Positions 1-64,000 of a stretch of 64,000 bases of DNA are shown here, in pieces; positions within the stretch are counted from its first letter, which is position 1, and each line of letters begins with the position of its first letter. A model generated the notes under the pieces. That model ran no database searches. It had not been told where the DNA came from and was given only the letters and a program-made list of their open reading frames with translations. The position numbers and the translations under genes were made by a program. Where the stretch lies: NCBI RefSeq assembly GCF_000143415.4, contig NW_003314272.1:530184-594183 (forward strand), in the 5' to 3' direction. Source of the DNA: Selaginella moellendorffii (lineage: Eukaryota; Plantae; Lycopodiophyta).

Positions 1-1534
1 ATTGATTGATTGAATACAACGATCATCAATCAATCGGCTAGAGGGCTTCGCAGTGACCACTTGGTGGGAGAGAGACAAGGAGAGGTTTTTATGATCTTCA
101 CATGGCAATCGAAGCGCTGGTTGTCTAGTGGACCAGGATGAAACGACACAAACTTACAACTCACACACAACGAACAACTGGAAAATTTTCCAGAAAAGGA
201 AGAAAAGGTTGGAGCGGGAGAAAACCGATTAAACCGTCACAAACAAAGTTACCTTCCTCGATTCATCCCAATCGATCGTGACAAACTGATCATCACTGCT
301 GCTTGGGAATTGGATCGAATTCTGGTGAAACTTTGCTGTTTCGCAACGGCGAGGAATGGAACGCACCCCGAAGCTTTGGATTCCGTTCTCTTTCTTTATC
401 TCTCTTTTCTCTCGCATCCATCACTGCCATGTTTGCTCGTCAGTGATCTCACAGCTCACTTGCTAAAGATCAAGTGTCATGTGTGTGTGTGTGTTGGTGG
501 CGGTCTCAAGTTTGCGTAGTGGACACTATACTGTATAGACTTGTGTGTGTGCTGTTCGAGGACTTTGTCCGTGGAAGACAAAGCACAGCACAAACCAACA
601 TGTAAATTTGCCCAGGCCTGGCAATCGCAAGAACCGAGATTGCCCATAAGTCGTCACGTTGGTGATGACACCACCATATACCGTAGAAACAGTGCCGAAA
701 CACTAAACAATGGCCTAGGAAACGAGTTCCCGAGTAGAAAACTCTAGTTTCTTTGGCACCTTGCTCATTAAAATCGACTTCTCAAGTAGAGAAACCATAT
801 TCTATCAAGCAAATGTTGGCTTGACTGGTATCCAGCAAGCCCGATTCAATGCCCGGCAGTGGCAGGGCCAAAGATTGGGCCACTCCAAATGCGGCGAGAC
901 AAAGCTCTTTCAATCCATCCATCCATTTGAGCTGGGCCAGAGTGTAGTGTACTGCGCCAGTCCGTCCGAGCTGGAGGAAGAACACACAGCGATCACGCCG
1001 CCCAGTTGGGTGGTGTGATGGATCCATCGCATCAATCCATCCATCAAAAGAATCTCCCTCAACCTCTTGCAAGGATTATAAAAAAGTAGAGCGCGCAAAA
1101 AAAAAAGCATGGAGAGGCCTTTCGTTGGATTTTTGGGGGAGAGCGATGGATCGAACAGGTGAGTTCGATTAGAAAACTAGGGCGGAGGTCTGACCGGTAC
1201 GAAACGACCACGGCCTGGCGCCCGGAAGCATGTGGGCGCCCATGTGAGGCCCGGCTTGTCCGATTCCACTGCTCGCAACTGCTGGTCTTTAATTTTTTTC
1301 CCTGACACTGCCACTCCAATTTGGATCCATCGTATATAAAATCCCCAGCCCTCCCCCGGAATCCCCAAATCCAAGCAAAGCAAGCAAGCAAGGCAAGGAG
1401 AAGCAAGCAGCATTGTGTTCTATAGATCTATCTATCTCTCTATCTTCCTCTCTCAATCGAGAGCGACGATATATCAATCACACTAGCAAAGCCCAAGAGC
1501 AAGAAGAACTCTCCATCCATCTCTAGCTACATCC

Positions 1535-2005
1535 ATGGCTTTTCTGGCAAGGATTGGAAGTCTGCTCAAGTCCGCCTCGATCAAGAAGAGATCTGGGCGC
1601 AGCCTGGATCGCTCCTCCAGCAACAGCAGCTGCTCCTCGCTCGGCTCCTCCGCTTCCGCGGCCTGGGACTGCTGCTACGACAGCGATCTCGACGTGGACC
1701 AGGCCCCCGATTCGTGCTCCTGCGCCATCCCCGCCGACGTTCCAAAGGGATGCATGGCGGTCATTGTCGGGAGCTGCGAGAAGAAGAGGAGGAGGTTCGT
1801 GGTTGGCACGCATCTCCTCTCGAATCCGGTGTTTGGGGTCCTGCTACAGCGCGCGGCCGAGGAGTACGGGTACGAGAACTCGGGTGCTCTCGCGATTCCG
1901 TGTGATCCCGTCCTGTTTGAGCACTTTCTATGGCTGCTCAACAACAACGATCCCGCTGCCGCCATGCTTGAGGTGAACGAGCTCCTGGCTTTCTACGCGT
2001 CATGA
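1535..2005 (+). CDS. SAUR: SAUR-family auxin-responsive protein (156 aa)
   Basis: Intronless ORF with SAUR core DVPKGCMAVIVG...RRRFVV...LSNPVFGVLLQRAAEEYGY...GALAIPCD; TATATAAAA ~200 bp upstream. Confidence 0.93.
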   Translation: MAFLARIGSLLKSASIKKRSGRSLDRSSSNSSCSSLGSSASAAWDCCYDSDLDVDQAPDSCSCAIPADVPKGCMAVIVGSCEKKRRRFVVGTHLLSNPVFGVLLQRAAEEYGYENSGALAIPCDPVLFEHFLWLLNNNDPAAAMLEVNELLAFYAS

Positions 2006-3374
2006 GCGAGCATCTTCATCCAAGAGAGCACTACTGGGATTCATCACGATCGATCCATCCAGATCCAGAGCAAAGAGTGCCCCAGCTCGGCTCGGCAAGG
2101 AAGAAGAGACTGAAAGAGGAGCACGAGCACGGGCTTCATTTGAAGAGTCTACAGCTTGTTCGAGAGCACATTTTGGGCTCTAGATCTGGTGCTGCTCCAC
2201 CGAAATTGCGCATTGCAATTCGTGACAGCGGCGCGACTGTGATCGATCGTATCAATTGTTTTCTAGCTCACACACACATAAGAATACTACTAGTATTACA
2301 ATACATTTCCTTGTCATTTCAGTCAAAGATTTACTGAGGTCCATGTTGAAGAGCTAAAATGACATTTGAACATGTTCACTGTTGTTTTGAAGTGGTAGAT
2401 TTTAGTAGAGTTTGAAGTGCCCAAGATTTCAGTGCCTCAAAGCTGGGGTCCGGGCAGTTGGGCTCACTGACCACCCAAAAAATCCGCCCTCCACAAGTTC
2501 ATCTTGTGGTTCACCTTCTGATTTCAGTTTCTGCCTTCTGCTGCTGCATGCAACAGCAGCTGCTGCCTTATCAACCAGCATCTCCCATCAATTCTCGTCC
2601 CAGGCCTGGCTTCAATTCCCACTTTCTGTGTGTACTCGTACTTGGGATATAGAATGGAATAGATCGAAAATCCATATAGCGAAATATGACCCGCTGTTCT
2701 TCCTCCAGCCCCATGTCGCCTTATTCTCCCAGGACGTGACGGACGGAGTAAGGTACTCTGGACTTCTTCTTTTCTCTCTGGTGGCTACGTCTCCACAGAT
2801 ATAATGCGCTCCACTCCACCTCGAGCTCGCTCGATCTATGCCACAGAAACAGAAGCGATGAAATTGCAGCCACGAAAAATTACTGCATACGGATCAAACC
2901 TGTCGCCGCCAACAGTAACCGAACCCCAAACCGCTGCACAAGCCAACAAAAGGTACGACGGAAAAAGTTGGCCTAGATGGAAACACTTTGTAGACATTGC
3001 ATGGCCAACCCCACATATATTAGCTGGCCACACTCCTTGTTATTAAATTTCTCCTTTACTTTGCCTTTTTCTGGCTATTTGTCTTTGGTTCTTTCGGTTG
3101 TGCCGGCTTCGAGCAATGTGGCGTGAGATCATCATTCCAATTCCGTGCTGAGATCACCTCCATTTTGATCTATGATTCTGCTTTGGCCCGGGCAACTTTT
3201 TTGTTTATATGGTGTCATCAAAAAGCGAGAAAAAAAGAATCCATCCAGGTGTGCTTCACATCGCGGTCACTGATTTTCACTCCAGTCGAGCAGTATATCG
3301 GGTCCTTGGTATCCATCCCTAGGACACACGCATTTCTTGTATAGAGATCATAGAAGATCAGTCAGTCACTAGCA

Positions 3375-3851
3375 ATGACGATCCTTTCCACCAAGTTGAG
3401 AAGATTGCTACTCTGCGCCGCCAGCAAAGCCCGCGCTCTCTCCCCCTCCTCGATTCGCATCGCCTCCTTCTTCAGCCCCTCCAGATCAGACTCCTCCCGA
3501 TCAAACAGCTCCAGGTGCGACGAATCCGATGGCTTCTCCGATCGAGACGACGGCGACGGCGACGCGGAGATCCAAGAGAAGTATCTCGCGGATGTCCCGC
3601 AGGGCTGCTTTGCTGTATACGTGGGCCGCGACCGGCAGCGCTTCGTGGTCGGGACGTGCTTGCTGCGCGATCCCCTGTTTAGGGTTCTTCTGGACAAGGC
3701 CGCGGACGAGTATGGCTTGGATCGCCAGGGCGCGCTGCTCATCCCCTGCGAGGCTGTGCTCTTCGATCACATTTGCTGGCTGCTGGGCAACAATGATCCG
3801 GCGGCGGCGAGCCTGGAGATGGAGGAGCTCCTCGATTTCTACTCCATCTGA
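3375..3851 (+). CDS. SAUR: SAUR-family protein (158 aa), paralog of 1535..2005
   Basis: DVPQGCFAVYVGRDRQRFVV...DPLFRVLLDKAADEYG...GALLIPCE; shares C-terminal WLL.NNDPAAA.LE..ELL.FY with the upstream copy. Confidence 0.93.
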   Translation: MTILSTKLRRLLLCAASKARALSPSSIRIASFFSPSRSDSSRSNSSRCDESDGFSDRDDGDGDAEIQEKYLADVPQGCFAVYVGRDRQRFVVGTCLLRDPLFRVLLDKAADEYGLDRQGALLIPCEAVLFDHICWLLGNNDPAAASLEMEELLDFYSI

Positions 3852-5595
3852 TTTGGATCAACGCTTCCTTTTGTCCTTTGATTTGCTGACACTAGCTCTC
3901 CCCATTCTTTTGTATCAACTGGTATATAATCTAAGATTGTGAGCGTGGTTGACGCACCACCAGATGGATCATGGATTCCACCACACGTCGCGATCCAGCG
4001 CGAAGCAATGCGAGCTTGTGGAAGATTCTGGGACGAAATCCACCGTTTCAAACAAGACATTTCCAGGGAACCTTTTAGATTCTTCCCTTGCAGAGTGATT
4101 GATTGCGCGAGCACAAAACAAAACTTGTGCTTCTATCACGATCAATCAATCAATCAGTCGTCGTGAGATGGAGGAGAGCCGCCTTAAACAACGTTGTATT
4201 CTACAATTTCCCCTTGTGGGGCATTTTTTCTATGGTTAACCGCTCCTATATATCGTTGAAAAATCGCACCGAAACCCATAGTGCCCCGCACATGATCAAG
4301 TTTGACATTTATTTTGTCATGCGTTGTTTTTCCAGAGAGCCAAGCAAACCTAGCGTGCAAAACTTCTTAGATCCCGCAAAGCGGCATTTGCACTCGGCTT
4401 GTTTCATCCCCGATTTGGTCATTCAGAGTAAAAACATCCAAGAAACACTGAACCCTCTGGTCTGGCTCACTTGTCCCCCTGTGATATCTCCCATCAACTT
4501 TAGTTATTTCTACATTGTCTTGTTCTTCTCTCCTTTACGTTGCGTTTTGCCCCAAAAAGATTCCCCAACCTCCCATTCGCGGCGCGGCCGCGCGGCGGAT
4601 CGAACCCCCGACCCCTTGACCCCGGTCAAAGCCCCGGTCAATCATTCAATCCCTTTTTATTTGTCCAACAAAACCGTGCGCACGGCAGGTACCCCCGGCG
4701 TACCGTACGGCGGGTTGGGCAGTTTCAGTTTCCCAGAGACAGCCACACGTGGCAGCACCAGATTTGCATCAGTAAATGCGGTGCCGTACCCGGCCGTAGC
4801 ACGGAATCACGGGGAAACGCTTTGCGTCGCCCCGTACAAACGGCCGGCTCTGGGCCGTCGCGGCCCGGCAAAGCAATCGTGATCGTCCGATGGCATTCAT
4901 TGGTCCGGTTAACGAACGGCCCAACCGACTGACCGTCCGTACGCACCGCGGCAGCGTACGGTCGAGCGCGCAGTTTGGTTTACCTACCTTTGTGTGAAAA
5001 CAGTCATGTGGTGTCTGGAAGTAAAAATAAAAAAACCATGGCAGTGAAAGTCACAAGTGGAAGTAGTCACATGATGAAAGGATATTCGCTGCATTAGAAA
5101 CTAGAGAGAGAGGATCTTCTCTGTGCTTAAAGTGTAAGTGATGTTTTATGTTGTTAGGTTTTTATATAACTGCTGAGTAGTTGGGGAAGAGTTCCTTCAT
5201 CCCCTTGGTGTGGTGCCACTAGGTAGGGCAGAAAGAAAAAGGAAAAAAAATTGGGCATTGTTTTTGGGTTGTAGACTGGATCACTCACTACTCCACATTG
5301 TGAGAGGAGAGAGTCTCAGCTCCAAAACTCCATTCTAATCGCGAGCTCGTTTAAATACCCGCGGCGGCTTTCTTCTTTCCCTAACCGCCAACGCGTTCCT
5401 TGTGTTTGAGAAGATCATCAATCGAGCTCTGTGATAGTGCCTGTGTGTTCTCCTTTTTTTCTCTCTTTTCTGGCTGTGTGGTCGATCGAAGTGAAAGTGA
5501 GGAAATGGGCTGGATCTAGGACGCATTGGGTCTCTTGGGTTCCAATCCGATCCTCCTGGGTCGCGCTCCATCGCCAGATCTCCTCGCGCGCGGCA

Positions 5596-6114
5596 ATGCA
5601 TGTCCATGGCTGCAGTGGCGGTGCCACTCGCGGCAGCATCGCGCGCGGCCTCAAGAGGCTCAAGCTCCTCCAGCGCTTGAGATCCTCGCGGGTGTCGAGG
5701 GATCACTATTCCTCCAGCTCCGGGAGCAGTAGCCTCGGCTCAGATTGGCTCCAGCGCACGTCCAGCTCCTCCTGGGAGCTCTTCAGCGAGGAGGAGGGCA
5801 GCCACAACGATGGCTACGATCACCATAGCGACGACGAGGAGCTCTATCTCCCCAAGGACGTCCCCGAGGGGTTCCTCGCCGTCTACGTTGGCGAGGAGAG
5901 GAAGCGCTTCGTGGTGGATGCCCGGCATTTGAATCACCCCTGGTTTAAGATCTTGCTGGAGCGATCGGCGGAGGAGTTTGGCTTCGATCACAAGGGCGGC
6001 CTCACGCTCCCTTGCCGAGTCGTGGTGTTTGAGAGCCTCCTTGGTGTTCTTGAGCGTGGCGATACTCCCAGCTTGAAGCAGCTCGCCCAGATCGAAGAGC
6101 TCCTCGCGGTATAG
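5596..6114 (+). CDS. SAUR: SAUR-family protein
   Basis: DVPEGFLAVYVGEERKRFVV...LNHPWFKILLERSAEEFGFDHKGGLTLPC; first in-frame ATG at 5596. Confidence 0.92.
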   Translation: MHVHGCSGGATRGSIARGLKRLKLLQRLRSSRVSRDHYSSSSGSSSLGSDWLQRTSSSSWELFSEEEGSHNDGYDHHSDDEELYLPKDVPEGFLAVYVGEERKRFVVDARHLNHPWFKILLERSAEEFGFDHKGGLTLPCRVVVFESLLGVLERGDTPSLKQLAQIEELLAV

Positions 6115-7034
6115 GAGGGAGAGGTTCGTGCAAACCACCATTGATTGATCTCTTTCTCTTATTTCCTTTCTAGAATCTAGTGAGAAAGAAAAAAGAAAAG
6201 GCTGAGGAAGTGGTGCCATTGTCACTAAGAATGCGTGCGCGCCCTCCTCTCTCTCTCTCTTTCGCACAAAGTGTATGTAAAAGGGAGGAGAGTTTGAAGC
6301 TGGAATTTTCTTTCCTTCTTTTTTTTTCCCTTCCAGTGATCAATCGATCACCTCAATTCAATCAAACTTAGATCATGGGTCGCTTGTCACTTTCGATTCC
6401 ATAGATGATCACCTCATGGTTTCTAGACGAGGACGAGTATATTCGGCTAGTTTGAGCGATTGTTGTGGGCCTCGGAGATTCCCCTGGAGTTTTTTTTTGT
6501 TTCGTATGAAACTAGGCTTTAGCGGCTTGCGGCTCGAATCCTGCCCGGCTCCTGTCGTACACAGACAATTTGGTACGTAAATTAATTTATCCAGATGGAA
6601 ATAAAATGCTATCCTGTAATGATAAGCTATACATTTTATTACTTAATAATAAAAACACACTTCTCTTTTTCCTCTGATGTCATTGTTTGGAAAACTTCTG
6701 TGATACTTCGATTACTCGACTTCCATTTTTTGTCAAACTCTTAAAAATGTCATATTGTTATATCTTTAAAACGAGGGAATTGATACGATACGTGCAAAGA
6801 CGTTATCTCACATATAGTTTTACGCAATAGAGAAACACCTCGTCGTATTGGAGCGATGGCATCTTAATTTTTACAAGCAATCCACTCACACTCAACAGCT
6901 TCTGGTGTTACAAACACCTCTCTTGATTTTGATTCTTCTCCCAGCAAAAACTCGGTATCAAAAATGCCTCTGTTTGAGCCGAATTCCAGAGAAGTTGCCG
7001 GGAGATTTGATTGCTTCGCATCGATCTTCTTCCT

Positions 7035-7457
7035 CTAGCCACTTTGGACGCTGAGGAGTGTCAAGCTGTGAGGCGGTGGAGGAGGACGAGGACCAGGAGG
7101 AGCAGCTGTTTCGCCGCTTGCAACTCTCCACAAGAGATCCTCAAACACCTCGACTTCGCAGTGGATAGTGAGCCCCCCATTGTGATGGTGTCCAAACTCC
7201 TCCTCCGCCTTCTCTAGCAGCTCACGGAAGAGTCGGTGATTCAAGTACTGCGTCTTGAGGAGGAACCGGAGGCGCTCCGGGCCAACGTAGACAGCCAGGT
7301 AGCCTTGCTGAACGTCCCTGGAGCGGCAACCCTCGGAGTCGGAGTCGTCATAAATTCTGGAGCTCGGAAAGCAGCGCCCCGGAAAGGAATGCGTCCTCTC
7401 CAGGGAGGCTAGCTTCTGGTATCTCTTGAAGCTGCTCCACACCTTTTGCACCTTCAT
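7035..7457 (-). CDS. SAUR: SAUR-family protein
   Basis: MKVQKVW...DVQQGYLAVYVGPERLRFLL...LNHRLFRELLEKAEEEFGHHHNGGLTIHCE. Confidence 0.92.
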   Translation of the reverse strand: MKVQKVWSSFKRYQKLASLERTHSFPGRCFPSSRIYDDSDSEGCRSRDVQQGYLAVYVGPERLRFLLKTQYLNHRLFRELLEKAEEEFGHHHNGGLTIHCEVEVFEDLLWRVASGETAAPPGPRPPPPPHSLTLLSVQSG

Positions 7458-8268
7458 CTTAGCGAGAAAAAGCGAGCTAAAAACCAGACCTTCGGAGGAG
7501 AAAAGGAGATAACCGACACAACTCGATCGGAGAGGAACCGTTTGTTTGATCCACTCTTTTCTCTCCTCTCCTCTCCTCTCCCAGAGAGCCGAGACGCGAG
7601 GAACAAACAGGCCTGATAAGCACGAAACGGCAGTGAGAAGAATAAAAAATATATATAGCGGAGACGAGCGTGGTGGGATCACCCAGCGTGGTGCCGGCTG
7701 CCTACACCACGCGAGCAGCTCCAAGAAAATATACACGCTACCTTATCTCGCGCAAAGTCAATGGCTCCTGCTCCAGAGAAAGCCGGCTCTTTTCAGCACT
7801 GTGTAGAGGCATTTCACCTCCGCAGAATCACCAGCGGTGTCATCCGAGAGCTCCGGACTCTTGCCTCAACGCAGATGGATAACGCTCACTTGTCCTCTTG
7901 CAGAGCTTTGATTCATTCTCTCCACCGCGGGGCCGCCTTGCCCCTGTAGAGAGTAAGTCAGCCGCGAATAATATCCAAAAGAGTGGAGGTCACCGTAAAT
8001 ACGTTGTTCATTGTGACTTGTCCAGATGAGCTCGGATATTTCTGATATTTGTTTCCCCCCGTCGGGCGCCGGAACGAAAGCGAACGGGGATTACTCTGCG
8101 ACGAGCGGGTGGCGAAATGGAAATTCTCTTGCATTGACAGGCCGGTCACTGAGTCCAACTATAGCTGAAAGAACCAAAACGAAGAAGAAAAGTGGACAAA
8201 GAAAACTATTAAGTCTTGGCTTGTGTCTGTTTCATGCAGTGACTTTAGCGGGGTGGGAATCTCCGGGT

Positions 8269-8788
8269 CTATTCAGGTGCTCCACCTGGTACTAGCTGCA
8301 CAAGAGTTTGCCAATGTGAGAAAGAATATAAAAGGGAAAACCTCTCTATAATGAGGAAAGACAAACTAAAGCTTACGATTGCAATGTTGTTCCCGTTGAG
8401 AAGAATTTGGTCCAGCTTGGTGATTCGTTTGCCATCGGGCGTGATCTCACTGCAAGAAGCCTGTTTAGATGAATGGAAACAATCCAAAGAAAAACAACTT
8501 TAAGCCACAAATCTTGCCCAAGCAAAGGCGGCAAAAGAACTAAAAAAGAAGAGAAACTTACTACTCGGTCACGTCTTCTAGAACCATATTGACGTAAACA
8601 TCAAAGCCACGCAGCGTTCCAACGAGCTCCTTGTCGCCCTTCATGATTACCCAGATTTTGGAGCCAATGCATCGATCGATGAGCTCTACGGCAAGCGATG
8701 CGTCAAGCGATCGCGTCACTGGAATCTAAAGAGAATGCGAATGCGAGCGCTTACCCGATGGAAGGAGCTGCGATGGATTGTGCGCCAT
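8269..8788 (-). CDS. LSM5: Sm-like protein LSM5 (4 exons: 8755-8788, 8562-8685, ~8377-8449, 8269-8295)
   Basis: Spliced translation [85 protein letters not shown]; GT-AG introns. Confidence 0.96.
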
Positions 8789-9046
8789 TGTGCCACGAGA
8801 AGAGGAAGCCCTAAACCTCGCGATGCCGAGGAATATCCGTGTTTGAGATAACCTAGATCGGGCGGGAAAACTCGAGGACAAGTGGCGGATCCAACGGCTA
8901 CCTTAGAAAAGCTTCAAAGAGGGCGCGTCCTTTCTCAAGCTCGTCGACTCGAGAAGAGGAAAAACATTCGATCGATCGATTGTCCCATTCCAGCACCAAT
9001 GCAGCAAATCCCTCCTCTACCGCGCAGCTCCAGCGCGAGATCGAGA

Positions 9047-9537
9047 TGGACTTGCGCAAGAACATAGACAGGATCTCGTCGTCGCAACACAGGGTCAAGA
9101 TCCTCACGCTCCTGGCGGTGTCCGGGACCGTGGCATTGATCATCATCGTGAGGAGGAACAACCAGGGGTCGCGGGGGCGCGTCAATAGCCCCGGATTTGG
9201 GAGCTCGTCGCCGAGCAGGAACAACCAGGTCTATTCCTCGCCGGATCCGCCCAGGAAGCAAAACATCTCGGCGCCGCGAGGGCACTCGGATCAGTCATGG
9301 AGCTTGCAATCGCTCTACCAGCGCAGCCGGCCAAGCCGCGGGCAGCGCGCAAAGGATTTCGCGCGCCGGGTCCGGCATCGATGCTACGTCCACCGCCTGG
9401 ATTTCCTCTTCCTGGCGGCATTGATCGGTTTGGGCATTTACGCTTATGGATTTTCGGAGAGGAGGTACCAATCCCAATACAGTAGCTACAATCCACTCTA
9501 CTACTACCAGCAGGAGCCGGATGGCTGGTTTTCCTAG
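9047..9537 (+). CDS. Hypothetical small membrane protein (two hydrophobic segments); start approximate
   Basis: Open frame with ILTLLAVSGTVALIIIV and FLFLAALIGLGIYAYGF; no family recognised. Confidence 0.5.
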
Positions 9538-9693
9538 CGAGGCCGAAGAGGTTTTTAGGGCTCCTCCTCTGGACTAATGTACACGTTAAGCTAATTAAAA
9601 CTATGAGTTTAGTTAAGGGAAAACGTAGAATATTCCTTATCCCCCTAGGGGTTTTTGGCAATAGCGTTTTTCTTCTTTCTGGGAGAAAGGGCC

Positions 9694-10659
9694 ATGGCCG
9701 CGGCACTTCCCGTCTTCGAAGGGCTTCGATGCGCCACGACGAGCAGCTCGGTGAGTTTTTAATCGGTCGATCGGCGTGCTTGCGGCTGAAAATCTCATTG
9801 TCTGGCGCCGAGTAGGCAAGGCTTGATGGCGTTTCGCTGGGAATTTCGCAGCCCCGGAGGCTGCGAGTGATGGCGAACAAGAGATCTGTAAAGACTAGGC
9901 AGGTAATGCGACTCGCATCCGAAAATGTGGCTCGATTGTGGACATTTTTCTATCTTTTTTTTTTTTGCTTTCTCAGATTATTTTGTCTGAGGATGTCGAG
10001 TTTCTCGGCAAGACGGGCGATCTCGTGAGCGTCCGGGCTGGGTATTTCCGGAATTTCTTGTTTCCGAAGGGCAAAGCAAAGATGGCAACACCGGAGTATC
10101 TAAAGTGAGTCCGTGTGCTTCTTTCTCACGGTGTATCGACTACTTTGGTGAATTCTTTTGTGTATAGGGAGCTCAAGCTTGAGGCCGAAAGAAAAGAGAA
10201 CGAGAAGAGGAAAGTAAGTTGTAGTTTTCTGCCTCCCTCTTTGTGTTGAGTATGAATCTGATGGTGCTATCTCCAGTTGAGAGAGGATGCTGAAGCTCTG
10301 GCACGGGAACTGCAAAGACTAGGACCTCTCAGCGTGAAGCGTAAGCGTGGAATGGCCAGGCTGATTTTCGGAACGTGAGTTTCTCGGTTTGTTTGGACTT
10401 CATATCGAAGTTGTCTTGCTCCATGCAGTGTGACTACCCAGGATTTGGCCGACATTATTGAATACCGGACGAAGAAGTAAGCAGCACGTTTGTGATTGTC
10501 TTCTAATTCTCTATAGCACTCATTTCTTCTCCTTGCAGGAAAATCGACAAAAGGAACATGACCGTCCCCGAAATCCGAGAGATTGGAACGTACACAGCCG
10601 AGGTCAAGTTGCATCCCGAAGTAACAACTCAAGTAAAGATCACCGTGGTGGGAAGCTGA
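9694..10659 (+). CDS. RPL9: Plastid 50S ribosomal protein L9 (7 exons)
   Basis: Transit-like N-terminus, then [34 protein letters not shown]...[15 protein letters not shown]...[18 protein letters not shown]; GT-AG introns. Confidence 0.93.
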
Positions 10660-10860
10660 GGCAAAGTTGTGAACTTCTACATGTAAGTAGAAGCGACTTT
10701 GCAAGCGTTCTGACTGTGAGCCTGCAGCAAGGCAAAAGTGGGAGGCTCGAGCTGCGAGACACAGCTCGCCTGTTTCTTCGTTTATCTTGACGAAAAAGTC
10801 GGCTTTTCCTTACGACCCGACTTATAGGGCTGTGAAATTCCGAGTTGTGATGAACCAGCT

Positions 10861-13800
10861 ATGGTGCTTCATCCGGGTTTGAATTGTTCGTGCTTTCCTA
10901 CTACTTCATCGTCTTTCAGTGACTCAACTCAAGCTCCTGGCAGGTTCTCGCCGGCTCCGTCTTGTGTGTACGTGAATTCTCGTCCAGCAGTGAAGCAAGA
11001 CAACCATAGCTCGAGTAGCTCGAGATTGGAAGCTGGCTTGGAGAGATATCCTCCTCTACTGAGGCAATGCGGGGCAGCAAGAGATCTCTCGCAAGCCAGG
11101 CGGCTGCACGTAGAGATCATAGAGAACGGGCTAGACAGGGAGAGGTTTCTGGGAAATCTCTTGGTACAGGCTTATGGAAAGTGTGGAAGTCTCCAAGACG
11201 CTCGGACAGTCTTCGATGGCATGGTGGACAGGAATCTCTACTCGTGGACACTGCTGATAGGAGCCTATGCCCAGAATGGGTTTCACAGGGAAGCACTGGA
11301 CTTGTTCTGGGCGATGGACAGGCAGCCAGACAACGTTACGTTCTTGACAGTCCTGTGCTCTTGCTCGAGCTGCGGAGATGTTGTAGAAGGCCGAGCTCTT
11401 CACGAGAGGATACGATGCAGCAGATTTGAGCGAGACACGATGGTGGGAAACGCACTCATCAGCATGTATGGCAAGTGCGACAGCTTGGTCGACGCCAGAA
11501 GCGTTTTCGAGTCGATGGATTGGCGGCAGAGAAATGTGGTGTCGTGGAATGCAATGATCGCAGCGTATGCCCAGAACGGGCATAGCACTGAAGCTCTGGT
11601 TTTGTACTGGAGGATGAACTTACAGGGGCTGGGGACGGACCACGTTACGTTCGTCAGCGTTCTGGGTGCATGCTCTTCCTTGGCACAGGGCCGAGAGATT
11701 CACAACAGGGTGTTCTACTCAGGGCTGGATTCGTTTCAGTCGCTGGCCAATGCACTAGTGACGATGTACGCAAGGTTTGGGAGCGTTGGTGACGCGAAGA
11801 GGATGTTCCAGAGCTTACAGACGCGGGACGAGACATCGTGGAACGCAGTGATTCTAGCTCACTCTCAAAGCGGGGACTGGAGTGGTGCTCTTCGTATCTT
11901 CAAAGAGATGAAGTGTGACGTGAAGCCAAACTCCACCACTTACATCAACGTGATCTCTGGGTTCTCTACTCCAGAAGTGCTACCGGAAGGCAGGAAGATC
12001 CATGCTGAGATCGTCGCAAATGGTTTCGACACGGACTTGGTGGTGGCCACGGCACTTATCAACATGTATGGGAAGTGTGGAAGTTCGCATGAGGCGCGGG
12101 AAGTGTTTGACAAGATGAAGAAGCGAGACATGGTCTCGTGGAACGTGATGATCGGGTGTTACGTCCTGAACGGGGACTTTCATGAGGCACTTGAACTTTA
12201 TCAGAAGCTGGACATGGAAGGATTCAAGCGGACCAAAGCAACGTTCGTGAGCATTCTCGGCGCGTGCTCTAGCGTGAAAGCTCTAGCTCAAGGCAGGCTC
12301 GTTCATTCCCACATACTCGAGAGAGGCTTGGATTCGGAGGTTGCTGTGGCTACTGCTCTGGTAAACATGTACGCGAAGTGTGGGAGCCTGGAGGAGGCGA
12401 GGAAAGTTTTCAACGCCATGAAGAACAGGGACGCGGTTGCCTGGAGCACGCTGATAGGGGCATATGCAAGCAATGGATATGGGAAGGATGCTCGCAGTCT
12501 CTACGAGGGAATGGTCAGGGAGGAACTCAAGCCGGACAATGTCACCTTTATGAGCTTGCTTGGAGCGTGCTCGAGCTTCGAGGAGTGCTCCTGGGTGGAC
12601 TCGGAGATTGTGAAGAACGGGTTTGAGAAAGACGCCGTGGTTGGAACTACGCTGCTCAACACTTACGGGAAGCACGGGAAAGTCGAAGAGGCTAGGAAAG
12701 TATTCGACAGGCTGGGATCGCGCGACACCATCTCCTGGAACGCCATGATCACGACTTACGTCCAAAACGGCTGTGCGGTGGCGGCCATGAAGATCTTCAG
12801 GGAGATGACCGGCGCCGCTGGCTTGAAGCCCGACGCCGTGACTTTCATCGCCGTGTTGGAGGCCTGCGCGAGCCTGGGCCGCCTCTCGGAAGTCAAGGCC
12901 CTCCACGCGCAGATATCCGAGAGCGAGCTGGAATCCAACGTGGTGGTGACGAACACGCTGATCAACATGTACGCGCGCTGCGGGAGCCTGGAGGAGGCCG
13001 AGCGGCTGTTCGCGGCGGCCAAGGAGAAGACGGTGGTGTCCTGGACGGCGATGGTGGCGGCCTTCTCCCAATATGGCCGCTACGCGGAGGCGCTGGACCT
13101 CTTCCAGGAGATGGACCTCGAGGGAGTGAAGCCGGACGACGTGACTTACACGAGCATCCTGTTTGTGTGCACGCACGGCGGCAGCCTGGAGCAGGGGTGG
13201 CGCTACTTCACGGACATGGCGGAGCTCCACGCCCTGGCTCCAACGGCGGACCACTTCGCGGCGATGGTGGACCTGCTGGGACGATCCGGGCGGCTCTTCG
13301 ACGCAAAGGAGCTGCTGGAGAGCATGCCGTTTGAGCCGGACCCGGTGGCGTGGATGACGTTCCTGACGGCGTGCCGGATCCACGGGAAGCTGGAGCTGGG
13401 CGAAGCCGCGGCAGAGAGAGTCTACGAGCTGGATCCATCGAGCACTGCTCCTTACATCGCCATGTCCAACATCTACGCGGCTCACGGGATGTGGGAAAAG
13501 GTGGCGAGCGTGAGGAAGAAGATGGAGGAGAGGGGGCTCAAGAAGCTGCCGGGGCTGAGCTTCATCGAGGTGGACGGGAAGCTCCACGAGTTTAGCTCCG
13601 GCGGGAAGTACCATCCCAGGACGGACGAGATCTGCGAGGAGCTCACGCGGCTCCACGGGCTGATGCGCGCGGCGGGCTACGTCCCGGACACCAAGGCGGT
13701 GCTTCACGACGTGAGCGAGGGGGAGAAGGAGACGATGCTATTGTATCACAGCGAGAAGATGGCCATCGCGTTTGGGCTGGTGAGCTCGCGGGGGAGCGGC

Positions 13801-13958
13801 GAGCCCATCCGGGTGGTGAAGAACTTGCGGGTGTGCTCCGACTGCCACACCGCCACCAAGTTTATCGCCAGGATCGCGGGGCGGGATATCATCGTGCGGG
13901 ATTGCAATCGATTCCACCGGTTTAGCAGCGATGGGAAGTGCTCGTGTGGGGATTACTG

Positions 13959-13962
<4 letters not shown>
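10861..13962 (+). CDS. PLS-class pentatricopeptide repeat protein with E and DYW deaminase domains (organellar C-to-U editing factor)
   Basis: Repeated ALI.MY.KCG...A..VF..M...D.VSWN motifs; PG box PGLSFIE; HSEK...CSDCH; ends CSCGDYW. Confidence 0.97.

Positions 13963-14008
<46 letters not shown>
13961..14008. repeat. (AG)n microsatellite abutting the PPR stop codon
   Basis: ~24 perfect AG units. Confidence 0.95.
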
Positions 14009-14013
<5 letters not shown>

Positions 14014-14327
14014 CCCCGGTGGCGCGGGATCCCAGCAGCAGCGGCGCCGCCCGCCCCGCCGCCATGGTTTGGAAGATATAGTACTTAATGCTGGTCGTGC
14101 TCGTGTTGTGAATCTCCCGTGGTGGCGATCGTTACCACCACCACCACCAACAGTAACACAAGTGGTTCATCGTTTACAAAGGATTTTCTCTTTTTTTCTC
14201 AAAAACTTTGAATGAATTTACCATTGCTTGGACATGATTGAGCCTTTACATGGTCTACTTAGAGAAAAAGATAAAATGTTTTGCAAAAACTTTGAATGTA
14301 TACATTCACAGTCTCCACAAGCATTGT

Positions 14328-15329
14328 TTACATTGTAGCTATTGATGGGGCTGCGTTGTTGATTTTAATCCAAGCTGGCCTCAAATTTCCACTCGCAGTC
14401 GTCATTGTCGGGAGCACTCGCCTGGCTGTGTCCTCGGCCTTCTCTTGGAAATATGGCATCTTCAAGGCGTCTTGCGCCGAGATCCTCCTCGCTGGATCAA
14501 TCGCCAGCATCCTCTTGAGCAGCTCCACCGCATCGGGGTCTTTAATTCTGCTTCTCACGTCCTCGGCTTTCCACCGCGCCATCTTCTCCAAGATCCTCTC
14601 GCGTGCTCGCTCTCGGCACCAGTCTTGATAGCCCATGCCACAGCCATCGATGCCCAGCTTCTTGGCGAAATCAGCCACAAAATAGTCGAGCGAGTCCCAG
14701 TCCTCCTCGTCGGTCACGTCAAAGGGATTGCTACCCAGGAGCATCTCCGCGAATATACACCCGGCGCCCCACACGTCGATTGCGGTGCCAAAGCTGGTGG
14801 CACCCTTGAGAAGCTCCGGAGCGTTGAACGTTAGGGTGCCGACCTTGTTCGACCAGGGGCGTGTCCGCAGCCTCCTCGCGGCAGCGAAGTCCGCCAGCTT
14901 CACCACAAGCTTATTCTTCTCTCCATCCCTTTTGACGAGAACGTTGCTCGTCTTGACGTCTTGGTGAACGACTCTGTGCGCGTGAATCCACGCCAGGCCC
15001 TCGAGGATCTGGCGCATCACGGCCCTGATGTGGTGCTCCCCAAGCTTGCGCGACGAGATCACATCGCTCAAACTCCCGTCCATGAGCTCCATCACCATGA
15101 ACGTACCCTGGTTGTTGCAGGTCAACCCAAGGAGATTGACAACGTTGTCGTGCGCTACCTCTTCCAGGATCTCCGACTCGTTGATGATGGCATCGTAAAG
15201 ATACTCGTGCTCGTACATCTTCTTCATGGCTACTTTGTCTCCAGTCTCTCGGTGGAACCCAACCCTCACCTCTCCGTCGCCTCCAGCGCCTAGCAACCTC
15301 GCGTCACTCGCCCACACATAGTCTGCCAT
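14328..15329 (-). CDS. Intronless CMGC/CDK-like Ser/Thr protein kinase with atypical motifs
   Basis: GAGGDGEV, VAMKK, HQDVKTSN, DFA, TFNAPELL, IDVWGAGCIFAEM, DPARRISAQDALKMPYF. Confidence 0.88.
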   Translation of the reverse strand: MADYVWASDARLLGAGGDGEVRVGFHRETGDKVAMKKMYEHEYLYDAIINESEILEEVAHDNVVNLLGLTCNNQGTFMVMELMDGSLSDVISSRKLGEHHIRAVMRQILEGLAWIHAHRVVHQDVKTSNVLVKRDGEKNKLVVKLADFAAARRLRTRPWSNKVGTLTFNAPELLKGATSFGTAIDVWGAGCIFAEMLLGSNPFDVTDEEDWDSLDYFVADFAKKLGIDGCGMGYQDWCRERARERILEKMARWKAEDVRSRIKDPDAVELLKRMLAIDPARRISAQDALKMPYFQEKAEDTARRVLPTMTTASGNLRPAWIKINNAAPSIATM

Positions 15330-15796
15330 CGCTCGAAAAAATGAATGGTTAGGAAAACCTAAAGGATTTGTTTTGCAGAAAAAGGCACCTAGCTTCAAGA
15401 AAAAGATGGAGAAAAGGGAGTTTATTTTAATTACAAATGTAAAAAGAAAGGAAAAAAACTCTTTAAGTCTTGGACGCACACAGGCTGCGGGCAGCATATT
15501 CTCCTTGAGCTTCCTTGATCATGTCCAGTCCTACGTTGGGCGCGGTTGCAGAGGACCTGTCCGGGATCGTCAAGAGAGCACCACCACTACACACACACAC
15601 ACAAAAAAAAAGAAAAAAAGAAAGGATCAGAAAGCATAGAAAAAAAAAACGTGCCAAGCTTTTTTTGTTTACCAGAGTTTCCTGGGTTTTGGCTATTGAG
15701 GGCCGAGATGTAAAACGCACGCTTAGTCCCAACGTTGATCGTGAGATCGCCCGGGTGCAAAAGGTTGATGCGTGGTACTCCTGGAAAATCACAGCA

Positions 15797-15844
<48 letters not shown>

Positions 15845-15845
15845 A
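15797..15845. repeat. Compound (CT)n(CA)n microsatellite
   Basis: Direct inspection. Confidence 0.9.
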
Positions 15846-16264
15846 GAGGGAGAGATTTTAAGCTTGGTGATAAAAAGTCGTAGAAAAAAATGGCCAAACA
15901 GCTTAAAAGGTGCAAAGAGAAGAAAATTGCCAAAAGGTTTTTAGAATTTGACCATTTTTTTCTCTCACACATTTTGTATACTTTTACCCATCTTACCTTT
16001 TTCTTTAATATAAAAAAGGTGGTGACAGAGTTTTAAAAAAAAACATTGGAGTTCTAGAGGTGTGTGTGAAGCTAAAAAAAGGTGGTGAAAATCGTGCAAT
16101 GAGAAAAAAATCTGACTGGGGTAAAAATAATGTGGATTAAAAAAAGCTGGGTGTTTGGAGAGGGAGGGTTTTTTAGGGTTCTTGACGATGACGTGAGAGA
16201 GAGCGAGCGAACGGGCGATCGGCGATCGGCGCGGCGGCTGCGCGCGCGCGAGGCGAATCCATCC

Positions 16265-17770
16265 ATGTCATCAGGGGCGGAATCCAGCGAGCAGCATCAG
16301 CTCAGCAGCAGCAGCAGCGGCGGGAGCGGGAGCGGGAGCGGCGACAAGGCAAGTAAGAAGAAGATGAGCAGCGGTGGCGCCATGGCGGCGGAAATGGGGA
16401 TCCCCAGCGGCGCCCTGGAGCGCATCCTCGTCCGCCTGGACCGCGACGACGTAGCGCGCTCGTGCGCGGTGTGCCGCCGCTGGAACCGCGTCATCTGCTC
16501 GGAGGCGTTCCAGCGGGTCTACCGCAAGCAGCACGGCAAGCAGCCCATGACGTGGGAGTGGCTGGTGTCGATCAAGTCCGCCCAGCGCAAGAAAACTCCC
16601 GGAGGAGACGAAGAGCATGTTAATGCAGAGAAAGAAGATCATTGCCAGCAGCAGCCTCAAGACGATCGAAACGAGGTGGTGGTGGTGGCGGAAGAGGCGG
16701 ACAAGGAGGAGGACGAGCGGCGGCGCTTCCAGCTGGTGGCATGGAACCTCCAGTTGCGGCGGAGCTTCACGCTGCTGGACATCGCGTGCTGCCCGGCGGC
16801 GCCGCGCAGCCACCCGGACCTCTGCTGGCTCGAGTTCGCGGCTACCTCCGGCGGCGGTGCTGGTGGTAGCGAGCTCCTTGCCTGGGCCTGCCGCCACACC
16901 CCGACCTCCATCCGGGTGGCCGACCCCCTCCACCCGAGCTCTGTCCGGATCATCCCCGCCCCGCCAGCTTTCCCGGACCCCGTCGTCTACGAGTTTCGCC
17001 TTGGCCTCGCCCGCGACAGCCACCATCTTGTTGTTCCAGGCCAACCAAGCTCGCAGCAAGCCCGGCTTCTTCCCAGCTCGCCAAGCTCGGAGAGTCGTGG
17101 AGGAGGAGGAGGAGGATTCAAGCTGGCGCTTCTCCGGCTCGGCTTCCCCCACGCCGACTCCGCCACCGCTCACGCCTGGGCCGTGGCCAACGTCTACCAC
17201 TCCGCCACCCGCCAGTGGAGCTCCTTCAAAATCAAGCTCGACGGCGATCTCAAGCGCTGGGGCGCCTCGGTGGTGTGCAAAGGCCACCTCTACGTGCTCC
17301 TCCGCCCGCCCGGCCGCCACGGCCCCGGCGTCGGGCTCATCAGCCTCAACATGTCCGCCGCCGTGGATCCCTTCGGCTACCACGACGTCGTCCTCCCCGG
17401 CTTCGCTTACGAGTGGCACGACGTGATGGACCTGGTGGACCGCTCCGGCACGCTGCTGCTCGTCGTCTTTAGCTTTGCGAAGTCTTCCCTGTCCATCTTC
17501 CAGGCCGAGGACGCCGCCCCAAGTCGGATGTCCAGGACCGCCACCTCGCGCTGGCTGCCGCTCAGCACCATGCCGGGTGGCGCATGCGCGCAGTTTTGCA
17601 AGGAGCTGGAGACGCAGTGGAGCTACCGGTGCCGCGGCTCGAGCGAGTGCATCTTCTTCGCCAACACCCGCGGGGGCCCGGGATTCGTCTTCTGGATCAC
17701 GCGCAAGTCGTGGCACCGGATGCACTTCCCGGACGTCGACAGCCGGTACCTCTTTGCTCTTTCGGTCTAA
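16265..17770 (+). CDS. F-box protein with beta-rich C-terminal (FBA/kelch-like) region
   Basis: F-box IPSGALERILVRLDRDDVARSCAVCRRWNRVI; later VYHSATRQW and VVCKGHLYVL strands. Confidence 0.85.
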   Translation: MSSGAESSEQHQLSSSSSGGSGSGSGDKASKKKMSSGGAMAAEMGIPSGALERILVRLDRDDVARSCAVCRRWNRVICSEAFQRVYRKQHGKQPMTWEWLVSIKSAQRKKTPGGDEEHVNAEKEDHCQQQPQDDRNEVVVVAEEADKEEDERRRFQLVAWNLQLRRSFTLLDIACCPAAPRSHPDLCWLEFAATSGGGAGGSELLAWACRHTPTSIRVADPLHPSSVRIIPAPPAFPDPVVYEFRLGLARDSHHLVVPGQPSSQQARLLPSSPSSESRGGGGGGFKLALLRLGFPHADSATAHAWAVANVYHSATRQWSSFKIKLDGDLKRWGASVVCKGHLYVLLRPPGRHGPGVGLISLNMSAAVDPFGYHDVVLPGFAYEWHDVMDLVDRSGTLLLVVFSFAKSSLSIFQAEDAAPSRMSRTATSRWLPLSTMPGGACAQFCKELETQWSYRCRGSSECIFFANTRGGPGFVFWITRKSWHRMHFPDVDSRYLFALSV

Positions 17771-18195
17771 CGATTCGTCGTGGTTTTTTTTTCTTTGGTT
17801 CTCTTTTGTTTCGGTCGTCTCGTTTTCCGGTTCTGCTTTCGTACCTTCCCAGTTTATATGGTTCTTGTGAATACTGTTCTCTTTTTTGTTGGTCTAGCTC
17901 CTCGAAGTGGTGGCCTCGAAAAGTTGTTTACATCTTTTCTCCCCCGAGTTTTGAGAGCTATGAACTGTAAGCAGCAGCAGGAACTTAGTTTTTACTCTTA
18001 CGAAAAGAAGGAAGAGAGGCACCTGCTGAGAATGCTAGCCAGCTTGCGCAGAATCTATTGCTCCTCTGGCCTTCCTGTGATTCACAAAGCCGGGTTAATG
18101 CACAAAACGCTTCAACTAAATGAGAGAGTTATACCTGACTTGTCTCGATTGTGGAAAGAAAAATCCGCCTCACTGCTCGTACTGCTCGCGTGGTT

Positions 18196-19983
18196 TCACG
18201 TTCGTTGCGACGTGATTGCTCTTCCCCGAGCGTTAACGCTTCTCCCCCTCGCCGAAGTCCTCGTCTTGGACGGGAGTTTCTTGAGCAGCTCCTCCTGGGT
18301 GATCTTCATGTAGAAACCAGTCGTCATCCCGTGCTGCTTCACTACGTTCGAGAGGCAGTCGTGCTGGAGCTCATCCTTGTGCTTGTCTTTGAGCTGGATC
18401 TTCCCGTCTTTAAGGCTGAGGAACAAGGAAACTCTCTCCTTCTCCTTCTCGGACTTCGACGGAGCAATAGCAGTAGAAGCAGCCTGCTCTTGACATGCGA
18501 TCGTCTCTTCCAAGCTACAGTTCCATGCCTGCCTGATAAGCTGTGCCTCCTCGCTCAAAGACGTCAGGAGCTCCTGGAGAAGGTCCTTGTTTCGATCTTC
18601 AAACAGAGCGCGGTATGGACTGAGAGACTTCGCCGAGTGCTTCACCTCCTCCCAGATGGTCTTCTGAGTTTCAGCAATGCTGCTAGCCGCGGCTCGCTCT
18701 TCTGCCGACGACTCCGGAGGAGGTTCTTCTCCTTCTTTCGAATCCTGCTCGTCACCCGAGGCTGAGTACTCCGACTGGCTGCAGCACGCTGCTTGATCCA
18801 ATGAAGACATCCGACGTAGGAGTTCTCTGAAGAGGAGATACTTTGTAACTTCGGCTGTCAGATCGGAGGATGGGCTCCGCGTTCTCCTTCTCCTTCTTGG
18901 GAGAGTCCCAGCGAGATCTGACGTACTGGAACTGGATACGTTCGTGGGATCGTCTTGGTTGTGCTGGGAGCTCCACGTCGATGTCTCAGGAACAACACTT
19001 CCACTGCTACTGGTGCATGCACTTTCTTCCAGCACCAACGGAGCTTTTGAGAGATCCACCGGATCGGTGGTACTGCTACCACCTTGTACTCCGACGTCAA
19101 CGTAGCTAGCACTAGCGTTGTCAAACTCTGTGCTGTCTTCCTGGAGCTTAGAATCCACACCGGTGCTGACAAAAACAAAATCGTCGTGCTGGAGTTGTGA
19201 CTTTGAGTCGCTGCTGCTGTGATCGGCAGCCACCATGAGGAGCCCGCAAGAGCAATCCGTGAGCACGTCATGGTCCTGGAAGAACTTGGAAGATTGATCC
19301 ACGGGTTGCTCGCGAATTTCCGCGGCATGGTCAGAGATTTGGATGTTCCGCCTGAAAGGCAACTGCAAGCTCTTGCTGATCTTCCACCTCCTCCACACCT
19401 GGACGCATTCGGCTGGAAGTAGCTTCGTCTTGAAATCCACAGTAGAAATCCCAGCCTTGAAAGAGATGAAGCTATAAGCCAGTGGAAGCTTTTTTCTTCC
19501 CTCAGAAGCCATCACTGCATTGTCTCCTCCTCCTCCTCCTCCTGGGAAGTGCTGACGACCGCAAGTGGAAGGATGGTGGCGTCCCAGGAAATTCTTCGCA
19601 ACGAGCTTGTCTTTGATCCTGGCAGGATTGCCGCAGTGCTTCTCCCACTGCCTCTGGATCCACTTCGTGTGCCTGTTGTCGATGAGCTTCTTCTTGAGAA
19701 GGCTCTTGCAATCGCAGAGGCTAATCTTCCTCTGCGATCGAATGCTGTGGCTCTTTCTGACGGTCTCTTCCTGCTGCTTGCCTCCACCGCAATCCTTGGC
19801 ACCTTTCTTGCTGCTAGCACCCCAATCGCAGCACAGATCGTCCGTGTCCAGCGCCACGTCGAACGACACCTTCTTCACGGCACCATCGTCGGCGAGGATC
19901 TGGTGGTAATCGATGAAGCTGTGCTGCTCATCGCTCGCCGTGGAGAAGAAGCAATCCAGTTCTTGCGCCGTCACAGGCCACAT
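18196..19983 (-). CDS. Hypothetical Ser/Glu-rich protein; start (first ATG 19983) and 3' end uncertain
   Basis: ~600-codon open frame; no family recognised. Confidence 0.6.
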   Translation of the reverse strand: MWPVTAQELDCFFSTASDEQHSFIDYHQILADDGAVKKVSFDVALDTDDLCCDWGASSKKGAKDCGGGKQQEETVRKSHSIRSQRKISLCDCKSLLKKKLIDNRHTKWIQRQWEKHCGNPARIKDKLVAKNFLGRHHPSTCGRQHFPGGGGGGDNAVMASEGRKKLPLAYSFISFKAGISTVDFKTKLLPAECVQVWRRWKISKSLQLPFRRNIQISDHAAEIREQPVDQSSKFFQDHDVLTDCSCGLLMVAADHSSSDSKSQLQHDDFVFVSTGVDSKLQEDSTEFDNASASYVDVGVQGGSSTTDPVDLSKAPLVLEESACTSSSGSVVPETSTWSSQHNQDDPTNVSSSSTSDLAGTLPRRRRRTRSPSSDLTAEVTKYLLFRELLRRMSSLDQAACCSQSEYSASGDEQDSKEGEEPPPESSAEERAAASSIAETQKTIWEEVKHSAKSLSPYRALFEDRNKDLLQELLTSLSEEAQLIRQAWNCSLEETIACQEQAASTAIAPSKSEKEKERVSLFLSLKDGKIQLKDKHKDELQHDCLSNVVKQHGMTTGFYMKITQEELLKKLPSKTRTSARGRSVNARGRAITSQRT

Positions 19984-22937
19984 TGATTCAATCACTCGAT
20001 CGCCCTGCCGCCGAATGCTGGCGAGAATCACAGATACCTTCTCGCGCAAACCCTCGCGCTTGCGTCGCGCGCTGCTGGAGGGGCGGAAGAATGCCGCGCT
20101 TCTTAAATCGCGCCCCTACCCCATTAACGGTCCTTGACCTATCTCGCCATCCAACGGCCCATCTCCTGGTTTAGCTGCCCTAATTTTAAAACTTAAGTGG
20201 GCGGGAGCTCTAAAAGCGGGAGAGATGCCGGCGTCGCTTTCGCGCGCGTGGGCGACGCGCGGCCTACCGCCGGCAACGAGAACTGTTTTTCTGGTGCTCA
20301 CGAGAACACTGTGGACGTCAAGTAGCCAACACTGTGCTTGCGAGCGATCGCGCGGTCAGTGAGTGTGAGGTTTTCTCTGAGCACTGCGCTGCAAATTGGT
20401 GTATCGATCTCGAATTCCAGTCTCTCTTGGCGCGTAATGGCAGCAACCAGCAGCAGCGATGGAATCGACCAGTGCGTGAGCATCTCCACAAGCATGAATT
20501 CTTGCAAGTGGGAGAGCAAGAGCAATTTATAGATCGATCGAGGCTTGTCTAGCTAGACATCGAAATGGACTGAAGAACCACATAAGAAAAGGAGAAAAAA
20601 CACTCTCCTGGCACTCCCCTGTCCTGTCCCTCCCTTGTCGACTATTACAATACTCTTTAATCGAGCTGGGCTGTGCCGTGTACTCGAATTCGCGACTTCT
20701 CCCTCTGTTCTTAAAAGTTTTTCCCCAGAGTGAATTTCTCTTGACGTGGGTGGCGCCCAAAACGCTCTACGTCGACTTGGGTCGTCACGATTTGGCATCA
20801 CCAATGGTGGGTCGAGCTCGAATTTATCATCTCAATCCGCGCTTGATCGCAATTTGGGCATCCTGGTCGCTTTTTCTCGTGCTTTCTTCGTGGACCCGGG
20901 CCCAAGAACTTTAACCCGTGTCAGGGAGGGCGAGTGTGTGTGAGTGAAGTGATTGCGATTTGCCCTTTGTTCGCTCGCGCGCCTGGCATTGCACATGGAG
21001 GAGCATCACAGCCGGTATAGATAGACAGCGGCGCAGCGCACCACTTCCAGCCAACAAGAGCAGCCAAATTTGTTGGGATCAAGCGCTCCCAAGCTTGATT
21101 GATTGCTGGAATGATCATCGATCGAATCCAGAGATTATTCCAACCCCTCCAATATTCTATTTCCTCTGTTAGAAGATAGCTTTGCAATGCCTTTTGCCGC
21201 TGGATAGCACTCCAATCCATGCGTTGCAAGCCAGTCCAAGCCAGGCCAGCAGCACTTGCGCTCATGATTTTACCTTCTTTTCTTTCGCTCGCCACCTTTT
21301 TTTCGTAGCTCGTACTGAAAGAATCAATCAAAGGTATCTAGATATGTATGCGTTGATTTTTCCGTGGGAGTTAGTTTAGCCTAATGGAGGATCAGGGTCA
21401 TGGCCACGATCATCTCCAAAATCTCGATCGTGGGATATCTGACCAGATCTTACGTTCCTTTCATTCCGTTTGATATGATCATCACCAAACACGGAGCAAT
21501 TACAGGAATCTCCTGAAATTGATCGATGGATTTGCGCGTGTGACGCGAGCGGGACGAGATCAATCGGGAAATACCTTAACTTTTTCGCTTTCACGATAGA
21601 CGACCGTTCGTTGCCGACAGTGCGAGAGCGCGTAAGTGCCCAGTGTTGAAATTTGCGAGTAGAATGTGTCTTTCATCCAGATTTTGACGAAAACAACACC
21701 CATGGGTCCCTTGTTGAGAAATTGCTTGACGAGCTTGACGATGACACGAATCCAAAAGGTGGCGGTGGTGTGGATCCGAGCAAGATTAACGATTCCAATG
21801 TTATAAACCTCTGGGAATCTAGAGATGTGTCCTCCTCGATCGCAGCGATGGATTCATCGATCTGGCTGGCTGGACCAGCAAGCACAGGGAGAGCTAACGC
21901 AACACGCACCCACATTCCCTGGACATGATATCTATACACCCACAGACAATTGTCTCTGGGTTTGATCCATAGTTTTCCACCCAGACTTTCAACTATGGTA
22001 AGAACCCTAACTTAGTTCCCGCCATCCACATGGAAAGCCTCGTTGGAATTTAGGTCTGGAGGACCATGGAGTTCTTAAGTTGGGACCCCACACAACATTA
22101 TAACGCTTGTGGTCTTGGGTCTACTCCCACGCTACTGTTTGATCGATCCTTCCATCCTCTCTCCCATAACGATAAAATAATATCGCATTGGAATCAATCG
22201 CTCGATCGATCAGCCAGTGGCCATGGTCGTCGGGTCGCGACGTGGTCCCAAAATTCAAATCAATAGCTTTTTCTTCTTTCATTCCTGACGATCAGTGTAG
22301 AACTCTACACTTGACAAGAGAGAAGCTTCTAAGAGCCCTAAATTTTAAACTGGTTTTATTAGTGCTTTAAATTTGAAAATGGGCGCGATAATCCAAACCC
22401 AAACCGGGTCAAGAAGGCGTGCCGTCGGTACACAGGCAGTGGCGGCCCAGCAGCCAACCGCGTCGTGCCATCTCTGCCGCTGGGCAATGATAGTGGGCCA
22501 CGTGGGGCCGCCCCATTAGTTCCAGCTTACGCCCTTCATGTGGCTCCAAAAACCCTCCGGAGTTTCCATCTTGAGAGAAGCGATAGAGCGCCGCAACAGA
22601 GTAACAGAAGCGGCAGAGGGATTGTTGGCCACGCAAGGGATTCTTGTTTGATCAGGGCGCGCGAGCGAGCTAGGGTATAGCGATTCGTGCCGCCGTCATC
22701 GATTTCCTGGTTCCGGAGCAGCGCAGTTGCATCGGATTCGCCTTTTCTTGCTTGGCCTGATCAAGCGCTTCCTTTTCCTCTTATCTTTCTTGGATTCCTG
22801 GATCTCCGTGAGCTCAGGAGCACGGATTTCCTTGGATTCTACTGCGTTCCTGGCTGGCATTTGCGATATTTCGGCTCTGTGGTGAAATTCTAGCGGTTCT
22901 GTGGGAGATTTTGTGGAGCATCGGTCGATCGAGAGCT

Positions 22938-24750
22938 ATGGCCGCTGCTGATTCGTCGTCTCGGCCTGTGCTCCGGCGAACGCAGCCAAAGGTGTTGCCA
23001 AAGACTCCTCCGGCGGCCCCCAAGCCGCTCAAGAGCGCTCCATCAATTGCCAAGAAACCATCCCCTCCTCCGGTGCCGGCGGCCGAGAAGATCAGCACTC
23101 CAAAGCTCCGTAGCGTCCAGATTCCAGTGCCGGGTCCAGCGGTTCTCAAGCCCGTGGCCGCGGATTTGAGCCCGGCGTCGGTTCTTCACGATCAGCCTAG
23201 CATTGTCGACGAGGAGGACGATTCTTCCAGCATTGCCAGTAGCAGCTGCCACAGCAGCCCGTGCTTCAGGAAAGATCCCTCTTCCTCGCTTCTAAAGGGT
23301 GGGAAGAGCGTGGCAAAGAAGGCGCCGCCGAGAAAAATTCCAGAGGCTCCCTCCACTCCCGCGATAGTGAAGAGGACGACGACCACGATGTTTCCTTCTC
23401 CTCAAGAAGTTCTCGCCCAGAGGAAGCTCAAGATTTCTCACTACGGTCGCAAGCAAGGCTCGCTCAAGGCTGTGAAAGTCGTTCTTCCGGAGGAATCGCT
23501 CAACTCTCCTGCCACCCAGAAGCGATGCGCTTGGATTTCGCCTCAATGTGGTGAGTTTTTTTCTCCAGTTTTTTTTTTTCTTTTCTTTCTTCAATGTTTG
23601 CTTCGTTTGTGGTGGGTTGTCAATCCGTCTGGTGAGCTGCTCGGATCTTTGCGTGATTGTTCTTTCTTTTGTTTCGCTTTGATTCTTCATCTAAAGCCTT
23701 TTTCAATGCAGATCCCGCGTACATCGCCTATCATGACGAAGAATGGGGAGTTCCTGTGCACGATGACAAGTAAGAGCTGGATCCTGTTGAGCTTTATTTT
23801 AGTATTGCTTGCTCGTTGCTGTTCCTTTGAGTTGTTGCTTTCACTGTTTCTATGAGTTGTTGCTGATCCATCTGGTTTATTTTTTCCTTTCCACTTGGTG
23901 GTGTTGATGCAGCTTGCTTTTCGAGCTCCTGGTGCTAGCCGGTGCGCAGTCGGAGATGGGGTGGTCTTTAATTCTCAGCAAGCGAGATTGTTACAGGTTG
24001 GTAGCCACTGCTTCCACTTCTTGCTCGTTTCTTTGCCTTCTCTTTTACTTTGATTCTACGTTGAATTTCTTGCACCTCGAGGGAATTGTGAACAGCGGGC
24101 ATTAACGTGTGGATGTTTTTTTTTTCTGTTTTCCCTTCTACTTCTTCCAGGCGTGCCTTCCAAGGCTTCGATCCAGCAGCAGTGGCAGCCTTTGACAAGA
24201 AGAAAGTTGCTGCGTTGAAGAGCGAGGTGGACATATATCAGCAGGAGGGAAAGCTCCAGGCAGTAATTGAGAATGCGGGACGTGTTCTGCAGGTAACAGT
24301 TCATTCTCTTACGTCCCGATATTTTCTCCTTTTTTGCTTCCCTTTTTCCGTGCCTCACTCACTGTTCGACTGTTCGATGGCCAGATTGTCCAAGAATGTG
24401 GATCACTAAGCAATTACTTGTGGGGCTTCTTGAATCACAAGCCCGTGACGCCCAACTTCCGGATGCCGGCCCAGGTCCCCATCAAAACGTCCAAGTCGGA
24501 GTTCATCAGCAGGGACCTTGTCCGGAGAGGCTTCTCGTGCGTCGGGCCGACCACCGTCTACTCGCTCATGCAAGCCGCGGGGATGACCAACGATCACACC
24601 ACGCAGTGCTTCAGGCACAAGGAGTGCGCTGCCGCTGCCGAGGCGACGACGATCAAGACTGGAGCTCCATCGCCGAGCTTCGCAATCGCTAGCGCTGACA
24701 ACCGAGATAACCTGACGAGCAGCAGGAACAGCAGCGTTTTTGTTCACTGA
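22938..24750 (+). CDS. DNA-3-methyladenine glycosylase I (TAG family), 5 exons
   Basis: KRCAWISPQC-DPAYIAYHDEEWGVPVHDD-LLFELLVLAGAQSEMGWSLILSKR-AFQGFDPAAVA...SRDLVRRGFSCVGPTTVYSLMQAAGMTNDHTTQCFR; GT-AG introns. Confidence 0.94.
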
Positions 24751-25087
24751 TTTCCAGGGACGGAGTGGGGGCGATGATCGATCAAAAGGCAAGCAAAAAT
24801 CGCCCATCGCCACAGCAAGAAGAGAAAGCTTTCGTCTCTCTCTTTTTACTTTCCTCCCATTTACTTATTTTATTGTACACTACAGAGCTTTTGTATTATA
24901 CGTGTTGTGTTTGCTCTAAAAGTCAAAGAAGTCAACTTATAAAAGTCTTCACGTGAAAGAAACTCTAAAAAAGTTAACAGTCAAAGAAAGTCAAAAACCA
25001 TTGTAGAACATTTTCCTGTAACCATTTTTTTCTCTCTCTCTTTTGTTTGTTTTTTTGCTTTTCTTTTTCATGGATGTTTTAGAATAA

Positions 25088-28000
25088 TCAAACCACCTGG
25101 AAAAGTTGGTCAAGGTGAGGCAAGGGAGAATTACGCCTTCTATCTTGTTGGTGGAGTTTGTGGTTTTCTTGCTGCTGATCTTGGTGTTGATCCTGTTGAG
25201 GCTTGGCCAAGACGAACAGCATGTCCCGCATAGCAGCCTGGTTTGGATTTGAGATCTTACTTAGGCCGAAGAAACGTTTATATAAAACGCTAGAACTTTA
25301 CCTGGACGCTGCTCATCGCAAAAGATCCAGCCCCGACATTCATGCCGGGCTTCAATGGATCGTCAATCCACAAAGACGTTGGCTGGAAGCTCGGCTCCAG
25401 CGCAAACATCCCTCCAGAGCTACCATTCGAGCCCTGGTTGGAAGACAAATCCAAAACTCAAATGAGAAGAGGAAGAAGAGAGTAAAGTGTGGAGTACCTT
25501 GAGTACGATCTTTGCTCTTGAGAAATCGAATTCCTGTCCAAAAATGTGAAGGAACCCAATCAAGAGCGTGCCAAGATTTGGTGCACCTGGAGCTTGGAGT
25601 GACACTAGCAAGTCATCCACAATCCTCCAAGCCCGGGAAATAAGTTCCTCCTCTTGACACGGAGGCCTCGCGGCGGACACACAACCGTCCTCGGACGCCG
25701 TGGTAGACGCGGACGAGTCCGTGAGATTTGTCTCGTCGTCCTCCGAGTCGGATACCTCGGACGATGCCACCGAATGATGATTCGCATTCGCAGGCTGTGC
25801 TGAAACACCGTTTTTATTGCCACCCCACGACACAGGCACTTGCTGCTAAAACGAACGCGAAGAAAAAAAAAACAGAAAGCGATGAAAGACATGGAGAGAA
25901 AAGCTGGTTCTCTCTTGCGAAACTGGAAAAGACGATTGCTTCTTACCTCGAGGTAGAAGACGAGCAAGAGCGTGAGCGAGAAGGAGCCCAGGCCACCAGT
26001 GTAGACGTTGTTCAATCCCTTGCAATGCAGGAAGGACTTCATGAGGAGCACCTGCAGCGTAACAGTGATGCTTCACCACAGAAGTCGAGCGGGGATATCA
26101 ACCTTCATACGAAAAGCGAGAAAGCTAGGCGCGTACCAGAGGAGCCAGCGCCGGGAGCTGGCGGAGTTTGTCGAGGACGTACTCTCTCGCGGCGGCTCCA
26201 TTGTGGACAATCGCCGGAGAGATGGCTCCCGGCCTCTTCTTGCTGCTGCTGCTGCTAGTCCTGGAGCCTCCCCGCGACTTGCCACCGAGAGTTACGTCGA
26301 TGGCCACCGGGGGAGCGTCGTCCGAAGCTACGTCCGGGAAAGGGTCGCAGCACAGCTTGATCACCGGCATGGAGGCCGTCTCGATCGTCATCAGCGACTT
26401 ACACCACCTGTGGTGCTCCTTGAACTCGGCCGCGAGGCTGCGGATGAGCGGGAGGAAACCTCTCGCACCGGAGCCCCCGTCTGCGAGAACCGGAGGCGCT
26501 GGCGTGTCCAAAACGACGACGTCCACGTCGCTATGTGGAAGGCACAGGCCGGTTGCGAACGAGCCAAACACCTGCAAGAACAAAGCTCAAGTTCCAGTCT
26601 TGTAAGAAAGAAACGAAAAAAAAGAGACCTCAACATCAGCTCCAGGCCAGAGCTGCTTCACTCCCCGTCGGACGCAATCCACCGCGGCCTCGGCCCGTGC
26701 TCGAGCCGCGGGTGACGGCCTCGCAGTGCGAGCAAACTCCAAGATCTCGGCGTGGAGCACTCCAAAGTTGGAGTCCACGTTTGCCGCCACCACCGGCGAA
26801 GGCAGCGAGAAAGCCGCCGGAGGGACGAGCATAACCGGGACGCTCCATGCAGCTCCAGGGATGTAAGTTTGATCCCTCTGGACGGGGCGATACCAAAAGC
26901 CATCCATCTCGCTCACCGGCGGCGGCGGCGGTGGCGAGTGGAAACGTATCGGTGTCAGGAGCGGAACGTGTGGCAAAGTCGTGAACGAGTGGAGCTGTAT
27001 GAGTGGCAGCTTCTTCCTGTTGTTGGTGTTGTTGGTGTTGCTACTGGCATCGTCCCTTTGCTTCCACGGCTTTGGAGCCTTTCCCTCCGGAGCTTCCGAC
27101 TTCGCGTCTGTGAAACCATTGCCAGTGATCTCGCTGTTGACGGCGGGATCCGGATCGTGTAGCCGGCCCATGATCGCTGCTGGAGAAGCAGCAGCAGCAG
27201 CATCCAGCTTCACTGCAGGAACCTTGGAGCTCCCGTTGCTTTTAACTGCAGCGCTCTCCCTTTCTCCAGGTTGCATCCCAGACTTGAGAGCTGCTACGTA
27301 CGAACCCCGGGAGGTGGAGCATTCCACTCCATCTTCTCCTCTATCACTTTCGCTTGCCAACACCCCCACCATTTTGTTGGTGCATGCAGCAACTTCGTCC
27401 CTTATCGCGTCACCACCTACATTATCCACTGCCAAATGCTCCCCGTTCGACGAAGATCTCCAGGCCCGGGAGAGATCTGCTCTACTCAAGCTTGTGCCCG
27501 TCGTGAAGCCATTCCGTTTTCGCGGAGAGCTCGCAGGGCCTGGCTTGGGCCAGTTTATCCGAGGCTTGCCGCGCACTGTCTCCCACTCGCTGCCATCGGA
27601 TGATTCAAGCCTCTGGTTGCTGAAAAGCTTGAGCAACGCTGCTGTCTGCAAAGTTTCCAGGGAATAAAAAAAGAAAGAAAAAATTTAATAAACAAATTAG
27701 TAGAAAGTTGCGAGTACCTCGGACATGGACAGCTCTAGCCTGAATTTCTTTGCTTCATAATGGAAGAGTACCGGCCGAAAGGCATCCTCTTCAAGCGGTG
27801 CCCGATTTTCTCGAATCCGCACGCGAACCTGGATGGATTCTCTCGGGTGTAAGTTGATGATCTACCACCCTTTGCAGTTAGATAGAACTACACGCAACTT
27901 ACCTGCGCCGGATATCTGGAAACATCAACTCCGGACCTCGCATCCTTGTTGATCCAAGCATCCGGCTCGATATTCAAGCCACCATCACTAGATGCCTACA

Positions 28001-28160
28001 AGTAAACGCAAAGTATTAAACCAAAACAAAAGAAGAAGATGGTTTTCTCGGGCTCACCTCAAATACTCCGTGCAAGCATCTGTTACTGTAGTTGTAGAGA
28101 AATAGTGGCAACCCTTTGCGTATGCCTTTGACGGAATCAATGAAACTCCTCGGCAGCCCT

Positions 28161-28199
<39 letters not shown>

Positions 28200-28479
28200 C
28201 AGCACGATCGATTCAACACGGATCTAAACAGAGCAATTTGAAACAGTCACTCCATCCAATTAAGAACAAGCAAAAAAGAAGCGAAGAGAAAATGGGAGAA
28301 AACGAAAAAAGACAAAAGATTTTACCGAAGAGGCACCGCTCAAAGTCTTCGGGCATGGTCTCATCGTTGCAAAAGAAGATGAATCCGCCCAGCGGCTGCT
28401 CGTGCGGGGACAATCGCGGGACCTCCTGCGGCACGCGCCGCTCCAAGAGAAGCCTGTGATGGTGCGCATTCACAACCAT
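25088..28479 (-). CDS. Multi-exon gene: N-terminal DCD domain fused to a TRF4/5-like non-canonical poly(A) polymerase (nucleotidyltransferase + PAP-associated domain)
   Basis: DCD: LGGFIFFCNDETMPEDFERCLFGLP...VKGIRKGLPLFLYNYSNRCLHGVFEASSDGGLNIEPDAW...SRYPAQVRVR. NTase: LHAEILEF...VEVFGSFATGLCLPHSDVDVVV...AIDVT...KSFLHCKGLNNVYTGGLGSFSL...NLGTLLIGFLHIFGQEFDF...IDDPLKPGMNVG. In-frame GT-AG junctions. Confidence 0.85.
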
Positions 28480-28932
28480 GTCTGTGTCGCGACCAAAACC
28501 ATCCAAAGAAGGGAGAAATCTCTGAAATCTCAACAAAATCCTTGCCACGGAGAGAAGACACCGATTCCAAGCGCTAGAAATCTCACTCCGCCCGCCCCGG
28601 CGGGCCTGATTAGCTCCGTCACCGGGGCGAAAGCTTCCAGAACAGCAAATTCGTGGAGAATCTCAGAGAATTCGGCTGCTGCGGGGGAGAGAGAATGAAA
28701 AGCCCTAATCTCTTCCACACAAACCCTAAAAAATTTAATGTCCCGTGTCAAACTATATCGCTGAAAGCCTTTTTTTTTTGGTCCAGTGGCCAAAGCGAAA
28801 GGAGAAAAATTCAACCAAAGAGTGTCCTCCTCCGTACGAAGCACTCCAAAAAAAAATCCGAAGTTCCTTTTTTTTTTTTCACGGCGAATGAATGATATAT
28901 ATATATTTTTGTCTCGAGAGCAGTCGCGTCCT

Positions 28933-30034
28933 CTAAAAACCTCCAAAAATCGCGAGGAATGCCTCCGCGTTGGTCAGGTCGTCGAGAATCACGGCATTCG
29001 TGCCGCTGGCTTGACGCAATTCACTGCCGGTGAAAATCCCGGTGCACACGGCGACGGGAAGAGCGCCTCCGAGCTCGGCCGCAGCGACGTCGTTGGGCTG
29101 TAGAAAAAAGTTTTTTTTCTCTCGTGAGCAAAGATGGAAAGAACAAGAAAAAACGTGTTTTTTTTTTCTCTTACCGTGTCGCCAACGTGAGCGTGCAGAC
29201 GGATGGTCTTGTCGAAGAGCTGGAGAGCTTTTTGGCGAGAGAGCTTGACGAGCTCGCCGCGGTCTTCATGGTCACTGCCAAATCTTCGCAAGACAAGAAG
29301 AGAGTTTTCTCTTCGTCTTGATGGGAAAGAACGACCGAATCGAAGAACTTACCCTCCGAAATGGGGGACGCTGAAGAACTCCTCGATCCCCAAGCTGACC
29401 ATCTTCATCCAAGCAATGCCCTCGAGGTTTCCAGTCACCTAGTTGCCAAAAAAGTGATCCAAAGTCTGAGCACGACCGGAAAGAGAGGAAGAAGACGATG
29501 GGATTTCTTACCAGGCCAATTAAGAAGCTTTCATCCTTGGAGAGCGTCTGGAGGAGATGATAAACTCCTGGAAGAAGTTCCAATCCATCTCCAATCTCCG
29601 ACGCGTGATCGTGTGCGTAGCCAACCATGCTGGCTTTCAGCTCTGGAAGCTTGGCCGTGGACTCCTGTAACAAGTGAGATTGCCAAATCACAGTATTTTT
29701 TTGTTCTTTCGATCGATCCATACAAACCTGTCTTGGAACCCCGTAATGCTCCAGAGTGCTCACGAGAATGATCGGATCGGTGCTACCATGGTGCTACATC
29801 GGGTATAGAGATCATAGAAACTTCATTCGTACACCCAGATCTAACACTTACCTTGACAACATCAATGGTAGCATCGCGCACGCCAAATATTTCCTCCATG
29901 GCGTGCGAGAAGGCGCGCTTGTGGAGGCGATTCGCTAGCGGCCCGACACTGCGCATCAGAGTGCCATCCACATCGAATGTGACGAGGATCTTGCCGCCAT
30001 CGCCATCGCCATCGCCATCGCCATTGCCCGCCAT
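28933..30034 (-). CDS. HAD-superfamily hydrolase (phosphatase-like), ~6 exons
   Basis: Motif I FDVDGTL, motif II VTGN, FGSD, motif IV VGDTPNDV; GT-AG introns. Confidence 0.88.
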
Positions 30035-30139
30035 GGAGAGAAATGCGAATCTTCTCAGATGCCATAGCTTTGCCCTAATTCCGTACAAGTATCTTTCGTA
30101 CAGGCACACTAAGGAAAGTGCTCTTTTTACGTTTTTTTT

Positions 30140-33100
30140 CTACTTCAACTCATAGTATCTGTTGGTCTTGGGATCATAGTAACAATCCAGCGTCGGATCA
30201 TAGAGCAAATCGAGGTCGTCTTCGGATGTTCCTTCGAGATCTGGAGGAGCGAAAGAAGCAAAGTTTGTCGCCAAGAACTTGAATGAATCATATCAAATAC
30301 CATCAGCCGCGGCTGGACGTCCGCAAAGCTCCTCTAACTGTGCCGATCTCGACTTCCTGCGAGAGGAGCTCGGGCCGGGAGAGATCTTCCGAGCACTGTT
30401 TGGACCGTTGGCGCCGTTTGGACCGGTGGCGCTTCCCATGCTGGAGTCAAAAATAAAAATGTCGCAAGTGCAAAAGAGAAAAAAGAGAAAAAAGAGAACT
30501 TGGTTAGTGACAAAAAGTGATAGTTACCTGTCTAGCTTGAGGACCGGCTTTGCGACCATATGGGGCTCAAACACCGTCTGCTCGCCAGAATCCTCAAACT
30601 CTTCCTCGTCATGCTCATCGTATGCATCGTGCGAATCGTGCTCGTTTAGATTACTGTGGTCCTGTACAAGCAAAAGAATCTCACAAGTGGAGCTGGGGAA
30701 AACAAAAAGAAGAAGAAGAAAAAAACACATTACCTGTTCGTGAACAACAAACAAATCATCGGCGCTATCAAACGGAGTGATAGCCACAGTGGTTTCTTCT
30801 GGCAAGAAGAAAGAAGAAAGAGTTAAAAACCAAACATTCAAGTTTCTAAAGGTGGACCGTCCAAGTTCTAGAGGTGGAACTCCCAAGTTCTAGAGGGAAC
30901 TTCCAAGTTATAGAGAAGAACTTCCAGTTCTAGAGATGGAACTTACGTACCTTTGGCGATGGCATCGCTGCTGGGAGCCTTTCCCCCGCTCAACCGCGTC
31001 TTCTTGACGAGGTCCTCGAGATCATTCAGCGCGCTGGGGCTGCCACGGCCCGAGCTCCCCGAGCACCAGCTCTCATCGTCCGACGCCGACGCCGAGTTGT
31101 TCCCTTCCCGGAGCATGAAGTCCTTCTCCAGCTCAAATTGGTAGAACTTGAGCCCCTCGGCGTCCCTGCTCGCGATCGTCTTGGACGGCTTTTGCTCGGC
31201 TTGCGACGAGGACGAGTTCGCCGGCTGTGGAGCCTGTGCCAGGTCCGGAGCCGCGGTATCCTCCGAGGCCTCCTTCTCCTTGTCCTCGCCATCCTCGGAC
31301 ATGGACGAGAAGATCTCCGTGTCGTCCTGTGCGTAGTCTCCCAGCTTCTCAAACAAGGTGTGCACCTTGAAGTTCATGTCGTCGGAGCCGCGAGCGCTGG
31401 CGGATCTCTCCCATCCGCACGGGGTGATGGGGGGAGAGTCCTCGTACCTAGCCTGCTGCCTGAAATCCTTGGCTCTCACCAGCTCGGCCTCCTTCCGCCC
31501 GTGCTTGCCGTTTGCGATGTATGGTATCTCGGCTCGCTTCCACGCCTGTTCTTCCTTCTTCTTTCCCGGCTTTGCGCCACCGCCACCTTTCATAAGCTCG
31601 ACAGCATTCTCGGCCTTCTTCTCGACTCTGGCGGCTTCGTTGCTGGCTACCAGCGTTGCTGCAGTGTTGTTCTCGCCTTTCTTGGTCGTGGTTGTGCTGG
31701 GAGTTTGGATGTCTGGAGTGGAGGACCTCGCAAGCATGGGAAACCTCCGGTCGAGCTTCTCCGGGGCCGTCCTGTTGGTCGTCGTGTCCATGGAGGTGTC
31801 CGGTGGGAGCGGGAGCTTTGGCTGCTTCTCCCTGACGTGCCTTTCTTCGATGGTGGCCTGAGTATTTTGCTGCGCGGTGGAGCAGACGAGAGGCATCCTG
31901 GAGCCAAACGCGACGTGCACCTGTCTCGGATACTCCATCCTGTTCAATGTCAACTTTCTGGCGCTCAGGACAGACTCCGGACCACCTCGAGCTGCATCGA
32001 TCGTGAAGTCAGTTTCAAGCAAGAGAGAACTAGAACAAGCAAACAAAGGCAAGAAGAAGAAGAAGAAGAAGAAGGAGTGTCAAACTTGCCATCAATGGAA
32101 GGAATCTCAATGCCAAGAGCAGACTGTAACTTCGCAATATCAATCACTTGCGAACAGTTCTCCACCCCTGACGCAAATGTATGTTCTTGCGGGAGCGGTT
32201 CCTCGATGCCAAGCGCATTCTCGCCTCCAGTCTCTGCTAGCCGGGTCCTCAGCGTGAATATCTTGCGGAGCTTACAGACGGGTCCTAGGACAATAACTTC
32301 AACGGACCTGTGGATCAAGAAACCAAAACCAAAATGAAACGAGTGTTAAAAACACATTTCCTGGACCTTTAAACTATTGCACGGAGGCAACTATTCTCAC
32401 CGAAAACTTATTACCCGGAAACAATTGTAGAAAAGGTCTGGGACATGCAGTGCCAAGCTGAGCCAAATGTTCCGCATTACCTGTCGATCACAGCCTTGAT
32501 CCTTTGATTATGCTTGGGAGATTTCCAGAGCATCTTGCTTACCATTGAGATTGGAATCTGGCAGTGAAGAGGCGTGATCTTGAGCTCGCTGAAAGAGGTG
32601 GAAAAGTACATCTTTCGCCGAGTATTCGTGGTGTCACTCACCCTGCATCTCTACTGATTGTTACTACAGCAACGAGAAAGCACTAAAAGAAAAATGAAAT
32701 CGCAAAGGATAGATCATACCTTAGCTCGAAGTTGAAATGCTGTCCGGAGGGAATAAAGAGCTGTAGCACCAGATATGGATGAATCAACTGGAGGCCTGAC
32801 TCAATCACAGTGAGAAAAAAAGAAGGTAAGCTCAACTCATAAGCTTTGCAAAACAAGAAAAAAAAACAACAAAAACAAAAGAGTATCACACCTGTTTTGA
32901 TCTCGTCCTTCGGTAGCTGGATCTTGGACGAATGCCCTCCAGTACAGGAATACACATAGCCTTTCACCGATTTGTCATAAACCTGCGAAGAAGAAAAAGA
33001 AGAAAAAAGAGATAAAAATCCCATCTTTCGTGCTGGAAAATCAATGGGAGTGTACCTTCTGGATACCTTTCCCGCAGAGCTTGCAATTCACCAAGGGATT

Positions 33101-33324
33101 GCTTCCCTGCAACCAGAAAACACACACACACACACACGCCCACACAAGATGGAATGAGAAAACCAATATCTTGGAGCGAGCAATACCTGAGCACTAAACA
33201 CTGTAAACGTCGATCCTCCTTGGTACTGTGAAGACCTCCCAGCCATGACCGCGCCCCCGCCTTTGGTCCCGATAGCTGCCGGAATGCTCACGGTGGCGAT
33301 GCCCGTCATACTCGCGCTGCTCAT
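30140..33324 (-). CDS. CFAP20DC: CFAP20-domain (DUF667) protein, CFAP20DC/C3orf67-like; multi-exon, start uncertain (33246/33324/33384)
   Basis: YQGGSTFTVFSAQGSNP...VYDKSVKGYVY...LQLIHPYLVLQLFIPSGQHFNFEL...DTTNTRRKMYFS...CKLRKIFTL; long disordered middle; C-terminal LLYDPTLDCYYDPKTNRYYELK. Confidence 0.82.
30861..30943. repeat. Intronic tandem repeat, ~4 x 20-22 bp (CCAAGTTCTAGAGRNGGAACT)
   Basis: Direct inspection. Confidence 0.75.
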
Positions 33325-33675
33325 CTTGTTTGCCGCCCCGGCACTCCGGCCTTCGATACCCAGAGTTGCCATACTGTAATGCATCTGTGTACCATCGATC
33401 GGCTTCCCAGCTCCTCTTGCACGAAAGCTCTCGCTTCTTGCTTGCTAGGGCTGTAAACGCAATGAAAGTTAGTTACAGGGGTTCCCGGTCCCGTGAAACT
33501 TTGGCCTTCTTTCCTTTTTAACCTTTTAATTGTTTTTTTTTTCGTGTTGGTTTTCCACTTGGCGGTTGCTCCAATTCAGGTGAAGAACCGGCCGGTACTT
33601 TGGAGAAGCCTCTCTTCTTCTTCTTTTTTTTCGTCGTCTGGTTGCTCGAACTCTTGGTTTTGTATAAATGTGGTG

Positions 33676-34260
33676 ATGGCGATCACCCGCGCCGACTTGG
33701 AGATCAGAAAGGGTCTCTTCTCCGGCAAGGTGAGCAACAGCTTGATCATCGTGGGGACGCTGCTGCTGGGGTTTATCGCGTTTGCGTTTTGCTTGATTGC
33801 CGAGACTGCACGAACACAGGTACATTTCGTCAAAGCTCTTCTCGAGTAAGGAAAACAAAAGCTAGAAAAGAAGACGAACTTAACTGTGGTTGGCAACGAC
33901 TACTACAGGTGCTATGGACGTCCATGTCCGTCCCCAGCCTCTTGGACACCGACGCCTACACGGACATGAAGTGCAGCTACTCCAAAGCCGGGAGCGCGGC
34001 GCTCGCCTGCGCTCTTGGAGCTTTGATCGCGATGGTGATCTCGCTCGCTCTGGCTTTGTCGAGGAAGAACTCGGAAGAGATCATCCAGCCCCTCAGCATC
34101 TGGAACACGAGCACCACCGTCACGTCGGCTCTTCGATGGCAAGCAGCGATATTTCTCGTCACGTCCTGGTAACGGAAAAAAAATCGAGCAAAGTTCTCAA
34201 GAGTGATCCAAAGTGTTTTGTTTTAATTTACATACCAGGACCTCCTTCGAGGTTCCATGA
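33676..34260 (+). pseudogene. DUF1218-family membrane protein, third exon apparently truncated
   Basis: LLGFIAFAFCLIAETARTQ-V...CSYSKAGSAALACALGALIAMVIS...AAIFLVTSW-TSF, then stop at 34258-34260 where the AT-rich tract begins. Confidence 0.7.
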
Positions 34261-37200
34261 ACATATGGAGTTCATGAATGTAGGGTTCATGTTCTTTAAA
34301 TACTTAAAAATAATTACATACATACACATACCCATACACATACATGTCCTTTAATTTATAATAATGAGGTCTATGTAAGCAATGAAGTGGCATGCAAGTC
34401 CAAATAAGCAAAATGGGGCCTGATTCATCTCTAATCGTTTTGGACTCTTCCTTTGCTCTGGTGTCTTTGGATCGTAACAATTTGCTGCTTTTGTCGTTGG
34501 TGGGAATGAGCGAGGAACTTATACCGTTTGTAGAAGTGATAAGAGTGTAGAAGAGTAGAAGCAGAGTCAAAGTTTCCTTCTTTTGATCCTCAGTGCAAGA
34601 GTTGTCAAGTTTGAGACTTAAATCTGCAAGGCTATTCTTGTCTTCTCCAGTGTGTTAAAGTCCAGACGCATCAACAACTTAGCTCGAGGGGTCCCATCGA
34701 GATACAGTAGCCATGATTCCATGAACATATAAGGATACAGCATGAATGTCCAACAAGTAATGCTCTTCTAAGCTATCAATTTATAGCATTGTTTGAGTCT
34801 TGTAATAAGAAGTTGAGTTGAACTTAACTCAACTTAAGTAAATGAAAGTCAATTCAGTCAACTAAAAGTCTTATAAAGGAAATTGGAGAAATGAAGGCTC
34901 TGACAAACTTTAGATAAATACTTAGGTTAAAAGTTTTTACTAGAATGAATCATTTAAAAAAGACAAAGTGAACATGAACTTATCTTTTCTAAAGTTATAT
35001 TATTTGATTGACTACTATTATAGCTGTCATATTTTGATTTGACTACATAATATTTTGACTAATTTTATAGCTGTCATATATTTATATACTATTCCTTCAT
35101 TTGAAAGTTTTTACTAGAGTTCTTGAGAAGATAGGAAGCAAAGAAAATAAAAGATTTTGTGAGTAAGAGTTGTAATGTATAAGAATGTGAAAATGTTAAT
35201 TTTGTTTCACTACCACAATCTCTATATTACACTCTTACTCTTTATTACTCATCTGGGAATATAGAAGCTACTCTCATCATTGATAAAAATAGTCATGTTA
35301 TTTTTAAAACAACAGTCTAGAGAAAAGAAATGAAGAAATGAATAACACAACAAAAAGCACAAAATAAAACTTTCTATGACATTTATAATTTATATATTAA
35401 TTCATATCAAAAACTTTATTGCTTACCTATATCGCAATCCTTCTATATAAAAAGACAAAGGTATATTTTTGCACTGAATCCCTAATAAGATTTTTTAGGA
35501 GTTGTTTATGAATAATAATAAAAGAAATTGAATTCTTTTGAAAAACTTAAAATAATATCACAACAAAGAATCAACTTTATCTATATTTCAAAGATTGAAA
35601 GACAATTTCATATGAGAGAATAGCAGTATGCTAATATGCCTTACCACTATAATGTGGTTTATATTTCCCTACAGTTTATCTCCCTAGGAAATTAGTATAT
35701 GTAGAAAACAATATATGCATCATGAGGTAGGTTTTTATTAAAATGATAGAGAATGTGTATACAAGATAATCTAGAATTCTAGAAGCTCTTATGTTTACAA
35801 GTAGGCTATGGTTATAAAGCCCCATTTCCAAAACTAACACTTTAGTATTGTTAGTGTCATAATAAATAACCTAAAATTTAGTATATAAATTACCAAGAAA
35901 AGTTATAGTCATTATAGTCTTTTTATTTTTCTTGAGATCTTTGGAAGTTTGTATAGAAATGGCTTTAAGGAAAGTTATTGCTACTTGTACTTAACCCCCT
36001 AACATTTCATACCATTCTCTATTTCCATCCTTAAATTCTACCAAAATTCCATCTTCACTTCCATATAATAACATTTTTTTGCTAGGGGCTTTAGTGAAGC
36101 TAAACTAAAGCTCCTTTTATATAAAATTTTAGATCTTGTTATTGCCTCCAATGCTTCAAAGGCAATATTATATGTTTTTGCAAGATCTTACTTTTGACAT
36201 GGTGAGACTTCTTGAAAGTATAGAATGCTATTATATTTGGTGTTTAATATATTACTTTTTTGGATAAAACAAATGGCTCTATAGGTTTATAAATTTTTCT
36301 TGAAAGCCATAGCAATTGCCCAATAGCAAGTCTAGAAAATATGTACGTGGATGCAATAGATTCAAGAACAAATTATGGACACATACCCACTATTGTTTTA
36401 TAGTGAGGAATAACATCCCTTTGGAAAACACTACATTAGCTAGTATGAAATATGGGGTTTTTAGGCCACTCTACAGTGGAATGTAAAATTTAAAATTATT
36501 TTACTATACTATAGTATTGTCTCTTTTAAAAGAAAAATAAATAATTAAATGATATTAGTTATAGGTAACATACTTTATTCTAGATAGTGCTATTATATCA
36601 TATACAATTGTTTATAAGATGTTGAAGGAGGATAGCAACACACAAGTGCTACAAAGTGATGGTGATAGGTGAGAATGACAATTTGCAATTATAACATTTA
36701 ACATTTTCACAAACATTTAACATATAACAAGTTTATTATTTCATGTAAAGATGCAATTAACTTTCTTCTACCTCATCATCAATATATTGATTCCTTTTAT
36801 ACCTCCTCTTATATTAGTATTATAGGGAAGATTCACCTTGCATTTGTTGAGCCATAGCTTTTTCATAGTTGGAAAGACTTCTAAAGCTTTCAATTCTAAA
36901 AACTCTAGGTGGCTATGATTTATAAAATAGAACTAAATATGTATTGAAATCTTAATAAATGTAATTTACCTCCTTAAGGTTGAAGGCAACTCACAAAACC
37001 TTTTGAGCTAACGTTTGAAGAAATAATGTTCTTCAATAGCAAACACTAACCTACCAAAGTCACATATTATGTCCATCATAGAATTACTACTTGTTGTGTA
37101 ATCAATCACAACACCATCTGGTAGGCAATAGAGTTGAAGATTTACAGTGCTAATGGAATTTGAAATTGATACCTAGGAAATGTGTTGTGAATCTACTCAT

Positions 37201-38196
37201 CTACAAGGTTGGGTATGATGTCAGTGGAATTGTTGTAGTCAAGTAAAATGTATGTTGCAGACTCATTATCACAAAACCAATCATGTGTGTTTAAACTTGT
37301 AGAAGGCATGATAGGTCTATATCATAATCTAGAAAATAAGAAAGTTTAAAAATTAGATAGAAATATGAAATACATAATCACGTTTTTAGGCTTCCCTTGG
37401 ACGCCTATAGTATTAATGCCAATAGGATCCATGATGCACCTGAAAAAGAATGACTTGAAATAAACTTTTATTGCACACATCATAAGCTCATACATTTAGT
37501 TGGGATTGTTCAATAGGATGAAGGTTTGTCTTGTTTCCCCAATAACACACTGAGGCATTGTAGGTGTGTTCATTGGCTACTATAATAAATTATTGACATC
37601 TTGTATGGAAGATGACTCAATTTGACTGTTAGCACCTAAAGATATAAAGGATTTTACTCCCAATTATGGATTTCATTCTTTATTACTTTCTAGAAGGTCT
37701 TTCAGATATTGATAGGAAAGTTGAGGATTGGAACTTTCTCACACTCGACCATATATGTGATGCATTTCTCTTGTCATAAGCACTTATGTGCGAAGTTGAC
37801 TATAAAGGTAAGTAAATGAAAAAAAAAAATGAATAATATACTATTGTTATATGGTATGTTTTCAATGAAAGTTCCTCCAACTTTTTGTTATGAGCATCTC
37901 ATTGAGCTAAAATGAAATTGTTGCAAAAAACATATGTTACCACCTTTGGTTTGTAAAATTCACTTTTGCTTACCTCAAGGTTAACGTAATATTTTGTGAA
38001 CCACTTGATTATCGCCATTTGTTGATGGAACCTAATTTAAATCTTGGATGTCTAATGGTGGAATTGGAGCTTAATGTTGATTGTTTGGTGGTAGATTGTG
38101 AGCTTTATCTACATCTTCCTTATCCTCCTCTTTATCATGATTTACATTACCATTATTGTCAGTATTGACAATTTTTTCTTGGTCTTGGGTACATTC
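34249..38196. other. AT-rich, CpG-poor, ORF-less tract; probable decayed transposon relic
   Basis: No ORF >=60 aa over ~3.5 kb; abrupt composition shift; weak SWIM-like remnant on the minus strand near 35745-35830. Confidence 0.5.
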
Positions 38197-40047
38197 TGTT
38201 GTGAGACACAAAATCCCTAGGCCCCAAAGTGGAGCTGGAAAGGGTGCCACGTGGTAGTGGCCGAAGCAAAAACCAAACAAGCGTAATACGTTTGGACTAA
38301 AAGCTCCGACTTGGAAGGTCAAGAGCGGGAGTGGAACTCCCAACAAAGTCCTCAAGGAGCGAGCACGAAGCGAGCAACAAGCAAGGCTCCAAAAAAGGGA
38401 CCCAAAAAGGACCAACACATGACACGTGGAAGTGTCCAAGATGGAGTCCAAGACGGACCCTAGTTGGAGTCCAAGATGGACCCGAAGTAGAGTCCGATAT
38501 GGAGTCCGAAGTGGAGTCCGATATGGAGTCCGAGATGGACTCGAAGTGGAGTCTGATATGGAGTCCGAAGTGGAGTCCGAGATGGAGTCCGATATGGAGT
38601 CCGAGATGGACCCGAAGTGGAGTCCGATATAGAGTCTGAAGTGGAGTCCGAGATGGAGTCCAATATGGAGTCCGAGATGGACCCGAAGTGGAGTCCGATA
38701 TGGAGTCTGAAGTGGAGTCCGAGATGGAGTCCAATATGGAGTCCAAGGTGGGCCGAAGTGGAGTCCGAGGTGGACCGAGACGGAGTCCGAGATGGACCCG
38801 AGATGGAGCCCGAGATGCAGCCCAAGATGGACCAAGACGGAGCCCGAGATGGAGTCTGAGATGGAGTCCGAGGTTGAGACCGAGATCGGGACCGAGACCG
38901 AGACCGAGACCGAGACCGGGACCGAGACCGGGACTGAGACCAGGACCGAGGCCAAGGCTGAGACCGAGCCCAAGTCCGAGTCTGAGTCCGAGTTTGAGTT
39001 CGAGTCCGAGTCCGAGTTCGAGTCTGAGAGGGTGAAAGCCCAAAGCGTTCGTCTCCCAGACCCTGGGGGGTTTGGTGAGCTCCAAAAGTATAGTGAGGGG
39101 GAGGACTGCAGTGGAGCCAGTTTGGCCAGGAAAGGCCAATTTGGCCCAGGAAGGCCAGACCCAGTGTTGGGTGATGAACTGACCACTGGGAAGTCCAAGA
39201 CTAGAGTGAATACGGACCGACAAGTGGGGTAGCTTGGTGAAGTGTTCAAGAGCCGGCTCTAGTTCCCCCGGGAGATCGACTGGCCGATGCTCCCAGTCCA
39301 AGTGTGGGTGGCACTACCTACTTGGATACCAGGCGTGGCTCAACGGAACCTCGCTCTAAGCCCATGGCTAGAGCACCTAAAGGCGAAAGGCGGGGAGAGT
39401 ACCCAGGTGGCTCGCGTAAGACCACGGTGTTCCGAAATGTTGTCCCAAAGGGCTAAACTGTGGAAAGGAAGAGGAGCAGTCCTCTGGGGTAGTGACCAAG
39501 GACACAGTCGTGTGGTGAGGAAGTCCCAGAGGACCATGGGATTTAGGGGTCGGGCCTGTGGGCCTCGATCCAGTGGCAGTGTTGGCAAACACAGCCAGGG
39601 GCAGAAAGGGACTTGGTAGGAACTGCCAAAGGGACTTGGTAGGAACTGACAAAGGGACTTTGGGGAAGGCAATTCCCCAGATCTGTGGGCATCCTAAGGA
39701 TGCTAAGGAGTGGATCTAGGATGACCACTCGTGGACAGATGGCCCAGTCTTGGAGAGACGGGATTGTGATGCAAGTGGTAGTGGACCACTAGTGCAGCAA
39801 AGGTGAATGGGCATGGCCTTAGCGTAACAGGCCGAGATGTCAGTGGTACCTTTGGGTGTCGGTCTTGGGACCAGACACGAGGAGCACTTGGACCAGGTGC
39901 AAGTGTTGAGTGGCATGGATGCCATTCTTGGGGCTAGCAAGTCCCAAGTTCTGAATTGGACTTATGGAGGTTGTGAATGAGACTCTTCCAAGTGGTCGGA
40001 GGTGTGGTTAAGTGACTAAAGTAGAATGGAAAAATTAGTCGCTTACA
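38197..40047 (+). repeat. 5' LTR of element A
   Basis: TG...CA ends, followed by PBS. Confidence 0.9.
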
Positions 40048-40050
40048 ACT

Positions 40051-40062
40051 TGGTATCGGAGC
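40051..40062 (+). promoter_or_regulatory. Primer-binding site (tRNA-iMet type)
   Basis: TGGTATCGGAGC, one mismatch to canonical TGGTATCAGAGC; same site at 43291. Confidence 0.85.
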
Positions 40063-41386
40063 TGTTCCTTAGTCTGACTTTTATTGGTGCTCAAGTATAT
40101 CAGCATTGATGTTGGCATTGGAAGGTCCTAGGAGGGGGCCTATCCTTGAGGAGTAGCATGTCAAGAGGACATGGCTCTCCACTCAAGTTCATGCGTGAAC
40201 TTGGGCACGATGTGGTGGATAGAAAAGGGCCAATAATAGAACGACTTTGGGATCTTGGGAACAGTATAAGGTTTCCTCCGAGAGTTGAGGATGTGATCCA
40301 GATGAGCATTTGACGTAGCAAACGGGCTAACGTAGTTGTGGTAAACAACTATAATTGGGATCACGGGAAAGATGTAAACTCCAAAATAATAAAGGAGTCA
40401 CAAGATTACCCTCATATAGTTGAGGCCGGTGCTCATAACTTTGAGACCGGAATTGATGACCATGGGAGGTCAAATATAGGAGAGGACACAAGTCCTCGAA
40501 ATGGTAGCTGAGGTTGCCCTTGATAAATGCTGGAATAACCCAAAGAGTTGGGGATGTACTTAGAGGATGAGTTGGTATTCTCATCACATGGGCAAGTGGT
40601 CCTAAAAGGCAAAAGGTTGCCCCAAGAGAATAAATCAAGTGTCGGAGTAACACTTGCAAAGATGGTCCTCGTGAGTAGGACCTGAATACAAGAAGTTGTA
40701 TTCCAGTGAGCTGGCACCTCAAAGGTAGGACCTTATGGGTCGTCGGATGACAAAGTCCAAAAAGCTGGATGACTCCAATAGAGTCAAAGAATAATCCTAA
40801 AGGATTGATGGAAGCATTTGGACTGAGTGGTACCCCACGAAGGATAGGGGGGATCATAGGATCCAAGGATGAGAACAGAGGGTATCTCATCGATGGCAAA
40901 ATGTGCCATGCTAAAGTCGTGGGAAGGGTGTTCCCAAAAGAAAACAACTTTGAAACAAAGTTGTGTGTGACCTCTATGGTGCAGTGCTAACGGTTGGTTG
41001 GCATGAGAAAAAGTGGTATTGGTTTTGGCAAAGACTTAGACACAAAGAAGAAGTGTCATAGAGGTAAGCTCATGGAGCCGATGGTGTGGAGACACCAAAT
41101 GTGCCAAGGTGTGGTACCTTGAGGCTATGTTGGTGGGTTCATGAGAACCCCTTGTCAAAGGAATCCTAATGGAAATGGGAATGGCATAGCCTAAGTTGCA
41201 GAGCATGCAATTGGAGTGTGGTGACCCAGATAATGATGGAGGTGTGGAAGCACCAGCAATGAGTTGTAGGACTTGACAACTATGAGGCAACTAAGCAAGA
41301 GGTGCAAAATAATTGGTTAAACGGGTAGAAGGTAACTACCCAAGTCTTCTTAATGACATAAGGAAATTGGATATACCCTTACGGGG

Positions 41387-43287
41387 TGTGAGACACAAAA
41401 TCCCTAGGCCCCAAAGTGGAGCCGGAAGGGCGCCACATGGTAGTGGCCGAAGTGAGAGCCAAACGAGCGTAACACGTTTGGACCAAAAGCTCCGACTTGA
41501 AAAGTCAAGAGCGGGAGTGGAACTCCCAACGAAGTGCTCGAGGAACGAGCACGAAGCGAGCAAAAGACGAGGCTCCAAAAAGGGACCCAAAAGGACCAAC
41601 ACATGACACGTGGGAGAGTCCGAGATGGACCCGAGATGGACCCGAAATGGAGTCCGAGATGGACCCGAAATGGAGTCCGAGATGGACCCGAGATGGACCC
41701 GAAATGGAGTCCGAGATGGAGTCCGAGATGGACCCGAGATGGAGTTCGAGATGGAGTCCGAGATGGACCCGAGATGGACCCGAAATGGAGTCCGAGATGG
41801 AGTCCGAGATGGACCCGAGATGGACCCGAGATGGAGTCCAAGATGGAGTCCGAGATGGAGTCCGAGATGGACCTGAGATGGAGTCCGAGATGGAGTCCGA
41901 GATGGAGTCCGAGATGGACCCGAGATGGACCCGAAATGGAGTCCGAGATGGAGTCCGAGATGGACCCGAAATGGAGTCCGAGATGGAGTCCGAGATGGAC
42001 CCGAGATGGAGTCCGAGATGGAGTCCGAGATGGACCCGAGATGGACCCGAGATGGAGTCCGAGATGGAGTCCGAGATGGAGTCCGAGATGGAGTCCGAGA
42101 TGGAGTCCGAGATGGAGTCCGAGATGGAGTCCGAAGTCGAGACCGAGACCGGGACCGAGACCGAGACCGAGACCGAGATTGGGACCGAGACCGAGACCGA
42201 GGCCGAGGCCGAGACCGAGCCCGAGCCCGAGTCCGAGTCCGAATCCGAATCCGAGTCCGAGTCCGAGTCCGAGTCCGAGTCCGGAGCCTGAGAGGGTGAA
42301 AGCCCAAAGCGTTCGTCTCCCAGACCCTGGGGGGTTTGGTGAGCTCCAAAAGTATAGTAGGGGGAGGACTGCAGTGGAGCCAGTTTGGCCAGGAAAGGCC
42401 AGTTTGGCCCAGGAAGGCCAGACCCAGTGTTGGGTGATAAATTGACCACTGGGAAGTCCAAGACTAGAGTGAATACGGACCGACAAGCGGGGTAGCTTAG
42501 TGAAGTGTTCAAGAGCCGGCTCTAGTTCCCCCGGGAGATCGACTGGCCGATGCTCCCAGTCCAAGTGTGGGTGGCACTACCTACTTGGATACCAGGCGTG
42601 GCTCAACGGAACCTCGCTCTAAGCCCATGGCTAGAGCACCTAAAGGCGATAGGTGGGGAGAGTACCCAGGTGGCTCGCGTAAGGCCACGGTGTTCCGAAA
42701 TGTTGTCCCAAAGGCCCAGACTGTGGAAAGGAAGAGGAGCAGTCCTCTGGGGTAGTGACCAAGGACACAGTCATGTGGTGAGGAAGTCCCAGAGGACCGT
42801 GGGACTTAGTGGTCGGGCCTGTGGGCCTCGATCCAGTGGCAGTGTTGGCAAATACGGCCAGGGGCAGAAAGGGACTTGGTAGGAACTGACAAAGGGACTT
42901 TGGGGAAGGCAATTCCCCAGGTCTGTGGGCATCCTAAGGATGCTAAGGAGTGGATCTAGGATGACCCCTCGTGGACACATGGCCCAGTCTTGGAGAGACG
43001 AGGTGGTGATGCAAGTGGTGTTGAACCACTAGTGCAGCAAAGGTGAATGGGCATGGCCTTAGCGTAACGGGCCGAGATGTCAGTGGTACCTTTGGGTGTC
43101 GGTCTCAGGACCGGACACGTGGAGCACTTGGACCAGGTGCAAGTGTGGAGTGGCATGGATGCCATTCTTGGGGCTAGCAAGTCCCAAGTCCTGAATTGGA
43201 TTGATGGAGGTTGTGAATGAGACTCTTCCAAGTGGTCGGAGGTGTGGTTAAGTGACTAAAGTAGAATGGAAAATTTAGTCGCTTACA
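41387..43287 (+). repeat. 5' LTR of element B, containing a 12-bp minisatellite (GAGATGGAGTCC/GAGATGGACCC) at ~41617-42285
   Basis: Homology to the other three LTRs. Confidence 0.92.
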
Positions 43288-46001
43288 ATTTGGTATCGGA
43301 GCTGTTCCTTAGTCCGACTTTTATTGGTGCTCAAGTATATCACCACTAGTGTTGGCATCGGAAGGTCCGAGGAGTGGGCCTATCCTTGAGGAGTAGCAAG
43401 TCTGGAAGACATGGCTCTCCATTACAGTTCATGTGTGAACTTGTAGACGAGGTGGTGGATAGAAAAGGGCCAATAATGGAACGACTTTGGGATCTTGGGA
43501 ACAGTGCAAGGTTTTCCTCATTGAGTTGAGGATGTGATCCGGATGAGCATTTGTCTCAGCAAATTGGCTTAGGTTGTTGTGGTAAACAACTAAAGTTGGG
43601 ATCACGGGAAAGATAGAGACTCCAAAACAATAAAGGAGTCACAAGATTATCCTCATATAGTTGAGGTTGGTGCTCATGAATGTGAGACCAAAGATAATGA
43701 CCGTGGAAGGTCAAATACGGAAGAGGACTCAAGTCCTTGAAATGGTGGCCGGGGCTACCTCTAATAAATGCTGGAACAACCCAAGGAGTTGGGGGTGTAT
43801 TAAGTGGATGAGTTGGTATTCTCATCACATGGACAAGTAGTCCTAAGGGGCAAAGGTTGCCCCCAGAGAACAAAATCAAGTGTCGGAGTAACACTTGTGA
43901 AAATAGTCCTTTTGAGTAGGACCGGAATGCAAGATGTGTATTCCAGTGAGCTAGTGCCTCACAAGTAGGACCTTACGGGTCGGTGGATTAACCAAGTCCA
44001 AAACTGCTAGACGACTCAAGTAGAGTCCTAAAAAGGACTGAATGAAGCATTTGGACTGAGGTGCGTTGTACCCCACAAAGGATGGGGGGGGGATCATAGG
44101 ATCCAAGGATGAGAACAGAGAGTATCTCATCGATGGCAAAATGTGCCATGCTAAAGTTATGGGAAAGGTGTTCCCAGGAGAAAACAACTTTGACATAAAG
44201 TTGTGTGTGACCTCTATGGGGCAGTGCTAACAGATGGTTGGCATGAGAAAGAGCGGTGTTGGTCTTGGCAAAGACTTAGACACGAAGGGAAATGTCATAG
44301 AGGTAGGCTCGTGGAGCCGATGGTGTGGAGACACCAAATGTGCCAAGGTGTGATACCTTGAGGCTATGTTGGTGGGTTCATGAGAACCCCTTGCCAAAGG
44401 AATCCCAATGGAAATGGGAATGGCATAGCTTAAGCTGCAGAGCATGCAGTTGGAGTGTGGTGACCCAGATAGTGATGGAGGTGTGAAAGCACCAAGCAAT
44501 GAGTTGTAGGACTTGACAACTATGAGGCAACTAAGCAAGAGGTGCAAAATAACTGATTAAACGGGTAGAAGGTAGCTACCCAAGACTTCTAGTATAGGGA
44601 AGTCGAATATACCTTACGGGGGATAAGTTTCTTATGTTGCGATATAGTAAGTCAATGTCATAAAAGGAAATACTCATTGTCAAGAAAGCCATCATTGGGA
44701 CACACGAACACTCTAGAACACCAGAAGGTGGTGTTTGATATCGCGAGGGCAATGGATAAAGCCCAAGGGACTAAGTCCCTAGCGAATGATGGATAGAAGG
44801 TGCTATCCAAATGTCCAAGGTTGCGAAGACAGGAGAGGACTGTCTACCCAAGTTGGACAAAGCCAAAAATGGAATTTTGGCAAGGCTAGTGATGGGCATG
44901 TAAAGGCCCATAAGCAACAATGTAACCCCAGTGTGTGGGATTATAAGCTGAGCATACCCGGATTGAGGAACCACTCCCTGGGCTATTGGGTAGGTTCATC
45001 CCTAAGAATACTTGCTAAGGCATGATAGAAAGTGCAAAGCTATCCTCCTGGTCTGGAGGAGAATGACCGAAGGAAAGGTGCGAAGCCAAAGGCAAGTAGT
45101 GTTGGGATGGAACTGAACCATAGAAATCAAAGGGCATATCCAACAGTGGTTATGAAAGTTGGGAGTGGAGAATCAAGAGGGTGCTCGAGGATGTTGTTGC
45201 TAGCAACCGTGATGCCATGGAGAGTCTAAAATATGGAATTGTCCATGTTAGACTATATGGCAACTATAAAGCTTGCGAAAGGGGAGGCCTTAGCAAGCTG
45301 AGGGACAGAGTTCCTTCAAAGTTCCCAAAGACGATTCTAGGTAGCGTAGTACCTAGAAAGGCCAAGTGTAAATGGTTCATGGAACGCGCGAAATCAGAGT
45401 GGCACAGCAGAAGCGTGGTCTTGAAGCTTGCCATGAGGCAAGGTTATCAAGGTTAGGGAAGTAGTTCCCGAGTGTTCAAAGAGAGGGCTTTGAACGAAAG
45501 TCGATGGTCAAGGACTTTCACGTTTACGCAGGAACCATGTTACAATGGTCGGAGGACTTAAGCTCTATTTCGTTAAAGTGGGAATTGTCATTATCCCACT
45601 TGTAAAATAAGGTTTCCAAACCTTTATATAGTATATAAATATAACAAAATTCAACTGCATTGAGGCACATGCCATTTTATTTTAAACAAGGAAATGTCTA
45701 CTCAATCACTTCTCCTCCCCCTGCCACTGCTTCACCTCTCTCTTCTCCTTGTCATCGTCGTCCAATTTCTTTCCATCCTTTTAATATTGGCTCAGTTGCT
45801 CCGAGTCTAGGTGGAGCCCAAGTCCCCATTCAATCTTTACTTTCCCATTATTAATAAAACAACTTCGTAGACTTCCAATAACATGCTGTAACACTTCTAG
45901 TATAATGCAAATCCTCTCAAAGAATTGTCTTTTAATATTAATACAATTGCATGGAACACCATGCCATAATAAGTTACATTTTTAAATAAATACATGCCAT
46001 C

Positions 46002-49000
46002 TCAGACTGTTATTTTTTGCCTCCAACGCCTATACAATAATCTTGGAATTTCATCACTCTCCACACTATCAGGATTTAAACCCAATAGTAATGCCATCTC
46101 TTCTCTAATACGTCCACGCTCATGTTCAGTGGTCGAAGAACCCATCCGGTTGAGCAGATTATGGAGATGCGGATAGTGCTTGGCTAGACAATATACATGC
46201 CATAAATGATGACTGGTGTCTGTCCGATCAAATGGCTTCTGATATACCGTTCCATCTGCCATTTGGTTGATTTCTGCAGCCACCTCCTGGACTGGCCGGT
46301 TCTCTATCACCATCGCTCCAAGCCGTTTTGCAAGGTCCCCCAGAACATACGGTTTCTTCTCCCTAGTTTCCATACTGCAAGAGATGGGGTGCACTGCATA
46401 TGTGTGCGTGTTCGCTGCAGTTTTAATCGGCGAGTCATCGATGATGAGGATTTCACTTGAGCTAGCAGTCCGGTTCATCACTACAGCCTCTGGCTTGACG
46501 AAGATGGGCTTGCTACCCCTCACATGGACCATAGTCAAGCAATCCTCCTGCGTTAGGAGAAAGTCAAATGGTAATATTACTCGTGTCTGATCGTGCATCA
46601 TCTGTAGCAACGTTAATGCATTGTGGCGCATCATGGATGTCCAAACTCCCAATTGCAAATTGAACCCGGCCCTCTGTTTTAAGTGTCGCATGGTCATTAT
46701 TAGATCCCGCAGTTTCTCCCGTGTGATTAATGTGAATCTGTCTCTTTTGACCAACTTGCGACCGCAGGCTTTGGAGGGTGCAATGACATTCAAGGACGAG
46801 CCACGCTCATGGGAGAAAAGGACACCGTTCAGATCAAAAACGATACAGTACCTTCGCCGTGACTCTGAAATGAAATGCGTCAGCATAAAAAATGGTACAA
46901 GTCAATTTTACCATCTACAATATTAGCGAATGTTGCTCCCGATGGTCGTTGAGAGGGTTTTGGTCGAGGAAACGTGAAGGGCGGAAATACTCTCCTCTGC
47001 AATGTGGGGTCAATCGCATCCGATGGCGTGTGGGCACATGCCATTTCAGCTGTAGACTCTGGTACAACTGGCTCAACAGTGGCATGGGGTGGTTCCGATG
47101 GCGTGTGATCACACGCCATTTCAGCTGGTGCCTCCGTTGGCAAAGTGGACATGACCGAACAGGCAGCAGGGGCGGTGTAGGGAGGTTCCAACGGCGCGTA
47201 GTCAGACGATTGGGCACACGTTGAGTCCGTTGGAAATGAGGATACGACCGGCTCGGTGGCTGGGGCGGCCTCATGTGGGTCCAATGGCGCCTGGTCACCG
47301 TCAGTTGGATACGTGGACAAGATTGACTCAGTGGTATGGGCAGCATCAAGTGGAGCGTGGTCAGCTTGCTTGGCGTTGATATGGATAGTAGCCTCCACCA
47401 GCTCTGATGACTCTTGCAGCCAAGTAGAGTCCACTGGCGGATCCATATGCATGTCCAAATATCTCCCTTCGATTGAGATGGTATCCTCCCGTGCTACTAA
47501 AAACAAACTCATTAGCACATTGAATCGACTATACTGTATTTACCATCAACTGCTATTGAGGAACTAGGACCGATATCACTTGAGCGCACTGCTGATTCTG
47601 AAGGATTGGACATACGTTTCGACCCTTGCTTGGCACTATCCTTCCTCGACACTAAAGGCTAGAGTTTGTAAATTCAACTGAATAATCTCTACTTACCATT
47701 TGCTCTGCGACCTACATGGACAATGTTAGAAATGGTAAAAGGTTAGGAATGGATGTATTATTATTTACCTGATGGTTTGTCTTGTATGACCTTCCTCCGC
47801 CGCTCTTTGGCCACCTCAGGCTGGCCATCGTCGTCATCATCGTCGTCGTCGTTATTGTGATCGTCACCATTGTGAGGACCATCCAAGTCCTCTTCGTCCT
47901 CCTCTTCTTTGTCCTCCTCTTCTTTGTCCTCCTCTTCTTTGTCCTCCTCTTCGTCCTTCTGCTCTTCTTGCTCATTATCTTTCTCTGGCTCCTCATCCCC
48001 CTCCTGCATTTCTTCCATAGGCTGCTCAGGCTGGATGGCTTGTTCTTCCAGGACCATCTTGGGAAAATCATCTGGCCGAGTCTCCATCTCAAAATACAAG
48101 ACATCCATAGCTTGTTTTAGTGCGTGACCTAGGACCGTATCCTCACCCGACTGTCTTAACATGGTTTCTGCACGTTCTTGCACCCTTCGAAGACGACGAG
48201 ATGAGAAAAACGTGGCCCTGCCTTGAAAAGCTTCCCTCATCCATTGTACCTCTCCATTGAGATTGGGGAAGGGGAGTCCGCCATAGGAATCTGAGTCATG
48301 AGGTGGTGACTGCCTGCTTTCACTCAGCCCTTGATCTGCAATGAATGGCATGAGCACACACGCCATAACCGCGAGGCATTACCTATCATCTTTTCGTTGC
48401 CCTTCTTCCTTTTCGAATCAAACGCCTCTGATCTCGACGACTGTCCAACGTGCTTTCGCTTTTTATGACCACTGTCAGTTTGAGCTTGGCTGGTGCTTGC
48501 CTGTTTTGCCTTTGAAGAAGTTTCTCCTGCAAGGAATGGCATGAGACCACACGCCATTGCAAATATAATTTGTACCTCCTTTTTTCCTATTGCTTTTCTG
48601 TTTGTCCTTCTTCGATGCGCCACCAGTGCGCTTTTCAGTCCTCGTGTCTAAATATTCACAACGATCTATAATCAAAATGGCGTGAGGCCTCACGTGACCT
48701 TACCTTGTGCAGGTTGTGAGCTCGGCCCAACATGGGTATCTTCAAAAGTAGCTGTTAACGCCGTTTCAGCATCTGGGGGTGGCCACGCTCCTGCATACAG
48801 AGCTTGTGAGATAACATTTAAACTTAAAGTGTGTACTCACCAGGTTCGCAGAGAAGATACTGTTTTTCTTTGGCAACTGTAATTATATGCTCCATTGAAG
48901 TCATCTCTTCAATGGAGTTTGTCACCGCAACACAAGGGACACCCTTGAGTAGTGCGGCTCGAAAGAATAGTCCGCCGCAGTTGTACTCGACAACGCATTT

Positions 49001-51639
49001 GCCCTTGGAGTCAGAAGCAGATGACCCACCCGCTATTGCGTTGAAGACCCAGCTGAGCATTTCCCATGCTGCACCTGGAGCTTTCTTTGGATTCGAAAGC
49101 TCCATAGCCGTCTTCAGTTCCTCAGGCACGGGTAAATTGACCTCCCTCAGATCAATTCGATTGGCCTTGTCGAACGAAGCTGGGAAGTCACTCCAGTCCC
49201 ACTCTGCTGCAGGACCAATAACAAGGGCGAGTGTGAAGATGCGGACATTCGTCGGTATCTTCTTCTTAGCCATTATCCCTTGGATCTCTCGCATCTCCTT
49301 GCCTTTCAACCGAGCCTTCACCTCGTTCAAGGCCTTCCAGAACTTGTGATAGGATTCGGAGTCGTAGATCATATAGTGGACTGAAGATTCCACCTCCGCA
49401 AGTCCCACCATTAAGTCAATGATGGAGCTGACTTCGTCTGCATGAGTGATCTCCTCGTTTGTGAAGTCCATCACACAAAAGATGTTCTTGACCTGCTCAT
49501 CTCCGCGGGAAACGATGCTCCTCCACCTTTGATCCTCATCCGAATTCAAGTATACCCGGTAAGGTTCTCGATAGGCCTCTGCTGCGGGGTCGAGCTGTTT
49601 CTGAAGCCGACGGTCGACATCAATCTTAATGAAATTTGGATACTGATCCAACTTTTCAGCTTTACTTTTCGTGGCATCCCGCAGCAGATCGATGAACTTG
49701 GGGGCCCCCTTCACGTACTCGTCGATGTCTTCATTTGACAACTCCAGCGCTTCCATCATCTCTTGCGTGGTGTCGATGCTCACCCTCTCCACGGCCACTT
49801 GCTCGAAGATCCAATCCTTCAATAGCGCACGAGCTCTCAGAGTCGTGCACAAGTCCTCGTATGTCACAATATGGCCGAGAGTCATTTTGGTCTTGTTGAA
49901 GATTACCTCACCACGTAGAAGAGCATTAGCCACTGTCAGAAGGTCGTCGTCGTCTAGAGACCGCGAGAAACGCAAGGCGTTGAGCTTCAAATCATTGGGC
50001 TTCCGGCCGTCCTCCACACCCATTGAGTTTGGCAACTCCCCGTCATGGTACCTCCTCAGCACATCTACCCATTTGTCAAAAACAACTTTTGTCGCGAGTA
50101 GAATGTTATGGATGCTGAGTGTGTCATTGACCCCCAGTGTTTTCGAGAGAAGACTCGAGAATTCCTGCAATGGAAATGGCGTGAGGCCACATGCTATGCC
50201 ACATGCAACGAGGCTTACCTGCCAGGCGCTAGTTGCTAGTGCACGTCCTTGTCCTGGTTTTTGTGGCTTCTTCAGTTGAACCCAGAGCTTCCGTGTTCGT
50301 GCCAATGTCTCGTGCAGACCCGATTTGTAGCACGTTTCTTGCTTGACATTCTGCGCGTGGGAGATGTATATGATAGATCGGAGGGGCGAGTTGCCTTTTA
50401 TCAGGCGGACAACTCTTGTCTTGAAGACTTTCTTCACCTCCTCGCCCACCATAATATCCACAACTATCTCTTGCATCGCCAAGCTAGAATGCTGCCCGGA
50501 GACGGCATAGAACCGGATGTTCTGATCGTCCAACACCTTCCTATTGATCAAGTCTGGAAACCTCGTCTCGCCCTTCATTGTTCGGTAGTAGGGGATCACG
50601 TCTGCGATGTCGGGTGTTACTGGACTTGCCAGCATCTTCTGCTTCAGTTTCTCCACCCACTCATCAGATACTAGCCTGTGGTTGTATTTGCTTTGGATGT
50701 CGATACGGCTCACGTCGATTGTATATACATTGTTGGAATAGTAACAAGTACTATTATCTGCGACGATTTTTGCTGCCTCTTCTTGCTCTTTCTGCTCTTT
50801 GCGGCTCTTCTTTTTGGTGGGTGTAGTGTTCGAACCCGAGGCAATGGCATCACTGAGTAGCTTCTTTTTTGGAGCAGGAGAGTCGGACGTCGGCTTGAGC
50901 TTGACCACCCTTTTCTGCTTTGAGGTAGTTTCCAGATCGACCCCCTTCCCCTTTGCTTCGCGAACTGGAGTCACTCTCAACGGCTCAATGTTGGAATATA
51001 GTTTTTGAACATCGCCGTAGGTGAGGTCCGTGGATTCCATGTGATCTTCATAGACCCGCAGCGTCTTTGAAATTGTGGGCCTCCTGGACAACCTCTCCCT
51101 AGCTCCCTCTAGGAATTCCTCATAGCCGCTGCCCCCCTCCGGGAAGCCGCTAGGATGTGCAAGGTGGATCTTGAAGGCAGACGCTGTCTCTACCACAAGT
51201 GCCAGTCCATATTCTTGCATGGAACTACATGGAGTGTCTGTCACTTGGATGAGGATCCCCATGCATTCTTTTCTCCCACCATCTGTGTTGTACAGCCTCA
51301 GATCCTCGCCTTCTATCCCGAAAGTCCAACTGGTGAGCTCCTCCCCCTTCTCTGCATCCACATTGACAGTGGCTGGAAGAAGAACGCAATTCCTCGCCTG
51401 TTCAGAAATGCACAACAATTAGAGCTGACAGATGAAAAGCTAGTAGCTGGAAATAACGTGAGGCCACACGCCATTCACCACTGCATCAGATGTCTTGAGG
51501 CTGCATCCTAAGATGGCGTGAGGCTACACGCCATCTGTAACCGGACTGCACTCGAGAGCCCAATCGGTGCATGCCAATGTTGCTACTGAATGGCATGTGG
51601 CCTCATGCCATTTTCTACTTGGCCTAAAAGACTTACCAT
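46002..51639 (-). CDS. Transposon cargo gene, ~1650 aa: ParB/Srx-like domain, degenerate amino-methyltransferase-like domain, acidic linker, FCP1/NIF-like HAD phosphatase
   Basis: Exons 50219-51397, 48841-50164, 48704-48790, 48576-48647, 48383-48526, 47769-48335, 47697-47711, 47544-47651, 46912-47496, 46002-46864 join in frame through 45-57 nt GT-AG introns; putative start ATG at 51637-51639 is uncertain. Motifs AVSGQHS, VVEYNCGG, IVFDLNGVL, VWTS, IIDDSPIK. Confidence 0.75.
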
Positions 51640-51854
51640 TTGAAGCCGAATGGAGGCGTGACAACCGGACTCGCTGGCGAATGTGCACTGTGTGTGCAGC
51701 GGATTGTAGCAGCAAGGCTACTCTGCCACTTACAGTTGGAGAGTGGCGCTGAAATCTCCCGGGACGCCAAGTGGGCTGCGTGTGGGTGGCGGAGTGGGCG
51801 GCGGAGTTGGCGGCGAAGTTACAAACTGGGTGTGTCTTGAAGTGGACGCCGATG

Positions 51855-51990
51855 CACACGAGCGCGATGCGAGCGCGAGTGGACGCCGATGCACACGAGA
51901 AACCTGTAGAGAAGTGGGAGCGCGAGTGGGAGCGCGATGCGAGCGCGAGTGGGAGCGCGATGCGAGCGCGAGTGTGCGAGCGCGAGTACG
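51855..51990. repeat. CG-rich degenerate tandem repeat (GCGAGCGCGAGTGG-like)
   Basis: Direct inspection; lies upstream of the cargo gene. Confidence 0.75.
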
Positions 51991-52887
51991 AAGCAAAATG
52001 CAAAACCTAACCTCACACGCGCGAAATGTCACGACGGTTGGTAATCCCGCCACGTCATCATTTCTCGGACTTGGGCGCCACCATTAATTTCTGGATCGGC
52101 GCGCGCATGCGTGAAATCCAAAAGAAATCCGCAACGTCATCATTCCTCAGACTGCATGCACGCGAAATCCAAAAGAAAGATCATGATTGGGATATCATTT
52201 AATACCCTCGCTATATTTATACCATGCATGATTGGATATTCCAAAGCATCTTGTATTTCCAAAAATGCCAGATGTTCAGCTAAATAAATTGTCAGAGGAT
52301 TTGATGTGACGTTCAAGCATGTGGGCTCATGCAATTTTGATCCCAAAAAATGCACCAAAAAATGCTCGGCGTCATCTAGCGTTATCTCTTGAATGGCGTG
52401 GGGCCGCATGCCATTTTCAGGAGCACATAGGAGTATATTCCTAGAATATTCTGACATGCGCGAGATTGTTTTGAGTTTCCTGGAGATCCAACCGTTAGAT
52501 CGCAACTAGATTTTACAGAATGGTATACAATGTCTTTCTTGATGACCCTGCAAAGAAGCATCTCGATCGGACACCACATGAGACCACACGAGCCTTACAA
52601 TGTTTCAGGGGCATTTGCCATAGATCCGACCGTTATTTTGCTCCAAGATTCTACAGTTTGGTGTGCATTGACCTTTCCATCGACACTGCAAAGGGACATC
52701 ACAATCAGATGCGGGATCACAAGAAACCAACTTCACTAACTCTGGTTTCACCAAGATCTACGTAAGGAGTTATGAAATGAAAGGACCCTCTCTATTGAAA
52801 TGTGTTTATGGTCCTAAGGGCATTGTGACATATCCAAGGATTTTGCATCAAGTTCTGTATTTGCATGTTTATCAAGCTACTGAATTG

Positions 52888-52920
52888 CTAAACCCTAAAC
52901 CCTAAACCCTAACCCTAAAC
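52888..52920. repeat. Interstitial telomeric / telo-box cluster (AAACCCT)x~4
   Basis: ctaaaccctaaaccctaaaccctaaccctaaac. Confidence 0.85.
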
Positions 52921-54214
52921 ATGTGGCAAATGCTGCGTGAAGAAAGATGCCCTTTCTGGGCAAATGCTGTAAGAGGCAGATGCCGAGCAGATGTATCTCA
53001 GGCTAGCGAAGGGGACAAACGAAAGCTAGCTATAAACATGACGGGATGCAAATAGATTACTAGGCTGGTCCTGCGAAAATCAAAAACCATAATTGAAAAC
53101 ATTGAAAATGCAAAAAGAAAGGTTTATAATATTTTTGAATTTTAAGCAACCAAAGGAATGTAAGTAGGGCATGTGTTTGTAAGTTTAAAAATGCCTCAGC
53201 CATATAAATTCCCAAGTAAATAAAGCTGTTTCTATTTTTGGTACAGGTAAACTTTATAGCGTGTGGGCTCATGCAATTTTGAACCCAAAAATGCACCAAA
53301 AGATGCTCGACTAGCATTATTCTTTGAATGGCATGTGGCATTATATTGCCATAAATGGACGTACACACACAGCATAATTATTCCTTTACACGGCGAATAA
53401 TCTTGGCGCGGATCGCTGACATGGCATGGCAAAGTTCGAATCACTGACATGGCACAGCTGGATCGAGGCAAGGACATGATGTGACAAAGTTCAACCTCCG
53501 ACAGCAAAGTCTAGAAGCTACTCAGTTTGAAATTTGTCAGAGGAATCATAAGATCTGGTTTGTCAGAGGATTTGATGTGACGTTCAAGCGTGTGTTATTT
53601 TTGAATTCTCGAACTCATTCCTAGGTCTATCATTTTTGTGCGCCGTGTTCTTGGTTCCGCTGAGCGCAGTGAGCGCTGCTTGTGTAAGCGGCGTTGTGAG
53701 CTGTGGTTTATGCGTCTACAAGCGGTTGCGGCATTGCGAGCGCCATTGCGAGCGGCAGTTTATGCGAGTGGCAGTTTGTGCGAGCGGCGCTACGAGCAGT
53801 TGCGGTGTTGCGAGCGGCGCTACGAGTAGTTGCGGTGTTGCGAGCGGCACTGTCTTTGGTGTGGCTACTGCTTCCTCTTGATATTCGGCACTTGTGCTTC
53901 CTGGTATGTTCACCATGGAATGGTTTAGGACCACATTTAGAAATGGCATGAGGCCACATGCCATCTTGGGCCCTTGCAATTTCATGGCTAGCGTATTGTC
54001 ATGTATGTTTTTACTTGCCTGCAGCTGTGTGTATATCAAGATGGCATGAGGCCTCATGCCAATTTTGTGAATGCGAAATTTCATGTGGGTGTCAATAGCA
54101 TGTTTGAATAATGGCATGTGGCCTCATGCTATTGAGGTTGTTTGGTATGTTATGATTTAGGCCATTCTCCAATCATTTTTTGTATGGTCTTAACTTCTTT
54201 TCTGCACTTTCAGA

Positions 54215-57200
54215 ATGGCCTTCAGGGTTGGGGAAAAGGTTTACATTTTGAATGGTGGGAAGAGAGTTGCAAAAGGGACCCTTGTGTCTATGGATCGGAA
54301 CTTTGTTATACACTGTCAAAGGCTTGGGGAAGGCAATGCTGCTGTATCAGTAGAGACTGTCTTCGATGGGAATGTGGTCGCTATTGAACGAGGAGAGATG
54401 GTCGTCGGGGTAAATGTTGTTGTTGCCTTGAAAAATCTTCAGAAGAAAGCAGATGTTGGGGACAGCACAAGTGCGACGCATGTTCCCTCCGTGGATCTTA
54501 AGAACCGTGCTACATGGATTCAGGCAAAGGTGTTTCTAAACAACCCCGAGGGGGAGGTGGTAGCTGAGGGCTTAGCCACAGTTGTCGATCCAAGAGATGC
54601 GGTTGCTAATCAAGAATTGGGCTGGGATGATATTGGAGTTGCAATTTTAGAGGTTGTTGACACAGAAGAAAACAGTCTGACTATTGGAAGCATTGTGCGG
54701 TGGAAATTGAGGCATTTAGTGTTTGAGAATGTGAAGGATTCACAATCAAACACCACTACAACTGATGACAGAACATCTCTTCATGGGAAAAGAAAGTACA
54801 CCTTCCTACAGCGCAGCCAAAGGGATCTGAGCAACGAACCGAAAAGGCAGAAAATGGCGATGGAGGTTCGAATGGTCTCGACAGTTGCTTGTTGCAAGAG
54901 GAGGTGCTGTCAACATGCTGATTGGGATGCTATTGAAGAGGAGAGAGCAAGATACAAGACATTATCCTGGAAGGCAGCTCGCAATTTTGTGTATGAGGCA
55001 TTACGGTCATCTGTTGATGCTTCAGAACATCAGGTGGGGGGCATGGTCTTCCAGAGGGGTTTGGTCTGCATGAAGGCATGGAGAATCATTTATGGAGTCC
55101 CTCGAACCACATTCTACAGAATCAAAACTGAGTTCGAGGAACAAAGGGTTCAACAGGCAGTCCATGGGAACGACGGTACGCACAAAACCAGGGGTCATGT
55201 TGTATATGGAGAGGCAATCTTCAAGAGGTTTGTCGAGACATGTAGCGAGCAGCAACCACATAAAACCCGCCTCTTGGAAGATGGAACACGAGACACCCAA
55301 CGAGTTCTGCCTTCCATGTATACCAAGGGGGCCATATTGGAAGATGTGAATCGGGAACTCCAGAGTAATGGCTACAGGAAGCTGAGCCAATCTAGATTTA
55401 GTAGATTGTGGAGCAACAGGTTCAGGGATGTGAGTATAGGAAAGTACTCCAGCTTTTCAAAGTGTGACGAGTGCACTGCTATCAAAATGGCTTTGTCGAA
55501 GAATTCTTGCAGCGCTCAAGAGCGAGAGACGTTGGTTAGAAGGCGGCTCGACCACAACATCGAGCAGAGAAGCTGCAGGACTGCATATTATCATAACAGG
55601 ATTCTCTCCATGGAGAGACCTGACTCTTACCTCTGCATCATCCACGACAAAATGGATCAGAAAAAGACGTGCTTACCTCGACTCAATCCTGCCCCCAAGG
55701 CAATCTCTTCATCCATGCAGCTGCCTGTGTCTCTGTTTGGCATAATCGCTCATGGGCATGGTGCCCAGAACTATGGGAACTTCTTTGTGCCTCTATGGGG
55801 TGGCGGGGGTGCAAACATGATGATTGCGTCCTTAGCAAAACACTTAAGGTCTCTGCAAAGTGCGCAGACTGAGCTGAACGGCCAACCCTTGCATAAGGCC
55901 CTTGTCGATCGAACCCCATACAGGGTTCAGCTGGAGGAGGAGCAAAGGCTTGCAGTATCGCGTGGGGCCCCATGCCATCCTAGTGAATATGTTGGCCGTC
56001 AGATTGTAGGGTTATCACGTGAGGCCTCATGCCATTACGACGAGGCTGGTCGCCCGGTGAATGCACAGCCTCATCCAAACGAAGCAGAATCTCAAGGAAG
56101 TTCTTGCGGCCGATGTGGCCTTCCACCCCATCTTCTGCTCCAAACAGACAATGCTGGCAGTGAGAACAAAAACATGTACGTCTTCGCGTACTTGGCGATG
56201 CTTGTTGCCAAAGGCATATTTGAAACGGTTACACTTGGCTTTCTCATGGTTGGGCACACTCATGAAGACGTCGATGCCATGTTCAGTCACCTGGCAGAGT
56301 CCCTCTGGCGATCCAATGTCCTCACCCTCCCACAACTCTACGATGAATTCCAAAATTGCATCAAAGGCACTGTTGAAGCTGCACTTGTGACAGAGGTTCC
56401 AGACTTTAAGGGGTTTGTAAGAGGCTACATCAGGGACGGATCCGAAACGCTGATTGGCCACTCCAAGGCTCTTCAGTTTCATTTCAGCATGCGTGACGGT
56501 GCTCTAGTGATGAGGTACAAGATGAGAGAATGGGACACAGTGTGGCTGCCAGTGGATGGCATTGAACTCTTCAAGAGAGATCCCATAATTGGGGAACCTA
56601 TGATTCCTCAGGGTTCCCCACGGCCGATGCACCCGGATGGACTCAAAGACCAGGAAAGTATAGTGGCCGGGATTAGACAGCATATTGCCTTCTGGAAGAG
56701 GGGGTTGGTGTTTGGTGGAGAATCCTATTTTAAGAGGTGCAAGCCTTTGCTCGAATACTGGGAGAAGATTATATCTGCTATCCAAAATGGGCCGGTTGTA
56801 TATGAAGAATTGGAAGAGTCCTTTTGGCCAGAACCCAGAGCACCAGATAGTAGCGGAACAATGTCCTCTGGAAATGCAGTGACAGATAACGATGTTGAGG
56901 ATCACTATTGTGGGCCGAGGAACAAGAAGCCGGATTCAGCATTCAATCCAGTACAGGTCTGCAAAGGAATGGTCGTGCTTGTCAGACCCAGTAATAAAAA
57001 ACAAATGATATGGGTGGGGCGCTGCATCACTGATGCAGAGGAGGACGCGGAAACTAACTCCTTCAATGTAACTGTGGAGTGGTTCAAGCCAAGTTCCGGA
57101 TATACGAAGGATTGCCTAGAAAAGAGATGGGTGCTGAATCCAAGGGATCCCAGCATGAGCATATCGGTGGATAATGTTGTGCATGGTTGGATGCGGAAGC

Positions 57201-57283
57201 AGAGTGCCACCATCACCTTGCCAGACCATGCAAGAGATGCAGCAAGAGCATTCATAACCCGGGTTCAAGGTGAGATTCATTAA
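54215..57283 (+). CDS. Sola-like DDD transposase (1022 aa; possible extra terminal exon ending at 57356)
   Basis: CCKRRCC and CMKAW..IYGV; FSKCDEC; catalytic-type motifs CIIHDKMDQ, LLQTDNAGSENKN, FLMVGHTHEDVDAMFS; uninterrupted ORF within TIRs. Confidence 0.88.
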   Translation: MAFRVGEKVYILNGGKRVAKGTLVSMDRNFVIHCQRLGEGNAAVSVETVFDGNVVAIERGEMVVGVNVVVALKNLQKKADVGDSTSATHVPSVDLKNRATWIQAKVFLNNPEGEVVAEGLATVVDPRDAVANQELGWDDIGVAILEVVDTEENSLTIGSIVRWKLRHLVFENVKDSQSNTTTTDDRTSLHGKRKYTFLQRSQRDLSNEPKRQKMAMEVRMVSTVACCKRRCCQHADWDAIEEERARYKTLSWKAARNFVYEALRSSVDASEHQVGGMVFQRGLVCMKAWRIIYGVPRTTFYRIKTEFEEQRVQQAVHGNDGTHKTRGHVVYGEAIFKRFVETCSEQQPHKTRLLEDGTRDTQRVLPSMYTKGAILEDVNRELQSNGYRKLSQSRFSRLWSNRFRDVSIGKYSSFSKCDECTAIKMALSKNSCSAQERETLVRRRLDHNIEQRSCRTAYYHNRILSMERPDSYLCIIHDKMDQKKTCLPRLNPAPKAISSSMQLPVSLFGIIAHGHGAQNYGNFFVPLWGGGGANMMIASLAKHLRSLQSAQTELNGQPLHKALVDRTPYRVQLEEEQRLAVSRGAPCHPSEYVGRQIVGLSREASCHYDEAGRPVNAQPHPNEAESQGSSCGRCGLPPHLLLQTDNAGSENKNMYVFAYLAMLVAKGIFETVTLGFLMVGHTHEDVDAMFSHLAESLWRSNVLTLPQLYDEFQNCIKGTVEAALVTEVPDFKGFVRGYIRDGSETLIGHSKALQFHFSMRDGALVMRYKMREWDTVWLPVDGIELFKRDPIIGEPMIPQGSPRPMHPDGLKDQESIVAGIRQHIAFWKRGLVFGGESYFKRCKPLLEYWEKIISAIQNGPVVYEELEESFWPEPRAPDSSGTMSSGNAVTDNDVEDHYCGPRNKKPDSAFNPVQVCKGMVVLVRPSNKKQMIWVGRCITDAEEDAETNSFNVTVEWFKPSSGYTKDCLEKRWVLNPRDPSMSISVDNVVHGWMRKQSATITLPDHARDAARAFITRVQGEIH

Positions 57284-59710
57284 TATTCCTTTACTAAGTT
57301 TCTAATGTATTTTATTTCAAGGTGAACAATCCGAATCTGAATCAGAGGAGGCGTGATGGCATGTGGCCCTTTGCACTAGTATATCTTAATACCGGTCTGA
57401 GAAATAGAATGGCATGTGCCCTCAGGCCTTTTACTAAATCACCTTTGAAAGAAATGCAAGCCTCTATGTCGTAAAAAAAAGGTACTAGAGAAATTCCTTA
57501 ATAATATGAATGTTATTTAGTTTCATGAAAATACAATAAGGGTCAAATGAGTTAAATGACTTCTCCAGACTAGCAATGCCTCTTGCTACACCTTCACAAT
57601 TAGATTCGTTAGAAAAAGATAACATTGAATAATATCTAAATGTTCTCACCATTAAGTTATATGTCTGGCTAATAGGAATGACGTTCATCTTGGAAAGCTC
57701 ACCACACGCTCAATGAACAAACAAATAGTGTGTGCGCGCATGCCATCGCTCTTCTTTAGCTTCAGATTCGGCTTGTTCACCTTGACAATGAGATTTTTTA
57801 TACAACCAGATGGACTCAGTCTGGACACAAAGTCACCGCGCTAGTCACCATGCCCCAGATATGTCTAGCCCCTGGACAAAAAACATATAATTTCACGTCA
57901 TTTTCAAATACTTGAAAATTTGTACCTAGTCCCATTTTACTGAATAAATCCCACTTTAACAAAATAGAGCTTACTTGCCAAGTGAGATTGGCACGTCGGG
58001 GGAACAAAGACCCTAGTTGAAGGTGATATCTTCAAAAAGGGTGGGCCAGGGGGCCGAGCATGGAGGAGTCCATGCATGATCATAGACATGTCAAGTGAGA
58101 GGACTTGGCAGTGTGGAGGAACTAGGTTCCTAAGCTGTGATCTGTAGCGCGCTTTAAAAATAGGTTGGTGCACCGGCGTGGGGAGTCACGCCAGGCATCT
58201 AGTGTGATGCCGTCCGTAGATGCATATACGGAGGTTGGGTTCGAGTCCCGACCCTCTAGTGCTTGGGTTCGAGTCCCAAATCACTAGGGCGTGGTGATGG
58301 TTTGGAATATGAGGACACTCATATTTCGGTGGTCATGGACTCTCAGTGGGGAGACTGGTTTGGGCACACCGCCAAGCGAGGGATGCCTCGGAGTCGTGAT
58401 GCACGGTTAGATTGCTTAGTGTGAAAGCTCGGCATATCTAACTTGAACGCTTTGATGCAAGTGGCACCAAGGTCGTGGTGAGTGAGATGGGGACACCTAA
58501 TCTCAGTTGCTATGAACCCTTGGCCGTAAGGGCTAGCTTGGATGCCCCCGGGGTTATAGTCAACAACTTGGAGGTCTAGAAGACCAAGTACCTCTTGGCA
58601 ACTCTGTTAAGGTGCCAAGGTGAGATCACTAGGTGATCTTATGGCCAGATAAGGACAAGGTCCTTGGTTGGCTAAGGAATGAAGTTCCTGGTTCAAAATG
58701 TTGAAATTGAATTGTTTAAGATGGTGTGGCTTGGTTGCGATGACCAAGTGGGAAGAGCACCTAAGGGAAATAAACTATGTCCGTCCGATGGCATAGTGAG
58801 TCCGAGGAAAGTAGTCTCTATAAAAGACCCATGGGAGGGTCACAAAGTTGGGCCATGGATAGAGCCCATAGCAGAATATGCTAAAGAGACATACTAGGGG
58901 TGAACATCCTCCGGACTTGGCAAAGAAGAGTCTTTGCTATGGAACCGAAAGGATACCTCAAAAATGGAGGTAGCGATCCGATGTTGCTGGGTGCAACAAT
59001 CAAGGATAGGAGCAAAGGACTAGTGGCCAAAGTTTGGGCCATGGAATTTAATGGAAGGGATCCAAATGGCAAAGTTAGCCAAGGAACACTAATGTGTTCG
59101 ATGCTAACAGCTTGTGGGAAAGGAAGCGGACTTTCAAGGATGGATTCCTAAGTGCTCCAATTTGGCGAAGTAAAGGCTCCAAATGATAGGGCCATGGACA
59201 GCCCTAGCACAAAGTATGATAAATGGAACTTAGTGCCCAAGGTGGCAAGAAATAGAAGAGAGGATGATGGTGCCCTCAAGTAATGAACTTCCTAGGATAG
59301 GGAAGTGGAGTTGCACAATCTGTGCAATGCAAGGTGTTAGAGACACCTAGGAAATTGACTCCCAAAAAGTCAAAAGAGTAAAAGTTCCAAGGTGCAAACA
59401 TTCAATAGATGGAAATTAAGACTACTCGAGAAGGAGTAGTGGGATTGACTTAGAGAAGGGTCTCTAAGAGGTTTAGCGAGAACTAAACCAATAAAAGGGG
59501 AGAACCATTACATGTGGTCCAATCAGTCTCTAAGTTGGAGAGACTACGCTCCTTAAAGGATGGACAAGGCATGGTGAGCCTTTGATGTCAAACCATAGAC
59601 AAAGATTGGCTAGGTGCCAAGGATGGAAATGGTAACACGTGTGGGTGTTACTTTATGAAAGGGTTTACCGTTCGATGAGGACATCGAACTTCGTCTATGG
59701 GTGGTGGAGT

Positions 59711-61206
59711 TGTGAGACACAAAATCCCTAGGCCCCAAAGTGGAGCCGGAAGGGCGCCACATGGTAGTGGCCGAAGTGAGAGCCAAACGAGCATAACACG
59801 TTTGGACCAAAAGCTCCGACTTGAAAAGTCAAGAGCGGGAGTGGAACTCCCAACGAAGTGCTCGAGGAACGAGCACGAAGCGAGCAAAAGACGAGGCTCC
59901 AAAAAGGGACCCAAAAGGACCAACACATGACACGTGGGAGAGTCCGAGATGGACCCGAGATGGACCCGAAATGGAGTCCGAGATGGAGTCCGAGATGGAC
60001 CCGAGATGGACCCGAGATGGACCCGAGATGGAGTCCAAGATGGAGTCCGAGATGGAGTCCGAGATGGACCTGAGATGGAGTCCGAGATGGAGTCCGAGAT
60101 GGAGTCCGAGATGGACCCGAGATGGACCCGAAATGGAGTCCGAGATGGAGTCCGAGATGGACCCGAAATGGAGTCCGAGATGGAGTCCGAGATGGACCCG
60201 AGATGGAGTCCGAGATGGAGTCCGAGATGGACCCGAGATGGACCCGAGATGGAGTCCGAGATGGAGTCCGAGATGGAGTCCGAAGTCGAGACCGAGACCG
60301 GGACCGAGACCGAGACCGAGACCGAGATCGGGACCGAGACCGAGACCGAGGCCGAGGCTGAGACCGAGCCCGAGCCCGAGTCCGAGTCCGAATCCGAATC
60401 CGAGTCCGAGTCCGAGTCCGAGTCCGAGTCCGGAGCCTGAGAGGGTGAAAGCCCAAAGCGTTCGTCTCCCAGACCCTGGGGGGTTTGGTGAGCTCCAAAA
60501 GTATAGTAGGGGGAGGACTGCAGTGGAGCCAGTTTGGCCAGGAAAGGCCAGTTTGGCCCAGGAAGGCCAGACCCAGTGTTGGGTGATGAACTGACCACTG
60601 GGAAGTCCAAGACTAGAGTGAATACGGACCGACAAGCGGGGTAGCTTAGTGAAGTGTTCAAGAGCCGGCTCTAGTTCCCCCGGGAGATCGACTGGCCGAT
60701 GCTCCCAGTCCAAGTGTGGGTGGCACTACCTACTTGGATACCAGGCGTGGCTCAACGGAACCTCGCTCTAAGCCCATGGCTAGAGCACCTAAAGGCGATA
60801 GGTGGGGAGAGTACCCAGGTGGCTCGCGTAAGGCCACGGTGTTCCGAAATGTTGTCCCAAAGGCCCAGACTGTGGAAAGGAAGAGGAGCAGTCCTCTGGG
60901 GTAGTGACCAAGGACACAGTCATGTGGTGAGGAAGTCCCAGAGGACCGTGGGACTTAGTGGTCGGGCCTGTGGGCCTGTGGGCCTACGGGCCGAGATGTC
61001 AGTGGTACCTTTGGGTGTCAGTCTCAGGACCGGACACGTGGAGCACTTGGACCAGGTGCAAGTGTGGAGTGGCATGGATGCCATTCTTGGGGCTAGCAAG
61101 TCCCAAGTCCTGAATTGGATTGATGGAGGTTGTGAATGAGACTTTTCCAAGTGGTCGGAGGTGTGGTTAAGTGACTAAAGTAGAATGGAAAATTTAGTCG
61201 CTTACA
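59711..61206 (+). repeat. 3' LTR of element B (shorter minisatellite, ~220-bp internal deletion)
   Basis: Preceded by purine-rich GGGTGGTGGAGT; ends CTTACA. Confidence 0.92.
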
Positions 61207-63921
61207 CAGGGGATAAGTTGCTTATGTTGCGATATGGTAAGTCAATGTCATGAAAGGAAATACTCATTGTCAAGGAAGCTGTCATTGGGACACCAGAACG
61301 CTCTAGAACACCAGGAGGTGGTGTTTGATGTTGCGAGGGCGATAGATAAGGCCCAAGGGACTAAGTCCCTAGCGAATGATGGATAGAAGGTGCTATCCAA
61401 ATGTCCAAGGTGGCGGAGACAAGAGAAGACTGTCTACTCGAAATGGACAAAGCCAAAAATGGAATTTTGGCAGGGCTAGCGATGGGCATATAAAGGCTCA
61501 TAAGCAACAACGTAATCTCGGTGTGTGGGATTATAGGGTGAGCATACCTGGATTGAGGAGCCACTCCCTAGGCTATCGGGTAGGTTCATCCCTAAGAAGG
61601 CATGATAGAAAGTGCAAAGCTATCCTCCTAGTCTGGAGGAGAATGACCAAAGGAAAGGTGTGAAGCCAAAAGCAAGAAGTAAGGGGGTAGAACCGAACCA
61701 TAGGAATCGAAGGGCATAACCAAGGTTGATTATGCCAGCTGGGAGTGGAGAATCAAGTGGGGGCTCGAGGGTGTTACCGCTAGCAACCGTGATGCCATGG
61801 AGAGTCTAAAATATGGAATTGTCCACGTTAGACTATATGGTAATTGGAAAGCTTGCAAAAAGGGAGGCCTTAGCAATCTAAGGGACAGGGTTCCTTCAAG
61901 GTTCCCAAAGATGATTCTAGGTAGCTTAGTACCTAGAAAGGCCAAGTGTAAATGGTTCAAAGCACGCGCGAAATCAGAGTGGCGCAGCAGAAGCGTGGTC
62001 TTGAAGTTTGCCATGAGGCAAGGCTATCAAGGTTAGGGAAGTAGTTCCCGAGTGTTCAAAGAGAGGGCTTTGAACGAAAGTTGATGATCAAGGGCTTTCA
62101 CGCTTGTGCAGGAACCATGTTACAGTGGTCGAAGGACTTGCCAAAGCGAGATTGGCAAGTCAGGGGAACAAATACCCTAGTTGAAGGTGATAACTTCAAA
62201 AAGGGTGGGCCATGGGGCCAAGCATGGAGGAGTCCATGCATGATCACAGACTTGTCAAGTGAGAGGACTTGGCAATGTGGAGGAACTAGGTTCCTAAGCT
62301 GTGATCTATAGCGTGCTTTGGGTATAAGTTGGTGCACCGGCATGGGGAGTCATACCAGGCATCCTGGGTGATGCCGTCCGTAGATGCATATACGGAGGTT
62401 GGGTTCGAGTCCCGACCTTCTAGTGCTTGGGTTCAAGTCCCAAATCACTAGGGCGTGGTGATGGTTTGGAATATGAGGACACTCATATTTCGGTGGTCAT
62501 GGACTCTCAGTGAGGGGACTGGTTTGGGCACACTGCCAAGCGAGGGATGCCTCGGAGTCATGATGCACGGTTAGATTGCTTAGAGTAAAAGCTCGGCATA
62601 TCTAACTTGAACACTTTGGTGCAAAGGGCACCAAGGACGTGGTGAATGAGATGGGGACACCCAAGTCTTAGTTGCTATGGATCCTTGGCCGGAAGGGCTG
62701 GCTTGGGCGCACCGTCAAGTGTGGGGGATGCCCCCGGGGTCATAGTTAACAACTTAGAAGGGTCTGGAAGACCTAGCCCCTATTGATAAACCTATTAAAG
62801 GGTCAAGATAAGATCACTAGGTGATCTTGTGGCTAAACAAGGACAAAGTCTTTGTTTGGGTTAAGGAATATGATTCCTAGTTCAAAGTGTTGATTTGAAC
62901 CATTGATAAACGTGTGGCTTGGTTGAGGTGACCAAGTGGGAAGCACACCTAAGGGAAATGAGCTATGTCAATGCTATGGCATAGTAAATCCAAGGAAAGT
63001 AGTCTCTATAAAAGATCCAAGGGAGGGTCTCAAAAAGTTGGGCCGTGGATAGAGCCCACGACAGAAAATGTTAAAGAGACGTACTAGGGGTGAACACCCT
63101 TTGGACTTAGCAAAGCAAAGTGTTTGCTATGGAACCAAAAGGAAACCTCAAAAATGGAGGTAGCGATCCTATATTGCTTGGTGCAACAATCCAAGGATAG
63201 GAGCAAAAGATGAGTGCCCAAGATAGGGCCGTGGAATCCATTGGAAAGAATCCAAGTGGCAAAGTTAGCCAAGGAACACTAATGTGTTTGATGCTAACGA
63301 ATTGCGGAAAAAGAAGTGGACTTCCAAGGATGGATTCCCAAGTGCTCCAATTTGGCAAAAGAAAGGCTCTAAGTGAGGGAGCAACTAAGTAGCCAAAAGA
63401 TAGGGCCGTGGACAGCCCTAGCACAAATAATGATAAATGGAACCTAATGCCAATGGTGGCACAAAAATAGAAAAGAGGATGAGGGTGCCCTTGAGTAGAG
63501 AACTTCCTAGGAGGGGAAGTGGAGTTGCACAAAATGTGCAAGGCAAGGTGTCAGAGATACCTAGGAAATTGACTCCAAGAAGTCAAAAGTAAACATTCCA
63601 AAGTGCAAAGGTAGATCAATGGAATCTGTGACTACTCAAGAATGAGTAGTGGAATTGAGTTAGAGAGGGTGCCTCTAACGGGTTTAGCGAGAACTAAACC
63701 AATAAATGGAAAAAACCACCTCAAGTGGTCCAATCAGTTTCTAAGTTGGAGAGACTATCCTCCTTAGAGGATGGACAAGGCATGGTGAGCCTTCGGGGTC
63801 AAACCATAGACAAATATTGGCCGGGTGCCAAGGATGGGAATGGTAATACCTGCGGGTGTTACTTTATAAAAGGGTTTACCGTTCGATGAGGACATCGAAC
63901 TTCGTCTATGGGTGGTGGAGT

Positions 63922-64000
63922 TGTTGTGAGACACAAAATCCCTAGGCCCCAAAGTGGAGCTGGAAAGGGTGCCACGTGATAGTGGCCGAAGCGAAAACCA
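63922..64000 (+). repeat. Start of 3' LTR of element A
   Basis: TGTTGTGAGACAC start and GAGCTGGAAAGGGTGCCACGTG variant match LTR 38197, not the B LTRs. Confidence 0.88.

Follow-up and report, generated by a model that had tools for sequence, protein, structure and literature searches.

We found that a single gene of Selaginella moellendorffii encodes, in one polypeptide, an N-terminal DCD domain and a nucleotidyltransferase (NTase) that its palm, aspartates and central domain assign to the Cid1/Trf4 class, and that this fusion is a streptophyte-wide family rather than a Selaginella oddity. The gene lies on the minus strand at positions 28479–25088 of the 64,000-nucleotide stretch of contig NW_003314272.1 that we analyzed, hereafter the window. 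The enzyme class is a known one; the domain architecture is new, real, expressed and long-conserved, and it is apparently undescribed. An earlier note on this DNA had allowed that the architecture might already be characterized; we found no description of a DCD–NTase fusion in the open-access literature. The available text of PMC7641849 and three supplements do not contain the term ‘nucleotidyl’, and its Figure 13, on plant DCD architectures, could show the fusion. The available part of PMC1182354 gives four angiosperm DCD architectures, none with an NTase; the text of a 2026 plant NTP review (PMC13030794) mentions neither DCD nor Selaginella, Marchantia or Physcomitrium; and the available parts of PMC12547628 and PMC9569735 hold nothing on such a fusion. 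In automatic annotation, the architecture is visible under the label ‘DCD domain-containing protein’.

The coding span (25088–28479, minus strand; RefSeq LOC9650791) consists of 10 exons. Exon 1 (28326–28479) carries the start codon, the N-terminal tail and the first DCD strand and helix up to LF-G, and is followed by a phase-1 intron within the DCD; exons 2 (28058–28158), 3 (27903–27995, containing W99) and 4 (27718–27828, containing F145) continue the domain. Removal of intron 4 (27646–27717, 72 nt, phase 0) joins the DCD to exon 5 (26629–27645), which encodes the end of the DCD, a predicted disordered linker of ~280 amino acids (aa) and the first NTase helices. The NTase palm is encoded by exon 6 (26137–26571), with G495–S496, D507 (codon 26529–26527), D509 (26523–26521), D584 (26298–26296) and H615 (26205–26203), followed by central-domain helices with a GGLGS motif in exon 7 (25947–26051), an acidic Ser-rich insert and the start of the PAP_assoc region in exon 8 (25498–25845), a Trf4-like nucleotide-recognition loop (aa 812–826, from 25364) in exon 9 (25302–25433), and the final helices and stop codon in exon 10 (25088–25237). 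All nine introns are GT..AG and 57–167 nt long. Tandem acceptors at exon 8 (25845 and 25842) yield products of 881 and 880 aa, letter-identical to XP_024529557.1 and XP_024529559.1 (LOC9650791 isoforms X1 and X2), which RefSeq labels ‘uncharacterized’. Transcript contigs also cover a 5′ untranslated region at 28480–28730, with contig ends at 28717–28730.

Spliced joints of introns 2–9 were present in transcript contigs of four out of four runs, each from a different study, so all four runs derive from spliced RNA; no run listed for this DNA is on record as RNA. These include the phase-0 joint LSMSE|TAALL of intron 4, which the earlier note had placed between the DCD exons and the linker exon; its claim that no stop separates DCD and NTase was likewise borne out, with exact coordinates and a joined frame open for 881 aa. 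The joint of intron 1 is absent from the joint list owing to a CT repeat at this place. Exons 1 and 5 occur in one contig (X6 record 16) with a gap of 304 nt, compared with 305 nt for exons 2–4, and a 1863-nt contig (X13 record 6) holds exons 5 and 6 plus 306 letters on the DCD side that fit exons 2–4 by length; for intron 1 and for the exon 2–4 part of the latter contig, the support consists of lengths and RefSeq. An older annotation, EFJ30070.1, is a 159-aa DCD-only model that runs into intron 4, and as the main form it is contradicted by the contigs splicing that intron. In RefSeq isoform X3 (711 aa), splicing to an acceptor at 26071 shifts the frame; this joint was not found among those from the four transcript runs. 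Separate DCD and NTase transcripts, a possibility raised at the outset, are at odds with contigs spanning intron 4 in every run. These results show that DCD and NTase are made as one spliced transcript and one protein.

Pfam placed the DCD at aa 31–161 (27622–28389 across exons 1–5; E 3e-41, 140 bits over positions 1–126 of the PF10539 profile), and the DCD motifs FGLP, LFL, PAQV and PLxE are present in the Selaginella protein. The ~280-aa linker leads to the NTase at about aa 444–845, in which Pfam recognized MTPAP-like_central (aa 450–568, E 3e-13) and NTP_transf_2 (aa 478–513, E 6e-9), with PAP_assoc (aa 762–816) just below its cut-off (22.2 versus 22.6 bits). Structural analysis relied on the AlphaFold model available for P0001, an 882-aa protein encoded by the near-identical locus LOC9629856, which is probably the other haplotype of LOC9650791. 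Both domains were modelled confidently (DCD mostly pLDDT 80–96), and the linker, mostly at pLDDT <50, is predicted to be disordered. Linker length ranges from 287 to 843 aa over 59 family members. We assessed conservation in 43 non-redundant members drawn from 72 scoring >230 bits. Three short linker motifs (aa 173, 268 and 315) occur in 12, 17 and 33 of these members, and 37 of the 43 carry the DCD; four of the six without it retain linker motifs and appear 5′-truncated.

The catalytic residues of the NTase proved intact, as had been read from the sequence, and form a GS-x10-DVD motif plus a third aspartate: G495, S496, D507 and D509 are kept in 43/43 members and D584 in 42/43, with one gap. 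The best solved relative by profile is Trf4 (3nyb, E 5e-37), followed by Cid1 (E 6e-11). Trf4 was also ranked first by Foldseek, and VIA-align gave it a Z of 24.6 over 294 residues, with TUT1 and TUT7 at 23.5, tied within about 1. The alignment to Trf4 runs across three stretches, including the central/PAP-associated domain and the nucleotide-recognition loop. Judged by palm, aspartates and central domain, the NTase belongs to the Cid1/Trf4 class of non-canonical terminal nucleotidyltransferases.

A search for the DCD–NTase combination across streptophytes, which the earlier note had proposed, yielded a family extending from zygnematophyte algae to conifers. An exon-derived NTase query returned 34 proteins from 3847 candidates, 28 of them with a DCD, including single ORFs on 3.7–5.3-kb contigs and transcriptome ORFs; a DCD-region query returned 46 proteins from 198 candidates, 30 of them with an NTase. 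Named members comprise the zygnematophytes Closterium and Spirogloea, the bryophytes Riccia, Marchantia, Calypogeia, Ceratodon, Physcomitrium and Sphagnum, and the vascular plants Diphasiastrum, Ceratopteris (at least five loci), Adiantum, Pteridium, Taxus and Cryptomeria, so that the fusion is kept in zygnematophyte algae, liverworts, mosses, lycophytes, ferns and conifers. Models from Klebsormidium and Mesotaenium fall in the NTase clade and contain no DCD, probably through truncation. These two models, together with the older 159-aa DCD-only model, are what could be cited in favor of two adjacent genes merged by annotation. Such a merger is highly improbable in view of the splicing of intron 4 in 4/4 runs, the DCD in 28/34 NTase-exon matches, among them single ORFs, and the tracking of DCD and NTase distances described below.

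The fusion had been noted as unfamiliar from angiosperms, and no member named as an angiosperm emerged from three protein searches or from one profile scan. The DCD-region query gave 15 angiosperm-named matches, all of them lacking an NTase. A Cryptomeria NTase query over lengths 463–1476, a search that missed angiosperm TRL and MEE44 too, returned 55 proteins from 5193 candidates (47 at ≥160 bits) with no angiosperm-named match. When 1.84 billion representatives were scanned with a profile, 25 of the best 150 matches were checked by name, and the sole angiosperm was a Urochloa TRL-type protein; many matches carried no name, most of those placed being from ferns, mosses and algae, and P0239 and P0240 were unplaced. 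Loss of the DCD–NTase enzyme in angiosperms is thus well supported, not proven.

We then placed the NTase among its relatives in an unrooted tree of 42 rows picked by similarity to the query profile, 11 of 53 having been omitted for length or redundancy. The streptophyte DCD–NTases formed a clade (100/99) separate from a TRL/Trf4-type clade (98/98), and an AU test rejected a union of the streptophyte clade with plant-type TRL (p = 0.003). The description of the enzyme as TRF4-like therefore stands for the Trf4 class and fails for orthology with TRL/Trf4; given this separation, the nucleolar decay role of TRL is not transferable. A signature H-x-G follows the third aspartate in 14/15 streptophyte rows, in each of the four DCD-linked rows from outside streptophytes (P0094, P0103, P0098 and P0126) and in MEE44-like rows, and is missing in 11/12 TRL/Trf4-type rows. 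P0175, which we take to be a plant-type MEE44-like protein, fell outside the streptophyte clade in the best tree, although sisterhood was not rejected (p = 0.15) among rows containing no named MEE44 sequence. The N-terminal 400 aa of P0095, presumably a MEE44-type region, had 14 matches among the collected proteins, none of them a DCD fusion. In addition to TRL and MEE44, the family seems to form a third Trf4-like lineage in plants; MEE44 is the other, unstudied plant Trf4 homolog according to the available part of PMC8894942.

The nucleotide-recognition site bears on which tail the enzyme would make. A near-invariant His615 and Arg621, preceded by a 20–40-aa insertion, lie beside the NTP site, unlike in Trf4 and TRL. 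Uridylyltransferases (Cid1, URT1, HESO1 and TUT4/7) have a His in the nucleotide-recognition loop just before the Asn. No such His was among the six commonest states at this position in the 43 members (V 19, A 12, gap 6, I 2, S 1, Y 1), and Taxus has F. TENT4 adds mixed tails that protect or mature RNA, and a comparable activity, in which the DCD selects RNAs and the tail is mixed or of G, C or U rather than decay-promoting oligo(A), would be in keeping with the clade-specific His615, Arg621 and insertion, with the ranking of CutA, Cid1 and TUT7 close after Trf4 by fold, and with the presence of C- and U-adding members among plant NTPs (PMC13030794). However, the recognition loop aligns directly with that of Trf4 and resembles TRL-type loops, and we consider a protecting or maturing tail of this kind unlikely.

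Beyond streptophytes, three divergent DCD–NTase fusions were found. P0094, labelled Durusdinium, lies on a 10.9-kb contig and has a C-terminal RRM; P0103 belongs to a cluster that includes an MMETSP transcript; and P0098, from a marine eukaryote, has 27 members from metagenomes and sequencing runs and is one ORF on a gene-dense contig of 57% GC. Two of the three catalytic aspartates of P0098 are lost, and its NTase clusters in the ESM Atlas are below 0.9. A Mucochytrium protein (P0126), which contains an RRM and matches the DCD weakly (23 bits), groups with P0094 and P0103 at 100/100, and because of this grouping P0094 and P0103 are probably labyrinthulomycete. All DCD–NTase fusions appeared as one group at 52/87 (99/200 bootstrap trees, with long branches meeting); a single origin is at this support neither shown nor rejected. 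An NTase that serves only as a scaffold, or one whose substrate is DNA, a protein or, in a signalling synthase, free nucleotides, could be imagined from the pol-beta fold common to CD-NTases, cGAS-like receptors and OAS (Z 12–19), from prokaryotic EVE/DCD domains, which act on DNA, and from the aspartates lost in P0098. We hold both variants to be very unlikely: Trf4 and other RNA-tailing enzymes rank far higher by sequence and fold, and the streptophyte members keep all catalytic residues.

Comparison of the modelled DCD with solved structures agreed with the EVE/PUA-like fold proposed in the earlier note, with matches to the EVE proteins PH1033 (1wmm; Z 14.0, rmsd 2.5, 125 aligned) and VcaM4I (6yex; Z 11.8, rmsd 3.0, 126 aligned). 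The DCD profile searched against the sequences of solved structures found no relative and 1 chance match, an ESM Atlas search with the domain returned DCD clusters only, and a prediction of the DCD alone without an alignment reached pLDDT 36.5 and was kept out of the structure searches. According to the available part of PMC7897488, the EVE pocket of VcaM4I (P24, W82 and Y130) holds flipped 5mC/5hmC, and its DNA-contacting face is basic. By their position in the aligned ranges, L53–P54, W99 and F145 could correspond to these three residues. Of 33 fused DCDs, 29 retain F51, 27 retain W99, which conifer members lack, and 30 retain F145; unfused plant DCDs keep these aromatics as well, so the residues may be structural. 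The domain has 18 K+R versus 19 D+E and hence no net positive charge. Among 17 members, conservation of the DCD is on a par with that of the palm (mean identity 57% versus 54%), and DCD and NTase distances correlate (Spearman 0.70), which shows co-inheritance, not function.

In a DCD tree, the fused DCDs and the C-terminal DCDs of NRP/B2 type formed one clade under LG+G4 (99/98) and under a mixture model (100/98; 23 of 56 rows left out). Nesting of NRP within the fused DCDs, obtained under LG+G4 (92/92), was not reproduced by the mixture model, in which the fused DCDs formed their own weak clade (42/81). The fused DCDs of Marchantia and Riccia are 71% identical to an NRP-type DCD. The isolated NRP DCD binds PevD1 (0.19 µM) and CRY2 (4.34 µM) as purified proteins, and the measured plant DCD ligands we found in the literature are proteins only (PMC13570309, available part); in the Arabidopsis RNA-interactome literature, we found no DCD proteins. 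The shared clade, the 71% identity, the binding of CRY2 and PevD1 and a net charge near zero would fit an enzyme that tails RNA and whose DCD is an NRP-like protein adaptor, with stress- or light-signalling partners or the linker motifs picking the RNA. We regard this as possible, if doubtful, since protein binding is compatible with RNA binding and since the EVE-like fold, the conserved aromatics and DCD–RNA-processing fusions elsewhere suggest nucleic acids; in other eukaryotes, the fusion partners of DCDs include YTH, KH and zinc fingers, as given in the available part of PMC7641849.

The reading that we favor, tentatively and with somewhat less than even confidence, is that the DCD, joined to a Trf4-class NTase through a linker predicted to be disordered, binds RNA for target choice, and that the NTase tails this RNA with A-rich sequence. 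The tails that the enzyme would add to RNA 3′ ends would be short, untemplated and probably A-rich. We infer RNA tailing with a preference for ATP from the closeness to Trf4 and the Trf4-like nucleotide-recognition loop. Trf4 has no RNA-binding domain and is inactive alone, requiring Air1/2 (PMC1079787, available part), and in plants there is no clear homolog of Air, nor has TRAMP been demonstrated (PMC8894942, available part). By analogy, a PUA-like domain fused in cis would be the simplest substitute for Air, and the DCD would take over Air1/2-type RNA binding, possibly via an EVE-type pocket for a flipped base. Against an RNA-selecting DCD stand its grouping with protein-binding NRP/B2 DCDs and its non-basic character, as opposed to the basic face of VcaM4I; in its favor, the distant fusion P0094 also has an RRM. 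The last and weakest step is that the tail would pass the RNA to 3′–5′ exosome decay, as for TRL and TRAMP.

Plant RNA-tailing biology rests on ten Arabidopsis enzymes. The DCD–NTases add an extra Trf4-like lineage of non-flowering land plants, apparently missing from the flowering-plant models used by the field; Physcomitrium patens has a named orthologue, and Marchantia paleacea a close one. The fusion bears on a question raised in the available part of PMC7641849, namely whether plant DCDs bind modified DNA, RNA or neither, and a DCD fused to an RNA-end enzyme makes the plant DCD ligand testable. Kinship with NRP would extend the answer to a well-studied crop stress and cell-death pathway. 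A bolder reading, to us a shade less probable even than a protective tail, would see an ancient single-chain reader-writer of streptophytes and some protists that tails modified-base RNA, of which angiosperms kept only the reader as NRP/B2; if it were true, the NRP/B2 cell-death proteins would be RNA-mark readers.

Among known systems, the DCD–NTases resemble yeast Trf4/Trf5 (TRAMP), human TENT4A/B and Arabidopsis TRL/NTP10 (At5g53770) in the pol-beta palm with three aspartates, the GGLGS central motif and the recognition loop, and differ from Trf4, TENT4 and TRL in the N-terminal DCD, the long linker and the H-x-G plus Arg signature; unlike Trf4 in TRAMP, they have no known Air or Mtr4 partner. 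With Arabidopsis MEE44/NTP9 (At4g00060) and MEE44-like protist enzymes they share the H-x-G after the third aspartate, whereas MEE44-like proteins have a different large N-terminal region without a DCD. Their DCD falls in one clade with those of NRP/B2/GDA1 (DCD subgroup I of Tenhaken 2005), in which, by contrast, the DCD is C-terminal, behind a low-complexity region, and without an enzyme domain. Finally, EVE/YTH/DCD fusions (VcaM4I EVE–HNH, heterokont Znf–YTH–DCD–KH, DCD–CAPAM and eTudor–DCD) likewise join a PUA-like module to a nucleic-acid enzyme or RNA-processing domain; unlike in these reader fusions, the partner in the DCD–NTases is a terminal nucleotidyltransferase.

Within the minus-strand DCD-NTase gene of Selaginella moellendorffii, two alternative acceptors were distinguished. 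A tandem acceptor at intron 7 (window 25843-25845, minus strand) separates forms of 880 and 881 aa, and transcript contigs contained the 880-aa form in 4/4 runs. The other, a RefSeq-predicted acceptor inside intron 6 (window 26071, minus strand), shifts the reading frame and cuts the NTase.

The gene is closely flanked on both sides. Directly downstream and convergent with it lies a methyladenine glycosylase gene (window 22854-25036, plus strand; Pfam Adenine_glyco, E 1e-27 at 24382-24747). When transcript contigs were placed on the window, those from runs X1 and X5 were found to hold spliced introns of both the glycosylase and the DCD-NTase genes, which suggests that the 3′ ends of the two genes overlap. 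Upstream, a spliced HAD-like hydrolase gene on the minus strand (window 28897-30034), with a weak Hydrolase_like match and five joints recovered in 4/4 runs, ends ~170 nt from the DCD-NTase transcript start. Beyond it, the last exon of a further gene occupies 30143-30238 on the same strand, with a weak OCRE match (22.8 bits vs a cut-off of 24.7).

A second DCD gene was sought in the 64,000-nt Selaginella window, and none was found. In the liverwort Riccia sorocarpa, the locus tags of the DCD-NTase gene (R1sor_024139, P0002) and of an NRP-type DCD gene (R1sor_024145, P0079) are six apart and the two contigs are equally long, which hints that the pair arose via local duplication. The family has also expanded in ferns, as shown by Ceratopteris richardii, which carries at least five loci (P0014, P0032, P0046, P0061 and P0063) among whose proteins the DCD N-terminal motif has drifted.

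Outside streptophytes, P0094, labelled as from the dinoflagellate Durusdinium trenchii, grouped with the labyrinthulomycete Mucochytrium at 100/100 in the tree; its gene sits on a 10.9-kb contig, and the protein may be a contaminant. A further DCD fused to an NTase, P0098, is encoded in gene-dense eukaryotic DNA (L002:8001-10862). It keeps a W-x-x-V-x-K-like motif immediately after the DCD, alignment revealed two catalytic aspartates replaced by N and H, and its sequence reads as that of a likely pseudoenzyme.

Finally, filasterean and amoebozoan Trf4-like proteins and a plant-type MEE44-like protein have a large N-terminal region in common (P0095, P0163, P0104, P0121, P0177 and P0175), and this shared region suggests that the MEE44-like subfamily is ancient in eukaryotes.
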